A stretch of DNA of 64,000 nucleotides from an uncultured Candidatus Saccharibacteria bacterium (lineage in GTDB: Bacteria; Patescibacteriota; Minisyncoccia; Phycocordibacterales; Zambryskibacteraceae), in assembly GCA_964651655.1 (NCBI GenBank), contig CAZYVS010000001.1, positions 5,132 to 69,131 of the forward strand, written 5' to 3'. Shown here one piece after another: positions 1-64,000 of this stretch. How positions within the stretch are numbered: the first letter of the stretch is position 1; every line of letters begins with the position of its first letter. Below the pieces are notes generated by a model. The model was not told the DNA's origin and did no database searches. It saw nothing but the letters and a program-made list of their open reading frames with translations. The position numbers were made by a program, and so were the translations under genes.

Positions 1-157
1 CCTCAATGGTAAAACCGGGTTTGGTATGGAGTTTAGTGAGTTTCCTTACACTTAATCACGGACCATTAGCGCTGGGCTTTTCTTTTTTTAATTTATTACC
101 GCATACGTTATAATTACGCGACCGCATTAAAGTAACGTATAACAATAAAACGCTATT

Positions 158-649
158 TTAGTAAACCTTCAAAAGTTTGAAGATGGGAGCAAGAAATGGG
201 TCAAAATGAGTGCCGTAAATGGTGGCGCCAAACAATCCGCCGGAGACAATGATAAAAAACAGACCTGTGATAACAAGAGGAATTAAGACGAATGGTTTCA
301 GGATAAAATGAAACCAAGTGGTCAAAGCTCGGCTTTGACCACTTTGATCGGAGTTTGGGTCGGTAAATTTGAAAACATAGGCAAAAGCAAGCATGCCGAA
401 TATTAACGCCGTAATAATAATAAAAAGCTTATATCTGTCCACTAGCATGTTTCCTCCCCTCAATTCAGTACTGAATTGGGCAGTGATAACTGTCGCTATT
501 GCTCCAAGTTCTCCAATAACAACAAGTGTCATCTTGATATGAAACCAATACGGCAAGGCTAAAATTTTCCTGATTCGCACAAGTTCAAAAACAACGTAAG
601 TCGTGAGAAAGGCGATAGGATAATGTATGACTAAGGGGTGAAGGTCCAT
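158..649 (-). CDS. hypothetical integral membrane protein
   Basis: 163-aa ORF that is hydrophobic throughout with several predicted TM helices. No recognisable motif. Confidence 0.4.
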   Translation of the reverse strand: MDLHPLVIHYPIAFLTTYVVFELVRIRKILALPYWFHIKMTLVVIGELGAIATVITAQFSTELRGGNMLVDRYKLFIIITALIFGMLAFAYVFKFTDPNSDQSGQSRALTTWFHFILKPFVLIPLVITGLFFIIVSGGLFGATIYGTHFDPFLAPIFKLLKVY

Positions 650-654
650 ATATT

Positions 655-2373
655 TTATTTTCTGATGCTTTCTAATTTTTCATGCTCTGCAAGACTTTGT
701 AAATGTCGAGTTTTTTCACCCTCAAACGCTTCCCTATCAAACCGATGATTGGCTATTAAAGAGGCGGCATGACTGGCGCCTAAGTAGTGAGGCATGATTA
801 CATAAGAAGCCCCCGCATGATAAAGCGCGTGTGTATCCGGAATATTGTGAGAAATTGTAACAAAGATACCTTCAGAGTTACGGCTTCGATAATGTGCGAG
901 CAAAGAAATATTGGTACGAAAATCCGGAATAGTGGACACAACCAGTTTGGCTTCGGAGAGATTTATTTCGTCCAGAAATTCGAGATCTTCCGCATCGCCG
1001 AAGCGGTATGGAACATGTTGCAATCTGGCGCGTTCAATGGCAGAAGGGTCATAATCTACCACCAGATAATTACCGGCGATCTGATTGGCTGTTTTGACGA
1101 AGTCATGCCCCACTCGATCGTAACCGAAAATAATAATCTCAAAATTTTCCCTTACATTATTTTCTGTCTTGCGTAATTTCCTAAACGTAATGAATTTCAG
1201 AACCGGTTTTAAGAAAGCATAAATATTGTCTGCATGTTGGATAAAGTAAGTCGAACCGATAATGGTAATCACCCCAACCAAGGTGACAAGAGAAACCGTC
1301 TCCAAATTAACGTGGCCGAGAGAAAACGCCAGCGCGATGAGAATAAGAGAAAACTCGCTGATTTGCGCCACCGTCAACCCGACCATGAAGGCGGTGCGGG
1401 TCCGATATCCAATGAGATTCATCAAAATAATTACAATCAAAGGATTACCAATCAAAACAAAGACGCTTAAGATTATGGCTGCGCCAAGGAGATTTGAAAA
1501 TTGGCCAAAAAGAATTTGTGAACCGAGTAAAACAAAGAAAAGCATAATAAAGAAATCTCGAAGCGGTTTCATCTTGGCGGCAATCTCGTAAGCGAAGGGA
1601 GAAGCCGCCAGAGTGATACCGGCCAGCAGCGCGCCAATTTCAACGGAAAAGCCTATGGTATAAAAAAGGGCCGACATACCCAATCCCCAAGCCAAAGAGA
1701 AAATAAACAGCACTTCCTGCGAACCGGCCACGAATCGGGAAAGGCCCGGTAAAACATATTTGCTGACAAGATAAAGAAAGACCGCCGCCAGCGCTCCCTT
1801 GCCCAAGAGCGTCGTTATTTCCATGAAAGCAAAGCGAGAAGGATCGCCTGTCGAGAGAGCGGCCGTGGCGCCCACAACCGTGATCATAAGGAGGAAAATG
1901 ACAGCCACAATGTCCTGGACAAGAAGAAGGCCGATGGATATCTTGCCATAAAGTTTGCCGAGGTCTCCCCTATCCGAAAGCAATTTAAGAACGATAATGG
2001 TGCTGGAAAAAGTAAGCGCGATGGCGATATAGATCGCCGAAAGTGTGTTAAAACCTAAAAATCGAACTAAGAAATAGCCAATGACGGAAGTGAAAATAAC
2101 TTGCCCGACTCCGGTAATAAAGGAGGGCTTTCCCACTTCTCGCATGACGTCTGGATTCAGAGTCAGTCCGACTATAAAGAGAAGCAGAGCAATGCCTATT
2201 TTAGAAAAAAATTCTATTTCTTCGCGAGAATAAAGAATATTTAACACGTATGGCCCCACAATAACGCCGGTAACGATATAACCGACAATCAGAGGCTGTT
2301 TAAAAAACTTTGTCACTAATGAAACAAGAGTGGCAATGATGATTATCAAAGAAATTTCGATAAAAATTACCAT
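655..2373 (-). CDS. monovalent cation:proton antiporter (CPA2/Kef-type) with C-terminal RCK/TrkA-N domain
   Basis: N-terminal roughly 400 aa is polytopic membrane sequence typical of Na+/H+ exchanger family. C-terminus has an 'IIIFGYDRVGHDFVK...VVDYDP...' Rossmann-like TrkA-N/RCK fold. Confidence 0.6.
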   Translation of the reverse strand: MVIFIEISLIIIIATLVSLVTKFFKQPLIVGYIVTGVIVGPYVLNILYSREEIEFFSKIGIALLLFIVGLTLNPDVMREVGKPSFITGVGQVIFTSVIGYFLVRFLGFNTLSAIYIAIALTFSSTIIVLKLLSDRGDLGKLYGKISIGLLLVQDIVAVIFLLMITVVGATAALSTGDPSRFAFMEITTLLGKGALAAVFLYLVSKYVLPGLSRFVAGSQEVLFIFSLAWGLGMSALFYTIGFSVEIGALLAGITLAASPFAYEIAAKMKPLRDFFIMLFFVLLGSQILFGQFSNLLGAAIILSVFVLIGNPLIVIILMNLIGYRTRTAFMVGLTVAQISEFSLILIALAFSLGHVNLETVSLVTLVGVITIIGSTYFIQHADNIYAFLKPVLKFITFRKLRKTENNVRENFEIIIFGYDRVGHDFVKTANQIAGNYLVVDYDPSAIERARLQHVPYRFGDAEDLEFLDEINLSEAKLVVSTIPDFRTNISLLAHYRSRNSEGIFVTISHNIPDTHALYHAGASYVIMPHYLGASHAASLIANHRFDREAFEGEKTRHLQSLAEHEKLESIRK

Positions 2374-4019
2374 TTCTTTTTCTTTATTACGACTTTAATA
2401 AAGGCGGTGAAGAGCGGATGCGGCGCCAGCGGTCGGGCCTTGAATTCCGGATGAAACTGTGTTGAAAGAAAGAAAGGATGAATATCTTTTGGTAATTCGG
2501 CTATTTCACAAAGACGCCCGTCCGGAGACAAACCGGAGAAAATCATCCCCGCTTTCTCAAGTCTTTCAACATAATTTGGATTAATTTCAAAGCGGTGCCT
2601 GTGCCTTTCGGAAATCTCGCGCCTCCCATAGGCTTCATAGGCAAGCGTTTTGAGCTTGAGCACTGCGGGATATGCGCCGAGACGCATGGTGCCGCCAAGT
2701 TTGCCGTCTTTTATTTTATTTTTTTGGTCCTCCATCACGTTGATAACGGGACAGGAAGTATTTTTATCTACTTCAGTGGTATGAGCGCCCTTAAGACCGG
2801 CGACCGAACGCGAATATTCAATCACTGCCAATTGCATACCATAACAAAGCCCGAGATACGGAATTTTATTTTCTCTGGCAAATTTAATGGTGCTGATAAT
2901 CCCTTCCACCCCATTGGCGCCAAAGCCGCCGGGCACTATCACTCCGTCAAATTTTTTAAGTTCGTTGATTTTGCGCTTACCTGTTTCGTATTCTTTGGCA
3001 TTGATCCATGTCAATTCAGGTTTAACATTTTGCCAATAGGCGGAAAATTTAACCGCCTCAATAACTGAAACGTAGGCATCGGAAAGCATAAAATCTCCGG
3101 TATCAAAATATTTACCTATCACTGCTATTTTGATTTTTTTCTTGGCAGATTCAGTTTTTGAGACAAATTTTTTCCAAGCAATCAAATCTTTTTTGCGCGG
3201 CCGCAAGTTAAAGTGGCTCAAAATTCTCTCACTCAAACCGTCACGTTCGAAGTTAATGGGCACGTCATAGATGCTTTCAATATCCGGAGCGGCAATAATA
3301 TCTTCGCTCAAGACTCCCGAAGCCAGGGCAATTTTTTCCTTTCGTTTCTGGTCAATGGAAACTTCTGACCGCGCGATAATCATATCTGGCTGAATACCGT
3401 ACGAATTAAGCTGGCGAATGGCGTTCTGGGTCAGTTTGGTTTTCATTTCACCGAGTTTGCCGGGAACCGGCAGATAAGAAACCATCACAAACATCACATT
3501 CTTAGGTTCACGAATTTTTAAAAGACGCGCCGCTTCCAAAAAAATCGAGTTTTGATACTCGCCCACCGTACCGCCTATCTCAACCACAGTAATATCGGCC
3601 TTGGTGTTTTTAACCGAGTGATGAAGACGGTTGAGAATTTCTTCGGTTACATGATAAACCGGCTCAACGCACTTGCCGTCGTAGCCTAGGGCGCGTTCTT
3701 TATCAATAACGTGTTTGAGTATCATACCGTTAGTAAGATAGTTATCCCCCGGCATGTCAGTATTAAGAAAGCGTTCATAATTACCCATGTCTTGATCTGT
3801 TTCTAAACCGGAGTCCAAGACAAAGACTTCTCCGTGTTCAACAGGGTTCATGGTGCCGGCATCGACATTTAAATAAGGGTCAGCTTTGATAAGACTGACC
3901 TTGAAACCTTTTGATTGAAGAATGACTCCGATAGAAGAGGTCGCGATACCCTTGCCGACTCCCGACATTACTCCTCCCACGACAAAGATATATTTATGTT
4001 CTCTCTTCCGTGTGTTCAT
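2367..4019 (-). CDS. pyrG: CTP synthase
   Basis: N-terminus 'KYIFVVGGVMSGVGKGIATSSIG...KADPYLNVDAGTMNP' is the canonical CTP synthase synthetase domain. C-terminal glutamine amidotransferase region has 'GLCYGMQ' with a Cys-His pair. 550 aa. Confidence 0.9.
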   Translation of the reverse strand: MNTRKREHKYIFVVGGVMSGVGKGIATSSIGVILQSKGFKVSLIKADPYLNVDAGTMNPVEHGEVFVLDSGLETDQDMGNYERFLNTDMPGDNYLTNGMILKHVIDKERALGYDGKCVEPVYHVTEEILNRLHHSVKNTKADITVVEIGGTVGEYQNSIFLEAARLLKIREPKNVMFVMVSYLPVPGKLGEMKTKLTQNAIRQLNSYGIQPDMIIARSEVSIDQKRKEKIALASGVLSEDIIAAPDIESIYDVPINFERDGLSERILSHFNLRPRKKDLIAWKKFVSKTESAKKKIKIAVIGKYFDTGDFMLSDAYVSVIEAVKFSAYWQNVKPELTWINAKEYETGKRKINELKKFDGVIVPGGFGANGVEGIISTIKFARENKIPYLGLCYGMQLAVIEYSRSVAGLKGAHTTEVDKNTSCPVINVMEDQKNKIKDGKLGGTMRLGAYPAVLKLKTLAYEAYGRREISERHRHRFEINPNYVERLEKAGMIFSGLSPDGRLCEIAELPKDIHPFFLSTQFHPEFKARPLAPHPLFTAFIKVVIKKKKW

Positions 4020-4079
4020 TGTTTTTATTATAACGGAAATATTGAAAAGCCTCCAACTTTCCTATATTGTGTAGTGCAT

Positions 4080-4150
4080 TGCCGGCTCGTCTAATGGTAG
4101 GACACATCCCTCTGGAGGATGTTATCGGGGTCCGAGTCCCTGGCCGGCAG
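4080..4150 (+). tRNA. tRNA-Gln (anticodon CTG)
   Basis: Hand-folded cloverleaf. Acceptor TGCCGGC/GCCGGCA. D-stem GTCT/GGAC. Anticodon stem CATCC/GGATG with loop CTCTGGA (anticodon CUG). T-stem CGGGG/CCCTG with loop TCCGAGT. No encoded CCA. Confidence 0.65.
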
Positions 4151-4166
4151 CCGGTAAAATAAATTT

Positions 4167-4631
4167 ATGACATCATACAAACACACCCAAATTGGGTATC
4201 TGATGCTCACAGTCTTACTAGCCGTACTGGTTTTTTTCGCATGGCTTCAAATTACAGCGAGGGCTGAACCCCCTTCGTACTACTCCGGCACGAATTTTGC
4301 CATTACTGCTATAATGGTATTAATCCTGTTTATCCTTGCATCGTTTGTTACGCTCTCAGTGTCGATTGATGAAAATTATCTTCGAATCAAATTTGGTTAT
4401 GGCATTTTTCGCAAACACTTTTTAATCAGTGAGATTGCCTCTGTCGAACAAGTAAAAAATCACTGGTACTACGGTTGGGGTATACGCGTGTGGTTCTGGC
4501 CATACATGTGGATTTATAATGTTTCCGGTTTTGACGCCGTTGAACTGGTTATGAAAAACGGAAGAGTGTATCGTATTGGAACAAATGTTCCCGGGGAATT
4601 GGAGGCCGCAATCAAGACTGCGTTAAAATAA
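4167..4631 (+). CDS. hypothetical small membrane protein
   Basis: 154-aa ORF with two or three hydrophobic helices. A strong hairpin follows it. Confidence 0.4.
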   Translation: MTSYKHTQIGYLMLTVLLAVLVFFAWLQITARAEPPSYYSGTNFAITAIMVLILFILASFVTLSVSIDENYLRIKFGYGIFRKHFLISEIASVEQVKNHWYYGWGIRVWFWPYMWIYNVSGFDAVELVMKNGRVYRIGTNVPGELEAAIKTALK

Positions 4632-4644
4632 CAATAACCAAAAA

Positions 4645-4677
4645 GGGACATCGGGTGTCTTTTACACCCGATGTCCC
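4645..4677. terminator. bidirectional intrinsic terminator hairpin between convergent genes
   Basis: Perfect 14-bp inverted repeat GGGACATCGGGTGT / ACACCCGATGTCCC with a 5-nt loop. A-run on the 5' side and T-rich on the 3' side. Sits between the convergent ORFs 4167..4631(+) and 4690..5202(-). Confidence 0.6.
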
Positions 4678-4689
4678 CTTGTAAGCCAA

Positions 4690-5202
4690 TTACTGAAGGC
4701 GCGGTAACAGAGAGTCTTCCTCATTATAGATGAGCTCGTCGCAGAAGAGGGATACGCCCCCTCTGTTAAAATTCCTCTTCCCGATATCAATCCTGATACC
4801 CCCATAATGTTGTGCGAGCATGAGAAACTCATCTATATCGTCCTTTCTGGAACTTGCCTCCGCAAGCATTCCAACCTCCACCCCACCTTCCAACCCTCTG
4901 ATTCTTGAAAGAGGCGGATAAAGGTTGAGTAGAAATCTTCTGTCGGTTTCGAGGTAAAAATAAATCTCTACCTCGACTATTCCGCGTGTTTCGTCAAAAA
5001 ACACATAGGGCGATTGGCCGAGCTCCCTCATTCTCCAGCACATAATCAACACTGGAGGAAGTTGGGGTAAGGGATATTCGATATCTATCACAGGAACAAC
5101 CTCTGTCGCCTCTTTTACGTGGCGCAAAAAGATTTTGTTGGCCTGACCCTCAAACCAAACCAGCGTTTTGCCGTCATTATCAAGAAAGCGAAACATAGAC
5201 AC
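4690..5202 (-). CDS. hypothetical protein
   Basis: 170-aa ORF, no recognisable motif. Lies immediately downstream of the glycogen gene cluster on the same strand. Confidence 0.35.
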   Translation of the reverse strand: MSMFRFLDNDGKTLVWFEGQANKIFLRHVKEATEVVPVIDIEYPLPQLPPVLIMCWRMRELGQSPYVFFDETRGIVEVEIYFYLETDRRFLLNLYPPLSRIRGLEGGVEVGMLAEASSRKDDIDEFLMLAQHYGGIRIDIGKRNFNRGGVSLFCDELIYNEEDSLLPRLQ

Positions 5203-5296
5203 CCCCTTGTTTAATTACCAACAATACCAGTGTTATTTCTATCTTAATACACCCTCTCATAATAATAAGTAAATTTCAAGAGAAATAAAAATATGT

Positions 5297-6796
5297 TCAA
5301 GTTCCCCTCTGTTCCGGTTGGCCGCCGCGCAGTTCGGCATATTTTTGTTTATATTGTGCTATCGTCTTCTCCACTTCTTCGTTAGGGATTTCTACTCGCA
5401 ATAAATCTATAGCATTAATAGTGTCATAAATATCAAGCTTGTTTTCCAATTTATACATGGCATCGCGCCAGAGTATGGCCTTTTCGTATTCACCTCGCCT
5501 AGCCGCTTCATGTTCAAGTTTTTTCATCATATCAATAAATGCGTCATACACACCTTGTTCTGCCCCGCCGCGGCCAATGGTGCGATCTTTGAACGGGATA
5601 CGCAGAATTGAGTGCTGCTCTTGCATCATGGTTCGGATACGTCCGGTGCGTTGCCAATTAAAGGCGGTTGATATTATTTTTTCATAAAGTTCGCGCGCTT
5701 CGTCAATAGTTTTTTCCGGCACATTGGGCACCATACGAATAGTTTCAAGAAGGCGGTAGGCCCCGTCCTCAATCATTTCCACGCTCCACCAAGGTTTGGC
5801 CGAGGCCCACCAGAAATGATCACTGGCTGTCGCGATGTCCATTTTCTTTTTTACTTCGGGGAAAATGATGTCGTTCTTATCCATCGCCTCCACTTCTCGG
5901 CGAACCAGATGAAAAAGTTTCCACTGCCATTTATGAATTTTATTTTCCGGATCATTCCAAGAAAGAAATTGGATACCGAGATCAATATCGTTTTTGCTTG
6001 AGGCCCAGGTGGAAGCGATGGGAAGAAGTTCCTCTATTTCGCGCTTATCTTCCAAAAGGTCGGAAATTTTAACTAAATTAAAATCTGTCGTATCAAGAAT
6101 ATTAAAAAGCATTTTTTCGAGTCCGGGTCTATGGTGCCCAAACGTCTCGCCGTCCATAGCGGTGATAATGTAGTGTAAACTCCCGGGCTCATTCTTCATC
6201 GCTTGATGGAGAGTTTCTTTGGAACGCACAACGGCGCTCATGATAAGATTGCTCAATCGCCGTTCACGGAAAAATACCAGAAGTTTTGAATCCTTAATTT
6301 TATAAATTTTCGTATAATTCACTCGGCCGGCTTCGCCCTTGGCGGCTATTTCATCAATAATAATCCATTCAAAGCCAAGCGATTCAATAATGGGAGTCAG
6401 GCGGTTGTCCCAGGCCATTTCGGGAGGAAAAAATCCGCGCGGGTGATACGCTTTGCCCCCGAGATAAAATAAACAAGCGCTATTATTAGTTTCAATCTGG
6501 CGACGGATATCTTCTTCTTCAAGCAACGGTAAAAAAGCGTGATACTTCGCGCTGCCGGTGAATTCAATTTTTCCTTCTTCGCCTCCTTTTTTGAGCATAC
6601 TTAAAAGGTCGTGATGCCGGTATTTATCAAACAGTTCCAGAAGCGCGCCATTGATATTTAAAGTGACGCGAGTCTTGGGAGATTCTGTCAGATGTGTCAG
6701 AATCGGCCGGTAACTCTGGACGACGATAGATTCAAGTATATCGGGTTGCTGATCAGCCGGTTGGTATATGTGTAAAAAATTGGCCCATTTCATCAA
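5297..6796 (-). CDS. glycoside hydrolase family 57-like alpha-glucan enzyme (branching enzyme / 4-alpha-glucanotransferase type)
   Basis: N-terminus 'ANFLHIYQP' resembles the GH57 'HxHQP' start. Length of about 500 aa fits. Co-oriented with glycogen synthase and alpha-glucan phosphorylase. Confidence 0.55.
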   Translation of the reverse strand: MMKWANFLHIYQPADQQPDILESIVVQSYRPILTHLTESPKTRVTLNINGALLELFDKYRHHDLLSMLKKGGEEGKIEFTGSAKYHAFLPLLEEEDIRRQIETNNSACLFYLGGKAYHPRGFFPPEMAWDNRLTPIIESLGFEWIIIDEIAAKGEAGRVNYTKIYKIKDSKLLVFFRERRLSNLIMSAVVRSKETLHQAMKNEPGSLHYIITAMDGETFGHHRPGLEKMLFNILDTTDFNLVKISDLLEDKREIEELLPIASTWASSKNDIDLGIQFLSWNDPENKIHKWQWKLFHLVRREVEAMDKNDIIFPEVKKKMDIATASDHFWWASAKPWWSVEMIEDGAYRLLETIRMVPNVPEKTIDEARELYEKIISTAFNWQRTGRIRTMMQEQHSILRIPFKDRTIGRGGAEQGVYDAFIDMMKKLEHEAARRGEYEKAILWRDAMYKLENKLDIYDTINAIDLLRVEIPNEEVEKTIAQYKQKYAELRGGQPEQRGT

Positions 6797-6804
6797 AATT
6801 TAAA

Positions 6805-8322
6805 TTAATACCGATTATGAATTTCAACGGCTCGTTGGAAAAGAGCGATATATTTTTTAGCCGAACTTATCCACGAAAAATCCGCTGCCATGGCTCGTTT
6901 TTGAAGCGCCCGCCAGTCTTTCTTGTCGCGGAAATTTTCAAAAGCGCGAACGAAAGAAATCATAAGCGATGAAGAGTCAAACCGTTCAAAAGTGAAGCCG
7001 GTACCGGTTTCTTTGTTGGGATTATAATCTTCAACGCTGTCGGCCAAACCGCCGGTTTTTCTGACAATCGGTATAGCGCCCATTCTCATTGCTTCCATCT
7101 GGACAAGTCCGCATGGTTCAAATTGCGACGGTACTAGTACCGCGTCAACCCCCGCAAAAACCAAATGAGGCAAGACATTATCAAACTTCAAGTGTGTTGC
7201 CACTTTTTCGGGATATTTGCTTTCAAGGTCATGAAAGAAACCCATAAACTCCCCCTCTCCCACCACGATAAGTTGTATCGGAAGTTCATTTAAAAGTGTT
7301 TCCATCACGTGAAGCAGTAGGTCCAGACCTTTTTGTTTAGTCAGACGACCGACGATACTTACAATAAACGCATTCTTGTCAATCGGCAGTCTAAAGCGTT
7401 CCTGCAGAGCGGTTCTATTTTTGCACCGCAGGTCAAGATGTTTGGAATCATAAGTCGATTCTATATTTGCATCGATTTCCGGATTCCAAAGGTCATAATC
7501 AATGCCATTCAGTATCCCGGACAAAACCGCGCGGCGTTCGCGCAAAAGATCGTCGAGAAGCTCGCCGTATTCTTCGGTCATAATTTCTTTGGCGTAGGTT
7601 GGCGACACGGTATTAATGACATCGGAATAAATAATTCCCCGGCGCATGCCATTTAAATGTTCAAGCCGAGGAGAATTAAACCCGGGTATGGACGAATGTC
7701 CGTCGTCAAAATCCATTTCCGAAACAAATTTATGGTCAAACATCGCCTGGAAATACAAATTATGAATGGTTAAAACGGAAGCGATTTTGGAAAGTACCGG
7801 ATCGTTTTTGTAAACGGTCTTGAGAAAATTGGCAACCAGTCCCGTCTGCCAATCGGAAGAAACGACAACATCCGGGGTCCAATTGGAATGCAATCGGACA
7901 AACTCTAGAGCACCCCGGCAAAGAAGAGCCCAGCGAACCGCGTCATCGGCGTAACCGTAAACATTGGCCCTTTGTTCGTAATATTCTTGATTTTCCAAAA
8001 AATAAGTGGTAACCGGGTCAGTATCTTTCTTCTTGGGATCATAACGCTTGACATTGCAAACAAGATGAGCCGGCTCGTTTTCATTTCCTGTCGGCACTTC
8101 AAGCCCCTTGAAATCAAGCTTTAATTTATATATGTTTTCGTCCACCGAAAGATACTTGGGAATTATTACTCGAGCGTCATGTCCCAGTTCGCGAAGAGCG
8201 CGCGGCAGAGAATAAATGACCGAACCGAGACCCCCCACTTTAACAAAAGGCGCCGCTTCGGTGGCAACAAAGAGGATTTTGAGACTTTTCTTGGTCTGGA
8301 AAATTCCCATTACACTTTTCAT
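6805..8322 (-). CDS. glgA: glycogen (starch) synthase, GT5 family
   Basis: N-terminal 'KILFVATEAAPFVKVGGLGSV' is the GlgA KxGGL motif region. C-terminal GT-B region 'QFEPCGLVQMEAMRMGAIPIVRKTGGLADSV' is present. Confidence 0.85.
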   Translation of the reverse strand: MKSVMGIFQTKKSLKILFVATEAAPFVKVGGLGSVIYSLPRALRELGHDARVIIPKYLSVDENIYKLKLDFKGLEVPTGNENEPAHLVCNVKRYDPKKKDTDPVTTYFLENQEYYEQRANVYGYADDAVRWALLCRGALEFVRLHSNWTPDVVVSSDWQTGLVANFLKTVYKNDPVLSKIASVLTIHNLYFQAMFDHKFVSEMDFDDGHSSIPGFNSPRLEHLNGMRRGIIYSDVINTVSPTYAKEIMTEEYGELLDDLLRERRAVLSGILNGIDYDLWNPEIDANIESTYDSKHLDLRCKNRTALQERFRLPIDKNAFIVSIVGRLTKQKGLDLLLHVMETLLNELPIQLIVVGEGEFMGFFHDLESKYPEKVATHLKFDNVLPHLVFAGVDAVLVPSQFEPCGLVQMEAMRMGAIPIVRKTGGLADSVEDYNPNKETGTGFTFERFDSSSLMISFVRAFENFRDKKDWRALQKRAMAADFSWISSAKKYIALFQRAVEIHNRY

Positions 8323-8337
8323 CGTATCACATGTTTA

Positions 8338-9993
8338 CTAAAGCACCAAGTAAGATTTCTTGAGATAATCATGAAGCATTCTCCCAGCGGTAAAGCTCGA
8401 TGCCACAATTTTTTGCGTGGCGCGCATTCGTTTGACCCACTCCGACGGCAACCCTTCAGTTCCTCTTTTATAAAAAAGAGGAATAATTTCTTTTTCAACG
8501 GTATCATAGATGGCCGTGGCTGTATCATCTCCGGGTAAAATAAAGCCGATATTCGACCAATTGACTTCATCTATCCAACCATCGGAAGTGCTGACTTGAA
8601 TCGCCCCATTTAAACCCGCTTTCATGCCGCTCGTCCCGCAAGCTTCAAAGCCCCTCTCCGGAGTGTTAAGCCAGACATCCGCTCCCAGCACCAATTCTTT
8701 GGCCACGGTTGTTGAATAATCTTCAAGATAAACGATTTTATTGTTAAAAACGGGATTTTTGATGATAGTTTTTATTTTTTCAATTGTTTTTAGCCCGGCT
8801 GTATCAGATTCATGCGCTTGACCGGAAATAATAAATTGCGCTTTGGAGTGACCGAAGCAGATTCGCTCCAAGCGAGCCAAGTCTGAGAAAAGCAATTCGG
8901 GACGCTTGTATCGAGCAAAGCGCCGGGACCATACTATAGTGCAAGCGTCCGCGTCAAGCGTCACTCCGGTCTTGGCGGCCACAAAATTTACCAGCCCTTC
9001 TCGTAAATCTCTTTTGATTTGCCAAATGGTTTCATCGGTCAATTGAGTTTTATCTTTGAGATTGATACGCCAAGCATCTGCCTGCCAACGCTTAACAAAC
9101 ACTCCATTGGTAATGGGAAAAAGGATGCTGTCCGGATGAGCCAGTTTCTCAAAGACCGTGTGTAAAATACTGACGCCATTTTGTCTTTGGGCGCAGTTCA
9201 ATAAAAACTGAGTCGTCGAAAAAATTTTTGCGATATTTTTATTTTCTCCAAGTTTGAAAATATCGTTAGCGGAAATGCCGTTCGCTTGACAATACGGTCC
9301 GACCAGCGCTCCGAATTTTTCTTCGCTCACGCTTAATCCCGACAAAGAAAAAATGGTGTGTTTGGTCGCCGCAATTTTTTCCTTGATAGAAGCGACGGCC
9401 GTCTTGATATCTTTCGTTTTATTGGCCGTTATTTTTTGCATTAGAAGTTCAAAAGCGGCAAAAGCGGTATGACCTTCGTTTAGATGATAAGCGCTTGGCG
9501 TTATACCGAGTTTGGAAAGAATTCTGACTCCTCCTATGCCCAACAATATTTCCTGTTTGGTTTGAATATTCGGATTTGAATCGTAAAGACGATTGGTAAT
9601 AGCTTTATTTTCCGGCGAATTTTCTGAAATATCCGTATCCAAAAGCAAAAGATACGCGCTTTTGCCGAAGCGGCGCGCCCAAACGCGCGCCCTGACAGTT
9701 TCCTCCCCATACGGCGCATCCGTTAAAACAGGCTTGCCGGCCCTTTCAATCACTGAAAAATCTTTTATACATTCGGTAGCCATTGAACCTTTATACTTGA
9801 GCCCAATAGCCACGAAAGGCAAACCTTCGTCAGCCGCTTCAAGAACAAAATCACCCGCCAGGACGCCCAGTCCGCCGGCATACATGGAAGAATCTTCGCC
9901 CAAGGCATATTCGGCGCAAAAAAACACCACCGGAGCGTTTTCCAAACGTTTGTACTCCGGCGCGGAGTTAAAAGTGATTGTTTTTACATCCAT
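8338..9993 (-). CDS. glgP: alpha-glucan phosphorylase (GT35, short form)
   Basis: 'AEYALGEDSSMYAGGLGVLAGDF' and 'HLNEGHTAFAAFELL' are glycogen phosphorylase signature stretches. The 551-aa short archaeal/CPR-type length fits. Confidence 0.8.
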   Translation of the reverse strand: MDVKTITFNSAPEYKRLENAPVVFFCAEYALGEDSSMYAGGLGVLAGDFVLEAADEGLPFVAIGLKYKGSMATECIKDFSVIERAGKPVLTDAPYGEETVRARVWARRFGKSAYLLLLDTDISENSPENKAITNRLYDSNPNIQTKQEILLGIGGVRILSKLGITPSAYHLNEGHTAFAAFELLMQKITANKTKDIKTAVASIKEKIAATKHTIFSLSGLSVSEEKFGALVGPYCQANGISANDIFKLGENKNIAKIFSTTQFLLNCAQRQNGVSILHTVFEKLAHPDSILFPITNGVFVKRWQADAWRINLKDKTQLTDETIWQIKRDLREGLVNFVAAKTGVTLDADACTIVWSRRFARYKRPELLFSDLARLERICFGHSKAQFIISGQAHESDTAGLKTIEKIKTIIKNPVFNNKIVYLEDYSTTVAKELVLGADVWLNTPERGFEACGTSGMKAGLNGAIQVSTSDGWIDEVNWSNIGFILPGDDTATAIYDTVEKEIIPLFYKRGTEGLPSEWVKRMRATQKIVASSFTAGRMLHDYLKKSYLVL

Positions 9994-10011
9994 CTTTGAG
10001 GATGGCGCGAA

Positions 10012-10482
10012 TCAGCGGACAATAAGACTTCCAACCATGCCCAGGGCGCGATGATTACCAATAGAACAGTAATACTCAAAAGTGCCAACTTTGTCTGCCA
10101 CAAAGGAAATCGTCTGTGTTTCTCCGACATTAAGCGTCCGAGTAGAAGCGTTAAATTCATCTATCTTCAAATTGTGCGTGCCCTTTGTATTCTTGACCGT
10201 AAGCTTGACAGTATCACCTCGGTTGACTGTGATAGTCGAGGGCGTAAAAGAGAAAGACGCGGCATCAATGCTGAATTCTTTAACATTATTGACGGCGCTT
10301 TCCTCCGTTACTTCTTCCACCACCTTCTCCGTGACCGGAGTTCCTCCTATCCCGCTTGTCGGGACCGGCATATTGTTATTGATCTCCGTCTCGGTCGGCG
10401 CTACCCCCTTGCTTTTAAACAAGAAAAAACCGCCCAGCACCAAAACGATGATAATAATAACTGTCACTAATGTGTTGTTCAT
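10012..10482 (-). CDS. membrane-anchored cupredoxin (plastocyanin/azurin-like blue copper protein)
   Basis: N-terminal TM helix. C-terminal domain has type-1 copper ligand spacing His ('GTHN') ... Cys-x2-His ('YCSIGNH') ... Met ('LGM'). Confidence 0.6.
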   Translation of the reverse strand: MNNTLVTVIIIIVLVLGGFFLFKSKGVAPTETEINNNMPVPTSGIGGTPVTEKVVEEVTEESAVNNVKEFSIDAASFSFTPSTITVNRGDTVKLTVKNTKGTHNLKIDEFNASTRTLNVGETQTISFVADKVGTFEYYCSIGNHRALGMVGSLIVR

Positions 10483-10520
10483 ATTGTTTAAAATTATGAT
10501 TTTATGTTTTATGCCGTTAA

Positions 10521-11462
10521 TTATACTTTAAGGTACTTTCGAATAGCAAGAGCGCTCGAAAGCGCGCCAATAAATATTCCCGAAGCTATAATGATGAAAG
10601 CAATTTCTAAAAAATGACGCAGATAATAAGAAAAGAGATTGAAGCCGACAAAAAAATCTTTAGTCGCGCCGCCCAGCCAATAAGTAATGGGCAGCAGGAG
10701 AAGTAGAGTCAGAATGCCCGCCACTACTCCGTAAATCACACCCACCACCACGAAGGGCCCCCGAATATAAGTGGTTGAGGCGCCCACTAGGCGCATGACG
10801 CTAATCTCATCTCTGGCCAGATAAATTGTCAGGCGGATAGTATTGAAAGCGATTAGCACGGAGATTACCGCCAGGAAAAACATGGCCACAAAACCAAGCC
10901 AGTCGGCGGACGCAATCACTTTGGTTAACCTGTCAATGGCAGTTTTGTTTTGAAAATAATTAATCCGATCAATGATAGAAAAACCGGCAGAGGAAAGCGC
11001 ATTATCACTTTCTAGGAATTCAGCCACCGAGGCATATTGTGAAGGATCTCTGGCTTTGATATTTAGGACGCCGCCTAAAGGATTCTCGCCAAGTTCGTCC
11101 AGGGCCGAGAGGATGGCCTGGTCGTTTGAATGTCTTTCTTTAAAGAGAGTCAGCGCTTCATCGCGAGAAACATAAGTGACCAAAAGGACTGCCGGTAAAG
11201 ATTCAACGGAATGTTTGATATTTAAAATGTCCTCCTCTTTAGCCGAAGTGATGAAAGTGACATTGATGTCTATCTTATTTTTTAATTCGGCCAGAGTGGT
11301 ATCTAAAATAGCACTGGAAAAGGAAATCAGACCGATAACCAGAAGCGTTACCATCATGATCAAAACAGAAGCCAGAGTGACCGTCGTGTCTCTCCAGAAA
11401 TTAAAAAAACCGGTGCGCAGAATTCTCTTTAAGTTTGTCCAGAACATTTGCTTTTTACTCAT
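10521..11462 (-). CDS. ftsX: cell division ABC transporter permease FtsX
   Basis: 313 aa with four TM segments, a large first periplasmic loop and a C-terminal FtsX-like permease fold. Immediately downstream of ftsE. Confidence 0.75.
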   Translation of the reverse strand: MSKKQMFWTNLKRILRTGFFNFWRDTTVTLASVLIMMVTLLVIGLISFSSAILDTTLAELKNKIDINVTFITSAKEEDILNIKHSVESLPAVLLVTYVSRDEALTLFKERHSNDQAILSALDELGENPLGGVLNIKARDPSQYASVAEFLESDNALSSAGFSIIDRINYFQNKTAIDRLTKVIASADWLGFVAMFFLAVISVLIAFNTIRLTIYLARDEISVMRLVGASTTYIRGPFVVVGVIYGVVAGILTLLLLLPITYWLGGATKDFFVGFNLFSYYLRHFLEIAFIIIASGIFIGALSSALAIRKYLKV

Positions 11463-11471
11463 AAAATTTAA

Positions 11472-12152
11472 CTAGACGAAATATTTTCCGGCTCTATCGT
11501 CACGCACTACCCGGCCGCGCTCCATGGCCACCACCCGCCGTTTCAACAAATCAATTATACCCTTATTATGGGTAGCCAGTATCACCGTGGTCCCCAAGTC
11601 GTTAATTTTTTTTAATATTTGAACTATGTCGTAAGTATTGGCCGGGTCAAGATTACCGGTCGGCTCATCGGCGATAATAATATCCGGCTCATTGACCAAG
11701 GCGCGAGCGATAGCCACCCGCTGTTTCTCTCCGCCGGACAACTCGCGGGGAAAATTCCAAACCTTCGGCGTTAAATCCACCAATTCAAGCACGTGCGGCA
11801 CATCGGATTCTATTTCTTCATCCGCTCGTCCGGCCGCTTCCATGGTGAAAGCGATATTTTCATACACGGTCTTATTGGGAAGCAGACGAAAGTCTTGGAA
11901 AACCATGCCCACCTTCCGACGAAAAACATCCGTTTCTTTTTTAGTTAGCTTGTGAATATCGGTGGATTCGTAATAAATCGCGCCTTCCGTCGGCTCTTCT
12001 TCTCCGAGAAAAAGTTTCAAAAGAGTGGTTTTGCCGGCGCCGGAGGGTCCAACAATAGAAACAAATTCTCTCGGCTCGATAGAGAGCGTCACTTCATCTA
12101 GGGCGACGGAACTGTCCGGATAAATTTTTGAAACGCGGTCAAAAACAATCAT
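11472..12152 (-). CDS. ftsE: cell division ATP-binding protein FtsE
   Basis: Walker A 'GPSGAGKTT', ABC signature '[15 protein letters not shown]' and Walker B '[12 protein letters not shown]'. 226 aa. Confidence 0.85.
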
Positions 12153-12268
12153 ATCGCATTATTTTAACACGCAATGATTTCCACAACAAGATGACGGGTT
12201 GTAAAAAAACAAAAAACATCATTAAGCGTTTTCTAGTATTTTTTAGCATTGCAATATACTACACACCC

Positions 12269-12286
12269 GGTATGATATATCATACC
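12269..12286. promoter_or_regulatory. 18-bp perfect palindrome GGTATGATATATCATACC (candidate operator), copy 1
   Basis: Self-complementary 18-mer overlapping the start of the YerC-like gene. An identical copy lies 465 bp downstream. Confidence 0.5.
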
Positions 12287-12703
12287 TTTATGAAGGTACG
12301 GGCAAAATCATTAACTAAAGAGCAGCGGATAGAAACGCTTGACACACTCTACACAGCTGCCGCCTCGGTACAAGGAAGGACGGCAGTGAAGCTTTTTTTA
12401 CGAGACTTGCTTACCGAGAGTGAACGTATTATGTTGGGACGTCGAATCATTATTGCCCGCAAACTCATTAGAGGAACCAGCCGTGACGATATAGCCGCGG
12501 AACTGCGGGTCGGTTACGATACTATCCACCGCGTTCATCGATGGCTTCACGACCAATTTCCCGGTTACGAACAAGCTGTCAAAGGGATGGAGAAAGAATT
12601 TGAAAAGCGTCGCGGAAAAAAATTGGGCGCAACAAGCGCGCTCTATCGTCTTAAGAAAAAGTATCCATTGCACTTTCTATTATTCCCTTGGCCGAAACAC
12701 TAG
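12272..12703 (+). CDS. TrpR-like / YerC-YecD family DNA-binding protein
   Basis: 'TESERIMLGRRIIIARKLIRGTSRDDIAAELRVGYDTIHRV' matches the Trp-repressor-like YerC/YecD helix-turn-helix core. The start is uncertain: ATG at 12272 or 12290. The ORF-track start at 12128 overlaps ftsE and is unlikely. The start region overlaps an 18-bp perfect palindrome. Confidence 0.55.
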   Translation: MIYHTFMKVRAKSLTKEQRIETLDTLYTAAASVQGRTAVKLFLRDLLTESERIMLGRRIIIARKLIRGTSRDDIAAELRVGYDTIHRVHRWLHDQFPGYEQAVKGMEKEFEKRRGKKLGATSALYRLKKKYPLHFLLFPWPKH

Positions 12704-12733
12704 CGTATACATTTCGTGTCTAGTTTTATTTGA

Positions 12734-12751
12734 GGTATGATATATCATACC
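12734..12751. promoter_or_regulatory. 18-bp perfect palindrome GGTATGATATATCATACC (candidate operator), copy 2
   Basis: Identical palindrome, here 20 bp including the flanking A/T. Lies 48 nt upstream of the ATG of ORF 12800..13363. Confidence 0.5.
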
Positions 12752-12799
12752 TCTGGACTATCTTGACTCAAACTTAATACTTTGTGGTATATTTAAATT

Positions 12800-13363
12800 A
12801 TGGACGGAAGCAAACAAATCGCCGTTGTTCTCGCCATCTTAGCAGCCGGAAGTATACTCTTCGTCGGCAACCGGGATATCTCTTCTTATTTCCCGTCATT
12901 CTCCTTCTCACTCCCCTCTTTAGAAATTTCCCGGAATAGTACCGACGCGACCCTATCGGTCGAGGCATGGAATATCTTTCAGAATTACCTAAAATTTGCT
13001 AAAAATCACGATCTTATCGGTATCCGCAGTCTCTCGCACCAAATCTCCGCGACCTGTAACGACCCTGCGAAAGAAAACGACTGTTTCGCTCTGATGGATA
13101 GCGTCTACTCCTTTGCCAGCCCTCTTAAATTGAGCGATTTTAACCATATCCAATCGGATGAACGCCAAATAGTTATGTACACGGACGGTCCCACGGTGGC
13201 TACCTTATATTTCACTAGAAATGCAGACGACACAAAAGTGCTCGGCATGAGATTTTGTTTCGAAGATGAAACAACTATCGGAACTTGTGTAATGATTGAC
13301 TCTCTTAAACAGGATTCAAACAACAACGGCTGGTGGGACAGCGTTGAATCCCTCTTCTATTAA
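12800..13363 (+). CDS. hypothetical membrane-anchored protein
   Basis: 187 aa with an N-terminal TM helix, then Cys-containing soluble domain. A candidate operator palindrome lies upstream. Confidence 0.4.
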   Translation: MDGSKQIAVVLAILAAGSILFVGNRDISSYFPSFSFSLPSLEISRNSTDATLSVEAWNIFQNYLKFAKNHDLIGIRSLSHQISATCNDPAKENDCFALMDSVYSFASPLKLSDFNHIQSDERQIVMYTDGPTVATLYFTRNADDTKVLGMRFCFEDETTIGTCVMIDSLKQDSNNNGWWDSVESLFY

Positions 13364-13381
13364 TTAACAAGGGCCACAGTT

Positions 13382-14338
13382 TTAGTTTCCTAACGTGATA
13401 AACGAATGTTCTGTAGTTGTAGCGCTGTTGTTTGCCTTATCGGAAACTTTCACCAAATAGTAATAAGTTGTGGAAGCCGTTAATTCAGAGAGATTGTAGG
13501 AATGGAAAGTCTTCCGGGTACCATTGTCCAATCTATTTGCCGAGGATACGTTCAGAGGTGTCGTCGTGCTGTACCAAAGTGTGGAAATGGCATTCTCATT
13601 AGTAAACCATGTTACGGAAGCCGTAGTGCTTGCTGTGCTGGTAGCCGAGAGGTCTCTTATAATTGGAGCCAACACATCAGGCGTAGTCGTCCCTAGCTTC
13701 CAGTCATCACCCTTCTTCTCTATACCTTTTGGTAATTTCTGACATTCGGGAACAATCGGTTTTACCCCATCATGTTTTCTTAGCCATCCTGGAGCAATTA
13801 AGTGTCCCGGAGGCACAGCGGCACATAGACGATGTTTCTTTTTGTCATTATCATTATCATTATCATCGTCCTCATCGTCATCTTCGAAAGCAATCTGATT
13901 ATCTTTTAAGAGTCTGTTCAATAACATTCGGGTCCTGGGACCAACCCAGCCCACTTGCTCAAGACCATTTTCCTTCTGAAGACGCTTGAGTGCCCTCTCT
14001 GTTGCCTTTCCAAAGTATCCTGTTATTAATCCTTCAGGATAAATATCCGGGTTCGCAGCAAGAAGCGCCTGTAAGGCTTCTACGGCCTCTCCCCGCGACC
14101 CAAGGCTTAAACTAATAAGAAAATCGTTAAACTGTGTAGTCACTTGAGTTTGTAGAGTCATTTGACTAGTTACTAGGGCGTCAATTTGTTTCTGTAGAGC
14201 TTGTATTTGCTGAAGGAGCACCGATATTGCATTAATCTGCGTCGTGCTGGTAGCAGACTGGGCCATACTAATAGAAGGTATGAACATGGCGCCCGCTGTA
14301 AGCAGACCGACTAAGGGGATAAGCGACTTTCGTTTCAT
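13382..14338 (-). CDS. secreted protein with peptidoglycan-binding domain and acidic low-complexity tract
   Basis: Signal peptide. PG_binding_1-like stretch 'GSRGEAVEALQALLAANPDIYPEGLITGYFGKATERALKRLQKENGL'. 'EDDDEDDDNDNDNDKKK' acidic run. Thr/Ser-rich C-terminus. Confidence 0.5.
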   Translation of the reverse strand: MKRKSLIPLVGLLTAGAMFIPSISMAQSATSTTQINAISVLLQQIQALQKQIDALVTSQMTLQTQVTTQFNDFLISLSLGSRGEAVEALQALLAANPDIYPEGLITGYFGKATERALKRLQKENGLEQVGWVGPRTRMLLNRLLKDNQIAFEDDDEDDDNDNDNDKKKHRLCAAVPPGHLIAPGWLRKHDGVKPIVPECQKLPKGIEKKGDDWKLGTTTPDVLAPIIRDLSATSTASTTASVTWFTNENAISTLWYSTTTPLNVSSANRLDNGTRKTFHSYNLSELTASTTYYYLVKVSDKANNSATTTEHSFITLGN

Positions 14339-14517
14339 TTGTGTAATTAATTTATAACTAATAAACCTGATACCATAGACGATTATACTGCTATATCCTT
14401 ACAGACTACTTTCTACTTTGAAAATATACGGACAAACCAGCCCAAGAGGCTCAACTTGCTTTCGTTCGCATCAACAAACACTTGTATATCCGCGGAAACT
14501 TTTTCTAAAGCTTGAAT

Positions 14518-15066
14518 CTACACCTCTAGATCCGCCTTAACACTGGCGCTGGCCGTCTTTTGCTCGGCCTTCTTTAGCCTGGCAATATGATTTTGGGTAG
14601 TGACTATAGCAGAACGCAGTTCTCCAAGATTTTTGTAATCAGGACCAAACAGAAATACTTTTACTTTGTTCTCGGAGATAACTTTTGCCATGCTATTATT
14701 TACTTGCGCAGTTGTCGAAGCCTGTTCTTGGGCTACCAACCTGATATCCGCGCCAATTCCACTATCTCTATCTGCGATAGCCAGAAGAGATTTAACTACC
14801 AAGGAAACTTTACTTTTCTGTTCATCTCCCTGGTGTCCCTCCGCTCGTGATGAAGAGGTGGCGTTCCCTTGAGTTGAGGTGGCAGGCTTGTTTTGAGACT
14901 GCGCGCTTCCTGTCGCACTGGCACTTACGGAAGTTTGTGACCCTCCTCCATATACATTGACCCCGGCACCAACATTGACTTCTACAGCTGAAGCTGTGGC
15001 TCCCCCAGCCAATAATACTGCCAAGGTGGCTACCGCTAAGCTAAACCTTTTGTGTTCTTTTTTCAT
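14518..15066 (-). CDS. hypothetical secreted protein
   Basis: Signal peptide, Ser/Thr/Gly-rich N-terminal half, then conserved C-terminal region. 182 aa. Confidence 0.4.
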   Translation of the reverse strand: MKKEHKRFSLAVATLAVLLAGGATASAVEVNVGAGVNVYGGGSQTSVSASATGSAQSQNKPATSTQGNATSSSRAEGHQGDEQKSKVSLVVKSLLAIADRDSGIGADIRLVAQEQASTTAQVNNSMAKVISENKVKVFLFGPDYKNLGELRSAIVTTQNHIARLKKAEQKTASASVKADLEV

Positions 15067-15180
15067 ATATTTATTAAGACGAATAAAAACTGATTTCCTT
15101 TCAGCTAATCAATACTCTATCATAATGTATTCCTTTACTAAACTGCGTGGCTAATTCTTCTAGATTCTCCTTATTTTCAT

Positions 15181-15897
15181 TCAAGGTTGAACCTTGATAA
15201 TCCGTTTTATAATTGTATGGATAAATTTTAATACCACGTTCTCCGTATCTATATAGTCATCATTTTGAACAGCAATAAACATTTTTTCTTCAGCGAGCAC
15301 TTTCACATTTGTACTTTCAACAGTGGCACCGGAAATAATACTTGGGCTAGATTCTGTCGCCACCGCCATAGGTCTTGATGTTTTAGGTTGAGGAATAGGC
15401 CGACCAAAAAGCTGAACAATATAAATGCTCTCTTGGCCATTATAGACACCGGGCGCAAGAGCTATGCCAATCTCGGTGAATTTATCGTTAAGAATATTGG
15501 CGCGATGTCCTTGAGAATTCATCCAGGCGCGCACCACATCTTCCGAATCTATAAAGTTAATTGCTAAATTTTCACCCGCATAGAGAAAATCATAACCGCC
15601 TTGGGAAAACCAGTACCAGGGAGATTTGCCTTCGGGACTAGTGTGAGCAAAGTAATTCTTCTGCGCCATATCATTGGCCTTTAATTGAGCGGCGGCGGTC
15701 AGAATGGGACTAAACTCCAGCGGATTCAAATTTTGAGAGAAACGATTTGAATTAGTCAGGTCGAATAAGACTCCGGTGATAACAGCTGAAAGTAAATTAG
15801 GACGATTTGCAATGAGAGATTTGGTGGAGAAGACCAATCCAAAAAGAACAACTGCTAGAAAAGCGATGCCTATGAGATTTCTAAGTCTCTTTCTCAT
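15181..15897 (-). CDS. CAP-domain (SCP/PR-1/YkwD-like) secreted protein
   Basis: N-terminal TM/signal. 'AHTSPEGKSPW...WMNSQGHRANILNDKFTEIGIA' matches CAP-domain His/Glu signature positions. Confidence 0.55.
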   Translation of the reverse strand: MRKRLRNLIGIAFLAVVLFGLVFSTKSLIANRPNLLSAVITGVLFDLTNSNRFSQNLNPLEFSPILTAAAQLKANDMAQKNYFAHTSPEGKSPWYWFSQGGYDFLYAGENLAINFIDSEDVVRAWMNSQGHRANILNDKFTEIGIALAPGVYNGQESIYIVQLFGRPIPQPKTSRPMAVATESSPSIISGATVESTNVKVLAEEKMFIAVQNDDYIDTENVVLKFIHTIIKRIIKVQP

Positions 15898-15921
15898 CCC
15901 TCTGATTGTACTTGAATATAA

Positions 15922-18708
15922 CTATCTTCCAAAGGGTCTCACGATCTGGGAAATACGTTTTTGTTTAAAAATATTTTTCAGCAGATCAATAAGTCCCTCT
16001 CTCGGCGGCGGGGGCGGATTGATTGGAGTATCGTCGATATTGTCAAGGTTAGTATGGATATCGTTATCGTCTAGTTTGGCTGGAGGAATTTTATTTCGCG
16101 CCGGAGTTTTGTCAATTGCGACAATGATAGCCGGGGCATTTGGATTCTTGGACCACGGAACCAGAGGCGGTATTTGGAGCGCGAGTGCCGGACATTCCAG
16201 CATATTTATCCAACGTAAAGTCGTCTGATACGCGATGCCGGTGGATGTATTCAGACCCCATGGAGCGAGAATTTCACGCGGATATTTCTCTTGAAAGGTC
16301 TTAAGCGCATTGTACGTAAGAGGACCATAGACGCCAGTTACCGGTAAACCGGCGCCCATTTCCCCGTTCAAGAACTCTTGTAATTTCATAACTTGTTCCA
16401 CGTCATTATCAGCGCCATGGCGGATAAATTTATCCATATAAAGACCGCAGCTTACCCCAAGAACTTCGCCCTTACTTTCCACCGTGACACGAGAAGAAGC
16501 GACACCCGAAGAAGCATCGGTGCTTAAGTCAGGGTCTTGAAGGTAATCTCCTCCCAAGGCCTCAACCCAAGCGGTATTCGTATAAACACCCGGAGTGGTG
16601 CTGGCATTAAAGATTGCCGTGTAGGTAATAGTAATCTCTTCATTCGGAAAAATTTCACCAAGTTCCCAATTATTTTTGGTTATAATCTTGCCGTTTTCAT
16701 CTTTAAGAACATCATAGAGAATTCCTTCAAAAGCGGAACCGCCTTTATTTTCAATCACAATCGTGTAGTCCACGGTGCTCGAAGCGGTAATATCTGTGCC
16801 GGTGGCGGAATTTGTTTTGGTTATATAAAGAGAGGGATAGGTGCTCGCTTTCGTAACGCTTTCGTAAGAAATTGATCTGCCGAATGACCGTAAGCGACGA
16901 GCCAAAAGAGAAACTGTATCGGAATTATCGGCCGGGTTACCGTCGGTTTCATTGGCTGAAACTTCAAACGCATGGTCAATCAGAGTATCTCCATATGGCA
17001 AACCGCCATTCACTTTTGCCCGATACGAAAATTCTTTTATCTCGCCGGGCAAAAGGTCTCCTACTTCCAGGGAGTATATTTCATTTTGGTCCCCGCCTTC
17101 AAAACTGATGTGTGGTGAGTCGAAACTTCCATTAAATCGTACATTATGAGCCGAGGCATCACCACGATTGGCGACTGTAGTATGGAAGATGGGTTCCGAG
17201 CCCGGGCCAAGAATCTCTGGTCCTTCCACTTGCGAAGCCACCCAGATGTCAGGTTGGCCGAATGAGACATTACCCGACCAATCTCCAAAGATGTTAATGA
17301 GCGCGATAATCCAGTTGGAACTTATAACATTGGTATTGGCAACATTCAAAACGTTTGCTCCGGCATAAGCATTACCGGTGTTGATAGAAGCCGTACCACC
17401 CGCGCTCGTTGCCTTGTTTTCTCCCGTGAGAGCGAATACTTTGACGTTATTTCCGATGTTAGCGGTATTATTAGTTTTCACGTCAATACCTCCCCCACCT
17501 CCGGCACCATCTTCGTTCGCCCCATCATTAGAAAAGAGTTCAATACCGGATGGCGTCTCGGTCCAACTTATTCCCTCCGGCGCATTGAAGACCGAACCGT
17601 TCCAGTTGCCGAAGATTCTAAAGACAACAAAGAATGTGGGAGCGTTGACAAGATTGGTGTTGATAATATTTGCGACGTTACTGCCAGCCACAGCATTGCC
17701 GGTTTCAATTAAACTTCCATCGCCTTCCGTTTCGTTATCTCCGGTGTTGGCCGAGGTTTCCACTTCATTTTCAACATTAGCTGAATTGGTATTGGAAATA
17801 TTTGCTCCGCCGACCGTAGAAAACGGGGTGAAGAAATTGGAGAAAAAGTCCGAGTTCGGGAAGATGAGGTCGCCGTTCCACCCGCCGAAGTTGTTGAAAG
17901 CGAAGAGTAGATAATTTGAGTTGATAATATTGGTATTGGCAACATTGACCACATTGGCGCCAGCGTAAGCGTTACCGGTGTTGATCGAAGCGCCATTACC
18001 ACCCAAAGCAAAGTTCTGCCCGGTTGAAGAACGCACGATAACCACGTTTGAAATTGTGGCATCATTTTCCGTCTCTACTTTAAGAGTGGAAGCAAGGCCG
18101 TCGCAAGTTGGAGTGCCGCAGGGATTGTCGGAATTTGGAGGTGCTTCAGAAGAAGTTATGGGCCGGAGATCAATATGTCCAAGTGACTGGAGAAAATTAT
18201 TAAGAAGATACAAGAAACCGTTTGATTCAACCAGATTAAGATTGACCACCGAGACCACATTGGCAGAAGCATAGGCGTCGCCTGTCGTAATTAGAGTCTC
18301 GTTCGTTGAGGAAGCGTTATTCTCTCCCGTCGCGGCAGTAGTGGTGGCCTCATTTTCTACCACGCCTTCGTTGTTAATTAAAACATTCTCGTTCTCCGCC
18401 GGCAGAGTCTCAACTTCAACTACATTTACGTTGACACTGCTCTCCGTGTCAGTTTCCGCCACAGCATCGCCAGTATCTATAATTACTTCTCCGTTTGAGA
18501 TAGCTTGCTCCTCTTCAAGTACTGGCTCTGGCACCGTCTCCTCTACTACTACCGGCGCCTCTTCAACACTTGGCGTCTCTTCTACAATATCCTCGGCCTG
18601 AACTTGTAAGGGATACACCGGCGCTAGAATTAACGACCAGATAACTACTCCGGCGGTTAAACGTTTAGCTGTCTCCCAAGTATTAGACTGTAAAGATTGA
18701 AAAAACAT
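15922..18708 (-). CDS. large secreted surface protein (928 aa) with repeated 'TGNAYAGANVxNVANTNxI' modules and C-terminal peptidoglycan-binding-like domain
   Basis: Signal peptide. At least four copies of an approximately 35-aa motif: 'TTGDAYASANVVSVVNLNLV', 'NTGNAYAGANVVNVANTNII', 'ETGNAVAGSNVANIINTNLV', 'NTGNAYAGANVLNVANTNVI'. C-terminal 'GVYGPLTYNALKTFQ' is a PG-binding-like stretch. Pro-rich tail. Confidence 0.6.
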   Translation of the reverse strand: MFFQSLQSNTWETAKRLTAGVVIWSLILAPVYPLQVQAEDIVEETPSVEEAPVVVEETVPEPVLEEEQAISNGEVIIDTGDAVAETDTESSVNVNVVEVETLPAENENVLINNEGVVENEATTTAATGENNASSTNETLITTGDAYASANVVSVVNLNLVESNGFLYLLNNFLQSLGHIDLRPITSSEAPPNSDNPCGTPTCDGLASTLKVETENDATISNVVIVRSSTGQNFALGGNGASINTGNAYAGANVVNVANTNIINSNYLLFAFNNFGGWNGDLIFPNSDFFSNFFTPFSTVGGANISNTNSANVENEVETSANTGDNETEGDGSLIETGNAVAGSNVANIINTNLVNAPTFFVVFRIFGNWNGSVFNAPEGISWTETPSGIELFSNDGANEDGAGGGGGIDVKTNNTANIGNNVKVFALTGENKATSAGGTASINTGNAYAGANVLNVANTNVISSNWIIALINIFGDWSGNVSFGQPDIWVASQVEGPEILGPGSEPIFHTTVANRGDASAHNVRFNGSFDSPHISFEGGDQNEIYSLEVGDLLPGEIKEFSYRAKVNGGLPYGDTLIDHAFEVSANETDGNPADNSDTVSLLARRLRSFGRSISYESVTKASTYPSLYITKTNSATGTDITASSTVDYTIVIENKGGSAFEGILYDVLKDENGKIITKNNWELGEIFPNEEITITYTAIFNASTTPGVYTNTAWVEALGGDYLQDPDLSTDASSGVASSRVTVESKGEVLGVSCGLYMDKFIRHGADNDVEQVMKLQEFLNGEMGAGLPVTGVYGPLTYNALKTFQEKYPREILAPWGLNTSTGIAYQTTLRWINMLECPALALQIPPLVPWSKNPNAPAIIVAIDKTPARNKIPPAKLDDNDIHTNLDNIDDTPINPPPPPREGLIDLLKNIFKQKRISQIVRPFGR

Positions 18709-19111
18709 ATTTGAAAATTTTATTTATAAACGCTAGTACAGGACTCACCACCGTGTGCAAAATCGAACTTTGCACACTACTGGTTTCTTCCCCGCTGACC
18801 TGCGCTTCGACGCTTGTCGAGGATTTAACGTTGGACAGATTTACTTCAACATTTTTTTCTATTACCGCATCCTCGCCGGCAGGCGCTGTTACAGTTTCAT
18901 CAATGTCGGTAACAACTTCCCCGTCAATTTCAGTGTAAATCTTTACATTGGCTTTACTCTCGCCTTGGATAATTTCTCCCCCCGAATTAACCAAATTACT
19001 ACCCGTAGAAGCTGATGATGAGACATTATTTATAATCTCCACGGCATAAAGCGGCCAGGCTATACCTAGCCCGAGAGCGACCGCAATAATTTTTGTAGAT
19101 AGACTTAACAT
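18683..19111 (-). CDS. hypothetical secreted protein
   Basis: Likely start 'MLSLSTKIIAVALGLGIAWPLYA' (signal/TM). Upstream extension in the ORF track overlaps a REP element and is unlikely to be coding. Confidence 0.4.
   Translation of the reverse strand: MLSLSTKIIAVALGLGIAWPLYAVEIINNVSSSASTGSNLVNSGGEIIQGESKANVKIYTEIDGEVVTDIDETVTAPAGEDAVIEKNVEVNLSNVKSSTSVEAQVSGEETSSVQSSILHTVVSPVLAFINKIFKYVFSIFTV
18753..18777. repeat. REP-like palindromic element (TGTGCAAAG...CTTTGCACA family), copy 1
   Basis: GTGTGCAAA-ATCGAAC-TTTGCACAC: 9-bp perfect arms. Intergenic. Confidence 0.6.
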
Positions 19112-19117
19112 CACTTG

Positions 19118-19140
19118 TGTGCAAAGCTCGGCTTTGCACA
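19118..19140. repeat. REP-like palindromic element, copy 2
   Basis: GTGTGCAAAGC-TCG-GCTTTGCACA, 10-bp arms. Directly upstream of ORF 18683..19111. Confidence 0.6.
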
Positions 19141-19267
19141 AACTTATTTCCCTCGAATTCCGCTCCATTTTGTTTCCCAAGGTTCGACCTTCAGAATTCC
19201 TAAGGTCGAACCTTTGATAATGGGGCGGCACCCGAAGGTCCCGTAGGACGGGACACTTCGAAAAAAA

Positions 19268-19858
19268 CTATCTTCGAACGCGAACGATGTTCGTGTTGAC
19301 AACATTTACAACTTCCGACCAAGCGCTTGCGTCACCTGTTTTAATTGACCCACCATTTCCGCCGTTGGCATCGCTGTCAGCGTCAGAGTGCCAGCCCTTG
19401 GCTTTGGCTTTGCTTTTAGCATCGCCCCCACTGGAAATGTTTCCTCCTGTCGATGCATTAGTTGTGACGGTGTTAGTCACATATGTGTCGTCATTATTCA
19501 CGTCAACATCAATGTCACCCTTGCACCCGCAAGGAGATTTAACCTTGACATCATTAGAGTTGACAACATTTGTCACATACGAATCTGCCCATGCATCACC
19601 AGTTGTGATTGAGCCGCCATTTCCACCGTTAGCGTCACTATCAGCGTCACCACCCCATTTGGCTTTGGCTTTGCTTTTAGCATCGCCCCCACTGGAAATG
19701 TTTCCTCCTGTCGATGCATTAGTTGTGACGGTGTTAGTCACATATGTGTCGTCATTATTCACGTCAACATCAATGTCACCGCTCTGGTGGGAGGCCAGTG
19801 CTGGTGAGGTAAAGCTCAAGAGAGCCACGATAGCAAAGATTGCTGTAATTTTCTTCAT
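19268..19858 (-). CDS. small secreted repeat protein (196 aa), paralog of the 15922..18708 module family, with internal tandem duplication
   Basis: Signal peptide. Two near-identical ~80-aa internal repeats: a 122-nt stretch at about 19394-19515 is repeated exactly at 19646-19767 (period 252 nt), beginning 'CTTGGCTTTGGCTTTGCTTTTAGCATCGCCCCCACTGGAAATG' in the first copy. C-terminal '...GGNGGSIKTGDASAWSEVVNVVNTNIVRVRR' is shared with neighbours. Confidence 0.55.
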   Translation of the reverse strand: MKKITAIFAIVALLSFTSPALASHQSGDIDVDVNNDDTYVTNTVTTNASTGGNISSGGDAKSKAKAKWGGDADSDANGGNGGSITTGDAWADSYVTNVVNSNDVKVKSPCGCKGDIDVDVNNDDTYVTNTVTTNASTGGNISSGGDAKSKAKAKGWHSDADSDANGGNGGSIKTGDASAWSEVVNVVNTNIVRVRR

Positions 19859-20051
19859 TTGTTTTCTTTACTTAATTAACTTGTAATTAATCAAAATTTT
19901 TCTTCGGTCCCTTAAGGGCTAACTGAAGAAAAATTTTGTTTTATCAACCTTGTCCCGCTAAAGGCGGGGCTTCTTGGATTCTTGGAACCCAAGAAGCAAG
20001 GGATGTTTCCCTCTCCCTCATTTCTTGGGTTCCAAGCAGATTTTTGAAGAA

Positions 20052-20882
20052 CTATCTTCGAACGCGAACGATATTGGTATTCACTGTGTTTGATACACCT
20101 GAATAGGCACTCGCGTTGCCGGTAACGACCGTGCCACCGTTGCCACCGTTAGCGGTACTGTTAGCATCACCACCATTTTTGGTTTTGGCCTTGCTCTTGG
20201 CATTGCCGCCTTGAGAGGCATTGTTGCCAGTTGAAGCCGAAGTGCTGACATTGTTGATGACAGTGGTGTTCTTGTTCTTGATGTCCACGTGAACATCACC
20301 GCCACAACATTTAGGCGGACAAGTCTTGACTTCAAATTTATATAAGAGTCCAGCTGGATTTGTACTTACGTTGTAAGTACCGACATTTTTTACTTCAATC
20401 CGTAGCGTATGATTCCCCGGTGTTACATTTGCCGTGAGATTATAAGGATCCTGTGTGGCGAGTGTGAAGTTCACGCTATTTATATCTCCCGCAACCGGCA
20501 CACCATCAATGAAGACCTCGTAGCTATTATCGGTGGCAATATCTAACTGCGCGGACAGTACCGTGCCAGAGACTGTAAAGTTCTGTTCGAACGCCACTAC
20601 TTCATTAGCCGCAGTCGCGCCGGATTTCCAAATCCAAGTCGCTCCCGGAATTGATGCCGTCCAAGCCGGGTGAACAGCCACCGCTGCTGGACTGCCTCCT
20701 ACAACAGTCGTGGTCAAGTCACTCACAGAAGTTTCAGTGACTGGGTTTGTGCATTCACAGGGAGGTGGAACAGGGTCGGCAAAAGCTGTTTTAATACCGA
20801 CTAGCAACATGGCGGACATGGCAATGATCGCCGCCATAATAATTATTTTGTGTAAATAATTATTTGTTTTATATGAATCCAT
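20052..20882 (-). CDS. small secreted repeat protein (276 aa), paralog of the same module family
   Basis: TM/signal. Cys-containing Ig-like middle region. C-terminal 'ASTGNNASQGGNAKSKAKTKNGGDANSTANGGNGGTVVTGNASAYSGVSNTVNTNIVRVRR' is nearly the same module and the same terminal RVRR as 19268..19858. Confidence 0.55.
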   Translation of the reverse strand: MDSYKTNNYLHKIIIMAAIIAMSAMLLVGIKTAFADPVPPPCECTNPVTETSVSDLTTTVVGGSPAAVAVHPAWTASIPGATWIWKSGATAANEVVAFEQNFTVSGTVLSAQLDIATDNSYEVFIDGVPVAGDINSVNFTLATQDPYNLTANVTPGNHTLRIEVKNVGTYNVSTNPAGLLYKFEVKTCPPKCCGGDVHVDIKNKNTTVINNVSTSASTGNNASQGGNAKSKAKTKNGGDANSTANGGNGGTVVTGNASAYSGVSNTVNTNIVRVRR

Positions 20883-20939
20883 ATTTTTAAGTTTATTAAT
20901 TATTAATTTTTATGATTATTAATATCTACATACGCAAAA

Positions 20940-20962
20940 GCCACACGAGAAAACCGTGTGGC
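20940..20962. terminator. hairpin with T-run (terminator-like)
   Basis: GCCACACG-agaaaac-CGTGTGGC followed by TTTTATTT on the + strand. Lies between mini-gene units. Confidence 0.35.
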
Positions 20963-21168
20963 TTTTATTTCTAACTTTTCTTTTGTGTGGGAAACTCGTT
21001 GCATATCGCAAACTCACATATCTTCCGGTTTCCCCTCGAAAGATATCGTCTCTGAATACCCCTGTATTTTATATTCAACCGTTTCCCTGTGTCAAACCTA
21101 CTTATCCACATTACGGACATCAGATTTTCATAATTGCGATATAATAGAAATGACTTAATTCTGTAAAG

Positions 21169-21248
21169 AAAAACTCCCAGAAGGGACGCTAGATGGGAAA
21201 CTGACCCCTTTCAGGGTAAGTAATCTAACGTCCCTTCTGGGAGTTTTT
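21169..21248. repeat. 80-nt structured element: 20-bp perfect inverted repeat with 40-nt internal hairpin-containing spacer
   Basis: AAAAACTCCCAGAAGGGACG ... CGTCCCTTCTGGGAGTTTTT. The spacer contains CTAGAT/ATCTAA and an ACCC-CTTTCA-GGGT inner stem. Located in an approximately 600-bp non-coding stretch. Confidence 0.5.
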
Positions 21249-21436
21249 GCATATATAATTCGTATGTATTTGGAAAGGGCTGATTTTTCTGTCAGAAGAA
21301 TACACTTATGACCTTTAGATGTCAAGGACTTTTCCAATCTGCATATTTTGACCCTTCAAAAATAACTCTGCATAATTTAAAAATAATCTGTCCTTTATCT
21401 TCTTACCCATACCCCCACACAAGACTTTTATAAAAA

Positions 21437-21466
21437 CGAAACGGGGGCGCGATTGGCCCCCGTTCG
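21437..21466 (-). terminator. intrinsic terminator of ORF 21480..21797
   Basis: ACGGGGGC / GCCCCCGT stem, extendable to 12 bp. Followed on the minus strand by TTTCGTTTTTAT. Confidence 0.5.
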
Positions 21467-21479
21467 AACCAGACACCAC

Positions 21480-21797
21480 TCATGTTCTCTCCCCTCTTTG
21501 GTAGAGAACGATTAATTTTCCATTTACCTTTCTGGAAATTAACTCGATATCGTTATCCCGAAAGGTCCAATAATTCACTTCCACCATACGAATCTTAGTC
21601 ACAACCCAAAGATCCGCTTTGGTGAAATGAAGTATTGCTACCGCAAGAAAAGGAGCGAGTAGAATGGTCTCACGTTGTTCCGGTTGTTCCGCCTTCATCT
21701 CTTCCTTCAGATCTTGCGGTATTTGAGAAACTTGCGCTGACACTACCGTTATGTCACCAATGGCGAGAAACAAGGCAATTATCACCATTTTTCTCAT
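21480..21797 (-). CDS. hypothetical small secreted protein
   Basis: 105 aa with an N-terminal signal peptide. Has its own downstream terminator. Confidence 0.35.
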   Translation of the reverse strand: MRKMVIIALFLAIGDITVVSAQVSQIPQDLKEEMKAEQPEQRETILLAPFLAVAILHFTKADLWVVTKIRMVEVNYWTFRDNDIELISRKVNGKLIVLYQRGERT

Positions 21798-21874
21798 ATG
21801 ACCTCCTTCCTTCTTTCTACCAATCTAAAACAAATAATACACTCGTATTTTATATTTACCACAAACAAAAAAGA

Positions 21875-21908
21875 GGGCCGAGGGCTGATAATCGCCAGCC
21901 CTCGGCCC
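21875..21908 (-). terminator. intrinsic terminator of ORF 21924..22226
   Basis: 13-bp perfect stem GGGCCGAGGGCTG / CAGCCCTCGGCCC. On the minus strand it is followed by TCTTTTTTGTTTG. Confidence 0.5.
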
Positions 21909-21923
21909 GTTCCCCATCCTCAT

Positions 21924-22226
21924 TCACACCTCCCCGAAATTAAGAGCTAACTGGACATGTACACTCTGTTTGGCGAGCGATTCCTCTTCCAAACAAGAAA
22001 TGTGATATAACCCACCCTTGTGACTTATGGCATTTCTGCCGGTTATGTCCACAAACTTCCGACACCATATGCATGGCGAGCTCTTAATGAAAAGCTCGTA
22101 GCAGTCGGGGTGCATCACCCCAATCGCCACTTCGACATGCCAATCAGACTCATCCACCTCCCTTATACATCTCGCGTAAGCGCAACAAGCCATAATATTA
22201 GCCTCCTTCCATTTTTGCTGAACCAA
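21924..22226 (-). CDS. hypothetical Cys/His-rich small protein
   Basis: 100 aa. Multiple Cys and His ('MACCAYARC', 'HPDCYE', 'CIWCRKF', 'HISC') suggest a metal-binding fold. Confidence 0.35.
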   Translation of the reverse strand: MVQQKWKEANIMACCAYARCIREVDESDWHVEVAIGVMHPDCYELFIKSSPCIWCRKFVDITGRNAISHKGGLYHISCLEEESLAKQSVHVQLALNFGEV

Positions 22227-22323
22227 TTTGAACTAAAATGTCTATTTTCATTATATACTTTATTATATAAAAGATTAAGCGGAGACAATATTGTCTCCGC
22301 TAGACCACCTCCTTTCTAACTCG

Positions 22324-22569
22324 TTAATACACGCTACCGGAGCGTCGCCGGGCCAACCTAGTCTGCGTAGACTTAAAGCGTTGCAGGATATCGCGGCGCC
22401 GGGTAAGCTTAACCTCTGAAATCTCAAGCCGTCTTGTTTCGAGCTTAAAATACCCGTTGTATCCGGAGTATCCTATGTTCGTATTCGGCACCGTTTGTCT
22501 GGCCTCATAAACTTTCCCATCTTTAACAAAAAAGATCTTGCATCCCAAGGGCCAATTCTGACGTTTCAT
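22324..22569 (-). CDS. hypothetical small protein, 'DGKVYE...RRRDILQRF' family, paralog A
   Basis: 81 aa. Strong SD 'GGAGGAAAAATG' and an upstream TATAAT. Shares motifs with ORF 22817..23059. Confidence 0.4.
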   Translation of the reverse strand: MKRQNWPLGCKIFFVKDGKVYEARQTVPNTNIGYSGYNGYFKLETRRLEISEVKLTRRRDILQRFKSTQTRLARRRSGSVY

Positions 22570-22670
22570 TTTTCCTCCGATCTTAACTTAAAAACCAAAA
22601 GTCTATTTTAATTATACACATATTGATTATACAAAAAAGAGACCGGATGGCCTCCGTATTGGATGGGGAA

Positions 22671-22697
22671 CCGAGAACCGGCATTGTCGGTTCTCGG
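22671..22697 (+). terminator. hairpin with T-run on plus strand
   Basis: CCGAGAACCG-gcattgt-CGGTTCTCGG followed by CTCCATTTTTTA. Confidence 0.35.
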
Positions 22698-22816
22698 CTC
22701 CATTTTTTAGGTAGGAAGGGGCTGGGATTCCCCCTGGCAAGGAGGTAGATATGAATCACCTCCTCTCTTAGCAAGTTCCGATACCCATTCCAACACCCAT
22801 GGGGTCGTCCATAAAT

Positions 22817-23059
22817 TCATCGTACCAACTTTCGTCGGTGCTTCCCAACCCCAAAGCGTTGCAGAATATCGCCACGTCTCGCTGGCTTAATCCGTTCTGT
22901 TTTGGGTTGTCTTTCAACTCGAACGGAGAAATCAGTGACACTCCAGTGATATAAAACGGAGAATTTGTGCTCATACACCCTCCCATCTGTTCCCTTACGA
23001 AACTCCTTACAGGGAGATGCCTCACTTTTTTCTTCTTCGTCATCCTTCTCCTCCTTCAC
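22817..23059 (-). CDS. hypothetical small protein, 'DGRVYE...RRGDILQRF' family, paralog B
   Basis: 80 aa. Shares 'DG[KR]VYE' and 'RRxDILQRF' with 22324..22569. The overlapping alternative frame 22768..23043 is not conserved at the paralogous locus. Confidence 0.35.
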   Translation of the reverse strand: MKEEKDDEEEKSEASPCKEFRKGTDGRVYEHKFSVLYHWSVTDFSVRVERQPKTERIKPARRGDILQRFGVGKHRRKLVR

Positions 23060-23261
23060 TTTCTATATTTCCTCCCCTCTTTTTTCCCATTCCACCAGTA
23101 TGCAACATCCAGCCAATACCACTGGATGTTGGCGCGCAGAACCCTCCAGAGCGCTCTCATGTTTCCTCCTCCTTTCCCTATATAATCCTTCATCTACGGC
23201 AGTCTAACCCCATAATACACCTGCACTTTCTTATCTGCTACTAGAGTTGAAGTGGGTTGAT

Positions 23262-23582
23262 TTATTTAACACGCAGACGAGCTGCGATAGCAAAGTGTAT
23301 AAAATATCTCTCAAGGTCTGACAGACTCGTCTTGTATTTGTTCTCTCCCCAAATAATATCGCAGAAAATTTCTCTAGCTCTTCCCACCTCTCGCAACCGA
23401 CCAAGCCATCTTCTATCTCTAAGAGTTAAGTCAAAGAGTTCTAAGGCTCTATTGGCCGCACTGAAAAAACCATTAGAATCCTTACCATCAAGTTTAGCCA
23501 CTCTCCCAACTTCACTACCGATGTTACCCATTTGCTCAATAAGAGAAAATTTGTCCCAACTTTCCTTAAGACTTTCTCGCAT
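23262..23582 (-). CDS. hypothetical all-alpha small protein (possibly MazG-like NTP pyrophosphohydrolase fold)
   Basis: 106 aa. Second gene of a two-gene minus-strand cassette with a 5-bp spacing. 'IEQMGNIGSEVGRVAK' and 'ALELFDLTL' loosely resemble MazG-like EExxE/ExxD helices. Confidence 0.3.
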   Translation of the reverse strand: MRESLKESWDKFSLIEQMGNIGSEVGRVAKLDGKDSNGFFSAANRALELFDLTLRDRRWLGRLREVGRAREIFCDIIWGENKYKTSLSDLERYFIHFAIAARLRVK

Positions 23583-23587
23583 AAAAC

Positions 23588-23953
23588 TTACTGTTTTACT
23601 CTAGTATTTACAATTGATATTATTTTTTTTCGTACGGCTTCATCTTCTACTCCACGGCTAGTATTACCCGAAAGTGGTTTCAGATTTATCATGGAGTCAA
23701 ACTCAATACATTGATTTCCAGTTTTATCAAGATTTAAATTGATACCCCAAGTATTGTCTCTTTTAGAACCCTTCGTTTCAAGTAATAAAGTCTCGAGGTC
23801 AGAGTGGAATTCTCCCCCCAAAGCCATAATTTCCTGTTCTACATCAATGACTGCTTTGATAATAGTGATAAATTGTTCATGAGCGAGAGTTTTGAGCGTT
23901 TCAAGAGTAATGCTATCCTCAACAATTTTAATCCTAGTTTTATCGTTATCCAT
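23588..23953 (-). CDS. hypothetical protein
   Basis: 121 aa. First gene of the two-gene cassette. No recognisable motif. Confidence 0.35.
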   Translation of the reverse strand: MDNDKTRIKIVEDSITLETLKTLAHEQFITIIKAVIDVEQEIMALGGEFHSDLETLLLETKGSKRDNTWGINLNLDKTGNQCIEFDSMINLKPLSGNTSRGVEDEAVRKKIISIVNTRVKQ

Positions 23954-23968
23954 GATTGATATTATACC

Positions 23969-25333
23969 TCACGATTTAAGTATTTTAATTTTCGCGCCAA
24001 TTTTGTTTAATCGCCCCACGATATCCTCATAACCGCGCTTGATGGCATAAACGTTTCGTAAGATTGACTTCCCTTCCGCCCCAAGCATGGCCACCATAAG
24101 CATCACCGCCGGCCGAAGCGCCGGAGGACAAACAATCTGCGCGCCCTTGAGACGAGACGGCCCGTCAACAAAAACGCGATGAGGGTCAGCCAAGCGAACG
24201 GTCGCTCCAAGGCGATTAAGCTCGATAAAGAAAACGGCTCTGTCCTCCCACATCCAATCATGTATCAGCGTGCTACCCTCAGCTTGCGTGGCGATCGGGA
24301 CAAAAAAGGGGAGGTTGTCGGTATTGATGCCCGGGTACGGCTGGGCGTGAATCTTGTCGTGAAGCGCTGTTAATTTGGAAGGTTTGATGATCAGATCAAT
24401 AAGTTTGGTCCGGCCATTGGCGGCTAAATATGTTTTGGATATATCGTAACGCAATCCCATTTTTTCAAGCTTAAGAAGTTCCAGTTTAAGAAAATCAATG
24501 GGCGCTCTTTTAATCACAAGTTTAGAATGGGTCACGATGGCCGCGGTGATAAAAAGCATGGCCTCTATAGGGTCCTCGCTGTTGGAATATTCAATATCCT
24601 TTTTGATATTTGGATTACCCTCTATCACAAGCCTCTTTGTCCCGATACCATCTATTTTTATTCCCAATTTCTGTAAAAAATAACATACCTCAAGCACCAT
24701 ATAATTCTGTTGGGCGAAATCTATAGTGGTTTGCTGCGGCCCGCCTGTCGGCGAGGCAGGCAGAACAGCCGCCCGCAAGATGGCGTTGGTGGTGCCGGTA
24801 TCAGACGCTTCATACATCACCACCTCTTTTTTCGCCCGCCCATTTTGTGTTTGTGAGATGTGGTAGAAGTTTTCCTTGGTTACGATTTTTAACCCCAAAT
24901 CTTCAAGCGCGTAGCGGTGAGCGGCGATAGTTCTCTCTCCCATTTGACAGCCACCGATGTGAGGTAATTTGAAAGATTTTAACCTGTTAGAAAGCGGTCC
25001 GATAAGCATCAGAGCAGAACGAATTTTGCCAGTGGAATGACTGTTGATTTGTGAGATAGAAAAGGTTTTCGGCGGTTCAATGGTGAGAGTATTTTTGTCA
25101 ATCCATACCACTCTGATACTCAAACTCTTGAAAATTTCTATAAATCGGTTGACTTCCTCGATTCGGGGAATATTTTTTAAAGTAGTTTGGCCGCGATTCA
25201 CAAGAGCGGCGGCAAAGAGATGGGTGGCGCCGTTTTTGGAAGCGTTAGTGGTAATAGAACCGGAAAGTTTGTGTCCGCCCTCTATTTCAAAGTCGTCTTT
25301 TTCATCCCGCCAATTAATCGAAGTGGGGGCCAT
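23969..25333 (-). CDS. murA: UDP-N-acetylglucosamine 1-carboxyvinyltransferase
   Basis: 454 aa. 'ITTNASKNGATHLFAAALVNRGQTTLKNIPRIEEVNRFIEIFKSLSI' and 'PHIGGCQMGERTIAAHRYALEDLG' (active-site Cys loop) match the MurA/EPSP-synthase fold. Confidence 0.85.
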   Translation of the reverse strand: MAPTSINWRDEKDDFEIEGGHKLSGSITTNASKNGATHLFAAALVNRGQTTLKNIPRIEEVNRFIEIFKSLSIRVVWIDKNTLTIEPPKTFSISQINSHSTGKIRSALMLIGPLSNRLKSFKLPHIGGCQMGERTIAAHRYALEDLGLKIVTKENFYHISQTQNGRAKKEVVMYEASDTGTTNAILRAAVLPASPTGGPQQTTIDFAQQNYMVLEVCYFLQKLGIKIDGIGTKRLVIEGNPNIKKDIEYSNSEDPIEAMLFITAAIVTHSKLVIKRAPIDFLKLELLKLEKMGLRYDISKTYLAANGRTKLIDLIIKPSKLTALHDKIHAQPYPGINTDNLPFFVPIATQAEGSTLIHDWMWEDRAVFFIELNRLGATVRLADPHRVFVDGPSRLKGAQIVCPPALRPAVMLMVAMLGAEGKSILRNVYAIKRGYEDIVGRLNKIGAKIKILKS

Positions 25334-25375
25334 CGTCCGTACAATATATCATACGGCGGGCAGATTTAAGGAGTC

Positions 25376-25795
25376 TTATGACCGACGCGAACCTTTGAGG
25401 GCCAGTAAGATTAAGACTAGGATGTAAATTAAATGGTCGTCTATCAGAGGATTATTTTCTGGTGGCAGAACGGCCAAATACATCAGGAAGAGCATGACAC
25501 TGCCGGCGACAGCGCCCCAAAAAACAAACCGATTAAATAACAAAGTCAAACCAACGAAGAGAAGTCCCGTCATAAACAGCCAGTCAACAGCCGCCACCCC
25601 GGCCAATCCCTTAAAAAGAGGTTCCAACGGCCCGCGGGTGGCATTCAAGAGAAACCCGGATGTCGGCGAACCTCCGCTCAACCAAGCATTCTCCGATTTG
25701 GTGGCAAATCCGAGCCCTAGTAACTTATCAACAAAAGCCCAAAGAAAAATCAAACCCATCGCCAGACGCAAAACTAACCAAGTGATTTTTTTCAT
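25376..25795 (-). CDS. DoxX-family membrane protein
   Basis: 139 aa with four TM helices. 'LRLAMGLIFLWAFVDKL' is the typical DoxX N-terminus. Confidence 0.55.
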   Translation of the reverse strand: MKKITWLVLRLAMGLIFLWAFVDKLLGLGFATKSENAWLSGGSPTSGFLLNATRGPLEPLFKGLAGVAAVDWLFMTGLLFVGLTLLFNRFVFWGAVAGSVMLFLMYLAVLPPENNPLIDDHLIYILVLILLALKGSRRS

Positions 25796-25807
25796 ACCCC
25801 TATCCTA

Positions 25808-26620
25808 TTACTGAACCCAAGTGACGAAGGTGAAAACTTTTTCTCCCCTACCTAAATCACGAACATGGAGCGAGTTTCTGCCTCGCGCGTCTTGTCTGAT
25901 TGCCCTTCCCCAGGCCGACGGATTATCAAGATTAATATCTTGGAGGTCCACTCCGTTAATACCCATAATGCCTGCGAACCTGCCCGGACCGGAAGTTGTT
26001 TGCCCTATGGTAGTGGTACCGTCAAGATGGGCATAAATAGTTTCTATCTGTTCGAAATCGTGCTCGTTGGGATGTTCATTAGAAGGCGGGCCGTCCGGGT
26101 TGCTGGTATAGTCCATGCAACTGCCTAAATTAGCGTTGTCGAAGTTCTCGTCTTGATGGTCAAGACCAAAGTCGTGAGCTATTTCTTGACACATAACCAA
26201 CCTGCGCCAGGCGGGAGTATTATAGGTACTTGTGTTGAAGTAAGTATCATTAACCTTGGAAATAGCTTTGGTAATGTGCAAACCGGAAACCCAAATTTGA
26301 GCGAGACCCAGCCAGCCGGTATTACCATAACGCTCCGAACAAACTTCAATTTGTCCGGTTTTCGCCTTACAAGTGCGCGGCCTGGTGCTGCCGGTAACTT
26401 TCGTTAAATCAAGTATCGAGGATGCGCTCCAATCGCTGATAGCTTCATCTAAATACGAGTCCCACGTAGAAGAAACGTTATCCCCAACCTTTAGGGTAAA
26501 TGGGTTACTCGTCCGCGCCCAGTGATAACCTCCCCATGAATGGTTTGCCGAGGCGGTTGATGGTAAACCGCTGAAAGAAAGCGCTAAAACCGCGAAAATT
26601 GCTATTTTTTTCAACTGCAT
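25808..26620 (-). CDS. secreted zinc metalloprotease (metzincin-type HExxHxxGxxH)
   Basis: Signal peptide. 'CQEIAHDFGLDHQDE' gives HEIAHDFGLDH, the HExxHxxGxxH motif plus Asp. Confidence 0.55.
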   Translation of the reverse strand: MQLKKIAIFAVLALSFSGLPSTASANHSWGGYHWARTSNPFTLKVGDNVSSTWDSYLDEAISDWSASSILDLTKVTGSTRPRTCKAKTGQIEVCSERYGNTGWLGLAQIWVSGLHITKAISKVNDTYFNTSTYNTPAWRRLVMCQEIAHDFGLDHQDENFDNANLGSCMDYTSNPDGPPSNEHPNEHDFEQIETIYAHLDGTTTIGQTTSGPGRFAGIMGINGVDLQDINLDNPSAWGRAIRQDARGRNSLHVRDLGRGEKVFTFVTWVQ

Positions 26621-26836
26621 ATTCGTAATTATTTTAATTGAATCTTAATACTTAATAATATACAGTATACACCATATCTCAATCGGCGCTAGGCTTGGAA
26701 TTAGTCAGTCTCTTTTACCGATTACGTTATTTCTTGCCTATAGGCATAAGATAACGTATTGACATTTATACCAAGCGAACTGGAAGCGGGATGCGGTATA
26801 TAACTTTTTGTTATAACACGTGGTAGAATTAACATT

Positions 26837-27253
26837 ATGTGGATAGGTTATGCCCTTTTATCAGCCGTCTTCGCCGCCGCTGTCGCCATTTTAGGCAAAA
26901 TCGGTTTGAAAAATATTGATTCAACTCTGGCCACCACTATCAGAGCGGCGGTAATGGCAATTTTCCTTCTTGGCGCATCGGTCGTATTGCAAAAATTTTC
27001 ACTCATCAAAACGGTCGGCAGCGAGACTCTGACATTTATCATTTTCTCCGGTGTGGCCGGAGCACTCTCGTGGCTTTTCTATTTTCTAGCGCTTAAGAAC
27101 GGCCCGGCTACCGCCGTCGCCGCCCTTGACAGATTAAGTGTTGTCTTTGTGGTTATCCTGGCCGCAATGTTTCTCGGTGAAGCTCTGACTCTGAAATCCG
27201 TCTCCGGCCTAATTTTACTTGTTCTTGGAGCAATCTTGCTGGTTTGGAAGTAA
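26837..27253 (+). CDS. EamA-like / small DMT-superfamily transporter
   Basis: 138 aa with four TM helices and Gly/Ala-rich helix packing typical of single EamA domain proteins. Confidence 0.45.
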   Translation: MWIGYALLSAVFAAAVAILGKIGLKNIDSTLATTIRAAVMAIFLLGASVVLQKFSLIKTVGSETLTFIIFSGVAGALSWLFYFLALKNGPATAVAALDRLSVVFVVILAAMFLGEALTLKSVSGLILLVLGAILLVWK

Positions 27254-27255
27254 TT

Positions 27256-28092
27256 TTAATTTTTCAAATTTTCCTCGAGAAAAATCAATACCTTGGCCCA
27301 GGCATCTTTGGTTTCATTCGGCGCATGATTCACGCCCGACGGATTGGCAAAGGCGTGTCCGACTCCCGGGTAAATATAAATTTCGTTCTTAACACCCAAA
27401 GTGTTGAGGGACGACTCAAAGGAATGCACCGTTTCAACCGGTATTGATTGATCCTGGTCCCCAAAGATGCCGAGCACCGGCCATTTGATAGGTTTAAGTT
27501 TGTCCGTTGCCGTGGCTAGACCACTGCCATAATAGACAACCGTTGCGTCAAGTTTGGCACCGGAAATCGCCAGTTCCACAGACTGCTTTCCGCCAAAACA
27601 CCAACCGAGCGAAGCCACCTTGAGAGCGCCCGCTTGGCGCAGAAAACTTACCGCCGCTTTCAAATTCTCCAAAGCCTTGACTTGATCAAGTTCAGCTGTT
27701 TGAGTTCGCGCTTCGTCCGGAGTGGTCGCCACCTTACCAAAGAGATCCACGGCAAGCACTCTATAACCTTCTTTTGCCAACTCTTTGGCCATATCTTTTA
27801 TCTGGTCATTAAGACCCCACCACTCGTGGATCATTACCACTCCGGGATATTCACCTTCTTTTTCCGGATAAACATAGAATCCTTGCGTGTTAGTAAAATA
27901 GGTAACATCTTCTTCAACGGTCGCTATGCCGTCCTTTGAAAGCATTTCCACATTTTTCATTTCTCCTGTATCTTTTTTCATATAAATTAAGACCGCTACA
28001 CCGACAATAATAATGAGTATTATAATATTTTTTATCATAACTATTATTTTATCATTCCTAACACGGCTTTGAGAGCTGAGGGTAACTCCCAC
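27256..28092 (-). CDS. dienelactone hydrolase family protein (membrane-anchored)
   Basis: N-terminal TM. 'PGVVMIHEWWGLNDQIKDMAKELAKEGYRVLAVDLFGK' and 'LGWCFGG' (nucleophile elbow) match the DLH fold. The true start is probably an internal Met, because of the overlap with the next gene. Confidence 0.65.
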   Translation of the reverse strand: MGVTLSSQSRVRNDKIIVMIKNIIILIIIVGVAVLIYMKKDTGEMKNVEMLSKDGIATVEEDVTYFTNTQGFYVYPEKEGEYPGVVMIHEWWGLNDQIKDMAKELAKEGYRVLAVDLFGKVATTPDEARTQTAELDQVKALENLKAAVSFLRQAGALKVASLGWCFGGKQSVELAISGAKLDATVVYYGSGLATATDKLKPIKWPVLGIFGDQDQSIPVETVHSFESSLNTLGVKNEIYIYPGVGHAFANPSGVNHAPNETKDAWAKVLIFLEENLKN

Positions 28093-28619
28093 ACAGCAGG
28101 GTCTTCTTCGTTGAAATGTCCTTTGTTATGTTCCACAATTATCTTGGCACCAACTCTGTTTTTCCAAGATTCTTGATTTTCCGGTAAAACATATGGGTCA
28201 TTATCTGAAAAAATTGCTACTGCTTTATTGACAGCATTTCGTATCTTGTCATCATTGAGTGGGGTATTCACCCACGGCCCAGCGATTCGTTCTTCCTCCT
28301 CAGTTTCTAGATTACGAAGATTATAAAATCCGGCCACAAAGACAGCTCCACCGATCTTAACACCCTCCGGCAAAGTTTCGAGATATCTAATGATAGTTTG
28401 ACAACCGATACTATGTCCGACAAAAAATGTATTGGAATCAGGCATACCAACTACTTGTTTTAGAAATGATACCCAAGTTTCTATTTTGGGCTCTGCTGTA
28501 TTGGGCATCGCTGGCACAAAAACCTCAAATCCCTTTGCTTCCAGCTCTTTTTTGATCCATGGAAACCACGCCTCATCCGGACGTCCTCCCCAACCGTGTA
28601 CTATAAAAACTCTTTTCAT
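28044..28619 (-). CDS. alpha/beta hydrolase (YdeN / RBBP9-like serine hydrolase)
   Basis: 'RVFIVHGWGGRPDEAWFPW' and 'FVGHSIGCQTI' (GHSxG nucleophile elbow). 191 aa. Confidence 0.6.
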   Translation of the reverse strand: MKRVFIVHGWGGRPDEAWFPWIKKELEAKGFEVFVPAMPNTAEPKIETWVSFLKQVVGMPDSNTFFVGHSIGCQTIIRYLETLPEGVKIGGAVFVAGFYNLRNLETEEEERIAGPWVNTPLNDDKIRNAVNKAVAIFSDNDPYVLPENQESWKNRVGAKIIVEHNKGHFNEEDPAVWELPSALKAVLGMIK

Positions 28620-29053
28620 AAATCTAAGCTCTTCTTATCATAACCATAGTTCTCTTCATCTACCAGATCAATTTTAGTTGTTCGGAGTATATACCAGGAA
28701 TCTCCTTGCAAAATATCTTCATTTTCTTTTGGTTCTGGATAATCCCTTTTGGTTAAATGTTTGATAGCTAGATCATGTCTTGCTCCATCAATCTTTTCTG
28801 CTTTACCGGAAAATTGTATACCTAAATTTGGCTCCTTACTCTTGTTACTCACAGTAATAGTCCCCGCTACCTGACTATTTTCAATCAAAGCCTTCGAGTG
28901 TCGCACATCCGGATCAGACATCCAGTAGATATTTAAATCTTCATCGTAAACATAGACTAGATCGGCTACCCATAAACCACTCTCGTCTTGCGTCGCCAAA
29001 CTCATCAAGTGTCCCTTATCTAAAACTTCTAATATTTTAGTTTTTATATCCAT
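28616..29053 (-). CDS. pyridoxamine 5'-phosphate oxidase-like FMN-binding split-barrel protein
   Basis: 145 aa. 'GHLMSLATQDESGLWVADLVYVYDEDLNIYWMS' pattern is typical of the PNPOx-like family. Confidence 0.55.
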   Translation of the reverse strand: MDIKTKILEVLDKGHLMSLATQDESGLWVADLVYVYDEDLNIYWMSDPDVRHSKALIENSQVAGTITVSNKSKEPNLGIQFSGKAEKIDGARHDLAIKHLTKRDYPEPKENEDILQGDSWYILRTTKIDLVDEENYGYDKKSLDL

Positions 29054-29383
29054 TTAATTATCTTTCAAGGAAATTACTTGTATTCCTTTATCATCAATAT
29101 CTTCTCTGGGCCAAAACTTTGTCAAATCATCAATCTTCCACTTGCCGATATATCCAACTTTTTTCTCCAATTGTCTGCCTGTATAATTTTTTGTCCCAGG
29201 ATCCCATTCTCTAAGCACTAAAATATCTCCTTCAGCAATATCGAAGTCATTTAAACGCCACTCAAATGTCTTCCTGCCATCAAGGATGGCTTGAAAATAT
29301 TCCGGCCAAACTTTTTTTTCTATTTTTAACATATTATTTGGGCTGACCTCCTCGGTCTCATAAATTATACCGTTAAGCTTCAT
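29054..29383 (-). CDS. ASCH / DUF3850-like domain protein
   Basis: 109 aa. 'KVWPEYFQAILDGRKTFEWRLNDFDIAEGDILVLRE' matches the ASCH beta-barrel consensus (K-x-W-x-x-F-x-x-I-x-x-G-x-K-x-x-E-x-R-x-N-D). Confidence 0.5.
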   Translation of the reverse strand: MKLNGIIYETEEVSPNNMLKIEKKVWPEYFQAILDGRKTFEWRLNDFDIAEGDILVLREWDPGTKNYTGRQLEKKVGYIGKWKIDDLTKFWPREDIDDKGIQVISLKDN

Positions 29384-29430
29384 AAGGATTTTTGATTACT
29401 TTTATTCTACCGTTTTGACGTTCCTTGGAA

Positions 29431-30072
29431 TCATTTATTTTTATACTTTTCGGGTAAGAAACTGTACTCAAGGAAAGTTGTACTTAATAAGTCAGATCCA
29501 TTTCTGGGTGACGCTAAACGTGCAATGTAAAACCTCATCCCATCTACAATCTCTTTGAAGGAATAAATCTGCTCATCTAACGTTTTCTGGTCGACTATTT
29601 TTTTTGCTTCTGATTTCTTTATTGTGTTATTAGTAATATTTTGAACCCTCATCACAGCATGACCGTGCAGCAGAAGGTTTCGCATTTTCCGAAAGTTTTT
29701 TAACCGAGAGATGAGATTTTTATACTTTTCTCTTTCCTGCAAATCCTCTTCTTTGAAGTCAAAATTAAAAGTGTAAAGAAAGACTGACGTCTTATCAATA
29801 AAGTTTATGCTGTCTAGGTGCTTGAATATGTCTAGATCCGGGCTGAACGAATGATCGCGCACTAACTCACGGAAAAAGGCATTCATGCCACTTTCTAAAA
29901 TCAAGTGGAGTGAGATTAGTGAATCGACGATATCTTCTTCGGTAAGTTCAGTGTTATTAAGAAGAGGTACGATCCTTTTCACATTCACAGACCAAACTAT
30001 ATGTTGCTCATCAGTGATGGATATAAGTGTTCCGTATTGTAGGTTTGCACCTTCTGAATCTTGTGTGTACAT
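29431..30072 (-). CDS. hypothetical protein with HEPN-like R-x4-HGH motif (Abi-like?)
   Basis: 213 aa. 'FRKMRNLLLHGHAV' fits the HEPN Rx4-6H consensus seen in Abi/Swt1-type RNases. Otherwise unrecognised. Confidence 0.3.
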   Translation of the reverse strand: MYTQDSEGANLQYGTLISITDEQHIVWSVNVKRIVPLLNNTELTEEDIVDSLISLHLILESGMNAFFRELVRDHSFSPDLDIFKHLDSINFIDKTSVFLYTFNFDFKEEDLQEREKYKNLISRLKNFRKMRNLLLHGHAVMRVQNITNNTIKKSEAKKIVDQKTLDEQIYSFKEIVDGMRFYIARLASPRNGSDLLSTTFLEYSFLPEKYKNK

Positions 30073-30117
30073 AACGATGGTTGTTTATGAGGATTCAATG
30101 TTTCTCGGACTCCGAAC

Positions 30118-30366
30118 CTATCTCAAGATGAATAAAGCAAATTTCTTTTCTCGCCTCCATCCTTTAATCTCCGCTTCTCTTTGCCGTGCCTCTTTCAATG
30201 TCTTAAAAGCTTCTTGGTACTTCAATATAACTGGTCTACGCAGTTTTGTGTAATGTGCACCCCACTTCGAATCATTATGTTGTTCTACTCTCCTAACAAG
30301 ATTATTCGTACAACCGACATAGAGAGATTTATCTGCACATTCTAAGATATAGACGAAATACGACAT
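30118..30366 (-). CDS. GIY-YIG nuclease superfamily small protein (UPF0213/YhbQ-like), copy 1
   Basis: 82 aa. 'YFVYILECADKSLYVGCTNNLVRRVEQHN' matches the GIY-(10)-YVG-x-T-x-N-x-x-RR-x-x-H GIY-YIG core. Confidence 0.75.
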   Translation of the reverse strand: MSYFVYILECADKSLYVGCTNNLVRRVEQHNDSKWGAHYTKLRRPVILKYQEAFKTLKEARQREAEIKGWRREKKFALFILR

Positions 30367-30467
30367 GAGAACTTTAGGCCCTTCACTTTCGTTCAGGGAC
30401 TTCTTCTCTCCTGTATATGCTGGCCGCAGGCACTGATGAGCCTTCGTCCAGCGAAGGTGAAGAAGTG

Positions 30468-30538
30468 CTGCGGGGGTAGGAGTCGGACCTACATACGCAG
30501 CTTCAAAGGCTGCTGTCCTGCCGTTAGACGACCCCGCA
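30468..30538 (-). tRNA. tRNA-Gln (anticodon TTG)
   Basis: Hand-folded on the minus strand. Acceptor TGCGGGG/CCCCGCA. D-stem GTCT/GGAC. Anticodon stem GCAGC/GCTGC with loop CTTTGAA (anticodon UUG). T-stem GTAGG/CCTAC with loop TCCGACT. Lies between two GIY-YIG genes. Confidence 0.7.
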
Positions 30539-30540
30539 AA

Positions 30541-30786
30541 TTATTGCAGAAATAGGGTTTTGAGAAACTTTCTACCATTTGCTGTCTTAAGCTGTTTTTC
30601 CCTTTTTCTAGCTTCAGTAAGGTTATCATATTGCTCATGGTAAATCATTACCCATGGTTTATGTCTCTTGGTATAGAAATGCTTACCAGAATTATGTTCA
30701 GCAAGTCTTCTGTCTAAGTTATTGGTCATTCCCACATAACTCTTTTGAACTGAACAACTCTTTAAAACATAAATGTAATAAACCAT
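30541..30786 (-). CDS. GIY-YIG nuclease superfamily small protein (UPF0213/YhbQ-like), copy 2
   Basis: 81 aa. 'YYIYVLKSCSVQKSYVGMTNNLDRRLAEHN' GIY-YIG core. Stop codon is 2 nt before the 5' end of tRNA-Gln(TTG). Confidence 0.75.
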   Translation of the reverse strand: MVYYIYVLKSCSVQKSYVGMTNNLDRRLAEHNSGKHFYTKRHKPWVMIYHEQYDNLTEARKREKQLKTANGRKFLKTLFLQ

Positions 30787-30798
30787 AATAAAAAGGCG

Positions 30799-30920
30799 TG
30801 TCCTACCCGCCTCGCGTCGACTCGCCCTGAATTGGGCGAAGTGAGCAAGTCCCCGCGAGTCGAGGCGGGCCGTTAGACCAGCTTCGACTAGATGTCGAAT
30901 CTAGGCGAGCGACCCCGCAA
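30799..30920 (-). pseudogene. disrupted partial copy of tRNA-Gln(TTG) 5' region carrying two palindromic-element insertions
   Basis: Minus strand reads TTGCGGGGTCG-[31-nt insert with CTAGAT/ATCTAG stem]-GTCTAACGGC-[approx 62-nt GC-rich palindromic insert CCGCCTCGACTCGCGGGG...GCGAGTCGACGCGAGGCGG]-GTAGGACA. Compare with the intact tRNA TGCGGGGTCGTCTAACGGCAGGACA. Sits immediately upstream of GIY-YIG copy 2. Confidence 0.5.
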
Positions 30921-31005
30921 ATTACACCTTGATAGTACGAATTATTTCCACTTTTAGCAAATTTAATTGATGATTTTAGAATTCAGATTCTGATATAATA
31001 GAATT

Positions 31006-31221
31006 ATGGATGATAACGTCCATTATAAATTCTCAAGTCATTTGTGCGGTCATTGTGGCGGACCGGCGCCGGATTGGAAGTGCCCGAAGTGCGGTCTGAC
31101 TTCTTACGTCTTTGACCCCGACCATTTTAAAAAATGTAAGCGCACGGGAAAAATGGAAGCTCTCTGTCAAAAATGCGATGAAGCCGAATCCCAATGTGTC
31201 TGTCCGATACAAAATAATTAA
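31006..31221 (+). CDS. small Cys-rich zinc-ribbon protein
   Basis: 71 aa with CxxC pairs ('CGHCGG', 'CPKCG', 'CQKCD', 'CVCP'). Confidence 0.4.
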   Translation: MDDNVHYKFSSHLCGHCGGPAPDWKCPKCGLTSYVFDPDHFKKCKRTGKMEALCQKCDEAESQCVCPIQNN

Positions 31222-32267
31222 ACGGATTTAATACAATCGGCCAACGCAATCTCCAGAGCCAATTCCGGAATAGAGGTGCGGCCGGAATCTTCATAGGCAG
31301 TAATAAATGACAGTAGAACTTCGGCGGTCAGATCTGAACCGGCTTTTGCCGCTAATTTCTGAAGGAAGACGAAATCATCTTCGGAAACTTGTTTTTTAAT
31401 ATAATCATCCATACCCGCTTTAAGCCGAAGCAAGAAAAGAAAGCGCAGCCGTTCAAGGATAAGCTTGGCAAAAAGCTTCATCTCGGCATTGGCCGCTACG
31501 GCGTTCTGGATTGCCCTCATCCCCTTTTCGATATCTTTGTCAATAATTGATTCAAGTATATTTCTAACCAACTCCGCTTTCGGTGCGCCTGTCACTATTT
31601 CCACTTCTTCGCGAGTAATTTTTTTATTGTTTGTTGAGGAAAACACTTTTTCCAAAATTCCATGTGCATCACGAAAGGAACCGTCACCCAAAATAGCCAC
31701 TAGCTCCGCCGCCGCCGGCTCCAGAGTAAAGCCTTCCTTTTTCGCCACCGAGAGAGCAAAAGTTTTGAGCATCACTTGATTTGGTTGTCTGAAAGAAAAA
31801 GTCTGACAACGAGAAACTACCGTCTCCGGCACCTTTTCTAATTCGGTTGTCGCCAACACAAACACGACATGTTGCGGCGGTTCCTCAAGAGTTTTGAGAA
31901 AAGCGTTCCAGGCATCCTTGGTAAGCATATGCACCTCATCAATAATATAAACCTTGTAATGTGAATCAAAGGGCAGAGTGTTGACGGATTCTCGAATCTC
32001 GCGGACATCATCAATACCACGATTAGAGGCGGCGTCCATCTCGACCAAATCGTTGGCTGAAGTGCCAATCTCTCGTGATAAGATTCTCGCCATCGAAGTC
32101 TTGCCGGTACCGCGCGAACCGGAGAAGAGATAAGCGTGCGAAATATTACCGAGTTTGATTGCTCCTTCCAAAACTCTGACGATATGATCTTGACCGATAA
32201 CATCCTTAAAATGTTGCGGACGATATTTGCGATACAGCACGCCTCCGGTTTTAGTATCTTTCTTCAT
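31218..32267 (-). CDS. dnaX: DNA polymerase III subunit gamma/tau (short form)
   Basis: 'YRKYRPQHFKDVIGQDHIV...HAYLFSGSRGTGKTSMARIL' clamp-loader AAA+ N-terminus. 'IIDEVHMLT' Walker B. SRC motif 'TVVSRCQ'. Confidence 0.85.
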   Translation of the reverse strand: MKKDTKTGGVLYRKYRPQHFKDVIGQDHIVRVLEGAIKLGNISHAYLFSGSRGTGKTSMARILSREIGTSANDLVEMDAASNRGIDDVREIRESVNTLPFDSHYKVYIIDEVHMLTKDAWNAFLKTLEEPPQHVVFVLATTELEKVPETVVSRCQTFSFRQPNQVMLKTFALSVAKKEGFTLEPAAAELVAILGDGSFRDAHGILEKVFSSTNNKKITREEVEIVTGAPKAELVRNILESIIDKDIEKGMRAIQNAVAANAEMKLFAKLILERLRFLFLLRLKAGMDDYIKKQVSEDDFVFLQKLAAKAGSDLTAEVLLSFITAYEDSGRTSIPELALEIALADCIKSV

Positions 32268-33280
32268 ACCGGTATTATACGATTTTTTATGAATTCGGAT
32301 ATAATTGCCTCTACCTCACTCGCGTTATTGGTATTCATTAGTTTAACGCGCAAATCTCCTATTCCATCAATGCCAGATAAATAGGCCTTAAAATGTTTTT
32401 TCATCACAGCAAAACTTTTATGCTCGCCGAGTAATTCTTCAAACAATTTTATATGCTTCACCAACACTCGTAACTTTTCTTCTATAGAAGGGGGTTTGTC
32501 CAAGTCGGCAAACAACCACGGATTACCGAAGATGGCGCGTCCAAACATTATTCCGTTACAACCCGTTTCTTCAATCCGCATTCTTGCTTCTTTTAAATTT
32601 CTTACATCACCATTACCCAAGATTAAAGTTTCTTTGCCGGAAGCATTTCGAATCTCGACGGCGCGTTTGACAAATTCCCACCGGGCCGATACCTTGGACA
32701 TCTCTTTCCTAGTGCGAGCATGGATAGTCACTACGGCCACATCTTCTTCAAGAATTTCTGGTAACCAATTTTCAAGCTCTGGTTTGTTATAGCCGATACG
32801 AGTCTTCACAGATACCGGTAGTGAGCCCGCGCCTTCTTTGGCTGCGTTGATAAGTTCTCTAGCCAGCAACACATTCTTCATAAGCGAAGCTCCGGCGCCT
32901 TGTTTCTCCACATTTTTGTCCGGGCAACCCATATTGATGTCAACTCCGTCAAAGCCGAGCTCGCGTGCGAGCTCGGCGGCTTTCTTCATATTTTCGGGCA
33001 CAGAGGTAAAAAATTGCGCTACTATTGGTCGTTCCGCTTCACTATATTCAAGACTTTTCAAAAGCTTTTTTCTGCCTGCTTCAGGCGCTAATGCTAAACC
33101 ATCAGCGGAAACAAACTCTGTCCACATCACATCGGGCCCGCCTCGCCTCGGCTCGCCATCGCGAGTCGAGGCGGACTTACTCACTTCTGCAATAATACGT
33201 CGAAAAGCCGCGTCCGTCACATCGGCCATGGGCGCCAGTACAAAAATTGGTTTACTTAATTTTCCCCAAAATCCAAGCAT
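32264..33280 (-). CDS. dus: tRNA-dihydrouridine synthase
   Basis: 'FVLAPMADVTDAAFRRI', 'NMGCPDKNV' (catalytic Cys) and 'VSVKTRIGYN' match the Dus TIM-barrel. Contains an in-frame insertion 'SKSASTRDGEPRRGGP' encoded by a GC-rich palindromic element. Confidence 0.85.
   Translation of the reverse strand: MLGFWGKLSKPIFVLAPMADVTDAAFRRIIAEVSKSASTRDGEPRRGGPDVMWTEFVSADGLALAPEAGRKKLLKSLEYSEAERPIVAQFFTSVPENMKKAAELARELGFDGVDINMGCPDKNVEKQGAGASLMKNVLLARELINAAKEGAGSLPVSVKTRIGYNKPELENWLPEILEEDVAVVTIHARTRKEMSKVSARWEFVKRAVEIRNASGKETLILGNGDVRNLKEARMRIEETGCNGIMFGRAIFGNPWLFADLDKPPSIEEKLRVLVKHIKLFEELLGEHKSFAVMKKHFKAYLSGIDGIGDLRVKLMNTNNASEVEAIISEFIKNRIIPV
33137..33195. repeat. GC-rich palindromic element (CGCCTCG...GCGAGTCGAGGCGG family) inserted in-frame in dus
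   Basis: CGCCTCGCCTCGGCTCGCC-atc-GCGAGTCGAGGCGG, followed by GGACTTACTCACTTC. A related copy lies at 30805..30880 (CCGCCTCGCGTCGACTCGCC...GGCGAAGTGAGCAAGTCC...GCGAGTCGAGGCGGG). Confidence 0.55.
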
Positions 33281-33318
33281 ATATCCACTCTCTACTATTT
33301 ACTGTTTACTGTCTACTA

Positions 33319-34134
33319 TTATTTAAACTTGTAGAATACTTTATTTGTCGTGCGCAAGTCCAGATACAAAACTTTTTTAAGAAAATCCTTCTGAGCTTTG
33401 ATAGAATCATCAGAGAGAAAAGCCTCTAGATTCGAGTGCAACAAAACAGGATCATCCCCTCTTCTCCATATCAATTGTCCGCCATTAGGCAAAAGCAAAT
33501 TATAATCGTCCGCGGTTATCTTCATAGCCGTTGGCTGAAGATTTAATGTTGGCAAAATTTTTATAAATCCCAAAAGCGACTCAAAGTTCTCCGCAGGAAT
33601 AAGTTGCTTGCCTATAGGATTGCCGATCGGCTCTTCCGTACTATAGACAAAGTAAACTCCGTTTGAAAAAGAGGGGGCGGGCGCAAAGATAAATCCTCCC
33701 TTATCCACAAAGAAACATTCATCTTCAATACAATACAGAGCGAAGGGCATACGCTCTTCAACATTTATGACAAGAGTTTGAAATTTGTCTAGGTTTAAAT
33801 CAACAGATCGAAGTCTTGGAAATTTTTCAATGAGACTTTGCTTAATAGCGCGCCGCGGATAGATAAACGCATTGGCGCGAGGAATCATCCAAAGATAATG
33901 ATTGTCAATCAAACTTTGAACAGCTTGGGTCATCTCTTCCCTATCTGCTACATTTTCTCCAGTTATCATTACCGCTGTAATCAGAAATTTTTCCAAACGA
34001 GAAAGATAAATCAGCGTAAAAACTATAGTCAAGACGCCAATTAGAACAAGGGCAAATTTTATACGCCTTCTTTTTTTCTTTTTCTGATAAAATCCGGCCG
34101 AATTTATAACCCTGCCGCTCGAAACTATTTTCAT
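33319..34134 (-). CDS. ftsQ: cell division protein FtsQ/DivIB-like (POTRA domain)
   Basis: Basic N-terminus then TM ('IKFALVLIGVLTIVFTLIYL'). POTRA-like stretch 'LRSVDLNLDKFQTLVINVEERMPFALY...FVDKGGFIFA'. Confidence 0.55.
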   Translation of the reverse strand: MKIVSSGRVINSAGFYQKKKKRRRIKFALVLIGVLTIVFTLIYLSRLEKFLITAVMITGENVADREEMTQAVQSLIDNHYLWMIPRANAFIYPRRAIKQSLIEKFPRLRSVDLNLDKFQTLVINVEERMPFALYCIEDECFFVDKGGFIFAPAPSFSNGVYFVYSTEEPIGNPIGKQLIPAENFESLLGFIKILPTLNLQPTAMKITADDYNLLLPNGGQLIWRRGDDPVLLHSNLEAFLSDDSIKAQKDFLKKVLYLDLRTTNKVFYKFK

Positions 34135-34180
34135 AAAGAAAGTATATCAAACCTCTCAATAGACCATACAAGCCCTCTTA

Positions 34181-34205
34181 CTGTGCAAAGCTCGACTTTG
34201 CACAG
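34181..34205. repeat. REP-like palindromic element, copy 3
   Basis: CTGTGCAAAG-CTCGA-CTTTGCACAG, 10-bp perfect arms. Immediately 3' of the REP-associated transposase gene. Confidence 0.65.
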
Positions 34206-34868
34206 TTATGGCAATAGTTCTTTGGTAATTTCCTTAGCTGGACTACTGGAAACAAATTTTTTATACGACGAAATGCTTTTTTCTTTAGTATAACGATCCG
34301 TTATAATATCCGTTACTAATAATCCTTCAAACCTATTTTTATCAATACAATCTTGATAACTTGACCATGGATAGAGATGCTCTTTTCCCGTCCATCCTTT
34401 TATTTCGCATGGATGTTTATGAATGTATGCCGAGGTATGCATTAATTGTCTGTCTTCGCCAATATGGACACTTTTATACGGACCTTGAAATAAGTGCCCG
34501 CTTTTTTCATGTCTAGTATTAAAATACTTTGTATATGCAGTCAAAACCCTGTGCATATATTTAGAAATGCCATTATCAACTAATTCACGAATAATTATAT
34601 GAAAATGGTTTGGCGCTAAACAGAAAACTACTAGTTCCACAATCCTCTTTTTTAGGATATCATTCTTTAACTCATCCGTAATGTGCAAAGTCGATCTTTG
34701 CACATTTTGGCGTATTTCTCTGCTTATATTTTTTATAACCACTTCTCCTTGAAAAGCCATGAGGAGAAATAAAAATCTTAAGCGATCTTGATCTGTTTCA
34801 AAGATTGGTTGTTTTTGCATTCCCCTGTTAAAGACATGCAAATATTCTCCGGGCGCATGAAATCGCAT
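34206..34868 (-). mobile_element. IS200/IS605-family Y1 transposase, REP-associated tyrosine transposase (RAYT)-like
   Basis: 220 aa. 'YLHVFNRGMQKQPIF' N-terminus. HUH motif 'NHFHIIIRE'. Catalytic-Tyr region 'TAYTKYFNTRHEKSGHLFQGPYKSVHI'. Flanked on both sides by REP-like palindromes of one family and carries one copy in-frame. Confidence 0.7.
34680..34706. repeat. REP-like palindromic element, copy 4 (inside the RAYT ORF, in frame)
   Basis: AATGTGCAAAG-TCGAT-CTTTGCACATT, 11-bp perfect arms. It encodes 'NVQRSTLHI' within the transposase. Confidence 0.6.
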
Positions 34869-34894
34869 ACCTCTATTGTATACCTATATTTATT

Positions 34895-34917
34895 TGTGCA
34901 AAGTCGAGCTTTGCACA
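34895..34917. repeat. REP-like palindromic element, copy 5
   Basis: TGTGCAAAG-TCGAG-CTTTGCACA. Immediately upstream of the RAYT start. Confidence 0.65.
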
Positions 34918-34989
34918 GTTTTAACAAAGAAGTCCCGCACAGAGTTTGTACATTTCTGTACGAGACTTCTGTGTGGGACCACGATGCAA

Positions 34990-35268
34990 TTAAGGACCTT
35001 TCCATGTTTTCAACATTATCCCTGAGATGGATGCTCTGACATCGTCAGCCTTTCTGCGTCCATTCTGATACGAATATTCCTGGTCCGACGCGAGACGAGT
35101 TACAACGCGATCAAGTGCTTCCTCGGTTCCTTCGGGGAACGCCTTGCGATCGACGTGAGCTAACTCTTCATTAATGACCTCGCGCACTCTTCGTTCATAC
35201 GGTTTCTCTTTCGTTTCCTGGTCTGCCATGACCGTTCTCCTTTCGTTACTTCGATAGAATCCCAACAC
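34990..35268 (-). CDS. hypothetical small protein
   Basis: About 80-92 aa and charged. Overlaps the next small ORF by 23 nt (operon-like). Confidence 0.3.
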   Translation of the reverse strand: MLGFYRSNERRTVMADQETKEKPYERRVREVINEELAHVDRKAFPEGTEEALDRVVTRLASDQEYSYQNGRRKADDVRASISGIMLKTWKGP

Positions 35269-35482
35269 TTTGCATGATTGCTAAAGTTTCTTCTGCCCCT
35301 TCTTCGCGGAGCTTCTGTTTTACAATCTCCTCCGCCGTCACCGTCGGTTCTTTCCAGACTTTTCGGTCCTCGAGAAAAGTACTAATCAGTCTCACGACTC
35401 GTTTCCTATCTTTCGCCGACAGTCGCACCTCCAAACTATGTAAAAGATCCTTCAAGAACAATGAGTCAGATTCATTGAGCAT
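35246..35482 (-). CDS. hypothetical small protein
   Basis: 78 aa and helical/charged. Upstream partner of 34990..35268. Confidence 0.3.
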   Translation of the reverse strand: MLNESDSLFLKDLLHSLEVRLSAKDRKRVVRLISTFLEDRKVWKEPTVTAEEIVKQKLREEGAEETLAIMQSVGILSK

Positions 35483-35564
35483 ATTTACCTCCCCTAATAA
35501 ACAGTTTTTTACTTTCTGGATGTGATTATATATTAAATAAAAAATATGTCAAATAAAAATTACT

Positions 35565-36830
35565 TTACTTTTTTATCTCCGACAGACCGTTCATGTATGG
35601 TACTAGTACTTCCGGAAGTTTTATGGAACCGTCGGCTTGTTGAAAATTTTCTACCAGAGAAACAAGGAGACGCGGAGTGGGAGCGGCAGTGGCATTGAGA
35701 GAGTGGGCATATTGAAGTCTTCCCTCACCATCTTTATATCGAGTATTTAAACGCCTGGTTTGAAAGTCGTGGAAATAAGAAGCGGAGCCAATTTCTCTAT
35801 AAGTGTTCTCGCCCGGCACCCAGAGTTCGATATCATATTTTTTAACCTGACCGAGACCCAGGTCCCCCCCGCAATTTATAACTGTGCGGTACGGAATTTG
35901 AAGAGATTCAATAAATTCTTCAGTATTGCGATTTAATTCTTCATGATATTTTACCGACTCGTCGTGATTCGCTTCGCAAAGAATCACTTGCTCAAATTTG
36001 AAAAATTCATGCACTCGAACCAAACCCTTTACATCTTTGGAATGACTGCCGATTTCCCGGCGAAAGCAGGACGAGAAAGCCAGAATTTTTTTCGGTAATT
36101 CTTCTTTAGAAATCGTTTCGTCTTGGAAAAGCCCCATAATCGCCACTTCCGCCGTACCGGCCAAATATTTTTCATCTTGAACTTTATAAAGGTCGTCCTC
36201 ACTTTGTGGCAACCAACCAGTACCCAGAAGCGGTTCGCGGCGAACCAAGGAGGGAGCAAAGTAGAGAGAAAAACCACGCGAGACGAAAAAGTCAAGCGCA
36301 TAGCGCCAAACGGCAAAGGAAAGCATGGCCCCCGAACCTTTGAGAAAATATCCTCGAAAACCGGCCACTTTCGTTCCCCGTTCGAAATCAGCCATACCAA
36401 GAGCGGTCATAAGTTCCATGTGACTCTTAAGTTCAAAATCAAATTTAGGAATGTTACCCCATCTTCTTATTTCTTCATTATCGGCATCGCTATCACCTTC
36501 CGGCACCGACCTGTCGGGAATGTTCGGCACCTTAAGCATCAGTGCCCGCCATTCGCGCATTATTTCTTTTAATTCTTCTTCATCTCGTTCTAGTTCGCTT
36601 TTGAGCGTCTTCATTTTTCCAAGAATGGCCTCACGCTCTTCGGAACTAGCTTTTACTATCTTATTGTTGGCTACATTTTGATCAGCGCGTTTCTCTTCCA
36701 CCCGCCCGAGAAAAACCTTCCGTTTATTGTCAATTTCAACAAGTCTATCAAGGTCAATCTCCACTCGCTTAGATTTTGCCGCTTTGGCTATCAACTTTTT
36801 ATTTTCCCTGATAAATTTAATATCGAGCAT
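35565..36830 (-). CDS. serS: seryl-tRNA synthetase
   Basis: N-terminal coiled-coil 'MLDIKFIRENKKL...'. Class II motifs 'FRREIGSHSKDVKGLVRVHEF' (motif 2) and 'GSASYFHDFQTRRL' (motif 3 region). Confidence 0.9.
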   Translation of the reverse strand: MLDIKFIRENKKLIAKAAKSKRVEIDLDRLVEIDNKRKVFLGRVEEKRADQNVANNKIVKASSEEREAILGKMKTLKSELERDEEELKEIMREWRALMLKVPNIPDRSVPEGDSDADNEEIRRWGNIPKFDFELKSHMELMTALGMADFERGTKVAGFRGYFLKGSGAMLSFAVWRYALDFFVSRGFSLYFAPSLVRREPLLGTGWLPQSEDDLYKVQDEKYLAGTAEVAIMGLFQDETISKEELPKKILAFSSCFRREIGSHSKDVKGLVRVHEFFKFEQVILCEANHDESVKYHEELNRNTEEFIESLQIPYRTVINCGGDLGLGQVKKYDIELWVPGENTYREIGSASYFHDFQTRRLNTRYKDGEGRLQYAHSLNATAAPTPRLLVSLVENFQQADGSIKLPEVLVPYMNGLSEIKK

Positions 36831-36902
36831 AAATTAGCTTTTTGCTTCTAGCTATTAGCTATTAGCTTAAATACATAATACAAGAATGCTATTATAAATG
36901 AA

Positions 36903-37760
36903 ATGATACAAAATCTGTCACCCAGAGACTTTCCGGAACTTCTCAAAGAAATACCGGATCCTCCCGCGCGATTGCGCTATGAAGGCGCATTGCCAAAAGC
37001 TGGCAACAAACTCCTGGCCATAGTCGGTTCAAGAAAATATACAAGCTATGGAAGAGAGGTGTGCGAATCCATAATCTCCGGGCTTGCCGGTTCTCCTATT
37101 ACAATCGTTTCCGGCCTGGCCCTCGGCATTGATTCCATCGCTCACCGCGCCAGTCTGCGCGCCGGACTTCAAACTATCGCCATCCCGGGTTCCGGTCTTG
37201 ATAGAAAAGTCCTGCATCCCCACTCTCATGTCAATCTCGCTAATGAAATTGTAGAAAGTGGCGGAGGATTGATTTCGGAATATGACGACACCATGCCTTC
37301 GGGCGCCTGGGCCTTCCCGAGGAGAAACAGAATCATGGCGGGAATGTGTCATACCACTTTGGTTATTGAGGCCGAGAGAAAATCCGGGACACTCATCACT
37401 TCGCGACTGGCTACCGAATACAATCGAGAGGTTGGCTGTGTCCCCGGTCCGGTAAATTCTCCCACCTCGGACGGAGCGCATATGCTTATCCGCCTCGGCG
37501 CGGCGCTGATACGCGACGCCAATGATGTGCGAGAACTTCTGGGATTAAAAAGAATGGATGAAAATCCAACTCTTGTAGATATTGAAGAATTGAGTGATGA
37601 AGAAAAAATTTTTATACAAATTTTGGAAAAGTCATGTCCGCGAGATGAACTTATTCGCCAATCAAAACTCGACATAGGCACCGCCAGCGCCACCCTCTCA
37701 CTTCTAGAAATCAAAGGTTTGATTATCGAAGAACTAGGCGAGGTTAGAAGAACGTTTTAA
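36903..37760 (+). CDS. dprA: DNA processing protein A
   Basis: 'KLLAIVGSRKYTSYGREV...IVSGLALGIDSIAHRASL...IAIPGSGLD' matches the DprA/Smf Rossmann domain. C-terminal winged-helix-like tail. Confidence 0.85.
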   Translation: MIQNLSPRDFPELLKEIPDPPARLRYEGALPKAGNKLLAIVGSRKYTSYGREVCESIISGLAGSPITIVSGLALGIDSIAHRASLRAGLQTIAIPGSGLDRKVLHPHSHVNLANEIVESGGGLISEYDDTMPSGAWAFPRRNRIMAGMCHTTLVIEAERKSGTLITSRLATEYNREVGCVPGPVNSPTSDGAHMLIRLGAALIRDANDVRELLGLKRMDENPTLVDIEELSDEEKIFIQILEKSCPRDELIRQSKLDIGTASATLSLLEIKGLIIEELGEVRRTF

Positions 37761-37845
37761 CTCTATTTATACAAAAAACCGCCCATACCTCCCAATAGAC
37801 GGTTCATAATTTGCTACTCGTATATTCTTGCCTTTTTCAAAAATT

Positions 37846-37998
37846 TTTCTTTTTCCTTGGAGTTAATTCTGGATCTGGGCCAACGAGGTGCCGCCATTTG
37901 GGATTAAGATAACAAATCCCCATTACCACAAGGGCAAGAACACCTATAGCTAGTGCTGGTAAAACTACAACCGATAACAATTCCCTTAGAGTATCCAT
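37846..37998 (-). CDS. possible 50-aa membrane peptide (not in ORF track)
   Basis: Hand translation gives MDTLRELLSVVVLPALAIGVLALVVMGICYLNPKWRHLVGPDPELTPRKKKNF, with a single TM helix. Short and unsupported by other evidence. Confidence 0.2.
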
Positions 37999-38100
37999 AC
38001 TTGGAAATCCTCCTCTATCTGGTTCTTGTCGATTTACATTCTAATATCAATTTACGCTAATTTCTACAAGTAATCAAATCTATGTTTAATCAAAGAAAAA

Positions 38101-38128
38101 GGGGCGAGTCAAAAGTTCGACTCGCCCC
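38101..38128 (-). terminator. intrinsic terminator of ORF 38151..38804
   Basis: GGGGCGAGTC / GACTCGCCCC 10-bp perfect stem. On the minus strand it is followed by TTTTTCTTTG. Confidence 0.55.
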
Positions 38129-38150
38129 ATCTGGGGCTCGCAACGAGCAC

Positions 38151-38804
38151 TCAGTCTGCCAAGCGCGGTTCGTAGAGATTTCGCGCCTGAACGATCAAGT
38201 GCACTTGCTCGAGCTTGAGCGGAGAATGATCCGGTGCCTTAAGAACGCCCTCACCGAGCGTATGGTTGTCGCCGAAGATCCGAGCCCTCTCGGTGTAGAG
38301 ACCGTTGAGCTTGTGTCGCGTCCCGAACATCGGTTGGGACTTCACGTTCTTCGGCTCCTGCTTTGTACCGAGACAGAGCAAGCTTGCTTGTTGAATCTCG
38401 TCCCATGTATGCGGGATCGGAACAGCGAAGATGTCGCCCTGTCGTTTCGAGGCCACTCGGAAAGCTTGCTCGAATTTCGTGATGACCTCCGGCTTCAGCG
38501 CGGCGTAGAACGAATCGTCGCCTTCTCGCTGAAAAGCACGAAACGGCTCGTCTCGCAAACGGACCAGGAACGGACGTTCGTCGGTGCCTCCAAACCAGTA
38601 CTGCGTTTCGGACCCACCGCTTATGATACGGAGCAGAAACTGCTCGCCGTTCATGAGAGGGAAGAACTCCGACTCGGGGTTGTCTGGCAGAACGATGTCT
38701 GTACTTTCTCGGAAAGGCGGAGCGTGTGCACCCCCCTTGTAGCCGAACTGGAGCTTAGCCATTCCGGCTTTCTTCGGAACAGTTCTCATCTTGAAGAGTT
38801 TCAT
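38151..38804 (-). CDS. hypothetical protein (in GC-rich island)
   Basis: 217 aa. Local GC is clearly higher than the surroundings. No recognisable motif. The overlapping 370-aa plus-strand ORF is Arg-rich and looks like an antisense artefact. Confidence 0.45.
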   Translation of the reverse strand: MKLFKMRTVPKKAGMAKLQFGYKGGAHAPPFRESTDIVLPDNPESEFFPLMNGEQFLLRIISGGSETQYWFGGTDERPFLVRLRDEPFRAFQREGDDSFYAALKPEVITKFEQAFRVASKRQGDIFAVPIPHTWDEIQQASLLCLGTKQEPKNVKSQPMFGTRHKLNGLYTERARIFGDNHTLGEGVLKAPDHSPLKLEQVHLIVQARNLYEPRLAD

Positions 38805-38819
38805 CTCATGCCTCCTTTC

Positions 38820-39053
38820 TTAGGCGTGGAGTTGGGGAGCGATCGGGAAGAACAGTTTCGTCCTGCACGCAGGACAGAAGACATAATCACCCGGACCGCT
38901 CGGGTCGGTCTTGTAACAATGACTGCAAAAAGCAACACCGCACGAAGGACAGTTGTAGTCGCAATTCTGCTCTCCTACTTTCGCCCCACAATTAGGGCAA
39001 TCGCGAGGAGAAACAACAACCAGCTCTTTCTGCATCGGTTTCTCCTTTCTCAA
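38820..39053 (-). CDS. small zinc-ribbon protein (in GC-rich island)
   Basis: 77 aa. 'CPNCGAKVGEQNCDYNCPSCGVAFCSHCYKTDPSGPGDYVFCPACRTKL' has multiple CxxC pairs. Confidence 0.45.
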   Translation of the reverse strand: MRKEKPMQKELVVVSPRDCPNCGAKVGEQNCDYNCPSCGVAFCSHCYKTDPSGPGDYVFCPACRTKLFFPIAPQLHA

Positions 39054-39415
39054 AGGACTGTTTTACCGCAATTTTCTAATCGCAGAGCCTACCGGACACC
39101 ATGTCCGATATTGCCGCTTATCGTAGCATGTATTGGTTATGCAGTCAAGGTTCATCGCGTACACTTTTGGCGGGTTTTCGTTTATAAAAAATAATACCAA
39201 ATACTTGCGATCGCAAATAAATGGTAGGACCGGAGTCCCAAAAGACGATCTTTTGGGACATAAAATTTTGCTCTCAATAAATCAAATTTAACGACTACGT
39301 TATAATCTCACGACCGTGAATTAATAACGTATTAATTTATTACACAACTTAAAATCAGAAAAACTTTTTAATAATAAATTTGCAAATAGAAAGTTTCTGT
39401 AGTATCTGTTAAGCA

Positions 39416-41656
39416 ATGCGTTTACTTATAGTAGAGTCGCCGTCGAAGGCCAAGACTATCGAAAAATATCTTGGTAAAGATTTTCGCGTGGTGGCTTCTA
39501 TCGGTCATATCAGAGACCTTCCTAAATCAAATAGAGCCGCCATTGATATACCGGCCGGCTTCGTGCCGCATTACGAAGTGGTGAAAGGAAAGGAGAAAGT
39601 AATTTCCGAAATTAAATCACTGGTAAAAAAGGCCGACGAAGTCTTGCTTGCCACCGACCCAGACCGCGAGGGTGAGGCCATTGCCTGGCACGTAGAAGAA
39701 ACGGTTGGGCTCAAGAATCCAAAACGCGTTGTTTTTTACGAAATTACCAAAGAAGCCGTGGAGGAAGCTATTGAACACCCGAGAGAAATCGATACCAATT
39801 TGAGAGAAGCGCAAGAAGCCAGAAGAGTGCTGGATCGCCTAGTAGGCTACGATCTCTCTGGACTTATCTGGAAAAAAGTGCGTTACGGTCTGTCGGCCGG
39901 CAGAGTGCAATCCCCCGCCCTTAGAATTATCATGGAACGCGAAAGAGAAATTCGCGCGTTTGAGTCAATCACTTTCTGGAAAATTTTTGCAAATTTGGAA
40001 TCCAAAGTCAGACCTTTAAAAGATTCTCAAGGTCTGACCTTTGAATGTTCGGTTGAGCCTACAGACCAGAAAGAAGTGGAAAACATTCTTGAAGCAGGCA
40101 GAAATGGTTCGTGGCAAATAACAGATATTAAAGAAACGAAGGTGGCGCGCGCTCCGCGCGCGCCCTTCATCACCTCAACTCTGCAACAGGCGGCCAGCTC
40201 CCGACTTGGCCTCGCACCGTCTCGCACCATGTACTTTGCCCAAAGACTCTATGAAGCTGGACATATTACTTATATGCGCACAGATTCTACAAATCTTGGA
40301 GCAGCCGCGCGCAAGGAGGTTGAAGAATTGATAAAGAAAAAATACGGAGAAAGTTATTTTGAATCGCATGTTTTTACTAAAAAATCAAAAAACGCCCAAG
40401 AAGCCCACGAAGCCATCAGACCTACGCACATGAAAGTGGAAATGGCCGGAGTGAGCGACGGGGAGAAGAAACTCTACGGTTTAATCTGGCAAAGAACCAT
40501 ATCCAGCCAGATGAAATCAGCGGAAATTATGCGCACGAAGGTGGTGGCGAATATACAAGAAGTTGAGCTTCCACTTGGAAGCTCAACTTCCAAGCGAGAT
40601 TTAATACCTGATTTCTGGCTCAATGGTTCGCGCATCATCTTCGACGGCTGGCTTAAGGCGGACCGCCTATCGGCCGGCGAAGATATTGTCTTACCGAAAC
40701 TTGATATCGGCGAACCATTAAAACTGATAGACATGAATGTTGAGCAAAAAGAAACCCAACCGCCAGCCAGATACTCGGAAGCGGGTCTGGTTAAGGAACT
40801 TGAGAAACGCGGTATCGGTCGACCTTCCACTTATGCTTCTATTATCAAAACTTTGGATGATCGCGGATATGTAGAAAAAAGGGCTAAAGCGCTCTATCCA
40901 ACTGATACCGGCGAGGTAGTCAGCACTTTTCTCGAAGAACATTTTCCTACTTATATCAGCGACTCCTTCACCGCCGAAATGGAAGACGAATTGGATGATA
41001 TTGCCAACGGCGCACGTACCTATAGGAAAACCCTGTCAGACTTTTATACACCATTTCTAAAAGCGGTGGTAGAAAAAGAAAAAGTTCCAAAAGTCACCAA
41101 TCTTGGCCAGGCGCCAGAGGACTTGAAGTGTCCTGTCTGTGGAGCTAACATGATTATCAAGCTTGGCCGAGGCGGCAAGTTCCTGTCATGTGAAAAGTAT
41201 CCGGAGTGTCAGGGAGCCCGCACCATGGAAGGTAAAGAGCTTGAGGGGCCTAAAGATACCGGAGAAATCTGTCCAAAATGTGGCAAGGGAAATCTGACCA
41301 CTCGCGAGGGTAAGTTTGGAATGTTCACCACCTGTTCGCGTTTTCCAAAATGCAAATTTGTTAAAAAGGATAAAGAACAAGAAAAGGCGAACTCCACCGG
41401 AGTAGAATGTCCGATTTGTAAAAATGCCCTGCCTGCCGGCAGGCAGGGCTTCATATCGGAAAGACGCGGACGGTTCGGAGTTTTCTACAGCTGTTCAAAT
41501 TATCCCGATTGCAAATATGCCATCAAGGCCAAGCCCACCGGGGAAGTTTGTAAACTCTGCGATAGTTTAATGATGGAAGGCACTAAAACTATTCCAGAAA
41601 GATGCTCAAATAAAAAATGCCCAAATCACAATCCGCACAAAACCAGCCAGATGTAA
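39416..41656 (+). CDS. topA: DNA topoisomerase I
   Basis: TOPRIM 'MRLLIVESPSKAKTIEKYLG'. Active-site region 'GHITYMRTDS'. C-terminal tandem C4 zinc ribbons ('CPVCGANM...CEKYPEC', 'CPKCGKGNL...CSRFPKC', 'CPICKN...CSNYPDC'). Contains an in-frame 32-nt perfect palindrome. Confidence 0.9.
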   Translation: MRLLIVESPSKAKTIEKYLGKDFRVVASIGHIRDLPKSNRAAIDIPAGFVPHYEVVKGKEKVISEIKSLVKKADEVLLATDPDREGEAIAWHVEETVGLKNPKRVVFYEITKEAVEEAIEHPREIDTNLREAQEARRVLDRLVGYDLSGLIWKKVRYGLSAGRVQSPALRIIMEREREIRAFESITFWKIFANLESKVRPLKDSQGLTFECSVEPTDQKEVENILEAGRNGSWQITDIKETKVARAPRAPFITSTLQQAASSRLGLAPSRTMYFAQRLYEAGHITYMRTDSTNLGAAARKEVEELIKKKYGESYFESHVFTKKSKNAQEAHEAIRPTHMKVEMAGVSDGEKKLYGLIWQRTISSQMKSAEIMRTKVVANIQEVELPLGSSTSKRDLIPDFWLNGSRIIFDGWLKADRLSAGEDIVLPKLDIGEPLKLIDMNVEQKETQPPARYSEAGLVKELEKRGIGRPSTYASIIKTLDDRGYVEKRAKALYPTDTGEVVSTFLEEHFPTYISDSFTAEMEDELDDIANGARTYRKTLSDFYTPFLKAVVEKEKVPKVTNLGQAPEDLKCPVCGANMIIKLGRGGKFLSCEKYPECQGARTMEGKELEGPKDTGEICPKCGKGNLTTREGKFGMFTTCSRFPKCKFVKKDKEQEKANSTGVECPICKNALPAGRQGFISERRGRFGVFYSCSNYPDCKYAIKAKPTGEVCKLCDSLMMEGTKTIPERCSNKKCPNHNPHKTSQM
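40559..40594. repeat. perfect 15+15-bp palindrome (GAAGTTGAGCTTCCA-CT-TGGAAGCTCAACTTC), extended by CAAG to complete an overlapping CTTGGAAG/CTTCCAAG hairpin, inside topA in frame
   Basis: Encodes 'EVELPLGSSTSK'. A related core CACTTGGAAGCTCAAC(C/T)TCCAAG recurs inside miaA (47481..47503), which also encodes 'PLGSSTSK'. Confidence 0.6.
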
Positions 41657-43161
41657 ACATCCTCGACAAAATCGTGAGAAGCATGTCGGGTTCTTCCGCC
41701 GAGGAGATAGCAATGGTAAAGAAAGCTTTTGCCTTCGTCGAGCGGGCGCACCTTGAACACAAAAGACTTTCGGGTGAACCGTATCTCAAACATTTATCGG
41801 AAACGGCCCAAATCTTGACGGATCTGGGAGCGGGAGGAGCCACGATAGCGGCCGGATTACTCCACGATACCATCGAGGACGTCGGTATAAAAAGAGAAGA
41901 AATCGTCAAAGAATTTGGGGAAGAAATTGCTTTTCTCGTCGAAGGCGTAACCAAACTCGGACATCTCAAGTACAGGGGCATCGATCGTCACAACGAGAGT
42001 CTGCGAAAACTTTTCGTCGCCATGTCGGAGGACATCAGGGTGCTTCTTATTAAACTTGCAGACCGCCTGCACAACATGAGAACGCTCTCTTATGTGCCAA
42101 AAGATAAACAAAGACGAATAGCGGCTGAAACGCTTGAAATTTATGCGCCTATCGCCTACCGGTTAGGCATTAGGAAAATTAATCGCGAACTTGAGGACCT
42201 TTCTTTCCCCTATGTTTATCCCAAGGCCTATGAAGAAATGACGAAGGCGCTCAAAGAGCGGCATCAAGATAGAATTGAAAGTTTAGAGAAATTCTCCCAC
42301 TCTGTTATCAAAACACTCGTGAAAGAAGGACTGACTACGGCTAAGACAGAGTATCGAGTGAAGGGTCTTTATAGTCTCTACAAAAAATATCTTAGGTATG
42401 ACAAAGACTTGGAAAAAATTTACGATGTTAATGCCATACGCATTATGGTAGATTCCGTTGCCGATTGTTATCAAGCGCTGGGAGCCATACACGGACGTTG
42501 GAGACCCCTGCCTCATCGCATTAAAGATTATATCGCTTTCCCAAAACCGAACGGCTATCAAGCTCTGCATACGACCGTCTTTGTCGGCGATGGCAATATT
42601 GTGGAAGTTCAAATCAAGACCCACGAAATGTACCGGTATTCCGAATACGGTGTGGCTTCCCACCTTTTGTACAAAGCAGACAAGCAGGGCAAAAAAATTT
42701 TGGATTGGATATACGCTCTCTTGCCCAAACTAAGAAGAACCGGCAACCCAAGCGCTCTTCAGGAAAAAGATGTGCCCAAATGGATTTCGGAATTGGCATC
42801 ATACCGAGGACCGGCAAAAAATCAACGCCTCTTCCGCGAACGATTGGCCAGCGATTTTTTCAATTATCGCATATTTGTTTTTTCGCCCAAGGGCGACGTG
42901 GTAGACCTGCCGATCGGCTCAACACCCATTGACTTCGCCTATTCGATACACTCCAATATCGGCGACCACATGACAGGCGCTAAGGTCAATGGCAAATTAG
43001 TCGCGCTAGATACGGAGCTTCACAACGGAGATATTGTCTTTATCATGACAAGCGAAACCGCCAAGCCCAATCGCAAATGGCTCGATATGACCAAAACCTC
43101 AATGGCGCGCCGCCATATCCGTCGCGAACTTATCAAGCTAAGAGAATCGGAAAACTCTTAA
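41617..43161 (+). CDS. rel: bifunctional (p)ppGpp synthetase/hydrolase, RelA/SpoT family (short, no ACT domain)
   Basis: HD domain 'HLEHKRLSGEPYLKHLSETAQIL...GLLHDTIEDV'. Synthetase 'GLYSLYKKY...NAIRIMVDSVADCYQALGAIHGRWRP...DYIAFPKPNGYQALHTTV'. TGS 'GDVVDLPIGSTPIDFAYSIHSNIG'. The start may be an internal Met, since 41617 overlaps the topA end. Confidence 0.85.
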   Translation: MPKSQSAQNQPDVNILDKIVRSMSGSSAEEIAMVKKAFAFVERAHLEHKRLSGEPYLKHLSETAQILTDLGAGGATIAAGLLHDTIEDVGIKREEIVKEFGEEIAFLVEGVTKLGHLKYRGIDRHNESLRKLFVAMSEDIRVLLIKLADRLHNMRTLSYVPKDKQRRIAAETLEIYAPIAYRLGIRKINRELEDLSFPYVYPKAYEEMTKALKERHQDRIESLEKFSHSVIKTLVKEGLTTAKTEYRVKGLYSLYKKYLRYDKDLEKIYDVNAIRIMVDSVADCYQALGAIHGRWRPLPHRIKDYIAFPKPNGYQALHTTVFVGDGNIVEVQIKTHEMYRYSEYGVASHLLYKADKQGKKILDWIYALLPKLRRTGNPSALQEKDVPKWISELASYRGPAKNQRLFRERLASDFFNYRIFVFSPKGDVVDLPIGSTPIDFAYSIHSNIGDHMTGAKVNGKLVALDTELHNGDIVFIMTSETAKPNRKWLDMTKTSMARRHIRRELIKLRESENS

Positions 43162-44084
43162 AGGCTAAAATTGGCGACCGAATAGAGAGATTCGTCGTCT
43201 CCGCTACCAGTCAGAGACGGCGCCTCCGCTGTCGAAAAGTTTTGTTCCGGTTGATTCTTGATTTTCTCGTCAGAAATAATTCTATCCAACAAGGCGCGCA
43301 GATCGTCTTTGTTGAAGAAATCAATCGTCACCCGGCCGCCTTCTTCCTTTTTTTCTATCCGCACCCGAGTGCCAAGTTTTTCTTTGAATTGATCTTCAAT
43401 GTCTATCAGTTCCTGGTCAATAAGTTTGCGAGCGCGCTCCACCGCAATATGGCGAGCAATACCTTCGGCTTCCCTGACATTGAGTTTTTTAAAAATAATT
43501 TCTTTGAAAAGAGTCTCCTGCTCCTGCGGTCGGTCTATCAGCATCATCAGCGGACGGGTGTGGCCTTCGGTAATCTTGTTTTCCGAGAGCGCATTAATAA
43601 TGTAATCCGGAAGCGTAAGAATGCGCAAAGAATTTGAAACATATTCGCGGCTCTTGCCGACTTTCTTGCCTATCTCATGGTGTTTGAAATTAAATTCTTT
43701 TACCAATCGATCAAAGGCTCGCGCCCGGTCCACCGGACTAAGATCCTCGCGTTGGATATTCTCGATGATAGCGAGCTCAAGTTTCATCAAATCCGTTTCT
43801 TCACCGGTGCGGATAAGTACCGGCACTTGCGCGAGACCGGCTAGGCGAGCGGCGCGAAGGCGCCGCTCGCCGGCTACCAATTCGTACTCTACGCCGATAC
43901 CGCCGTCTTCTTTTATTATTTCATTACGCGTCACGACCAGAGCCTGAAGCACGCCATATTGGCGAATTGAATCCGCGAGACTTCTTAATTGAACCTCGTC
44001 AAATCCGCGGCGCGGTTGAAATGGGTTTGGTTTGATTTTATCCACCTCTATCCAGAAAATGGAATCGTTATAGAATCGTGACAT
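43158..44084 (-). CDS. parB: ParB/Spo0J-family partition protein
   Basis: 'KPNPFQPRRGFDEVQLRSLADSIRQYGVLQALVV' is the ParB N-terminal CTPase/nuclease-like box. 'GLAQVPVL' follows. HTH region present. Confidence 0.8.
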   Translation of the reverse strand: MSRFYNDSIFWIEVDKIKPNPFQPRRGFDEVQLRSLADSIRQYGVLQALVVTRNEIIKEDGGIGVEYELVAGERRLRAARLAGLAQVPVLIRTGEETDLMKLELAIIENIQREDLSPVDRARAFDRLVKEFNFKHHEIGKKVGKSREYVSNSLRILTLPDYIINALSENKITEGHTRPLMMLIDRPQEQETLFKEIIFKKLNVREAEGIARHIAVERARKLIDQELIDIEDQFKEKLGTRVRIEKKEEGGRVTIDFFNKDDLRALLDRIISDEKIKNQPEQNFSTAEAPSLTGSGDDESLYSVANFSL

Positions 44085-44191
44085 GAAGTTATTATAACCT
44101 ACAACTCACAACCTACAACAAACAACGGATTAGATTGTCTAAGCTTAAATTCTATTGTATGTTGTAAGTCGTTGGTTGTTAGTTAATATTT

Positions 44192-44276
44192 GCCGGGATG
44201 GCGGAATTGGTAGACGCACACGACTCAAAATCGTGCGGAGCAATCCATGAGAGTTCAATTCTCTCTCCCGGCACCA
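44192..44276 (+). tRNA. tRNA-Leu (anticodon CAA)
   Basis: Type II tRNA. Acceptor GCCGGGA/TCCCGGC plus A-CCA. Anticodon stem CACGA/TCGTG with loop CTCAAAA. Long variable arm. T-stem GAGAG/CTCTC with loop TTCAATT. Confidence 0.8.
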
Positions 44277-44297
44277 AAAATATGTATAATTAGATGA

Positions 44298-47021
44298 ATG
44301 GGTTCTGCAACAGAAATTGCGTGGCACACAAAACCGGTCTCAAAAGTTTTAGAGATATTAAAATCGAGTGAACACGGACTCTCAAGCATTGAGGTAAAAC
44401 ATAGGCTTGAAGAGAATGGGCCAAATGTTTTGCCGGAGTCAAGGCCGGATAATGTTGCTCTTATCTTTCTGCGGCAATTTCAGAGTCCATTAATTTATAT
44501 TCTCCTGGCCGCAGCTTTGGCGGTATTTTTTATAGGAGAGAAAACCGATGGTATTGTTATTATCACAGTTCTCATTTTGAATGCCGTTGTCGGCTCTATT
44601 CAAGAAGGTCGGGCCAGAAATACTCTCCTGGCCTTAAAGCAATACGTGGAAACAAAGGCGGTAGTTTTGCGGGACGACAAAGAAATTATTATTGCCGATT
44701 CGCAGGTGGTGGTAGGAGACATTATCTTACTCCAAGGAGGCGAAAAAATAGCGGCCGATGCAAGAATCATATCCGCACAAAATCTCAAGATTGACGAATC
44801 TTCTCTTACCGGAGAATCAGGGGCGGTGCATAAAACGTCTGACACCTTGGATAATCCAAATCTGACTGCGCAAGAAGAACGCAACATGCTATTCAAAGGC
44901 ACTCACGTGGTCGCCGGCAATGGCAAGGCCATAGTGGTAAGAACCGGGGTGGAAACAATTATCGGTAAAATAGCCAAGGAAGTATCTTTAATTGAGAAAG
45001 AGATCCCGCTTAAAACCAACATTCGCAACCTCTCAAGAATAATTATTCTAATTACGGTGGGTGTCAGCGCTCTTTTATTTATCGTCGGTATTATCTCCGG
45101 CAAATCTATAATTGAGATGCTTGTCTTTGTTATTTCAATTTCGGTTTCCATCATTCCAGAGGGCCTGCCAGTTGCTATTACCGTCATATTGGCCACCGGA
45201 GTTTGGAGGATGAGTAAGAGAAACGCCCTAATTAAACGTCTGCAAGCGGTAGAAGCGCTCGGACAAGCAAAAGTCATCGCAGTCGATAAGACGGGAACCA
45301 TTACCAAAAATGAAATGGTGGTTCAAACCATTCATGTGGACGGTCAGATGTTTGAGATTGACGGAGTCGGATATGAACCGAAGGGTGATATAAGAATCAA
45401 CAAACAAATTATAAATCCGCCCAATCACCCGGAACTTCTACTTTGTGGTAAAATCGCCGCTCTCTCGGCCAGCGCCAGAGTCATGCTTCAAGAAAAAACT
45501 ACGGAATGGAAAATCTCCGGCGACCCAACGGAAGCGGCCATGGTGGTGCTCGCCAGAAAGTTGGGTTTCAATAGAGATGATCTGGAACACGAATCACCGC
45601 TCATGGCAGAGATACCTTTCGACTACAACACTAAATATCATGCGACTCTACATAAAGATAAGGAAACAAATTTCTTAGCAGTAGCCGGCGCGCCCGAAGT
45701 AATTTTAGAAAATTCAAATAAAATTTGGCAAGATAACAAAGAAATAGGCCTCTCTCCCGAACGCAAAGAAGAATTGATATCTATATTCTTCGACATTTCA
45801 AGAAGAGGGCTTAGAGTTCTGGCACTGGCTTCAAGTTCGCGCGGCTCTGACGATTTAAATCAGGAAGATGTAATGAATCTGACCTTTACCGGATTCTGCG
45901 GTCTCAAGGATGCCTTGCGTCTCGAAGTTAAGGAAGCCACCAAACGCGCCATAGCGGCCGGCATGAGAGTGGTGATGATCACCGGCGACCATCAAACCAC
46001 GGCAGAAGCCATAGCCAAGGAAGCGGGTATTTATAAAACCGGTGATACCAGCCTGACCGGTGTTGAGATAGATAAATTTTCGGACGGCGTGCTTAAAGAA
46101 TACTTGACCAAGACTTCGGTATTTGCCAGAGTCACACCGGAACACAAACTCCGCATTATCAATGCTTATAAAGCCAGAGGAGAAATTATTGCTATGACCG
46201 GCGACGGAGTAAATGACGCGCCATCTCTGGTGGCGGCAGATCTTGGAGTGGCAATGGGTAAGATTGGTACAGAAGTGGCTAAGGAAGCTTCTGATATTGT
46301 CCTCTTGGATGATAATTTCGGCAGTATCGTTTCGGCAATAGAGGAAGGCAGAAACATTTACAAAACAATCACAAAAGTAGTTCTTTATCTTCTGTCTACC
46401 AGTCTGGGTGAACTGCTGGTGATTACGGGAGCCATTTTTGTAGGTCTGCCCTTACCACTTTTACCGGCACAGATCATATGGTTAAACTTCGTCACGGACG
46501 GATTCTTCACTGTCGCTCTTGCCATGGAGCCGAAGGAGCACGGCTTGTTGAGCAAAACATTTAAGAAGCCGGGGAGATATCTGGTGGATACTTTGATGGG
46601 GCAGAGAATATTGCTTATGGCGTTACCAATGCTTGTGATAACTCTTGTGTTGTTTCAAAATTATTTTGAAACAGATTTGGCCAAGGCGTGGACAATCTCT
46701 CTCACTGTCCTCGCCGTCTTTCAATGGTTTAATGCTTGGAATTGCCGTTCCGAAAATAAGTCAATCTTTCAGGCAAATATTTTCGAAAACAGATTTATGG
46801 CGGGCGCTACCTTGGCGGCTTTATCGTTCCAGATACTCGCCGTCTATAATCCCTTGTTCCAAAGATTTTTGCATACCGTACCACTTGCTCTTTCCGATTG
46901 GTTGGTTATTATTGCCCTGGCAACTTCTATTATCTGGGTAGAAGAAGTTAGAAAATTTTTATGGCGCAACAAAAAATCCTCGTTATCGTTGGTCCCACCG
47001 CTTCAGGTAAGTCAAGCCTAG
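44298..47021 (+). CDS. cation-transporting P-type ATPase (type IIA/IIB-like)
   Basis: 'DKTGTITKN' phosphorylation motif. 'MITGDHQTTAEAIA' and 'MTGDGVNDAPSLVAADLGVAMG' hinge motifs. Ten TM helices. 907 aa. Confidence 0.85.
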   Translation: MGSATEIAWHTKPVSKVLEILKSSEHGLSSIEVKHRLEENGPNVLPESRPDNVALIFLRQFQSPLIYILLAAALAVFFIGEKTDGIVIITVLILNAVVGSIQEGRARNTLLALKQYVETKAVVLRDDKEIIIADSQVVVGDIILLQGGEKIAADARIISAQNLKIDESSLTGESGAVHKTSDTLDNPNLTAQEERNMLFKGTHVVAGNGKAIVVRTGVETIIGKIAKEVSLIEKEIPLKTNIRNLSRIIILITVGVSALLFIVGIISGKSIIEMLVFVISISVSIIPEGLPVAITVILATGVWRMSKRNALIKRLQAVEALGQAKVIAVDKTGTITKNEMVVQTIHVDGQMFEIDGVGYEPKGDIRINKQIINPPNHPELLLCGKIAALSASARVMLQEKTTEWKISGDPTEAAMVVLARKLGFNRDDLEHESPLMAEIPFDYNTKYHATLHKDKETNFLAVAGAPEVILENSNKIWQDNKEIGLSPERKEELISIFFDISRRGLRVLALASSSRGSDDLNQEDVMNLTFTGFCGLKDALRLEVKEATKRAIAAGMRVVMITGDHQTTAEAIAKEAGIYKTGDTSLTGVEIDKFSDGVLKEYLTKTSVFARVTPEHKLRIINAYKARGEIIAMTGDGVNDAPSLVAADLGVAMGKIGTEVAKEASDIVLLDDNFGSIVSAIEEGRNIYKTITKVVLYLLSTSLGELLVITGAIFVGLPLPLLPAQIIWLNFVTDGFFTVALAMEPKEHGLLSKTFKKPGRYLVDTLMGQRILLMALPMLVITLVLFQNYFETDLAKAWTISLTVLAVFQWFNAWNCRSENKSIFQANIFENRFMAGATLAALSFQILAVYNPLFQRFLHTVPLALSDWLVIIALATSIIWVEEVRKFLWRNKKSSLSLVPPLQVSQA

Positions 47022-47875
47022 CTGTTCGATTAGCAAAAAAATTCAACGGAGAGATAATTTCCGCCGACTCGCGACAAGTCTATAAAGGTCTCGATATTGG
47101 TACGGGTAAAATCACTAAACAAGAGATGCGGGGCGTGCCACATCACCTGCTCAACGTTGCCAATCCTAAAAAACAATTCTCGGTGTCAGAATACAAAACT
47201 CTGGCTGAAAATAACTTACGATATATCGTAAGTTGTGGAAAATTGCCTATAGTTGTTGGGGGAACGGGTTTTTACATAGATACCCTTACCGGAAGAATTA
47301 ACTTTCCTAACGTGCCGCCGGACAAGAAACTTCGAGAGAAACTTTCTCAAAAATCTATTGAGACACTTTTTGAAATGTTGATGAAAAAAGATCCGACTAG
47401 AGCCAAAACAATCGACAAATATAACAAGGTTCGTCTGATCCGCGCTCTAGAGATTATCAAGAAAATTGGCTCCATTCCCCCACTTGGAAGCTCAACCTCC
47501 AAGTCTCGGTACCGCTTCATATTTATCGGATTAAAGCCAGATGACCTCGACAAAAGAATTTACAAAAGATTACTTATAAGATTTAACGGTATAATTCGTG
47601 AAGGCAAAAAACTGCATAAACAAGGACTGTCATACAAACGTATGTATGAACTTGGGCTTGAATACCGATATATTGGTATGTATTTGCAAAATAAAATCTC
47701 TAAAAAAGAAACAATGGATAAACTTTATTTGGCAATCAAACACTACGCCAAGCGGCAAATGACCTGGTTTAAGCGAAATAAAGAAATTAGATGGTTTACC
47801 ATGAGCTCTGTCGAAGGGTTCAAACCGGAAACATACAAAGAGATAGAAAAATATACTGGACGTATGCTAGGATGA
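46961..47875 (+). CDS. miaA: tRNA dimethylallyltransferase
   Basis: '[45 protein letters not shown]' P-loop N-terminus, typical of MiaA. Contains an in-frame 'PLGSSTSK' element. Confidence 0.85.
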   Translation: [304 protein letters not shown]

Positions 47876-47882
47876 CGTCACT

Positions 47883-47955
47883 GGGCGATTAGTTAAGTGG
47901 TATAACTTCGGTCTCCACCCCGTCGCTCGCGAGCGACGGGGTCCAAAACCGATAT
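47883..47955 (+). pseudogene. partial tRNA-Trp copy (5' portion, nt 1 to about 45) with 28-nt insertion in the anticodon loop
   Basis: GGGCGATTAGTTAAGTGGTATAACTTCGGTCTCC is identical to the 5' half of the intact tRNA-Trp at 48209. A perfect 24-nt palindrome CCCCGTCGCTCGCGAGCGACGGGG (47908..47931) follows. Then comes ...AAAACCGATAT, abutting the ATG of GIY-YIG copy 3. Confidence 0.55.
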
Positions 47956-47957
47956 AT

Positions 47958-48218
47958 ATGTATTACGTATATATTCTAAAAAATCTCAAAACAAAGAATT
48001 TGTATATAGGATACACCCGAAATTTAAGACGTAGAATAAATGAGCATCAGAGCGGAAAGGTATACACAACAAAACGATTAGGACGTGATGTGGACCTCGT
48101 TTACTACGAAGCTTATAAAAATGAGGATGATGCAAGAGATAGGGAGAAAAGTTTTAAAAATTCTGGTTCCGTGTACAATGGACTAGTTAAACGAATAAAA
48201 CGCAGTAGGGGCGATTAG
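47958..48218 (+). CDS. GIY-YIG nuclease superfamily small protein (UPF0213/YhbQ-like), copy 3
   Basis: 86 aa. 'YYVYILKNLKTKNLYIGYTRNLRRRINEHQ' GIY-YIG core. The 3' end overlaps the first 10 nt of the intact tRNA-Trp. Confidence 0.75.
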   Translation: MYYVYILKNLKTKNLYIGYTRNLRRRINEHQSGKVYTTKRLGRDVDLVYYEAYKNEDDARDREKSFKNSGSVYNGLVKRIKRSRGD

Positions 48219-48282
48219 TTAAGTGGTATAACTTCGGTCTCCAAAACCGATATCGGGGGTTCGATTCCCTCATCGCCCGCCA
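48209..48282 (+). tRNA. tRNA-Trp (anticodon CCA)
   Basis: Acceptor GGGCGAT/ATCGCCC plus G-CCA. D-stem GTTA/TAAC. Anticodon stem TCGGT/ACCGA with loop CTCCAAA. T-stem GGGGG/CCCTC with loop TTCGATT. Confidence 0.8.
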
Positions 48283-48283
48283 A

Positions 48284-48457
48284 TCAGATTTTCTTTTCCT
48301 TGTAGATGGTGTGCTTGCGCGCTATGGGGTTGTATTTTTTGAACTCAAGTTTGCGCTCGACGGATTTTCGATTTTTGCGCGAATAATAAGTGTGGCCTTT
48401 ACCGACCCCTTTTTCGTCTCCCACCGAGACTAGTTTTATGAGATGCAATTGCGACAT
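48284..48457 (-). CDS. rpmG: 50S ribosomal protein L33
   Basis: Hand translation (minus strand): MSQLHLIKLVSVGDEKGVGKGHTYYSRKNRKSVERKLEFKKYNPIARKHTIYKEKKI. It matches the L33 pattern (...KNxR...KLELKKYDP..RKH..YKE.K). 57 aa and not in the ORF track. Confidence 0.7.
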   Translation of the reverse strand: MSQLHLIKLVSVGDEKGVGKGHTYYSRKNRKSVERKLEFKKYNPIARKHTIYKEKKI

Positions 48458-48469
48458 GGAAAGAAATGG

Positions 48470-48724
48470 TTACTTAGCGGCATAAATCTCAGCTCCTTCC
48501 TTCACCGGCTGAGAAACCTTTATAGCCACTTCTTCACCTTTCTTGCCAGACTTGACAGATTTGTGATCAAGTTGCATAGAAGCAACCGTGTCCGTAAATT
48601 CTTGATCCCCGCGTCTTATATTGACCTGGCTCCCAACTTTGAGAGCCTTATTCAATCTAACCACCGCCACGCCAAGCTTGTCGTAGAAATGCACCACCTT
48701 GCCGATTGGTTTTTCCTTTAACAT
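48470..48724 (-). CDS. small stand-alone beta-barrel protein resembling the C-terminal domain of translation factors (IF2 C2 / EF-Tu domain 2-like)
   Basis: 84 aa. 'GKVVHFYDKLGVAVVRLNKALKVGSQVNIRRGDQEFTDTVASMQLDHKSVKSGKKGEEVAIKV' resembles in pattern the C-terminus of this window's own IF2 ('GKQIVGGRVLSGQIKHGANVKIIRRG...VKELQQSKIAIDSVNEDVEFGAMIE'). Confidence 0.35.
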   Translation of the reverse strand: MLKEKPIGKVVHFYDKLGVAVVRLNKALKVGSQVNIRRGDQEFTDTVASMQLDHKSVKSGKKGEEVAIKVSQPVKEGAEIYAAK

Positions 48725-48840
48725 GACATAAATGCTACACAGTCTATTAAATTTTGCAAGTCACTAGAAAGTGAACGTGTAGAGAAGGATGCCCAGAAAA
48801 AGTGACGCAAAACAAGCAAAAAAACCGATAGTTTCTATCG

Positions 48841-50349
48841 TCATATGCAGCAACTTAATTGGGAAATGTCTTTGGTGAATGACAGCGCGACAATTTTTAT
48901 GGATTCCGACAGCGTCGGGAACATCGGCAAGGAATTTGTTACATCGTCAATCGTGTTTTTGTTCTTGACCAGTATCATGGCTTCGGCGATAAGCTCGCCA
49001 GCATTCGGCGCGAGAATATGCACGCCAAGAATTTGTTTCGTTTTCGGATGAATCGCCATTTTTATCATTCCCTCGGTACGGTGCATGATAATCGCTTTTG
49101 GCACATCCTCGAACGAAACCGTGCGGCAGGCACATACCCCCATTTGCTTCATCTGCTCGTCCTCGGTAAAACCGACACCGGCAAGCTGGGGGTCGGTAAA
49201 AATAGTGTAGGGCACGGTATTATAGTCAATCGATTTGAGCGTTTGCCCTGAGCGAGCGTCAGCGAGTCGAAGGGCGTTTTCCGCGGCCAGCGTTCCTTCT
49301 CGTCCGGCGGTCGGTTCAAGACGCAAGGGTCCGCTCGTAACATCGCCGACTGCAAAAATATGCGGTTGCGAAGTTTGGAAGTGCTGATTGACTACAACAG
49401 CTTTCTTTGCATCAATGTTAACCCCGGCTTTATCTAATCCAAGGCCGCCAGTATTCGGGGTTTTACCTGCGGCAAGAAGAATCTCGTCAGCAGATGTTTC
49501 TTCTGGTTTGCCGCCAACGGTGTAAGAAACGACTTTTTTATCTTTTTCCTTTCGGGCACTTTTTACTTCGACATTTGTTTTTATGATTATGCCCTCCTTC
49601 TGTAGTAATTCCTGAAGGCGGTCTGTGAATGCCTTTTCGGCGGGCGGAAATAATGAGGGCCCGCGCTGGAGAATCGTTACTTTTGTGCCGAAACGCGAGA
49701 ACATTTGCCCGAATTCAAGTCCCAGAGGGCCCGCACCAACCACGATCAATTCTTTCGGCTGATTTTGCAGACGCAATGCTTCAATATGAGTGATAAATCC
49801 AACTTCGCGAATACCCTCAATCGGCGGAACATTAGCAGTTGAACCAGCGGCGATAATAAATTTTTCCGCACTCAGTTTTTCCTTGCCCGCCGAAGCTTTA
49901 GCGAAGGAGGGTCCGTTGACTTCAATTTTGTTTTGAGAAACAAATTTTGCCTTTCCTTCGATAACGGTGACATTCTCAAGATACTTTAAAACTTTTTCAT
50001 ATTTTTCAACCCGCAACTTTTCAACCAGCGATAATTCATCTTGCACAACTTTCTGAAAATCAAAATTTTTCACTTCAAGCTCAACACCGGCAACACCGTG
50101 ATGTTTGGCATAATGCAAAATTTCGCCAGCGTAAAGAAGCGTCTTTGACGGCACACACCCGACATTGACGCAAGTGCCACCAAGCGGCAGTCCGGAGTTA
50201 ATGAGTGCCGTTTTTGCTTTAAGTTCGTTGGCGCGGATGGCGGCGGCAAATGCCCCCGCCCCGCCGCCGATAATTATAAGGTCAAATTTTTTCACCCCGT
50301 TAGAAATTTGGGCTCTCTCATCTTTAAATTTTGTCTCGTTTTTCGCCAT
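48841..50349 (-). CDS. merA: class I pyridine nucleotide-disulfide oxidoreductase, mercuric reductase (MerA core)-like
   Basis: FAD motif 'DLIIIGGGAGAFAAA'. Redox-active 'GGTCVNVGCVPSK' (the MerA-type CVNVGC rather than the LpdA CLNVGC). C-terminal vicinal 'SCCI' Cys pair is characteristic of MerA. No NmerA metal-binding domain. Confidence 0.55.
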   Translation of the reverse strand: MAKNETKFKDERAQISNGVKKFDLIIIGGGAGAFAAAIRANELKAKTALINSGLPLGGTCVNVGCVPSKTLLYAGEILHYAKHHGVAGVELEVKNFDFQKVVQDELSLVEKLRVEKYEKVLKYLENVTVIEGKAKFVSQNKIEVNGPSFAKASAGKEKLSAEKFIIAAGSTANVPPIEGIREVGFITHIEALRLQNQPKELIVVGAGPLGLEFGQMFSRFGTKVTILQRGPSLFPPAEKAFTDRLQELLQKEGIIIKTNVEVKSARKEKDKKVVSYTVGGKPEETSADEILLAAGKTPNTGGLGLDKAGVNIDAKKAVVVNQHFQTSQPHIFAVGDVTSGPLRLEPTAGREGTLAAENALRLADARSGQTLKSIDYNTVPYTIFTDPQLAGVGFTEDEQMKQMGVCACRTVSFEDVPKAIIMHRTEGMIKMAIHPKTKQILGVHILAPNAGELIAEAMILVKNKNTIDDVTNSLPMFPTLSESIKIVALSFTKDISQLSCCI

Positions 50350-50479
50350 AACTTTATTGTTAGATTATTTTTTTGAGCTTGTCTGTATCCATACTTGAAT
50401 TCATATTCAAATGATAGCAAAATAAGAATCAATCTGAAATAACCAGTGTTTACACTGAGCGAGCCTTAGCGAGTCGAAG

Positions 50480-50563
50480 TGCGCCGGGCAGGATTCGAAC
50501 CTGCGTAGGCCTAAGGCCGACAGATTTACAGTCTGTTGCGATTGACCGCTCCGCCACCGACGC
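50480..50563 (-). tRNA. tRNA-Tyr (anticodon GTA)
   Basis: Minus-strand type II tRNA. Acceptor GCGTCGG/CCGGCGC with one G-U pair. Anticodon stem ACAGA/TCTGT with loop CTGTAAA. Long variable arm. T-loop TTCGAAT. Confidence 0.75.
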
Positions 50564-50599
50564 AATTTAACCATCCTAATTGAAATTAACGCAATTTGC

Positions 50600-50735
50600 A
50601 AAAATCCAACATTGTGCTAACGTTAGGAGCGGATCCATTGGCGAGGGTGAATTCCCGTCACACGTCATCCTTGCCTCTCCCGGGGGTGCACCAGAGGGGG
50701 GTCGCCGCGATACGCCTCCAGCGGTGGCCCCTCTT
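50600..50735 (-). ncRNA. candidate small structured RNA, possibly SRP (4.5S-like) RNA
   Basis: Minus-strand transcript would read ...CUCUGGUGCACCCCCGGGAGAGGCAAGGAUGACGUGUGACGGGAAUUCACC... It resembles the E. coli 4.5S 3'-strand core ...AAGGCAGAUGACGCGUGUGCCGGGAUG... and the 5' CUCUG. A GC stem plus U7 on the plus strand (50686..50750) suggests an RNA end. I could not identify a clean GNRA-capped helix 8 by eye. Confidence 0.25.
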
Positions 50736-50738
50736 TTT

Positions 50739-53414
50739 TTATTTTAGGACCGGTTCTTTTTTCGTGATTATCGCGCCCACATGACCCGAGTATCTGCTCC
50801 TTTTAACATCGAAAGTAAATTGACCGTCTTTAACATTAACCAAAACCATACCCCCAGAAAGCACTTTATTTGAAATCATCATGGAGGCTACGGGATTTAG
50901 AATTTTGTCTTGAATCAGACGCTTTAATGGTCTGGCTCCGTATTGTGGATCATATCCTTCTTTGGCCAATAATTCCGAAACTGATTCCGTGGTAGAAAGA
51001 TCGATTTCCTTATCCTTCAGGCGTTTCTTAATAATATCAATTTGAATATTGACTATCTCTTGGACTGCTTCTTTTGAAAGAATGTCGAAGATAATAATAT
51101 CGTCAAGACGATTAAGAAATTCGGGTCGGAAATGTTCCTTAAGGGTTGAGAGCACTTTTTCCTTCACGTCTTCATAAGTTTCCTTCTCACCATTACTGAA
51201 TCCGATGGTTTGCATCTTGTCTATATATTGGGCTCCGACATTGGAAGTCATAATAATAACCGTATTTTTGAAATTAATGACTCTGCCCTTGGCATCGGTC
51301 AAACGACCGTTATCAAGAATCTGCAATAAAATGTTGAACACTTCTGGGTGAGCTTTTTCTATCTCATCAAAGAGAATCACAGAATATGGTCTGTGTCTCA
51401 CCGATTCGGCGAAACTCGAACCTTCTTCAAAGCCGACATACCCCGGCGGTGCGCCGATTAATTTTGAGACGGAATGTTTTTCCATAAACTCCGACATATC
51501 CACGCGGATGAGCGCTCGTTCGTCATCAAACATAAATTCGGTTAGAGCTTTGGTCAATTCTGTCTTCCCCACTCCGGTCGGACCGAGAAAAATGAAAGAA
51601 CCGATAGGACGATTGGGGTCGGAAATACCGGCGCGCGAACGTTTGATAGTATCGGAAATTTTTCTGACTACCTCATTTTGACCCACAATGCGCCTTTTGA
51701 GAAATTCTTCCATTCTGGAAAGTTTGATGGCTTCCTCTTCAAGCATTCTGGCCACCGGAACGCCGGTCCAACGGCTAACCACCAAAGCGATGTCCGAGGC
51801 GGTAATTTCCTCTTTCAAGATCCGTCGCGAACTCTGTAGTTTTTTGAGACGTTTGTTTTTCAAATCTAACTCCTTTTCTAAAGAAGGAATTCTGCCATAA
51901 CGAAGTTCGGCCGCTTGAGATAAATCGGCGCGCGCTTCCGCCGCTTCCGCTTCAATTCGCAAGGCTTCAAGAGATTTTTTAATCTCTTTTATTTCTCCCA
52001 CAGTCTCCTTCTCATTTTTCCATTTGAGTTCAATTTCGCCCGTATCCTCTTTCAAATCGGCAATCTCTGTGTTGATAGTCTTGAGCCGAGTTTTAACCTT
52101 AAAATTTTTGGTTTCTTTTTTAAGCGCCTCTTTCTCTATTTCAAGCTTCATAATTTTTGATTGCGCGTCTTGAAGAACCGGGGGCATATTTTCAAGAGAA
52201 ATTTTTAAAAACGACGCCGCTTCATCAATCAAATCAACCGCTTTATCCGGTAAGAATCGATCGGTAATATAACGCGAGGACAAGGCGACAGCCGCTTGGA
52301 TAGCGTCATCGGTAATATGCACTCCATGATAAAGCTCGTAGCGCTCTTTGAGGCCGCGTAAAATTGTCATAGCATCCTCAAGAGACGGTTCCTGAACGTA
52401 AACCGGCTGGAAACGACGGGTCAGAGCCGGATCTTTCTCAATATGTTTTTGATATTCGCGCAGAGTGGTCGCGCCAATGGCTCGCAGTTCACCCCGAGCC
52501 AGGGAAGGTTTGAGCATATTGGAAGCATCCATTGATCCTTCCGCGGCTCCCGCGCCGACAATGGTATGAATTTCATCAATAAAAAGGATTATCTTGCCGT
52601 CAGACTTCTCGATTTCTTTGATAATATTTTTTAGCCGCTCCTCAAATTCTCCGCGATATTTGGTGCCGGCGATCAAGAGACCGATATCAAGAGAAACCAA
52701 TTCCTTATCCTTCAAAGACTCCGGTACGTTGCTACTTGCCATGCGTAAAGCGAGACCTTCGGCAATAGCCGTTTTACCGACTCCGGCTTCACCTATAAGA
52801 ATAGGATTATTCTTGGTACGACGGGAAAGAATCTGAATGATTCGCGAAACTTCATCGTCCCGACCGATGACCGGGTCAAGTTTGTTGGCTTTGGCCAGTT
52901 GAGTCAAAGAGCGAGTATATTTGGAAAGCGATTTGAATTTTTTGGTTTCTTTCGGTTCGACGGGACCGGCTTTTTTTAGCTCCTCCAACACCTTCAGAAC
53001 CGTTTGCCTGTCAATTTTAAATTTAAGCAACAGCTCGCGCGCCTCGCCCGGGACGTCCAAGACGGCAATAAAGAGATGCTCGGTTGAAACAAATTCATCT
53101 CCCAAAGATTGCGCCACCTTGCTCGACGACTCAATAGTATGGGCCAGTTCCGGAGTCAGATAAATTTGATAAGAAGGAGAAATAGTTTGGCTGGTTTCCG
53201 GACTTTCTATCACATCAAGCACCGAATCTGTCAGGAGAATCGTATCAATATTCATTTTGTCCAAAATCGAGATAGCCATGCTTTCCTCTTGCAATAAAAG
53301 CGCGGCCAAAAGATGCATGGGATTAACGTGATTTTGCCCGCGCTCAATGGCCAGCTCATGCGCCCGGCGGATGACATCTTTGGCTTTGGTAGTGAAATGA
53401 TTAAATGGTTGCAT
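50739..53414 (-). CDS. clpB: ATP-dependent chaperone ClpB
   Basis: Clp N-domain. Two AAA+ modules ('[15 protein letters not shown]', '[17 protein letters not shown]'). Long middle coiled-coil. 891 aa. Confidence 0.9.
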
Positions 53415-53439
53415 AGTTATTTATCACACACTCGCTTCG

Positions 53440-54432
53440 CTATTTTACCATAGGCTTGCAAATTTTACAAAATATTTTGACAGCCTGTTTGATATCGTCT
53501 AGAGAAGTAAAGCGGCCGAAGGAGAAACGTACCGGCGTGCTTGGCGGTTCAGGCTTGTTTGAGTTGCACGCGGGTCCAGCGGAGACTAGGATACCAGCCC
53601 GATCAAGAGCAAGGACAAGAAATTCTGGAAGAATACCTGGCACTAAGATATGAACAACATTGGGTAGACTTCTGGTAATGAGTGCTTGGGGTAAGGACTG
53701 CTGAATCAACTCCACAAATTCAACACTCAACAAATCTAGACGTTTACGCTCTAATGTTCTATCGCGGACAGCTATTTCGAGCGCTTTGGCAAATCCTGCA
53801 ATTAACGGCACGACTGGAGTACCTAGCGGCGGAAGATCGAGCTTAACACCTTTTTTAACGACTAACGCTCCGATACCTTTCGGTCCATAAAGTTTCGCCG
53901 AGTCGAGAGTCAAAAGATCACACGAGAGAGCCTCAAGTCCGACGTTAAAATACGCCGCAGTCTGTGAGGCATCAATGTGTAGAAGTGGGAACTCGGTATT
54001 GCCCTTCTTCCTTTCCTGACGTATTTTGCGACCGAGCTTATTATCTGTCGTAACACTTGAGATAAGGGTAGTCTCCGCACCTGCCTTGCCGGCAGGCAGG
54101 CCCGTAATACCTTTGGCGGCCTCCGATACCGATGGGTGAGAATCTTGTCCAACAACAATGCGTCCTGGTTTTACTCCCCTTACCGCCCAGGTATTGGCCT
54201 CTGTCCCACCAGAAGTAAAGATGATTGCCTCTTTTGCTACGCCCAAGATTCGAGCAATTTTCGTGCGGTACTCATCTACGTCTTTTTTAATCCTCACCCC
54301 CTCCTCGTAAATAGCGTTGGGATTATAAAAATCTTTCGACCAATATTTCTCCATAACTTTTTTCACTTCGGGCAAGACCGGCGTAGCAGAAGCGTAATCA
54401 AGAAAAATTCTATTTTTGTCGGATTGATTCAT
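53440..54432 (-). CDS. class V aminotransferase / cysteine desulfurase-like protein (short)
   Basis: 'IFTSGGTEANTWAV', 'HIDASQTAAYFNV' and PLP-Lys region 'DSAKLYGPKGIGALVVKKG'. 330 aa. Confidence 0.65.
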   Translation of the reverse strand: MNQSDKNRIFLDYASATPVLPEVKKVMEKYWSKDFYNPNAIYEEGVRIKKDVDEYRTKIARILGVAKEAIIFTSGGTEANTWAVRGVKPGRIVVGQDSHPSVSEAAKGITGLPAGKAGAETTLISSVTTDNKLGRKIRQERKKGNTEFPLLHIDASQTAAYFNVGLEALSCDLLTLDSAKLYGPKGIGALVVKKGVKLDLPPLGTPVVPLIAGFAKALEIAVRDRTLERKRLDLLSVEFVELIQQSLPQALITRSLPNVVHILVPGILPEFLVLALDRAGILVSAGPACNSNKPEPPSTPVRFSFGRFTSLDDIKQAVKIFCKICKPMVK

Positions 54433-54498
54433 TATGCCGACATTTTATAGATACAGGCTGTTTTTGCAACATTTTTATGATATGGTTAGAACTTAATT

Positions 54499-56031
54499 AT
54501 GATTAAATCTAGACAAACAAGAGAAAAAGAAACCCGTCCGCCGGTAGTGGCCATCTTAGGACACATTGACCATGGCAAATCAACGCTCATCGACTATATT
54601 AGAAAAACCAGCGTGACCGGGACAGAGGTCGGAGGCATTACTCAACACATTAGCGCTTATGAGATTACGCGCACCACAAACGATGGACGGGAGAAACACA
54701 TAACATTTCTTGACACTCCCGGTCATGAGGCCTTCAGCAGTATTCGCGCTCGTTGTACAAATGTGGCGGATATGGCGGCGCTCATAGTCAGCGCCGAAGA
54801 TGGTGTCAAACCCCAAACGCTTGAAGTCTTCAAACAAATCAAGGAATGCGCTTTGCCCTATTTGGTGGTCATTACAAAAATTGACAAATCTTCGGCCGAT
54901 GTTCCACGCACTAAACAAAATTTAGCTGAAAATGAAATCTATGTGGAAGGTTACGGCGGCGATACGCCAGTGGTGGCGTTGTCGGTTAAAACCGGAGAGG
55001 GAGTGGATGAATTTTTAGAAATGATCGGCCTCATTTCCGAACTTGAAGAAAAGACGGCCGATCGAGATATGTTGGGTTCCGGAATTATTATAGAAAGCAA
55101 GCATGATGCTAAAAGAGGCATAGTCGCGGTAGGTATTATAAAAAATGGCACAATACGCCCGGGCTTATTTGCCGCCGCTAAAGCGGGACAAGCCGCCAGT
55201 ATCGGTACTATAGCTCCGATACGTTTTCTTCTTGACGCGGAAGGAAAGATGGCTGATGAACTCTCGTTCTCCAGTCCCGTACAAATTGCCGGCTGGGATA
55301 AAATGCCGACGATAGGAGAAGAATTTAAAACATTTCTTAAGAAAGACGAAGCGCTCGCCTTTGCCACGACAATCTCTAAAAAAACCATTTCACCAAACCG
55401 GACACAATTTGAGACCGACAAAAATATTTTTGCCCTGCCATTGATAATTAAGGCAGACACTACCGGCAGCTTAGAAGCCATAACCGGAGAACTTAGAAAA
55501 CTTTCAAGAGAACGGATCGCGCCGCAAATTATCCTTTCCAATGTCGGCAGTATTAACGAAAACGATGTCAAATCCGCTATGGCCACTGCCGGCGCGGTCA
55601 TAATCGGCTTTAATGCTAAAGTGGAATCTAGAGTCGCTCTCTTGGCCGAACGTTCCGGCATTACTATTCTGACATTTAATATTATTTATGAACTTACAGA
55701 TAAGGTGAAGGAATTACTATCTTTAAGGGAGCCGAGAGTTGAGATAGAAACAATCATCGGCACTTCTAAAGTGCTAAAACTATTCGGCATCACTAAAGGC
55801 AAACAAATTGTGGGCGGGCGCGTGTTGTCGGGTCAAATCAAACACGGCGCTAATGTTAAAATTATCAGACGCGGAACGGAACTTGGCGCCGGTAAAGTTA
55901 AAGAACTCCAGCAGTCTAAAATCGCCATCGATTCGGTAAACGAGGATGTTGAATTCGGCGCAATGATTGAATCTAAAATAGAAATTGCCACAGGCGACAT
56001 CCTGAAAGCAGTCGCTACCTCCATAAAATAA
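54499..56031 (+). CDS. infB: translation initiation factor IF-2 (short form, G domain onward)
   Basis: 'RPPVVAILGHIDHGKSTLIDYIR', 'DTPGHEAF' and 'VITKIDK' GTPase motifs. C-terminal beta-barrels. Followed by rbfA. Confidence 0.85.
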   Translation: MIKSRQTREKETRPPVVAILGHIDHGKSTLIDYIRKTSVTGTEVGGITQHISAYEITRTTNDGREKHITFLDTPGHEAFSSIRARCTNVADMAALIVSAEDGVKPQTLEVFKQIKECALPYLVVITKIDKSSADVPRTKQNLAENEIYVEGYGGDTPVVALSVKTGEGVDEFLEMIGLISELEEKTADRDMLGSGIIIESKHDAKRGIVAVGIIKNGTIRPGLFAAAKAGQAASIGTIAPIRFLLDAEGKMADELSFSSPVQIAGWDKMPTIGEEFKTFLKKDEALAFATTISKKTISPNRTQFETDKNIFALPLIIKADTTGSLEAITGELRKLSRERIAPQIILSNVGSINENDVKSAMATAGAVIIGFNAKVESRVALLAERSGITILTFNIIYELTDKVKELLSLREPRVEIETIIGTSKVLKLFGITKGKQIVGGRVLSGQIKHGANVKIIRRGTELGAGKVKELQQSKIAIDSVNEDVEFGAMIESKIEIATGDILKAVATSIK

Positions 56032-56357
56032 TGAGAGAGATCAAGAGAGAGAAAATGAGAGAAATAATCCATCGCTTAGCGGCGGAGTTTGTCAGAAACG
56101 AAGCCGGCGATACTTCGCTTCTGACTATCACCAGAGTGGAAATTTCGCCCACCGGGAAAGAGTCAAAAATATATTTTACCACCCTTCCGGAAAACCTAGA
56201 AAACACTGCTTTAAAATTTTTAATAAGAAAAACTCCAGAGTTTAATGTATACGTGAGAAATAAATCTCGTCTCGGTATGGTGCCGCATATTGATTTTAAA
56301 ATCGACTACGGCGAACGCCATCGCCAGAAACTCGACGAATTAAGCGAGGAACATTAA
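56031..56357 (+). CDS. rbfA: ribosome-binding factor A
   Basis: 108 aa. 'RLAAEFVRNEAGDTSLLTITRVEISPTGKESKIYFT' matches the RbfA KH-like fold. Canonical infB-rbfA order. Confidence 0.8.
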   Translation: MREIKREKMREIIHRLAAEFVRNEAGDTSLLTITRVEISPTGKESKIYFTTLPENLENTALKFLIRKTPEFNVYVRNKSRLGMVPHIDFKIDYGERHRQKLDELSEEH

Positions 56358-56369
56358 TATATCACTGTC

Positions 56370-56440
56370 GCGAGTATGGTCTAACGGTATGACACGACCT
56401 TCCCAAGGTTGAAACCGGGGTCCGACTCCCCGTACTCGCA
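56370..56440 (+). tRNA. tRNA-Gly (anticodon CCC)
   Basis: Acceptor GCGAGTA/TACTCGC. Anticodon stem CGACC/GGTTG with loop TTCCCAA. T-stem CGGGG/CCCCG with loop TCCGACT. Confidence 0.75.
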
Positions 56441-56461
56441 CAAAAATCACGAAGTCCAATT

Positions 56462-56537
56462 TGGTGCGCCCTGAAGGGATCGAACCTTCGACCTTATCCT
56501 TAAGAGGGATCTGCTCTACCAGCTGAGCTAAGGGCGC
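56462..56537 (-). tRNA. tRNA-Lys (anticodon CTT)
   Basis: Minus strand. GCGCCCT...AGGGCGC-A-CCA. D-arm GCTC/GAGC. Anticodon loop CTCTTAA. T-arm GAAGG-TTCGATC-CCTTC. One G-A mismatch at 27-43. Confidence 0.75.
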
Positions 56538-56601
56538 ATATAAATCAAAGTATCACAAAAAAGCGATAATTTTTCAATTATGATAAAGTGATATCCGCTA
56601 T

Positions 56602-56673
56602 GGCCTAGTGGCGAAGGGGTAACGCGGCTGTCTGCAAAACAGCTACACGCCGGTTCGAGTCCGACCTAGGCCT
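56602..56673 (+). tRNA. tRNA-Cys (anticodon GCA)
   Basis: Acceptor GGCCTAG/CTAGGCC. Anticodon stem GCTGT/ACAGC with loop CTGCAAA. T-loop TTCGAGT. One mismatch in the T-stem. Confidence 0.65.
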
Positions 56674-56697
56674 CAAGCTATGATGATGTAGCTTTAT

Positions 56698-56779
56698 GCC
56701 CGGGTGGCGTAATTGGCAGCCGCGTCCGACTTAAGATCGGATACCGAAAGGTGTGTGGGTCCAAATCCCACCCCGGGCA
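56698..56779 (+). tRNA. tRNA-Leu (anticodon TAA)
   Basis: Type II. Acceptor GCCCGGG/CCCGGGC. Anticodon stem TCCGA/TCGGA with loop CTTAAGA. Long variable arm. T-stem GTGGG/CCCAC. Confidence 0.75.
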
Positions 56780-56781
56780 CT

Positions 56782-56866
56782 GCCGAGGTGGCGAAATTGG
56801 TAGACGTACTTGCCTTAGGAGCAAGCGGGGTAACCCATGGGAGTTCAAATCTCCCCCTCGGCACCA
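56782..56866 (+). tRNA. tRNA-Leu (anticodon TAG)
   Basis: Type II. Acceptor GCCGAGG/CCTCGGC plus A-CCA. Anticodon stem CTTGC/GCAAG with loop CTTAGGA. T-loop TTCAAAT. Confidence 0.8.
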
Positions 56867-56888
56867 AACCTGATATAGTATGCGATAA

Positions 56889-58811
56889 ATGAAAAAGGAA
56901 GAAAATAAAATATTCGAGGGTAATATCCGCGTCACAAGCAAAGGCGTCGGCTACTTCCCTATCTCGGATGATTCAGAAGATTATGAAATTCAGCCGGACA
57001 ACTTAAAAACTGCTCTTGATCACGATAGGGTTAAAATCGCGCTTTTAGACAAAGAAGTTTTTGGACGCAAACAAGCCGAAGTACTGGAGATAACGGAGCG
57101 GCACAAAACAAAATTTGTCGGCACTCTTGAGAAAGATGGAGACATATTTTTCCTCGTACCTGATGACAAAAGAATGTATAGAGATATAGTTGTGCCCCTT
57201 GACTCCGCTCGGGGCGCCTACGACGGAGATAAAGTCCAGGTCAAGATTACAGAATGGCTCGACCCGGCCAAAAGCCCACAAGGAGAAGTGGTTCGAGTCA
57301 TTGGACGCGCCGGAGAACATAACGCCGAGATGCTAGGCATTGTTTACGAAAGCGGCTTTGAAGTGGACTTTCCTCCTGAAGTGGAAAAGGAGGCACAGGA
57401 GTGGAAAAAGAAATATAAAAAGGAAGACTTACTCAAAGATCGAAAAGACTTCCGCGAAACCACGACCTTTACCATCGACCCGGCGGATGCCAAGGACTTC
57501 GACGATGCCCTGTCTTTCAAAGAACTGCCAAACGGTAATTATGAAATCGGTATTCATATCGCTGATGTCTCACATTTTGTGGTAGAAAAGACAGCACTGG
57601 ACAAAGAAGCACTCAAGCGCGGCACGTCTATCTATCTTGTGGACCGCACTATTCCAATGCTTCCGGAAGTGCTTTCCAACGATCTATGCTCTCTTAATGC
57701 CAACGAACCCAAATACGCTTTTTCAGTTGTCTTCGTGGTAGACAAATCGGCCAAAGTTAAAGAACGTTGGTTTGGTAAGACGCTTATAACATCTGATAAA
57801 CGATTTACCTACGAAGAAGCACAGGAGATTATGGACCAAGGGACAGGAATATTTGTTGATGAACTTAAAACTTTGAATGAACTTGCTAAAATACTTCGAG
57901 AAGAAAGATTTAAAAACGGCGCGATTGATTTTGAAACCGAGGAAGTGAAATTTGAACTTGACCACTTGGGCAAACCGATTCGAGTATATAGAAAAGAGCG
58001 TAAAGATACCCATAAACTAATCGAGGAATTCATGCTTCTGGCTAATCGCGAAGTGGCAACCTTTATGCACACTATCAATGGTAAAAATAGTCATGCGGCG
58101 TTCGTTTATCGCATCCACGATGCTCCGGATAGGGAAAAAATTGTAAATCTTGCTACCTTCGTCAAAGCACTCGGTTTCGAACTCAAAAACAAGGATGGAG
58201 AAACCACCGCGGAAGATATCTCCAGGATGCTTCGTTCAGTTGATGGCAGTCCGGCAGAAATGCTTATAAAGACAGCGGCCATCAGAGCCATGTCCAAAGC
58301 CATTTATTCAACTTCGAATATTGGCCATTTCGGACTGGCTTTTGAATATTACACCCACTTCACTTCTCCCATTCGCCGTTATCCGGATTTGATGGTTCAC
58401 AGATTGCTTCTGCGTTTCTTGACCAAGGGTAAAATTGAGCAGGATGAAATCATTAAGTATCAAAAGCTTTGCGCTGATTCAAGCGAGCGTGAACTTGAAG
58501 CGGCTCAAGCTGAACGAGCCTCTATCAAATACAAACAGGTGGAATACATGCAGGAACATATCGGCGAAGAATTCGACGCCATTATTTCCGGCGTTTCGGA
58601 ATGGGGTATTTATGTTGAGGAGATTAATACCAAAGCGGAAGGCATGGTCAAACTGCGAGACTTGAAGGATGATTTTTACGAACTGAACGAGAAACTCTAT
58701 GCTATAGTGGGTAAAAACACCGGCAAAAAATATTCTCTCGGTGATAAAGTCCGTGTTAAACTCATCGCCTCCGACCCAGAACGAAAAACTCTTGACTTTA
58801 TATTTGTTTAA
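56889..58811 (+). CDS. rnr: ribonuclease R (RNase II family 3'-5' exoribonuclease)
   Basis: RNB catalytic motif 'FTIDPADAKDFDDALS'. Cold-shock/OB N-terminus. C-terminal S1 domain 'GEEFDAIISGVSEWGIYVE'. 640 aa. Confidence 0.9.
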   Translation: MKKEENKIFEGNIRVTSKGVGYFPISDDSEDYEIQPDNLKTALDHDRVKIALLDKEVFGRKQAEVLEITERHKTKFVGTLEKDGDIFFLVPDDKRMYRDIVVPLDSARGAYDGDKVQVKITEWLDPAKSPQGEVVRVIGRAGEHNAEMLGIVYESGFEVDFPPEVEKEAQEWKKKYKKEDLLKDRKDFRETTTFTIDPADAKDFDDALSFKELPNGNYEIGIHIADVSHFVVEKTALDKEALKRGTSIYLVDRTIPMLPEVLSNDLCSLNANEPKYAFSVVFVVDKSAKVKERWFGKTLITSDKRFTYEEAQEIMDQGTGIFVDELKTLNELAKILREERFKNGAIDFETEEVKFELDHLGKPIRVYRKERKDTHKLIEEFMLLANREVATFMHTINGKNSHAAFVYRIHDAPDREKIVNLATFVKALGFELKNKDGETTAEDISRMLRSVDGSPAEMLIKTAAIRAMSKAIYSTSNIGHFGLAFEYYTHFTSPIRRYPDLMVHRLLLRFLTKGKIEQDEIIKYQKLCADSSERELEAAQAERASIKYKQVEYMQEHIGEEFDAIISGVSEWGIYVEEINTKAEGMVKLRDLKDDFYELNEKLYAIVGKNTGKKYSLGDKVRVKLIASDPERKTLDFIFV

Positions 58812-58856
58812 GTATACAACACTGTATCGGCGGTGGGTTTTTCTTTTTATATAAAT

Positions 58857-58884
58857 GCTAACATACGATATATCGTATGTTAGC
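58857..58884. terminator. 28-bp perfect palindrome between convergent rnr and smc (bidirectional terminator candidate), related to the YerC-operator palindrome
   Basis: GCTAACATACGATA|TATCGTATGTTAGC. The central ACGATATATCGT resembles the GATATATC core of the palindromes at 12269 and 12734. Confidence 0.45.
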
Positions 58885-59000
58885 TAGACACGGAGCAAAT
58901 GTAGGACAGAAAAACGTCACGGACGCCGACGGGCGGAGTGGAGTGTGCGTTTTGAGCACAAAACGATAGCGCGTTTTTCTGAACTATATTTGCGGAGTAT

Positions 59001-61103
59001 TTATTTCGCCACTTCAACAGCCTGGTCAAAAGAAATGGAAAGCAATTTAGAAATGCCGTCTGAACCCATAGTGACACCATAGATCACACCGGCGCGAGAC
59101 ATCGTCTCTCGATTATGAGTAATGAGAATAAGTTGCGAATGTTTCGACAAAGTTTCAACCAAGTCTCCGTATTTTTTAGAATTAGATTCATCGAGTGCCG
59201 CATCTGTCTCATCAAGGATAATGAACGGCGGCGGATTGACTTGAGAAACCGCGAAGATAAGAGCGATGGAAGTCAAGGCCCGCTCCCCGCCCGAGAGCAT
59301 GACGAGCCCGCGGATTTTTTTCTTAGGCAAGCTGACTTTAATGTCAAGACCCTCCTCAATTTCTTTTTCGACCTCCTCAAGGTCAGACCTTTCTAAATCC
59401 TCGAGGTTTGACCTTTTCCCGGTCTCTTTCGTCAAAACGAGACAAGCCTCTCCCCCGCCAAACATTGAAACAAAAAAGTTGCCGAATTCTTGGTTGATTT
59501 TTTCCAATCCGGAACTAAATTCAGATGCCAGACGCGTTTCCAATTCTTTAATAAGTTCGGCAAGAGTATCGGCCGATTTTTCCAGATCAAGTAATTCGCG
59601 CGCCAGAAACGCATCGCGTTCGGAAGTTTCTTTGTATTCCTTGTGAATATCGTCCATACCGGAAACATTGAAATCCTCAAGTCGAATTTTAAGCTTCTCA
59701 ATAATGCGTTTAGTGGCTTCCTGTTCTTCGCGGTTAACAGGCACGGAGACATCGCCTCCGCGTTCGTATTTGGACACGACAGGACCAACAAGATGGCCGA
59801 TCTCCTGAAGTTCTCTTCTGCACTCATCCTCAATCAGATTTAGGGAATCCTCGCGCAATTTCAGAAGGTTGAGTTTTGAACCAAGCTCATTTTCAAGAGA
59901 TTTAGTACGAAAAACTGCTTTCTCCGCCTCAGAAATTTTATGCTCTTTCTTTTTGATTATTATAAGTTTTTCTTCGAACTCTATTTGCTCTTTCTTAAGC
60001 TCTTTGATTCTCGCATGGGTTTTAGAAATAAATTTAGAATCTGTGGCATGTTTTCTTTCTGTTATGAAACTCCCTATTTTATCCTTGACTACACTAAGGT
60101 CTTGAAGGTGTTTTATATCTTCGTACAATTCTTCAACCTCTTTCAGTCTTACAGTCTTTAGCTCATCTGAAACAGAAAGTTTTTTCTCATTCTCGATCAG
60201 ACGTTCTTCGGCGATGATAAAACCGTCTATCTTGCCAATCTCCCGAGTCAATTCATCCTTCTCTTTTTGTATAGTGCTTAGTCCTGATTCTAATTCTATC
60301 AATTTCTTTGCTTCCTTCGACTCTTTAGAAAGATTTTCAAGTTCTATCTTCAGCGGCTCTTTCTCTTCTATTAACTTTTTTCTTGCAACGGAAATATAAT
60401 GCTCTTCATTTTGAAAATATTTTCTAGCTACCGAAAGAAGTTCTTGACGTTGGACTTCTGTTTTCTCTATTTTCTCTACTTGTTTTTTCAGAAACTTAAG
60501 GTGCGGCGCAATTTCCTTTCGCAAAGCTTCCACTTGCTGGATATTTTCAAAAGTCTTCTTGAGTTTGCGTTCGCTCTCCAGACGTTTGTATTGATAAAGT
60601 CTCAATCCCAAGGCGTCTTCTATCATCTCTTTCCGGTCCTTAGGACTGGCGCTAAGAATTTTGTCAGCTTCGCCTTGAGAAATAATATGATGGCCGGAGG
60701 CGCCGATATGAGTTCGAGCCAAAAGTTCCAAAATATCCCTAAGACGAACCTGACTGCCGTTGATACGATATTCGTTGAGTCCGTCTCTGTGAACTATGCG
60801 TTCAATTATCACTTCCAAAAAATCTACATCAAAGATTTTTTGAGTGTTATCAAAAGTGACCTTGACAGAGGCCCGATGGGCGCGCGGCTCGCTCACCGCC
60901 CCATTCCAGATCAAATCTTCCCCGCGTTTGCCGCGCATACTTTTGATAGATTGTTCTCCAAGCGCAAAACGAAAAGCCTCGGCCACGTTGGATTTGCCGG
61001 AACCGTTCGGGCCGACTATGGCCGCGATGGGCGAATCAAATTCAAAAACATTCTTTCTGGCAAAAGATTTAAATCCCGTAAGTTCTATACTTTTTAAATA
61101 CAT
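59001..61103 (-). CDS. smc: SMC-family chromosome segregation ATPase (short, 700 aa)
   Basis: N-terminal Walker A 'IVGPNGSGKSNVAEAFRFALGE'. Long coiled-coil (Glu/Lys/Leu heptads). C-terminal signature and Walker B 'LSGGERALTSIALIFAVSQVNPPPFIILDETDAALD'. No obvious hinge of canonical length. Confidence 0.75.
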   Translation of the reverse strand: MYLKSIELTGFKSFARKNVFEFDSPIAAIVGPNGSGKSNVAEAFRFALGEQSIKSMRGKRGEDLIWNGAVSEPRAHRASVKVTFDNTQKIFDVDFLEVIIERIVHRDGLNEYRINGSQVRLRDILELLARTHIGASGHHIISQGEADKILSASPKDRKEMIEDALGLRLYQYKRLESERKLKKTFENIQQVEALRKEIAPHLKFLKKQVEKIEKTEVQRQELLSVARKYFQNEEHYISVARKKLIEEKEPLKIELENLSKESKEAKKLIELESGLSTIQKEKDELTREIGKIDGFIIAEERLIENEKKLSVSDELKTVRLKEVEELYEDIKHLQDLSVVKDKIGSFITERKHATDSKFISKTHARIKELKKEQIEFEEKLIIIKKKEHKISEAEKAVFRTKSLENELGSKLNLLKLREDSLNLIEDECRRELQEIGHLVGPVVSKYERGGDVSVPVNREEQEATKRIIEKLKIRLEDFNVSGMDDIHKEYKETSERDAFLARELLDLEKSADTLAELIKELETRLASEFSSGLEKINQEFGNFFVSMFGGGEACLVLTKETGKRSNLEDLERSDLEEVEKEIEEGLDIKVSLPKKKIRGLVMLSGGERALTSIALIFAVSQVNPPPFIILDETDAALDESNSKKYGDLVETLSKHSQLILITHNRETMSRAGVIYGVTMGSDGISKLLSISFDQAVEVAK

Positions 61104-61147
61104 ATTACTTGTGGTGAGCTTGCCCCGCCGTGGCGGGGCGAGTCGAA

Positions 61148-61837
61148 CTACTTCCAGCCTTTGGCCTCAAGGGCCTGGCGAGCGGCTTCTTGCTCTGCGT
61201 CTTGTTTGGATTTGCCTTCTCCTTTGCCATAGACTTCCTCGTTTACATAGACTCCGACCACAAAGCGTTTGTCGTGGTCGGGGCCCGATTCGCGTATAGT
61301 TTTGTAGATAGGAGTCATACTCATATACTCTTGGGCTTTTTCTTGGAAACGACTTTTGGCGTCTATCCAATCGCCGGTAGCAAGAATATTCTCCACAAGT
61401 GGCGCGATATGGGTCAGAATGAAATTCTTGGCGATATCATACCCCCGGTCAAGATAGATGGCGCCGATAATGGCTTCCAAAGTGTTAGCCAGAATATACT
61501 GTCGCGCTCGGCCGGTGTCTTTTAATTCTCCTTTTGAGAGCAGAAGAAATTCGTTGGCGCCGAGAGTTTGGGCTACTTGGCTGCAAGTATCGGCATTGAC
61601 CAGCGCCGATCGCAAGGCGGTCAACTCCCCCTCATCTGAATGTTTAAGGCGTTCGTACAAATATCCGGTAATGGCCAATTCCAAAACCGCATCTCCCAGA
61701 AATTCCAGTCGTTCATTATGTTCCAGAGCCAGATCGCGATTTTCATTGATATATGAACGATGAGTAAAAGCTTGCTTTAACAAATTTTTGTCTTTAAATA
61801 CCACTCCGGCTCTTTTTTCAAATTTATCGAAATTCAT
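61148..61837 (-). CDS. rnc: ribonuclease III
   Basis: 'FTHRSYINENRDLALEHNERLEFLGDAVLELAITGYLYERL' RNase III signature. C-terminal dsRBD 'RFVVGVYVNEEVYGKGEGKSKQDAEQEAARQALE'. Confidence 0.9.
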   Translation of the reverse strand: MNFDKFEKRAGVVFKDKNLLKQAFTHRSYINENRDLALEHNERLEFLGDAVLELAITGYLYERLKHSDEGELTALRSALVNADTCSQVAQTLGANEFLLLSKGELKDTGRARQYILANTLEAIIGAIYLDRGYDIAKNFILTHIAPLVENILATGDWIDAKSRFQEKAQEYMSMTPIYKTIRESGPDHDKRFVVGVYVNEEVYGKGEGKSKQDAEQEAARQALEAKGWK

Positions 61838-61887
61838 ATAATTTATGGTGAGTTTATTTATGGTGAGCTTGTCGAATTATCGAACCA

Positions 61888-62808
61888 CTATTTAGATTCG
61901 GCTAATTTTGTTATGGCTTTGGTTACTATAGGCAGAATATCATCATAAAAATTTAAATCCAAGATGTCCGCAAGCTTAAACCAGCGCACATCATCCAAAC
62001 CGCCTTGCTCCTCTTTTTTCTCAAGCGTCAGTTCTTGGTACGACGCTTCAGCCAGAAAGTAGGCAACGTGTTTCAAGATCTTACCCTTCTCTGGATGATA
62101 GGTCGAATACGCGTTCTCTCCAAGCCGTTCAAGAATATCGATGGGTATGCCGAGTTCTTCTTGCGCCTCGCGACGAAGACCTTCTTCCTCGCTTTCTTGG
62201 CCCTCAAGTTTGCCTTTGGTCAGGGTCCAGTGACCGAAGACATCATGCACCAGCGCCATATAAATATTATTCTCATGGCGAGCAAAGACCACCGCGCCGG
62301 CTAAACGCTCAACTGGTAATTTGTCGAGCGGCACATTGCCGTATTTCTTTTTTGGTTTCGGCTGGTCGAATTTGCCAGGCTCTCCCATCTCTTTGTAAAC
62401 GGCTCCGAGCACTCCATTGATAAACTTGCCGGAAGTGTCGCCGCCAAAAGTTTTGGCCAGTTCAATAGCTTCGTTGATAGCTACTTTCGGCGGCACTTCC
62501 TTGCGGTCCGCGAACAAAAGTTCGGCCAAACCGATGCGTAAAATATTTCTGTCAACAACGGAGATTTTATTAATCGGCCAATCCGGCGCCGCTTTTTCTA
62601 TCAAAACATCGAGGTTTTTCTTTTTCTCCAACACTAGTTTCAAAAGATTGTTCATAAACGGCCTATCGTTCGTGCCCGGCGCAAATTCTTGAACCGTGCG
62701 CTCAAAGATCGGAAAAATATCTCCAGTTTTAGCGCCTTCAAAATCCCATTCAAAGAGAGTCTGGAGAACAATTGACCTAGATAAATGTCGGTTGGACATA
62801 AAGAACAA
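61888..62808 (-). CDS. nusB: NusB-like N-terminal domain fused to C-terminal NUDIX hydrolase domain
   Basis: Residues about 1-140 'LSRSIVLQTLFEWDF...ISVVDRNILRIGLAELLF...EAIELAKTFGGDTSGKFINGVLG' match the NusB fold. Residues about 170-300 carry a Nudix box 'GKLEGQESEEEGLRREAQEELGI'. Confidence 0.7.
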   Translation of the reverse strand: MFFMSNRHLSRSIVLQTLFEWDFEGAKTGDIFPIFERTVQEFAPGTNDRPFMNNLLKLVLEKKKNLDVLIEKAAPDWPINKISVVDRNILRIGLAELLFADRKEVPPKVAINEAIELAKTFGGDTSGKFINGVLGAVYKEMGEPGKFDQPKPKKKYGNVPLDKLPVERLAGAVVFARHENNIYMALVHDVFGHWTLTKGKLEGQESEEEGLRREAQEELGIPIDILERLGENAYSTYHPEKGKILKHVAYFLAEASYQELTLEKKEEQGGLDDVRWFKLADILDLNFYDDILPIVTKAITKLAESK

Positions 62809-62822
62809 AAGAACTTAAAAAA

Positions 62823-63026
62823 CTACTTGACTTTTTTCGCCTGTTTTTCCAGTTTAGCCGTTAAATCAATAACTTTTCTACCGCGATAAGTGCCGGTCGC
62901 TTTCGAAAGCCGATGCCGTAAATGAAAATTGCCCGACTCATCCTTGGATAAAGCGGGTTTTGAGAGCGCGTGATGAGAACGCCTGTTTCTGGTATGAGAC
63001 CTCGTATGCCTCATTCGTACTGTCAT
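62823..63026 (-). CDS. rpmF: 50S ribosomal protein L32
   Basis: 'TRNRRSHHALSKPALSKDESGNFHLRHRLSKATGTYRGRKVI' matches the L32 pattern (RRSH.AL....L..C..CG..HL.H.....G.YRGR.V). Confidence 0.8.
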   Translation of the reverse strand: MTVRMRHTRSHTRNRRSHHALSKPALSKDESGNFHLRHRLSKATGTYRGRKVIDLTAKLEKQAKKVK

Positions 63027-63114
63027 AACCCCACTCTATCACCAACTTTTCCAAAAGAAAAGCCCCGCACTCGCTGCGCGTCAGGTCAACGCGAAACGAG
63101 TGAGGGAACTTTGG

Positions 63115-63708
63115 TCACCATCTCTTCGGATAGGCGGCAACGGCGGCCCTCTGCTCATCCGTGAGCTCTTTTGGCTTCCACCCACGAATGATGTCGAAGT
63201 AGCGTTCGCAGACTTTAGGATTATCGACAGCGGCCCATGTTAACACCGCCTTGGTCGCTAGGAGATGGAAAGGTACCGTGCCCTTCTCCTCAATCTCGCA
63301 CAGCCAATCTTCAGCGGTAACCATTTTGAGAGGGCCAAGAACCTCGTCCGGATCATCCCTGTCTACAGTCTCAAAAGTCCTCAGGCACTGTTCCGGCACA
63401 TACACCGGAAAAGCAACCTTGAGATGAATACCGCCCGGGTGGTACTCATCAGGCCCACACCTGACAAGTATAGGCGTCGGCGACAGTATCTTCATCGCAA
63501 ACACCCTGCCACCCCGCGCCTCACTGAAGACACCGTTGAGAAGGGTCTCCAGAATGGATTGACCATTTTTTCCACCTTCCGTGATATGCCGGATGGAAGT
63601 CTTACCTTCACTTTCTATCAGATAAGTCATCCGAGCAATCTCCAGTAAGCCGCTCTTACCATCAATCTTCACGATCGGGGTAGAGACACTATGACTCGTA
63701 ATCTCCAT
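63115..63708 (-). CDS. hypothetical protein
   Basis: 197 aa. No recognisable motif. Not DUF177/YceD-like despite sitting upstream of rpmF. Confidence 0.35.
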   Translation of the reverse strand: MEITSHSVSTPIVKIDGKSGLLEIARMTYLIESEGKTSIRHITEGGKNGQSILETLLNGVFSEARGGRVFAMKILSPTPILVRCGPDEYHPGGIHLKVAFPVYVPEQCLRTFETVDRDDPDEVLGPLKMVTAEDWLCEIEEKGTVPFHLLATKAVLTWAAVDNPKVCERYFDIIRGWKPKELTDEQRAAVAAYPKRW

Positions 63709-63750
63709 GATAATTCTCCCTTCTGTAGTCTACCCAAGATTATACTACAT

Positions 63751-64000
63751 TTATTTACCTTTTGTCAACCGCGTTAAAAAACTCCGACGATGAATAATTG
63801 TCGGGCCGAATTTTCGAATGGCTTGTCGATGCTCGAGGGTGCCATAACCCTTGTGTTTCTGAAAATTAAATTCCGGAAATTTCTTTGAAAGTTTGACCAT
63901 CTTTTTGTCTCGGATCACTTTAGCCACGATGGAGGCCAGAGACACAATCGGGATTTTCTCATCCCCTCTTACCACTGTAAGTTGATGAATAAATTCTTCC
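63751..64000 (-). CDS. rnhB: ribonuclease HII, C-terminal part (gene runs off the window end)
   Basis: 'HKGYGTLEHRQAIRKFGPTIIHRRSF' is the RNase HII C-terminal signature. The N-terminus lies beyond position 64000. Confidence 0.6.
   Translation of the reverse strand, partial: EEFIHQLTVVRGDEKIPIVSLASIVAKVIRDKKMVKLSKKFPEFNFQKHKGYGTLEHRQAIRKFGPTIIHRRSFLTRLTKGK

Follow-up and report, generated by a model that had tools for sequence, protein, structure and literature searches.

A conserved minus-strand array of small transcription units downstream of murA, including a candidate dual-coding gene, in a Zambryskibacteria-like genome

Positions 20883 to 23260 of the window, by which we mean the whole 64,000-nucleotide stretch of DNA analyzed, appear from their sequence to hold a vertically inherited chromosomal array of micro-units, each transcribed on its own and all on the minus strand, in a Zambryskibacteria-like Parcubacteria (CPR) genome. 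One of these units, B, is most likely a dual-coding gene, predicted to encode a basic mini-protein (B1) and, in the +1 frame, a second, acidic product (B2). Taken as a whole, a conserved micro-unit array with B as a dual-coding gene is probably the best explanation of the locus. All the evidence is comparative and was drawn from eight B-type lineages in about five independent groups.

Along the minus strand, the array consists of a 34-aa mini-ORF, B and a structured 3' element, followed by A, which is a paralogue of B1, a LIM-like protein, a 105-aa protein, a rod-shaped small RNA and the leader of a surface-protein operon. ORFs of useful size in 20883-23260 were found only on this strand (23059-22817, 22569-22324, 22193-21924 and 21797-21480), and only 52% of the region is protein-coding. 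The initial annotation had described a gene-poor stretch of small ORFs, which was confirmed, the four products being 80, 81, 89 and 105 aa long. Its view of individually insulated mini-genes outside core metabolism held as well, each having its own promoter-like box, Shine-Dalgarno (SD) sequence and terminator. A box of the form (A/G)GTGTAT(T/A)NT precedes each unit, and the promoters of the array are candidates based on consensus match and conservation. Terminator-like hairpins with T-runs were located on the minus strand at 21465-21439 (105-aa protein), 21908-21875 (LIM-like protein), 22301-22278 (A) and 22655-22638 (B), and terminator-like sites in the region numbered 9, as compared with 3.6 ± 1.9 expected. 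The terminator stems proposed earlier in the 21437, 21875 and 20940 regions stood, whereas the one at 22671 corresponds to helix P3 of the 3' element, the B terminator lying at 22655-22638. The A terminator, the +1 ORF of the B locus and the 34-aa mini-ORF had been overlooked. Conserved promoters and terminators of the array are all co-directional, and no conserved plus-strand promoter was found in it. Some of the hairpins are bidirectional.

The array lies directly downstream of murA, which shows 85% identity to Parcubacteria / Zambryskibacteria metagenome-assembled genomes (MAGs), and is syntenic in at least eight lineages. This location is constant in the Zambryskibacteria-like subclade, the gene order after murA being the same in lineages L001-L007, L014, L017 and L033-L035, and both position and order are fixed across lineages with saturated synonymous sites. 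The GC content (0.428, versus 0.442 for the window) is native. Searches for viral relatives of the array and for matches to defence or phage families returned none; no transporter, immunity, integrase or mobile-element gene adjoins it in the window, and neither a transporter nor a protease gene was found within 19.5-25.3 kb. Within the flank downstream of murA that was examined, the cassette was present in only 2 of 17 related species-representative genomes.

A (22569-22324, minus strand) encodes 81 aa with a pI of 10.8, is preceded by the SD GGAGG and ends in an in-frame basic tail, RLARRRSGSVY; a promoter-like sequence, TGTGTATAAT, lies at about 22611-22620 on the same strand. B1 (23059-22817, minus strand) starts with GTG and encodes a basic protein of 80 aa matched by the family profile. 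The proposal that the two are paralogues was supported by BLASTP (37% identity over 49 aa, E=5e-5), with DG[KR]VYE and RRxDILQRF in common, and the family pattern can be written 'C-x-FF..G-x-VYE..[VI]ER..RRRDIxxRF'. The suggested search for DILQRF-family homologues did recover them through the A/B1 profile; the family is very rare, since 1.84e9 representatives contained only 14 matches at E<1e-3, of which 12 are proteins 56-126 aa long (about 12 clusters), and Pfam, PHROGs, PADLOC and NCBIfam contained none. Orthologues of A share 60-68% identity. The suggested selection test placed the protein frame of the paralogues under purifying selection (dN/dS ~0.1-0.3), with values of 0.11-0.31 for A and 0.11-0.30 among close orthologues of B1. 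Since homologues exist and the protein frame is constrained, neither of the two outcomes named beforehand as fatal to the initial annotation, a family without homologues or a frame free of purifying selection, was observed. A and B1 are very basic (pI ~11; 11.0 for the B1 core) and hydrophilic from residue 1, and no hydrophobic N-terminus, signal or leader sequence was found in them. The nucleotide block reported as common to both loci is indeed present, as 19 nt at 22376-22394 in A, where it covers the codons for (R)DILQRF, and at 22854-22872 in B1 (both minus strand), inside a longer direct repeat (38 nt, 76% identity). Across orthologues this block shows synonymous variation and even amino-acid changes (GATATT/GATATC/GACATT, CTG/ATT/GTG). 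Because it is the coding sequence of the signature RRxDILQRF, the most conserved peptide of the family, and is synonymously variable, it is not the RNA motif that had been considered as an alternative. A and B1 might bind nucleic acid through an Arg-rich C-terminal helix.

The B unit has a promoter-like extended -10 box, GGTGTATTAT, at 23208-23224 (minus strand), proposed from consensus match and conservation, the core of which, GTGTATTAT, is invariant in an alignment of five lineages. Upstream of B1 lies a Trp-rich mini-ORF of 34 aa, MRALWRVLRANIQWYWLDVAYWWNGKKEGRKYRK (23056-23160, minus strand), with a strong SD (AAAGGAGGAGG) 5 nt ahead of its ATG. Its stop codon overlaps the GTG start of B1 (GTGA), which couples it to B; orthologues occur in L001, L014, L033, L034 and L036, with pN lower than pS in every pair (dN/dS 0.18-0.9). 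At its other end the transcript carries the structured 3' element (22632-22767, minus strand), delineated with RNAalifold and a covariance model and composed of P1 (GGAGGUG/UACCUCC), P2 (GGGG/CCCC with a UCCC loop), P3 (a 16-bp hairpin, 22667-22701) and the terminator P4 (22638-22655). RNAalifold on six lineages gave 40 pairs, 13 of them with compensatory changes. Wherever DNA of a B-type locus was available, the covariance model scored 127-149 bits, with two exceptions: L034 carries a plain terminator in this place, and the L036 contig is cut. The element has no match in Rfam. Large structured hairpins had been predicted for the region, and the folding scores of this element (z = -5.0) and of the rod RNA described below (z = -9 versus shuffles) agree with that prediction.

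B2 (22974-22768, minus strand) is a +1-frame ORF of 68 aa that overlaps B1 and has an acidic tail, GLGSTDESWYDEFMDDPMGVGMGIGTC. Its start ATG sits inside the conserved Tyr-Glu codons (TATGAR) and is present in all eight B-type lineages, in each of which the Tyr codon is TAT. From this internal ATG the +1 frame is open in 8/8 B-type lineages versus 1/5 A-type genes. Upon synonymous randomisation, the probability of an open frame was 0.12-0.59 per lineage, with a conservative product over five groups of 1.2e-3, a statistic (~1e-3) that is moderate because the eight lineages fall into about five independent groups. The internal SD, GGGAG[GAT], stands 4-5 nt ahead of the B2 ATG in the seven B-type genes aligned, and AAGGGGG stands at 6 nt in L036, so that the embedded ORF appears to possess its own start codon and ribosome-binding site. 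A spacing of 4-5 nt is short and counts against an internal start. A longer form of B2, of 91 aa from 23043, is also possible. B2 has a pI of 4.1, opposite in charge to the core of B1. The arrangement is the same in L036, the distant eighth lineage, and a sequencing error is excluded as the cause of the frame offset, since the same offset occurs in eight independent assemblies. Public gene calls report B2 in this organism and B1 in others, never both together.

At B, the frame under selection changes immediately after DILQRF, the B1 frame giving way to +1. Over the N-terminal and middle part, comparison of the window with L007 gave 9/6/25 substitutions at positions 1/2/3 of the B1 codons, and three independent pairs together gave 32/23/45 (p=0.025). 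In the B2 tail, three independent pairs gave 5/6/24 at the +1-frame positions (p=5.5e-5); between L017 and L034, changes were not clearly concentrated at third positions in either frame (12/6/9). The tail has a pN of 0.10-0.37 versus a pS of 0.31-1.0 (above 0.65 in nine of ten pairs), and its alignment gaps are whole codons (6 and 15 nt). Its motif, D-x-S-W-x-D, exists in two types, [ST]-D-x-S-W-x-D and P-D-D-(S)-W-x-E, with synonymous changes between lineages. The tail runs on past the B1-frame stops in L007, L033, L034, L001 and L036, and these stops fall at differing places (K-stop, Q-stop-stop, H-stop, P-stop, V-stop-stop). The middle of B2 has a dN/dS of 1.8-2.0 and is therefore not selected as protein, and the N-terminal 40 residues show no amino-acid constraint, as would also be expected under a +1 frameshift model. 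Purifying selection is thus carried by the body of B1 in one frame and by the tail of B2 in the other, the overlapped part of B2 being unconstrained. In the mechanism that we propose, ribosomes would also initiate at the ATG of TATGAR, with GGGAG from the Asp-Gly-Arg codons as ribosome-binding site, and produce B2; its first ~40 residues would need only the absence of stops, the acidic Trp-containing tail being the selected part. B2 may be an acidic partner or antagonist of B1, made from the same mRNA.

The switch in selected frame could alternatively reflect a programmed +1 frameshift just after RRxDILQRF, yielding a single fusion of the basic domain and the acidic tail, with B2 having no independent start. 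Such a shift would account for the change of frame exactly at the domain/tail junction and for the unconstrained overlapped part of B2, and A-type genes do carry domain and tail in a single frame. Each lineage has a shift-prone candidate site, UUU_GGG_G in the window, L017, L007 and L033, CUU_AGG in L034, and CCC_UGA in L001 and L014; we take the L034 site to be the Ty1 heptamer and the two others to be shift-prone motifs. However, no slippery site is common to all lineages, three different mechanisms would be required, and the junction and the stop position vary between lineages in place of a fixed slippery codon with a 0-frame stop or hungry codon. Nor does any SD-like stimulator of the prfB kind stand at the required distance, about 3 nt ahead of the shift codon. 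A stop-directed shift would omit the D-x-S-W motif in the window, L017 and L036, where the B1 stop comes only after it. Frameshifting also leaves unexplained the +1 frame kept free of stops over the whole B1 body in the B-type but not most A-type genes, as well as the invariant TAT codon, and we consider it unlikely. It is very improbable that B1 is the sole gene, with the sequence after DILQRF acting at the RNA level as part of the 3' element, or persisting as an inherited frameshift relic, and the +1 frame opened by chance. The tail directly adjoins a strongly conserved structured RNA and the per-lineage probabilities of an open frame are not small, but the +1-frame codon periodicity and whole-codon gaps of the tail, and a peptide motif common to both tail types although synonymous sites are saturated, are those of a coding sequence, and the alifold structure starts only after the B2 stop codon.

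The Cys/His protein encoded after A (22193-21924, minus strand; 89 aa, or 100 aa from a TTG at 22226) is a LIM-like double zinc finger. Its residues C4, C9, H19, H28, C31, C41, C44, H64 and C67 are invariant in seven clusters, and its dN/dS is ~0.2. Eight of them form two sets of zinc ligands (C4, C9, H28, C31 and C41, C44, H64, C67), ordered CC-HC / CC-HC; the nearest known counterparts are the LIM domain and the treble-clef double zinc fingers related to it (RING/PHD). The AlphaFold2 model has a pLDDT of 75; a PDB profile search matched the LIM domain of FHL1 (E=3.7e-5), and the top Foldseek hits to the model were nearly all LIM domains, which suggests that the zinc sites are sequential and not cross-braced. 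The spacing observed, CX4C-X18-HX2C-X9-CX2C-X19-HX2C, differs from the canonical CX2C-X16-23-HX2C-X2-CX2C-X16-21-CX2(C/H/D) of LIM domains (PF00412). Against the Pfam gathering threshold, the window protein gave no match at E<=1 and the best E of seven members was 0.01 (three members); the protein is a LIM-like two-zinc finger outside the LIM family as so defined. Its gene comes after an A/B gene in every lineage that has one and has downstream DNA, and its product may act as an adaptor in the A/B module. The 105-aa protein (21797-21480, minus strand) bears an N-terminal segment, MRKMVIIALFLAIGDITVVSAQ, that was judged by eye to be signal-peptide-like; it looks secreted, the only such protein in the array. 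Orthologues were found in L001, L005, L007, L014, L017 and L034, with a pN of 0.27-0.38 and saturated pS.

The two remaining units are predicted RNAs, apparently undescribed before. The rod-shaped small RNA (21164-21262, minus strand; ~100 nt) has an apical GAAA hairpin, an asymmetric UUCCC loop and a U-run, and is preceded by a conserved promoter, TTGACA-17-TGTATTCT (21297-21325, minus strand), whose parts AAAAGTCCTTGAC and AAGTGTAT are invariant in five lineages. The perfect 20-bp inverted repeat noticed initially at 21169-21248 (arms 21169-21188 / 21229-21248) is real and belongs to this RNA, where it is embedded in longer arms (38 nt, 84% complementarity). L001, L014/L032 and L017 carry an almost unchanged hairpin, and L023 a diverged one (90.8 bits); pairing extends to 97.7% of cells, as against 58% at most in slid controls. 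There are just two compensatory pairs, the observed covariation being matched by 29/500 shuffles. That this RNA is read from the minus strand follows from its G-U pairs and from the scores of the covariance model (110-117 versus 44-56 bits). No Rfam family was found for it; SRP RNA (RF00169) was sought at gathering score across the window and at E<=5 in 20800-23300, with no match in either case. The leader unit (20930-21095, minus strand), directly upstream of a surface-protein gene (20882-20052), comprises a promoter, TTGACA-18-TAAAAT (21095-21066; 11/12 promoter positions match), a leader of ~125 nt (21058-20930) and a terminator with 12-bp perfect arms (20966-20936). The leader is conserved in five lineages, and its predicted alifold structure has an 8-bp helix formed by GGGAAACC and GGUUUCCC, an inner hairpin showing AU<->GC covariation, and the terminator. 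With a promoter, a structured domain and a terminator immediately ahead of an ORF, it is a candidate riboswitch- or attenuator-like leader for the cell-surface protein operon. As read from the sequence, an upstream CCACAC duplicates the 5' arm of the terminator and could pair with its 3' arm. The rod RNA and the leader have GUUUCCCA in common, complementary to the leader loop GGGGAAAC, and could form a trans/cis pair controlling the operon.

The initial annotation had placed the stretch among accessory regions, coding for secreted effector peptides or antisense-regulated modules. A horizontally acquired accessory island of this kind, with secreted effector/bacteriocin-like peptides or antisense (type I toxin-like) modules and the shared block as RNA motif, would be in keeping with small, individually insulated genes, with bidirectional hairpins, with the signal-peptide-like N-terminus of the neighbouring 105-aa protein and with the sparse distribution of the cassette among related genomes. 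Yet place and order by murA are fixed in lineages with saturated synonymous sites, GC is native, and the window contains no adjacent transporter, immunity, integrase or mobile-element gene and no viral or defence homologues, so the accessory setting was not supported. The effector peptides fared no better, A and B1 being basic proteins that lack a signal or leader, with no transporter or protease gene in 19.5-25.3 kb, nor did antisense regulation, the conserved signals being all co-directional. With the block varying synonymously as well, we regard the island as the least probable of the readings considered. A fuller version of the dual-coding reading is plausible, though we hold it only tentatively: B would be obligately dual-coding for a basic nucleic-acid-binding protein and an acidic partner started within its signature, kept across deep CPR-subclade divergence, the pair working with the LIM-like protein, with the rod RNA and the leader as a possible trans/cis pair.

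From the locus come two protein families that had no annotation, the RRRDIxxRF mini-proteins and a LIM-like zinc finger in bacteria, together with a nearly invariant small RNA and a candidate riboswitch upstream of surface-protein genes. These components are possible entry points to CPR cell-envelope regulation, a little-known subject.

Several known systems resemble parts of the array. No recognisable toxin or antitoxin domain and no family match of the type II toxin-antitoxin kind was found; B2 is embedded in the B1 gene where such partners are adjacent, A-type paralogues have no partner, and the B locus is fixed and syntenic. Programmed +1 frameshifting is of the prfB (CUU_UGA_C) or Ty1 (CUU_AGG_C) type. 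B resembles both in having a conserved C-terminal segment in +1 after an early 0-frame stop, and CUU_AGG (L034) or CCC_UGA (L001/L014) at the junction; it differs in lacking a common shift site or an SD-like stimulator at the required spacing, and in a 0-frame stop that varies in position and follows the conserved +1 motif in three lineages. RsaE and RoxS are independently transcribed, Rho-independently terminated small RNAs with C-rich single-stranded motifs. Like these and 4.5S/SRP RNAs, the rod RNA has a promoter of its own, ends in a long hairpin followed by a U-run, and shows a GNRA loop at its apex and an exposed UUCCC, but it is nearly all one helix (27 + 8 bp), and its conserved motifs lie on the opposite side of the tetraloop from those of SRP domain IV.

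The closest comparison for B is with bacterial overlapping genes, of which comS inside srfA in Bacillus subtilis and rpmH/rnpA in Thermus are examples. Long same-strand overlaps are thought very rare in cellular genomes and are discarded by annotation pipelines. Phages and viruses often have same-strand embedded ('overprinted') genes, of which few bacterial cases are on record (PMC8227390, PMC5810103, PMC8850804, PMC8665328). As in those cases, B1 and B2 lie on one strand in different frames, with almost all of the smaller gene inside the overlap; the older, constrained domain belongs to B1, and B2 is unconstrained in the overlap and constrained beyond it, and annotation pipelines report just one of the two. 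The published bacterial cases come with translation data; B1/B2 is predicted from sequence comparison. B1/B2 also differs from overprinted genes in that the start and SD of B2 are built from B1's own signature (DGR-x-YE), both products are shorter than 90 aa, and the pair is kept in at least five divergent groups of a cellular lineage with saturated synonymous sites. With several divergent lineages and a clear frame switch in selection, it is a comparatively clean, testable case of overlap, which, if true, would show overprinting even in minimal CPR genomes.

All sizeable ORFs in the stretch 20883-23260 lie on the minus strand and encode two basic mini-proteins, B1 (23059-22817, 80 aa) and A (22569-22324, 81 aa), a Cys/His-rich protein (22193-21924, 89 aa) and a 105-aa protein (21797-21480). 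A terminator-like hairpin on the same strand follows each gene (22655-22638, 22301-22278, 21908-21875 and 21465-21439); nine terminator-like sites were counted in the stretch, as compared with 3.6 ± 1.9 in shuffles, and a hairpin with 12-bp perfect arms lies at 20936-20966. Protein-coding sequence makes up 52% of the stretch, no more, and the GC content is 0.428 against 0.442 in the window. The ORFs, terminator stems, shared nucleotide block and inverted repeat described in the initial annotation were all found. An alternative genetic code with UGA as a sense codon was ruled out, since TGA terminates 5 of 30 long ORFs and B1 of the related locus L007 stops at TAG. SD-like GGAGGTG motifs occur within a few bases after the stops of the A gene, the Cys/His gene and B2, an ORF overlapping B1 (22305-22320, 21912-21922 and 22760-22768, respectively, in the window). 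In two of the three cases a usable start codon is absent downstream, and the motif could be a translational-coupling relic or a 3'-end structural element.

The cassette lies after murA (25333-23969), which shares up to 85% identity with Parcubacteria and Zambryskibacteria MAGs. Contigs L008-L012 are identical to the window, with the same gene order after murA, and the cassette was recovered in the same order and position in L001-L006/L013, L007, L014/L015/L032, L017, L033, L034 and L035. L036 is a short contig carrying an upstream mini-ORF, a zinc-ribbon gene and B, with no murA. A scan of GTDB species representatives with the Cys/His profile gave no locus and was replaced by a murA scan: judged on the available flank downstream of murA, among the 17 species representatives whose murA is related, only 2 (L017 and L032) contained the cassette, which indicates restriction to a subclade. 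The JGI metagenome scan yielded 3 loci only, and in viral-contig scans nothing matched the small RNA, the A/B family or the Cys/His protein. The cassette does not look mobile; its fixed position after murA and the lack of viral relatives speak against the accessory region suggested initially, and the reading as a secreted-effector locus was not upheld either. Lineage-specific genes were observed in or beside the array. In the window lineage only, a DUF5674 gene (23953-23588, minus strand; Pfam E=8e-27) and a 106-aa ORF (23582-23262, minus strand) separate murA from the B unit (23262-23953) and resemble an insertion specific to that lineage. In L014 the small RNA is set apart from the 105-aa homologue by an insertion (4802-6164) with two genes on the reverse strand, of 234 and 222 aa, and L035 has an insertion with a Fic/RhuM-domain gene (4790-5803).

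A and B1 proved to be paralogous, as proposed from their common DILQRF signature, with 37% identity over 49 aa (E=5e-5). Searching 1.84 billion cluster representatives with an A/B profile gave 14 matches at E<1e-3, 12 of which are proteins of 56-126 aa, and the consensus reads C-(K/R)-x-F-F..G-x-V-Y-E..(V/I)-E-R..P-T-R-R-R-D-I-x-x-R-F. No relative of the family was found in Pfam, PHROGs, PADLOC, NCBIfam or the PDB, and scans of all the mini-proteins against Pfam, PHROGs, PADLOC and NCBIfam returned nothing. Among orthologues dN/dS was 0.11-0.31 for A and 0.11-0.30 for the body of B1, indicating that both are protein-coding and under purifying selection. The 19-nt block shared by the two genes (22376-22394 and 22854-22872) encodes (R)DILQRF and varies in orthologues both at synonymous sites and in amino acid (for example GATATT/GATATC/GACATT and CTG/ATT/GTG/ATA), which argues against the RNA motif considered initially. 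A-type members end in a basic in-frame tail, RL-x-RRRSGS-x-Y. A single family member in L017 (6396-6708) and in L034 (4980-5271) joins an A-like N-terminal half (CRIFFVKKGVVYE..YSGYY) to a B-type +1 tail, and is either an ancestral form or an A-B recombinant.

Three-frame translations revealed that both frames of the B locus are open in every B-type lineage; for the window organism and for L007, gene callers took a frame other than that of B1. Between the conserved Cys and DILQRF, substitutions at B1 codon positions 1/2/3 were 9/6/25 between the window and L007, and 32/23/45 in three independent pairs (p=0.025). After DILQRF, the counts by +1-frame positions were 5/6/24 (p=5.5e-5) in three close pairs that are independent of one another, and 25/22/64 with deeper pairs added. 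Selection accordingly passes from the B1 frame to the +1 frame at this motif. The overlapped middle of B2 has a dN/dS of 1.8-2.0 and is therefore not selected as protein. The B2 tail showed pN of 0.10-0.37 versus pS of 0.31-1.0 (>0.65 in 9 of 10 pairs), and pN of 0 versus pS of 0.34 between L001 and L014. Changes in the +1 tail are synonymous and alignment gaps are whole codons (6 and 15 nt), and the B1 frame stops at varying places after RF (GVRK, RTKKH and TSERP before one stop, GVRKQ and ..KLV before two). Two types of tail were distinguished, G-L-x-S-(S/T)-D-x-S-W-x-D-x-x-M-(D/E)...C and D-P-x-F-(L/I)-P-D-D-(S)-W-x-E-L-C-(F/I)-E-V, both ending at the stop.

As to how the +1 frame is reached, the Tyr-Glu codons (TATGAR) build an ATG in all eight B-type genes. 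Asp-Gly-Arg/Val codons place GGGAG(G/A/T) 4-5 nt before this internal ATG in 7 lineages; the corresponding site in L036 is AAGGGGG, 6 nt before the ATG. No other ATG separates the internal one from the upstream +1-frame stop in L033 and L036. From the internal ATG to the tail the +1 frame is stop-free in 8/8 B-type versus 1/5 A-type genes; under synonymous randomisation the probability of an open frame in a single lineage was 0.12-0.59, which multiplied conservatively across five groups gives 1.2e-3. The internal ATG, the SD-like site and the stop-free frame favour independent initiation, and we thus favour B2 as a predicted overlapping gene with its own start (22974-22768, N-terminus MSTNSPFYITGV..., tail peptide region DVAIFCNALGLGSTDESWYDEFMDDPMGVGMGIGTC, pI 4.1). 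A +1 programmed frameshift from B1 into the tail is an unlikely route: it needs different slippery sites per lineage (UUU_GGG_G, CUU_AGG, CCC_UGA) and would omit a conserved motif in the window, L017 and L036. Transcriptional slippage was ruled out because the junction lacks a homopolymer run, and a short tail-only ORF because no common start codon lies near it.

With B2 regarded as a separately initiated gene, it would be an acidic partner that shares its mRNA with B1. A (pI 10.8) and B1 (core pI 11.0) are putative small nucleic-acid-binding proteins, judging from their charge and from the Arg-rich helix that accompanies three strands in a weak AlphaFold2 model (pLDDT 62), for which no significant structural neighbour was found; the Cys/His zinc finger would be an adaptor in the A/B module. 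The relationship may be toxin-antitoxin-like, but no family match supports this.

The B gene is followed by a structured 3' element (22767-22632, minus strand) of four hairpins, P1-P4. In P1 and P2 the sequence itself is conserved (GGAGGUG...UACCUCC and GGGG-GAAUCCCA-CCCC), P3 (22667-22701), already noted as a stem at 22671, has 16 bp with many compensatory changes, and P4 is the terminator. Covariation was detected at 13 of 40 pairs, and the element has z = -5. A covariance model found the element in every B-type locus with available DNA except L034, where a plain terminator replaces it, and L036, where the contig is cut. The module of P3 and terminator also follows other mini-genes in L007 and L035.

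Upstream of B, a Trp-rich mini-ORF of 34 aa (23160-23056, minus strand) is preceded by a strong SD and ends in a stop codon that shares bases with the GTG start of B1 (GTGA). It is conserved in L001, L014, L033, L034 and L036, and its tandem WW (..YWWNG..) was seen to be conserved; it may encode either a leader peptide or an independent small protein. A 10-bp hairpin at 23100-23145 (CAACATCCAG/CTGGATGTTG) overlaps it and was ruled out as an RNA element: it lies inside the mini-ORF, with pairing partly kept in L001/L014, and was treated as coding. In L007 (4197-4367), L034 (4814-5020) and L036 (~455-620), B is separated from the mini-ORF position by an additional gene, which is zinc-ribbon-like (CxxC...HxC: CENCG...HQC / CPTCG...HIC) and encodes 55-68 aa. 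The window appears to keep a remnant of its first codons only (MGKKRGGNIESEGGEG and a stop, ~23040-23090).

The initially described 80-nt element, with its perfect 20-bp inverted repeat (21169-21188/21229-21248), is a predicted small RNA gene. Its promoter (21325-21297, minus strand) is a conserved TTGACA-17-TGTATTCT, and the rod, of 27 + 8 bp, carries an apical GAAA loop as well as an asymmetric loop of sequence UUCCC and is followed by a U-run. Its assignment to the minus strand is supported both by the G-U pairs and by the scores of the covariance model (110-117 bits on the minus versus 44-56 bits on the other strand). Across L001, L014/L032 and L017 the hairpin has hardly changed, despite saturated synonymous sites in neighbouring genes; covariation is thin (2 compensatory pairs, matched by 29 of 500 shuffles), and pairing holds in 97.7% of cells versus at most 58% in slid controls. 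A 10-nt pairing of the rod loop with the 'KDGK' codons of the A mRNA is absent in L001 and was rejected as coincidence, the chance expectation being about 0.16 such matches by our own estimate. Further downstream, a leader of ~125 nt (within 20930-21095, minus strand), conserved in five lineages, starts from a promoter at 21095-21066 (minus strand; 11/12 positions match) and lies directly upstream of a surface-protein gene (20882-20052). It contains an 8-bp GGGAAACC/GGUUUCCC helix, a covarying inner hairpin and a terminator (20966-20936), a layout typical of a riboswitch or attenuator. Two sequences are complementary to the leader loop GGGGAAACC: GGUUUCCC, further downstream in the leader, and GUUUCCCA, a loop of the neighbouring small RNA. 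L023 carries the small RNA and the leader without the mini-genes. Rfam searches, at the gathering threshold on the window and at E<=5 on 20800-23300, returned tRNAs and chance matches only, with no family for the B 3' element, the rod or the leader. The surface or secreted proteins in the run after the leader (20882-20052 and 19858-19268) end in TNIVRVRR. Downstream of this run, 15184-18708 (minus strand) encodes a CAP/SCP-family protein (Pfam E=7e-20) as well as one of 928 aa in which the peptidoglycan-binding domain is weak, which points to a cell-envelope neighbourhood.

Taken together, the sequence comparisons support the anatomy of the array, its coding status, the frame switch and conservation. 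What appears new is a conserved and probably dual-coding micro-gene, together with a small RNA, a candidate riboswitch and two protein families that lack annotation; literature searches on Zambryskibacteria, on gene overlap in Patescibacteria and on LIM domains in bacteria brought up nothing specific.

The Cys/His gene comes after an A/B gene in every lineage having one, where downstream DNA is available. In other lineages the start of an extra gene of 62-85 aa (..FLFTC.INHLH.P.KIR.KCLKIRCHNLI..) is coupled to its stop (L001 2272-2460, L007 5493-5750, L033 1914-2141, L035 3353-3547), and a 32-aa vestige of it overlaps the terminator in the window (21825-21923). The Cys/His protein ends in ..LALNFGEV (21924-21955), kept as ..LALNFEEV in the divergent zinc protein of L035; the B2 tails of L001, L014 and L036 end in ..ELC(F/I)EV, so that an x-E-V C-terminus is common to both. 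The protein forms seven clusters in all, with a dN/dS of ~0.2, and C4, C9, H19, H28, C31, C41, C44, H64 and C67 are invariant in every cluster. Its spacing, CX4C...HX2C-X9-CX2C...HX2C, departs from the LIM rule, and we therefore named it LIM-like and not a LIM member.

What the first reader, a model, noticed from the sequence alone, without database searches (positions are those of the whole stretch)
30118..30920. Second tRNA/GIY-YIG locus: two GIY-YIG genes flank tRNA-Gln(TTG), with a disrupted 5' pseudo-copy upstream
The minus strand reads as follows. A pseudo-tRNA-Gln 5' part (TTGCGGGGTCG...GTCTAACGGC...GTAGGACA), broken by a 31-nt hairpin insert and an approximately 62-nt GC-rich palindromic insert. 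Then GIY-YIG copy 2, whose stop sits 2 nt before the tRNA. Then an intact tRNA-Gln(TTG). Then, 100 nt on, GIY-YIG copy 1. This is the same architecture as the Trp locus: pseudo-5'-tRNA, GIY-YIG, intact tRNA. The repetition argues for a recurring mobile or targeting process rather than chance. A short motif GACCCCGCAAATTA occurs at both the intact (30525) and the pseudo (30911) acceptor ends.
Basis: seen in the sequence. Interest (0 to 1): 0.75.

Follow-up and report, generated by a model that had tools for sequence, protein, structure and literature searches.

The report
Mini-nuclease cassettes embedded in tRNA genes
Two tiny nuclease genes sit directly against a glutamine tRNA gene, one of them behind a broken spare copy of the tRNA's front end; the same layout recurs at well over a hundred tRNA genes fetched from distant bacterial phyla, which points to a widespread and apparently undescribed kind of selfish DNA that lives in tRNA genes without destroying them.

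Summary
tRNA-Gln(UUG) at 30467-30538 (-) is flanked by two 81-82 aa GIY-YIG ORFs. Upstream lies a 5' tRNA remnant split by a 31-nt insert and a 64-nt GC-rich palindrome.

It is not a local accident. In 56 of 80 homologous loci from Patescibacteria, Bacteroidota and Ignavibacteriota a same-strand tRNA starts within -45 to +60 nt of the ORF stop. Fifty of those 56 carry the same upstream 5' tRNA remnant, usually split in the D-arm by a palindrome. A mirror form also exists: tRNA, ORF, then a 3' remnant with a palindrome mostly in the T-loop.

Palindrome class tracks nuclease clade. Relatives show naked, singly occupied and doubly occupied tRNA-Gln sites. The ORFs are under purifying selection. 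The protein is a minimal Slx1/UPF0213-type nuclease, not an I-TevI type.

Copy 1 belongs to a separate subfamily that sits downstream of tRNA-Gln behind a conserved two-hairpin leader.

Best reading: homing-like mobile cassettes that carry tRNA-derived homology arms, regenerate an intact tRNA and are co-transcribed with it. The cleavage target, the self-immunity mechanism and the role of the palindrome are inferred. No description was found in the searchable literature.

The parts
30932..30960 (-). Candidate sigma-70-like promoter of the whole unit: TTGCTA (30960-30955), 17-nt spacer, TACTAT (30937-30932). The predicted transcription start is about 5 nt before the remnant.
   Evidence: Read. 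It is conserved in L164 as TTGCCA-N17-TACTAT. The consensus scan did not flag it (8 of 12 matches). This assignment is an inference.
30870..30919 (-). Remnant piece A, a copy of tRNA-Gln nt 1-18. Here it is split into nt 1-10 (30919-30910) and nt 10-18 (30878-30870) by a lineage-specific 31-nt hairpin insert (30909-30879). The 5 nt of leader (TAATT, 30924-30920) are also duplicated.
   Evidence: The L164 ortholog has piece A uninterrupted. Piece A shares the derived bases G7 and C16 with the window's intact tRNA.
30806..30869 (-). GC-rich palindrome of the class CCCGCCTCGAC...GTCGAGGCGGG, inserted after tRNA nt 18 (G18-G19, D-loop) of the remnant.
   Evidence: The same class is found at the same tRNA position in Gln-associated loci L003, L004, L028, L032 and L164.
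30792..30805 (-). Remnant piece B, a decayed copy of tRNA-Gln from about nt 20 to 35 (TAGGACACGCCTTT). It ends 5 nt before the ATG.
   Evidence: It resembles the L164 remnant more than the window's intact tRNA.
30541..30786 (-). GIY-YIG copy 2, 81 aa, a 5'-type cassette nuclease. Its stop codon lies 2 nt before tRNA +1.
   Evidence: Pfam PF01541. UPF0213 and Slx1 matches by sequence and by fold, with pLDDT 93. dN/dS is 0.11 against the L164 ortholog.
30467..30538 (-). Intact tRNA-Gln(UUG).
   Evidence: ARAGORN and Rfam at 56.6 bits.
30367..30466 (-). Conserved two-hairpin leader of the copy-1 subfamily. Hairpin 1 spans 30466-30399 (ACUUCUUC...GAAGAAGU). Hairpin 2 spans 30398-30379 (CCCU-GA-ACGAAAGU-GA-AGGG, with tandem G.A).
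   Evidence: Fold. Alignment of 20 loci. Eight of 11 predicted pairs carry compensatory changes. No Rfam match.
30118..30366 (-). GIY-YIG copy 1, 82 aa, from a separate subfamily found downstream of tRNA-Gln.
   Evidence: Pfam. In the metagenome set, 39 of 79 relatives have tRNA-Gln 64-330 nt upstream on the same strand and none has it downstream. Copy 1 is absent at the syntenic site in L164 and L165. dN/dS is 0.05 against L167.
47883..47955 (+). Sister locus: tRNA-Trp remnant. It comprises nt 1-35, a 25-nt palindrome CCCCGTCGCTCGCGAGCGACGGGG in the anticodon loop (47918-47942), then nt 32-45.
   Evidence: The same palindrome class occurs in Trp-subfamily loci L170-L174.
47958..48218 (+). GIY-YIG copy 3, 86 aa. 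The ORF reads 10 nt into tRNA-Trp and stops at the tRNA's own U8-A9-G10.
48209..48282 (+). Intact tRNA-Trp(CCA).

Best explanation
What it is. The locus holds two members of a large, widespread class of selfish, homing-like cassettes that live in bacterial tRNA transcription units. Each cassette encodes only a minimal Slx1/UPF0213-type GIY-YIG nuclease of about 80 aa.

5'-type cassette (copy 2, and the Trp locus). The layout is: tRNA promoter, remnant nt 1 to about 20, GC-rich palindrome, remnant nt about 20-40, ORF, complete tRNA.

3'-type cassette (the mirror form). The layout is: complete tRNA, ORF, 3' remnant with a palindrome. Copy 1 is a 3'-side relative in which a structured leader follows directly on the tRNA.

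Proposed mechanism.
1. A break occurs in a naive tRNA gene. It is presumably made or processed by the nuclease in the loop where the palindrome sits in the remnant.
2. The break is repaired by synthesis-dependent strand annealing from an occupied allele.
3. One broken end pairs with the remnant and the other pairs with the complete tRNA.
4. The palindrome, piece B, the ORF and a replacement tRNA segment are therefore copied in, and a functional tRNA is regenerated.
5. The ORF is transcribed from the tRNA promoter and is separated from the tRNA by RNase P or 3' processing.
6. The palindrome travels with the ORF. It interrupts both the would-be target site and the direct repeat in the remnant, which protects the cassette from re-cleavage and from repeat-mediated deletion.

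Shown: the architecture, its recurrence, gain and loss among relatives, recombination signatures, purifying selection, and the fold. Inferred: nuclease activity, the cut site, SDSA, co-transcription, and the protective role of the palindrome.
For: tRNA linkage.
- 56 of 80 genome loci have a same-strand tRNA starting -45 to +60 nt from the ORF stop. Ten more have a tRNA no more than 60 nt upstream.
- The Trp subfamily shows this in 6 of 6 loci.
- In the copy-1 subfamily, 39 of 79 loci have tRNA-Gln upstream.

Remnants.
- 50 of 56 loci carry a remnant.
- Inserts cluster after tRNA nt 16-23 (36 of 50).
- The mirror 3' remnants have palindromes mostly in the T-loop.

Palindrome association.
- Palindrome class follows nuclease clade: 21 of 24, 10 of 13 and 7 of 16 loci in three clades. 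None was found in 59 distal control stretches.
- The window itself has different palindrome classes beside copy 2 and copy 3.

Gain and loss at one syntenic tRNA-Gln downstream of dnaX.
- L165 is naked, L164 has the 5' cassette only, the window has both, and L167 has another arrangement.

Target switching.
- Single protein clusters contain different tRNA targets and both polarities.

Recombination signatures.
- Piece A shares derived bases with the intact tRNA while piece B does not.
- In L098 versus L104, 26 mismatches are packed into 170 nt of the ORF, inside flanks that are otherwise about 99% identical. Their upstream homology ends inside the tRNA.
- ORFs of L098 and L108 are 90% identical but lie beside very different tRNA-Gln genes.
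- In L173 the remnant is a different tRNA-Trp variant from its adjacent intact tRNA.
- Tandem arrays are seen.

Protein.
- dN/dS is 0.05-0.28.
- Residues aligning with I-TevI catalytic residues known from the literature (Y6, Y17, R27, as I recall them) are conserved. H31 and E63 are also invariant.
- The fold matches the Slx1 nuclease domain: TM 0.70-0.75, rmsd 1.4-1.9.

Precedent.
- Fungal mitochondrial mobile endonuclease ORFs carry a replacement gene terminus and leave the native terminus as a remnant (PMC3630166).
Against: - The cassette regenerates a complete tRNA. Any target lying wholly inside the tRNA therefore persists next to the nuclease gene, and no immunity mechanism is evident.
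- An 81-aa catalytic domain has no DNA-binding domain that could confer site specificity.
- The Slx1 lineage has been regarded as non-selfish and vertically inherited (PMC1564403).
- Strong purifying selection, and the long-term residence of one clade at one tRNA type, also fit a host function.
- Palindromes of the same classes occur in-frame in Dus and in a TopA-like ORF far from any cassette. They therefore have some mobility of their own.
- Palindrome class is partly confounded with host phylum.
- No cleavage, transcript or strain-level homing event has been observed.
- The 160 fetched loci are the best-scoring relatives of two query subfamilies, not a random sample of UPF0213 genes.
Confidence: 0.55

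Rival explanations
1. Domesticated host function. The small Slx1-like nuclease is a housekeeping factor, for example one that processes stalled forks, R-loops or hairpins at highly transcribed tRNA genes. It has simply been wired into tRNA operons for expression. On this view the remnants and duplications are by-products of local recombination, not of mobility.
For: - dN/dS is 0.05-0.28.
- One clade stays with one tRNA type across phyla.
- The fold is Slx1-like, and eukaryotic Slx1 maintains rDNA repeats (PMC1564403).
- The family is very large: 11,079 clusters at 50% identity.
Against: - Naked, singly occupied and doubly occupied states are seen at one syntenic tRNA among relatives whose DnaX is about 85% identical.
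- Only 2 of 10 tRNAs in the window are occupied.
- tRNA type and polarity switch within single protein clusters.
- Near-identical ORFs lie beside dissimilar tRNAs.
- Tandem arrays occur.
Confidence: 0.2
2. Palindrome-first model. The GC-rich palindromes are the real mobile agents, comparable to MITEs or Rickettsia palindromic elements. They accumulate in any neutral DNA. The tRNA remnant is merely one of the few neutral spots in compact genomes, and there is no functional link between palindrome and nuclease.
For: - Palindromes sit in-frame in Dus (33136-33178) and in a TopA-like ORF (41426-41449). The Dus insert is polymorphic among relatives.
- Palindrome interiors differ between the close relatives L014 and L017.
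- Tandem multiplication of palindrome units is seen.
Against: - None of these palindrome classes was found in 59 distal 480-nt flanks, whereas most remnants carry one.
- Palindrome class tracks nuclease clade. Two classes coexist in the window, each next to its own nuclease subfamily.
- Insertion positions cluster in the D-arm rather than being spread evenly over the remnant.
Confidence: 0.1
3. RNA-level function of the remnant. The 5' tRNA fragment plus hairpin is a functional leader of the nuclease mRNA. It could act as a stabiliser, a tRNA mimic, a processing signal or a translational regulator, and would be conserved for that reason rather than as a recombination arm.
For: - Piece A is about 100% identical to the tRNA at nt 8-19, while piece B decays.
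- The left edge of the duplication lies at or a few nt before tRNA +1, near the predicted transcription start.
- The hairpin is stable.
- The copy-1 subfamily has a leader supported by covariation.
Against: - The insert position varies between nt 8 and 54, and piece A varies in length from 11 to 35 nt.
- Piece A co-varies with the tRNA at the unpaired D-loop position 16 as well. This fits gene conversion better than selection for pairing.
- This model does not explain the mirror 3' form or the gain and loss of cassettes.
Confidence: 0.1
4. Chance or assembly artefact.
For: The individual 10-nt matches at the Gln remnant are weak on their own (E about 3). The source is a metagenome-assembled genome.
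Against: The same architecture is found in over 100 independent assemblies. An ortholog in another assembly has the same remnant.
Confidence: 0.01

Closest known systems
Mobile endonuclease ORFs (mORFs) of fungal mitochondria, such as Allomyces macrogynus atp6 and Glomus atp6/atp9/cox2/nad3 (PMC3630166)
   Same: A free-standing endonuclease ORF is inserted in a gene together with a replacement copy of the gene's terminal segment. The gene stays functional and the native terminus remains as a duplicated remnant beyond the ORF. The ORF can be in phase with the host gene, and horizontal transfer occurs.
   Different: The targets there are protein-coding genes in organelles. The nucleases are LAGLIDADG or large GIY-YIG proteins. 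Only 3'-terminal replacement is described. No class-specific palindrome splits the remnant.
Phage T4 SegB, a free-standing GIY-YIG homing endonuclease in the tRNA gene cluster (PMC2330249, abstract seen)
   Same: A GIY-YIG nuclease gene sits among tRNA genes, and cleavage drives gene conversion of the tRNA region.
   Different: By my recollection SegB is a larger protein with a DNA-binding part; that was not checked here. The I-TevI/UvrC lineage fits the window protein's fold less well. No partial tRNA duplication or palindrome was seen in the abstract. SegB is a phage gene, not a chromosomal one.
Slx1 / bacterial UPF0213 (YhbQ, BH0048, EF2693) structure-specific GIY-YIG nucleases
   Same: The proteins belong to this family by sequence (E = 5e-16 to 1ZG2 and 1YWL) and by fold. 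They represent the minimal stand-alone domain.
   Different: The family is described as non-selfish, vertically inherited and involved in repair (PMC1564403). That paper does not report linkage to tRNA genes, remnants or palindromes.
Integrase-borne genomic islands and prophages at tRNA genes (from my own knowledge)
   Same: A tRNA gene is the target. The element carries a copy of part of the tRNA, so the gene is restored, and the displaced fragment marks the other end of the element.
   Different: Those elements use tyrosine recombinases and defined att cores, are kilobases long, and nearly always replace the 3' part. Here the unit is about 350-450 bp, has no recombinase, and exists in both 5' and 3' forms.
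GC-rich palindromic repeats that insert into genes: Rickettsia palindromic elements, yeast mitochondrial GC clusters, Allomyces double-hairpin elements (from my own knowledge), and sponge mitochondrial hairpin elements (PMC2800124, listed)
   Same: Short GC-rich hairpin-forming repeats in AT-rich compact genomes. Some are inserted in-frame in protein genes and are polymorphic among relatives.
   Different: Here each palindrome class is tied to a particular nuclease clade and to a particular place, namely the loops of tRNA remnants.
[quoted passage not shown]
   Same: They occur in the same phylum and are also mobile elements in tRNA genes. Two fetched loci (L020, L024) have a cassette directly upstream of an intron-bearing tRNA.
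   Different: There is no ribozyme here, the tRNA itself is not interrupted, and no Rfam intron match was found.

Membership tests
GIY-YIG nuclease superfamily (Pfam PF01541) | Profile match above the curated cut-off. | tested here: met
   58-64 bits against a cut-off of 22.6 for all three ORFs.
GIY-YIG nuclease superfamily (Pfam PF01541) | Conserved catalytic residues: the Tyr of GIY, the Tyr of YIG, Arg, and the metal-binding Glu. | tested here: met
   Y17, G19, R27, H31 and E63 are invariant and Y6 is at least 90% conserved in 27 sequences. Assigning catalytic roles to them rests on the literature for I-TevI and Slx1, not on any test made here.
Slx1 / UPF0213 lineage | Closest sequence and fold relatives are UPF0213 and Slx1 rather than UvrC or I-TevI, and the protein is a stand-alone minimal domain. 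| tested here: met
   By sequence: 1ZG2 and 1YWL at E about 1e-15, and Slx1 at about 1e-5. By Foldseek: Slx1 TMq 0.70-0.75 against I-TevI and UvrC at about 0.55. Length is 81 aa.
Slx1 / UPF0213 lineage | Structure-specific cleavage of branched or hairpin DNA. | not testable with these tools
   Requires biochemistry.
Homing endonuclease gene (free-standing) | Presence/absence polymorphism at a conserved site among related genomes. | tested here: met
   Compare L165 (naked), L164, the window and L167 at the tRNA-Gln downstream of dnaX.
Homing endonuclease gene (free-standing) | The nuclease cleaves the empty allele at or near the insertion site. | not testable with these tools
   There is only indirect evidence: inserts cluster at tRNA nt 16-23 of the remnant.
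Homing endonuclease gene (free-standing) | Insertion destroys the recognition site, giving self-immunity. | tested here: inconclusive
   The remnant is interrupted by the palindrome, but a complete tRNA is regenerated next to the ORF.
Homing endonuclease gene (free-standing) | An extra DNA-binding domain that gives a long, specific target. | tested here: not met
   The protein is 81 aa and consists of the catalytic domain only.
mORF-type element (endonuclease ORF plus replacement gene terminus) | An ORF flanked by a functional gene copy and a duplicated terminal remnant of the same gene. | tested here: met
   50 of 56 5'-type loci; 8 mirror 3'-type loci.
mORF-type element (endonuclease ORF plus replacement gene terminus) | The functional segment is foreign and the remnant is native. 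| tested here: inconclusive
   The window's intact tRNA differs from that of three relatives along its whole length, and piece B resembles the relatives' remnant. In L173 the remnant and the tRNA are different variants, but the direction of transfer is unclear.
Palindromic MITE/RPE-like repeats | Multiple dispersed copies, including in-frame insertions that are polymorphic among relatives. | tested here: met
   Copies in Dus and in a TopA-like ORF. The Dus insert is an indel relative to orthologs.
Palindromic MITE/RPE-like repeats | Distribution is independent of any particular neighbouring gene. | tested here: not met
   Palindrome class tracks nuclease clade, and none was found in 59 distal controls.
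Rfam RNA families | A match to any curated family, for either the remnant or the copy-1 leader. | tested here: not met
   Only tRNA matched, even at E up to 5.

The most novel reading that the evidence does not exclude
The remnant-plus-palindrome may be a specificity module for a nuclease that has no DNA-binding domain.

- A tRNA-identical arm lies at the very end of the transcript: 11-35 nt long, most often 18-22 nt. It is the 5' end in the 5' form and the 3' end in the mirror form.
- This arm abuts a clade-specific hairpin.
- As RNA or single-stranded DNA, the arm could pair with an exposed strand of the matching tRNA gene. The hairpin would then create a branched junction at the D-loop or T-loop position.
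- That junction is the type of structure an Slx1-type nuclease cuts.

The system would then be a nucleic-acid-directed, structure-specific homing system, with the palindrome acting as the cognate handle.
Probability: 0.12. Interest if true: 0.95.

Novelty: new variant of a known kind. Interest (0 to 1): 0.8.

Why it matters
If confirmed, the finding has four consequences.
1. A family that is annotated everywhere only as 'GIY-YIG nuclease family protein' or UPF0213 would become a major class of tRNA-resident mobile elements. The family is large: 11,079 clusters at 50% identity. It is found in Patescibacteria, Bacteroidota and Ignavibacteriota.
2. It would show selfish behaviour in the Slx1 lineage, which has been thought of as a housekeeping lineage.
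3. It would explain many tRNA pseudo-fragments, N-terminally over-extended ORF calls and contig breaks next to tRNAs in metagenome-assembled genomes.
4. It poses a clear mechanistic question: how does an 80-aa catalytic domain find tRNA genes, and how does it avoid its own regenerated target? Class-specific palindromes offer an obvious experimental handle on that question.

A minimal nuclease whose targeting is supplied by a small nucleic-acid module would also be of practical interest.

Tried and rejected
- Rfam, at gathering threshold and at E up to 5, found only tRNAs. There was no match for the remnant, the palindromes or the copy-1 leader.
- NCBIfam, PADLOC and PHROGs gave only sub-threshold hits caused by the shared GIY-YIG motif. 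Examples are group I intron endonuclease at 17-21 bits against a cut-off of 56, PDC-S14, UzuA, and one phage homing endonuclease at E = 0.001. There is no support for membership of a defence system.
- Seven literature searches found no description of the architecture. They included searches for the palindrome sequences themselves. The 2006 GIY-YIG phylogenomics paper does not mention tRNA-gene linkage. Absence from this library is not proof of novelty.
- The consensus promoter and terminator scan did not flag the conserved TTGCTA-N17-TACTAT and found no terminator. The promoter is therefore only an inference.
- I looked for a 3' tRNA remnant after copy 1. A T-loop-like GGTTCGGAGTCCGAG follows the stop codon, and similar strings follow some relatives. 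I could not align it convincingly to tRNA-Gln and left the question open.
- A strict hairpin-2 pattern (4-bp stem, GA, inner hairpin, GA) is found in only 26 of 77 leaders, against 3.5% of shuffled controls. Relaxed variants exist, so the motif definition is provisional.
- A Campbell-type integration of a circular [palindrome-B-ORF-A] intermediate, and an 'ends-in' linear intermediate, were considered. Both fit the duplication, but I could not test them. The simple ends-in version predicts loss of the palindrome.
- I asked whether the remnant is native and the functional tRNA segment foreign, as in fungal mORFs. The result was inconclusive.
Full report
SOURCE
The window matches contig JACPNM010000001.1 of GCA_016185455.1, a Candidatus Zambryskibacteria (Patescibacteria) metagenome-assembled genome.

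THE OBSERVATION
- ARAGORN and Rfam both call tRNA-Gln(UUG) at 30467/8-30538 on the minus strand. Rfam scores it 56.6 bits against a gathering score of 29.
- ORF 30541-30786 (81 aa, 'copy 2') ends 2 nt before tRNA +1. ORF 30118-30366 (82 aa, 'copy 1') starts 100 nt after the tRNA. Both are GIY-YIG domains (PF01541).
- Read on the minus strand, upstream of copy 2 lie:
  - TAATT plus tRNA nt 1-10 (30924-30910);
  - a 31-nt insert (30909-30879);
  - tRNA nt 10-18 (30878-30870);
  - a 63-64-nt GC-rich palindrome (30869-30806);
  - TAGGACACGCCTTT (30805-30792);
  - the ATG, 5 nt later.
- The Trp locus is cleaner. tRNA-Trp nt 1-35 and nt 32-45 are copied at 100% identity, separated by a 25-nt palindrome. 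The ORF follows, and it terminates inside the intact tRNA.
- A profile search of all six frames finds only these three GIY-YIG ORFs in the 64 kb window. tRNA-Gln(CUG) at 4080 and seven other tRNAs are naked.

THE LAYOUT IS GENERAL (5' FORM)
- I fetched the 80 best relatives of copy 2 from one-genome-per-species contigs. They come from Patescibacteria, Bacteroidota, Ignavibacteriota and a few other groups.
- In 56 of them a tRNA on the same strand begins between -45 and +60 nt of the ORF stop. In 10 more a tRNA ends no more than 60 nt before the ORF.
- The remaining loci include:
  - tRNAs carrying group I introns that ARAGORN misses (L020, L024);
  - contigs that break inside a remnant (L045, L074);
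  - tandem arrangements (L046, L048).
- The ORF often borrows its stop codon from the tRNA itself, with overlaps of -10, -15 or -23 nt.
- In 50 of the 56 loci, the 150-250 nt upstream of the ORF hold a direct copy of the 5' part of that same tRNA.
- The copy is nearly always split. Of 50 inserts of at least 12 nt, 36 lie after tRNA nt 16-23.
- Identity to the tRNA is essentially 100% at nt 8-19 and about 0.9 out to nt 35. Coverage falls from 45 loci to 26 at nt 40 and to 7 at nt 55.
- The left edge of the copy is usually tRNA +1. In some loci up to 19 nt of leader are included.

THE MIRROR FORM (3' FORM)
Where the tRNA lies upstream, the ORF runs into a 3' remnant of that tRNA. This remnant is interrupted by a palindrome, in most of these loci in the T-loop after GGTTC and otherwise near the variable or anticodon region (L058, L051, L082). 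It then runs on to a 100%-identical 18-41-nt 3' piece, and in some loci to a copy of the terminator. Some loci hold tandem arrays (L025, L044, L051, L055, L058, L066, L067, L082).

THE INSERTS ARE A SEQUENCE FAMILY
- 32 of 50 inserts begin with CCYGYC and 30 end with GRCRGG.
- Nine are the identical 20-mer CCTGCCTGCCGGCAGGCAGG. Some inserts hold 2-3 tandem units.
- Class tracks nuclease clade:
  - CCG[CT]CTCG..CGAGGCGG beside Gln-associated Patescibacteria proteins (7 of 16);
  - CCTGCCCG..GGCGGG beside the Arg-CCU clade (10 of 13);
  - CCTGCC..GGCAGG beside the mixed Bacteroidota clades (21 of 24);
  - CCCCGTC..GACGGGG beside the Trp subfamily;
  - none in 59 distal 480-nt control stretches.
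- This association is confounded with host phylum. Two observations break the confound:
  - The window carries the Gln class beside copy 2 and the Trp class beside copy 3.
  - L043 (Shapirobacteria, tRNA-Asn) has a protein that clusters with Bacteroidota proteins and carries the Bacteroidota 20-mer.
- The close relatives L014 and L017 have identical flanks but different palindrome interiors.

COPY 1 IS A DIFFERENT SUBFAMILY
- Copy 1 is about 40% identical to copy 2.
- Among its 80 best metagenomic relatives, 39 have tRNA-Gln 64-330 nt upstream on the same strand, one has tRNA-Met upstream, and only one has a tRNA downstream (tRNA-Met, L125). Many of the others have too little upstream sequence to judge.
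- The spacer is a conserved two-hairpin leader that begins at the tRNA 3' end.
  - The first element is a long stem, (A/U)CUUCGUCGC...GCGACGAAG.
  - The second is a short hairpin in which a 4-bp stem and an inner hairpin are separated by tandem G.A pairs. It lies 7-25 nt before the ATG.
- Eight of 11 predicted pairs show compensatory changes in 20 sequences. No Rfam family matches.
- Some relatives (L097, L111, L114, L167) have an extra, palindrome-disrupted tRNA-Gln copy between the intact tRNA and the leader.

GAIN, LOSS AND RECOMBINATION
- I used DnaX as a synteny anchor and examined relatives with 85-87% DnaX identity:
  - L165 has a naked tRNA-Gln(UUG) downstream of dnaX.
  - L164 has the orthologous remnant (without the 31-nt insert), the palindrome, copy 2 and the tRNA, but no copy 1.
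  - L167 has a different GIY-YIG upstream, an intact tRNA, a palindrome-riddled second tRNA copy, the leader, and a copy-1 ortholog.
- The window's intact tRNA differs from these relatives in the acceptor, anticodon and T stems. Remnant piece A shares the derived bases G7 and C16 with it, while piece B still resembles the L164 remnant. This fits homogenisation of piece A up to the palindrome.
- L098 and L104 are about 99% identical over 1.2 kb of flank, yet 26 mismatches are packed into 170 nt of the ORF. Their homology ends inside the tRNA.
- L098 and L108 share a 90%-identical ORF next to very different tRNA-Gln genes.
- In L173 the remnant is a different tRNA-Trp variant from its adjacent tRNA.
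- Protein clusters follow tRNA identity overall, but single clusters mix tRNA species and both polarities.
- dN/dS is 0.05-0.28 in five pairs. The ORFs are therefore maintained, not decaying.

THE PROTEIN
- A profile of 27 members hits the NMR structures of UPF0213 proteins BH0048 and EF2693 at E about 1e-15, and Slx1 at about 1e-5.
- An AlphaFold model (pLDDT 93.4) superposes on Slx1 nuclease domains with TM 0.70-0.75 and rmsd 1.4-1.9 A. It fits I-TevI and UvrC less well, at about 0.55.
- The family has 11,079 clusters at 50% identity with E no greater than 1e-10.
- The 2006 phylogenomic study places these bacterial proteins in the Slx1 lineage. It regards them as minimal, vertically inherited domains distinct from the selfish HEase and REase lineage, and it notes one fusion to a TrmH-like tRNA G18 methyltransferase. 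It says nothing about tRNA-gene linkage (PMC1564403).

MECHANISM
- I favour a homing-like model with confidence of about 0.55. The model is given in the Best explanation section.
- The occupied allele carries both homology arms inside tRNA sequence. It can therefore be copied by SDSA into any copy of the same tRNA after a break in the region shared by the remnant and the tRNA.
- This reproduces both polarities and the precise ORF/tRNA junction. It also accounts for the perfect outer piece against the decaying inner piece, the co-inheritance of palindrome and ORF, and the gain-and-loss pattern.
- The closest precedent is the mobile endonuclease ORFs of fungal mitochondria, which bring a replacement gene terminus and leave the native one as a remnant (PMC3630166).
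- Expression from the tRNA promoter is an inference. The basis is that TTGCTA-N17-TACTAT is conserved in L164 and no other promoter or terminator was found.
- Weak points of the model:
  - the regenerated tRNA is itself a target;
  - the protein has no DNA-binding domain;
  - Slx1-type enzymes are structure-specific rather than sequence-specific;
  - the palindromes also occur elsewhere.
- These same facts motivate the low-probability but interesting alternative: that arm plus hairpin is the specificity module.

NOVELTY
Seven searches of the held literature found nothing describing this architecture. I rate it a new variant of a known kind: free-standing homing-type endonuclease cassettes with target-segment replacement. 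What is new:
- bacterial chromosomal tRNA genes as the target;
- a minimal Slx1-type nuclease;
- both 5' and 3' forms;
- a clade-specific palindrome.

LIMITS
- All fetched loci are top-scoring relatives of two query subfamilies.
- Most come from metagenome-assembled genomes or short metagenomic contigs.
- No activity, transcript or homing event has been observed.

Noticed in passing
window 33136-33178 (inside the Dus ORF, 32264-33280, minus strand): A GC-rich palindrome of the same class as the Gln remnant insert (CCCGCCTCG...CGAGGCGG) sits in-frame in tRNA-dihydrouridine synthase. It adds about 13 aa that orthologs L164, L163 and L167 lack. L165 has a different palindrome (CCCCGCCTAGGTGGGCGGGG) at the same site, and L163 has another (TCCCGCCACGGCGGGA) near the N-terminus.
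   Followed up: partly
window 41426-41449 (inside ORF 39416-41656, a topoisomerase-like protein with Zn-ribbons): The exact 20-mer CCTGCCTGCCGGCAGGCAGG lies in-frame between the Cys pairs of a zinc ribbon, encoding ALPAGRQG. The same 20-mer splits tRNA remnants in nine Bacteroidota and Shapirobacteria loci. No orthologs were compared.
   Followed up: partly
window 21875-21908, 38101-38128, 40144-40164, 43844-43871, 61122-61139: Further short GC-rich perfect palindromes in this 44% GC window. At least three (38101, 40144, 43844) fall inside long listed ORFs; the ORF context of the others was not examined. Whether they are insertions of the same kind was not checked.
   Followed up: no
window 30367-30466 (-), and L083-L167 leaders: A candidate new structured RNA motif. 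It is a two-hairpin leader between tRNA-Gln and the copy-1 subfamily ORFs, with a tandem-G.A hairpin just upstream of the start codon. Covariation was seen in 8 of 11 pairs, and there is no Rfam match.
   Followed up: partly
L020 1738-1900 and L024 1741-1900: In these Patescibacteria loci the tRNA that follows the GIY-YIG ORF appears to carry a group I intron in the anticodon loop, so ARAGORN misses it. Two kinds of mobile element would then share one tRNA gene. This was judged by eye and not confirmed with a covariance model.
   Followed up: no
L104 950-1066 versus L098: Two contigs that are about 99% identical downstream differ upstream of the last roughly 15 nt of tRNA-Gln. L098 has the intact tRNA. 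L104 has only a T-loop/acceptor fragment preceded by GC hairpins, and no tRNA within 1 kb. The tRNA appears to be a rearrangement breakpoint.
   Followed up: partly
one search hit list; L169: Many database relatives are called with N-terminal extensions of 20-40 aa or as two fused domains (for example 214 aa with two matched stretches). The likely cause is gene callers starting inside remnants or palindromes, or reading through tandem arrays. In L169 the called 115-aa ORF starts in the palindrome.
   Followed up: no
window 1-25192: From, window coordinate minus 25192 equals the contig coordinate of JACPNM010000001.1. The first 25 kb or so of the window therefore cannot come from that record as numbered. 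No junction is visible in the sequence at 25130-25260. This is irrelevant to the finding.
   Followed up: partly
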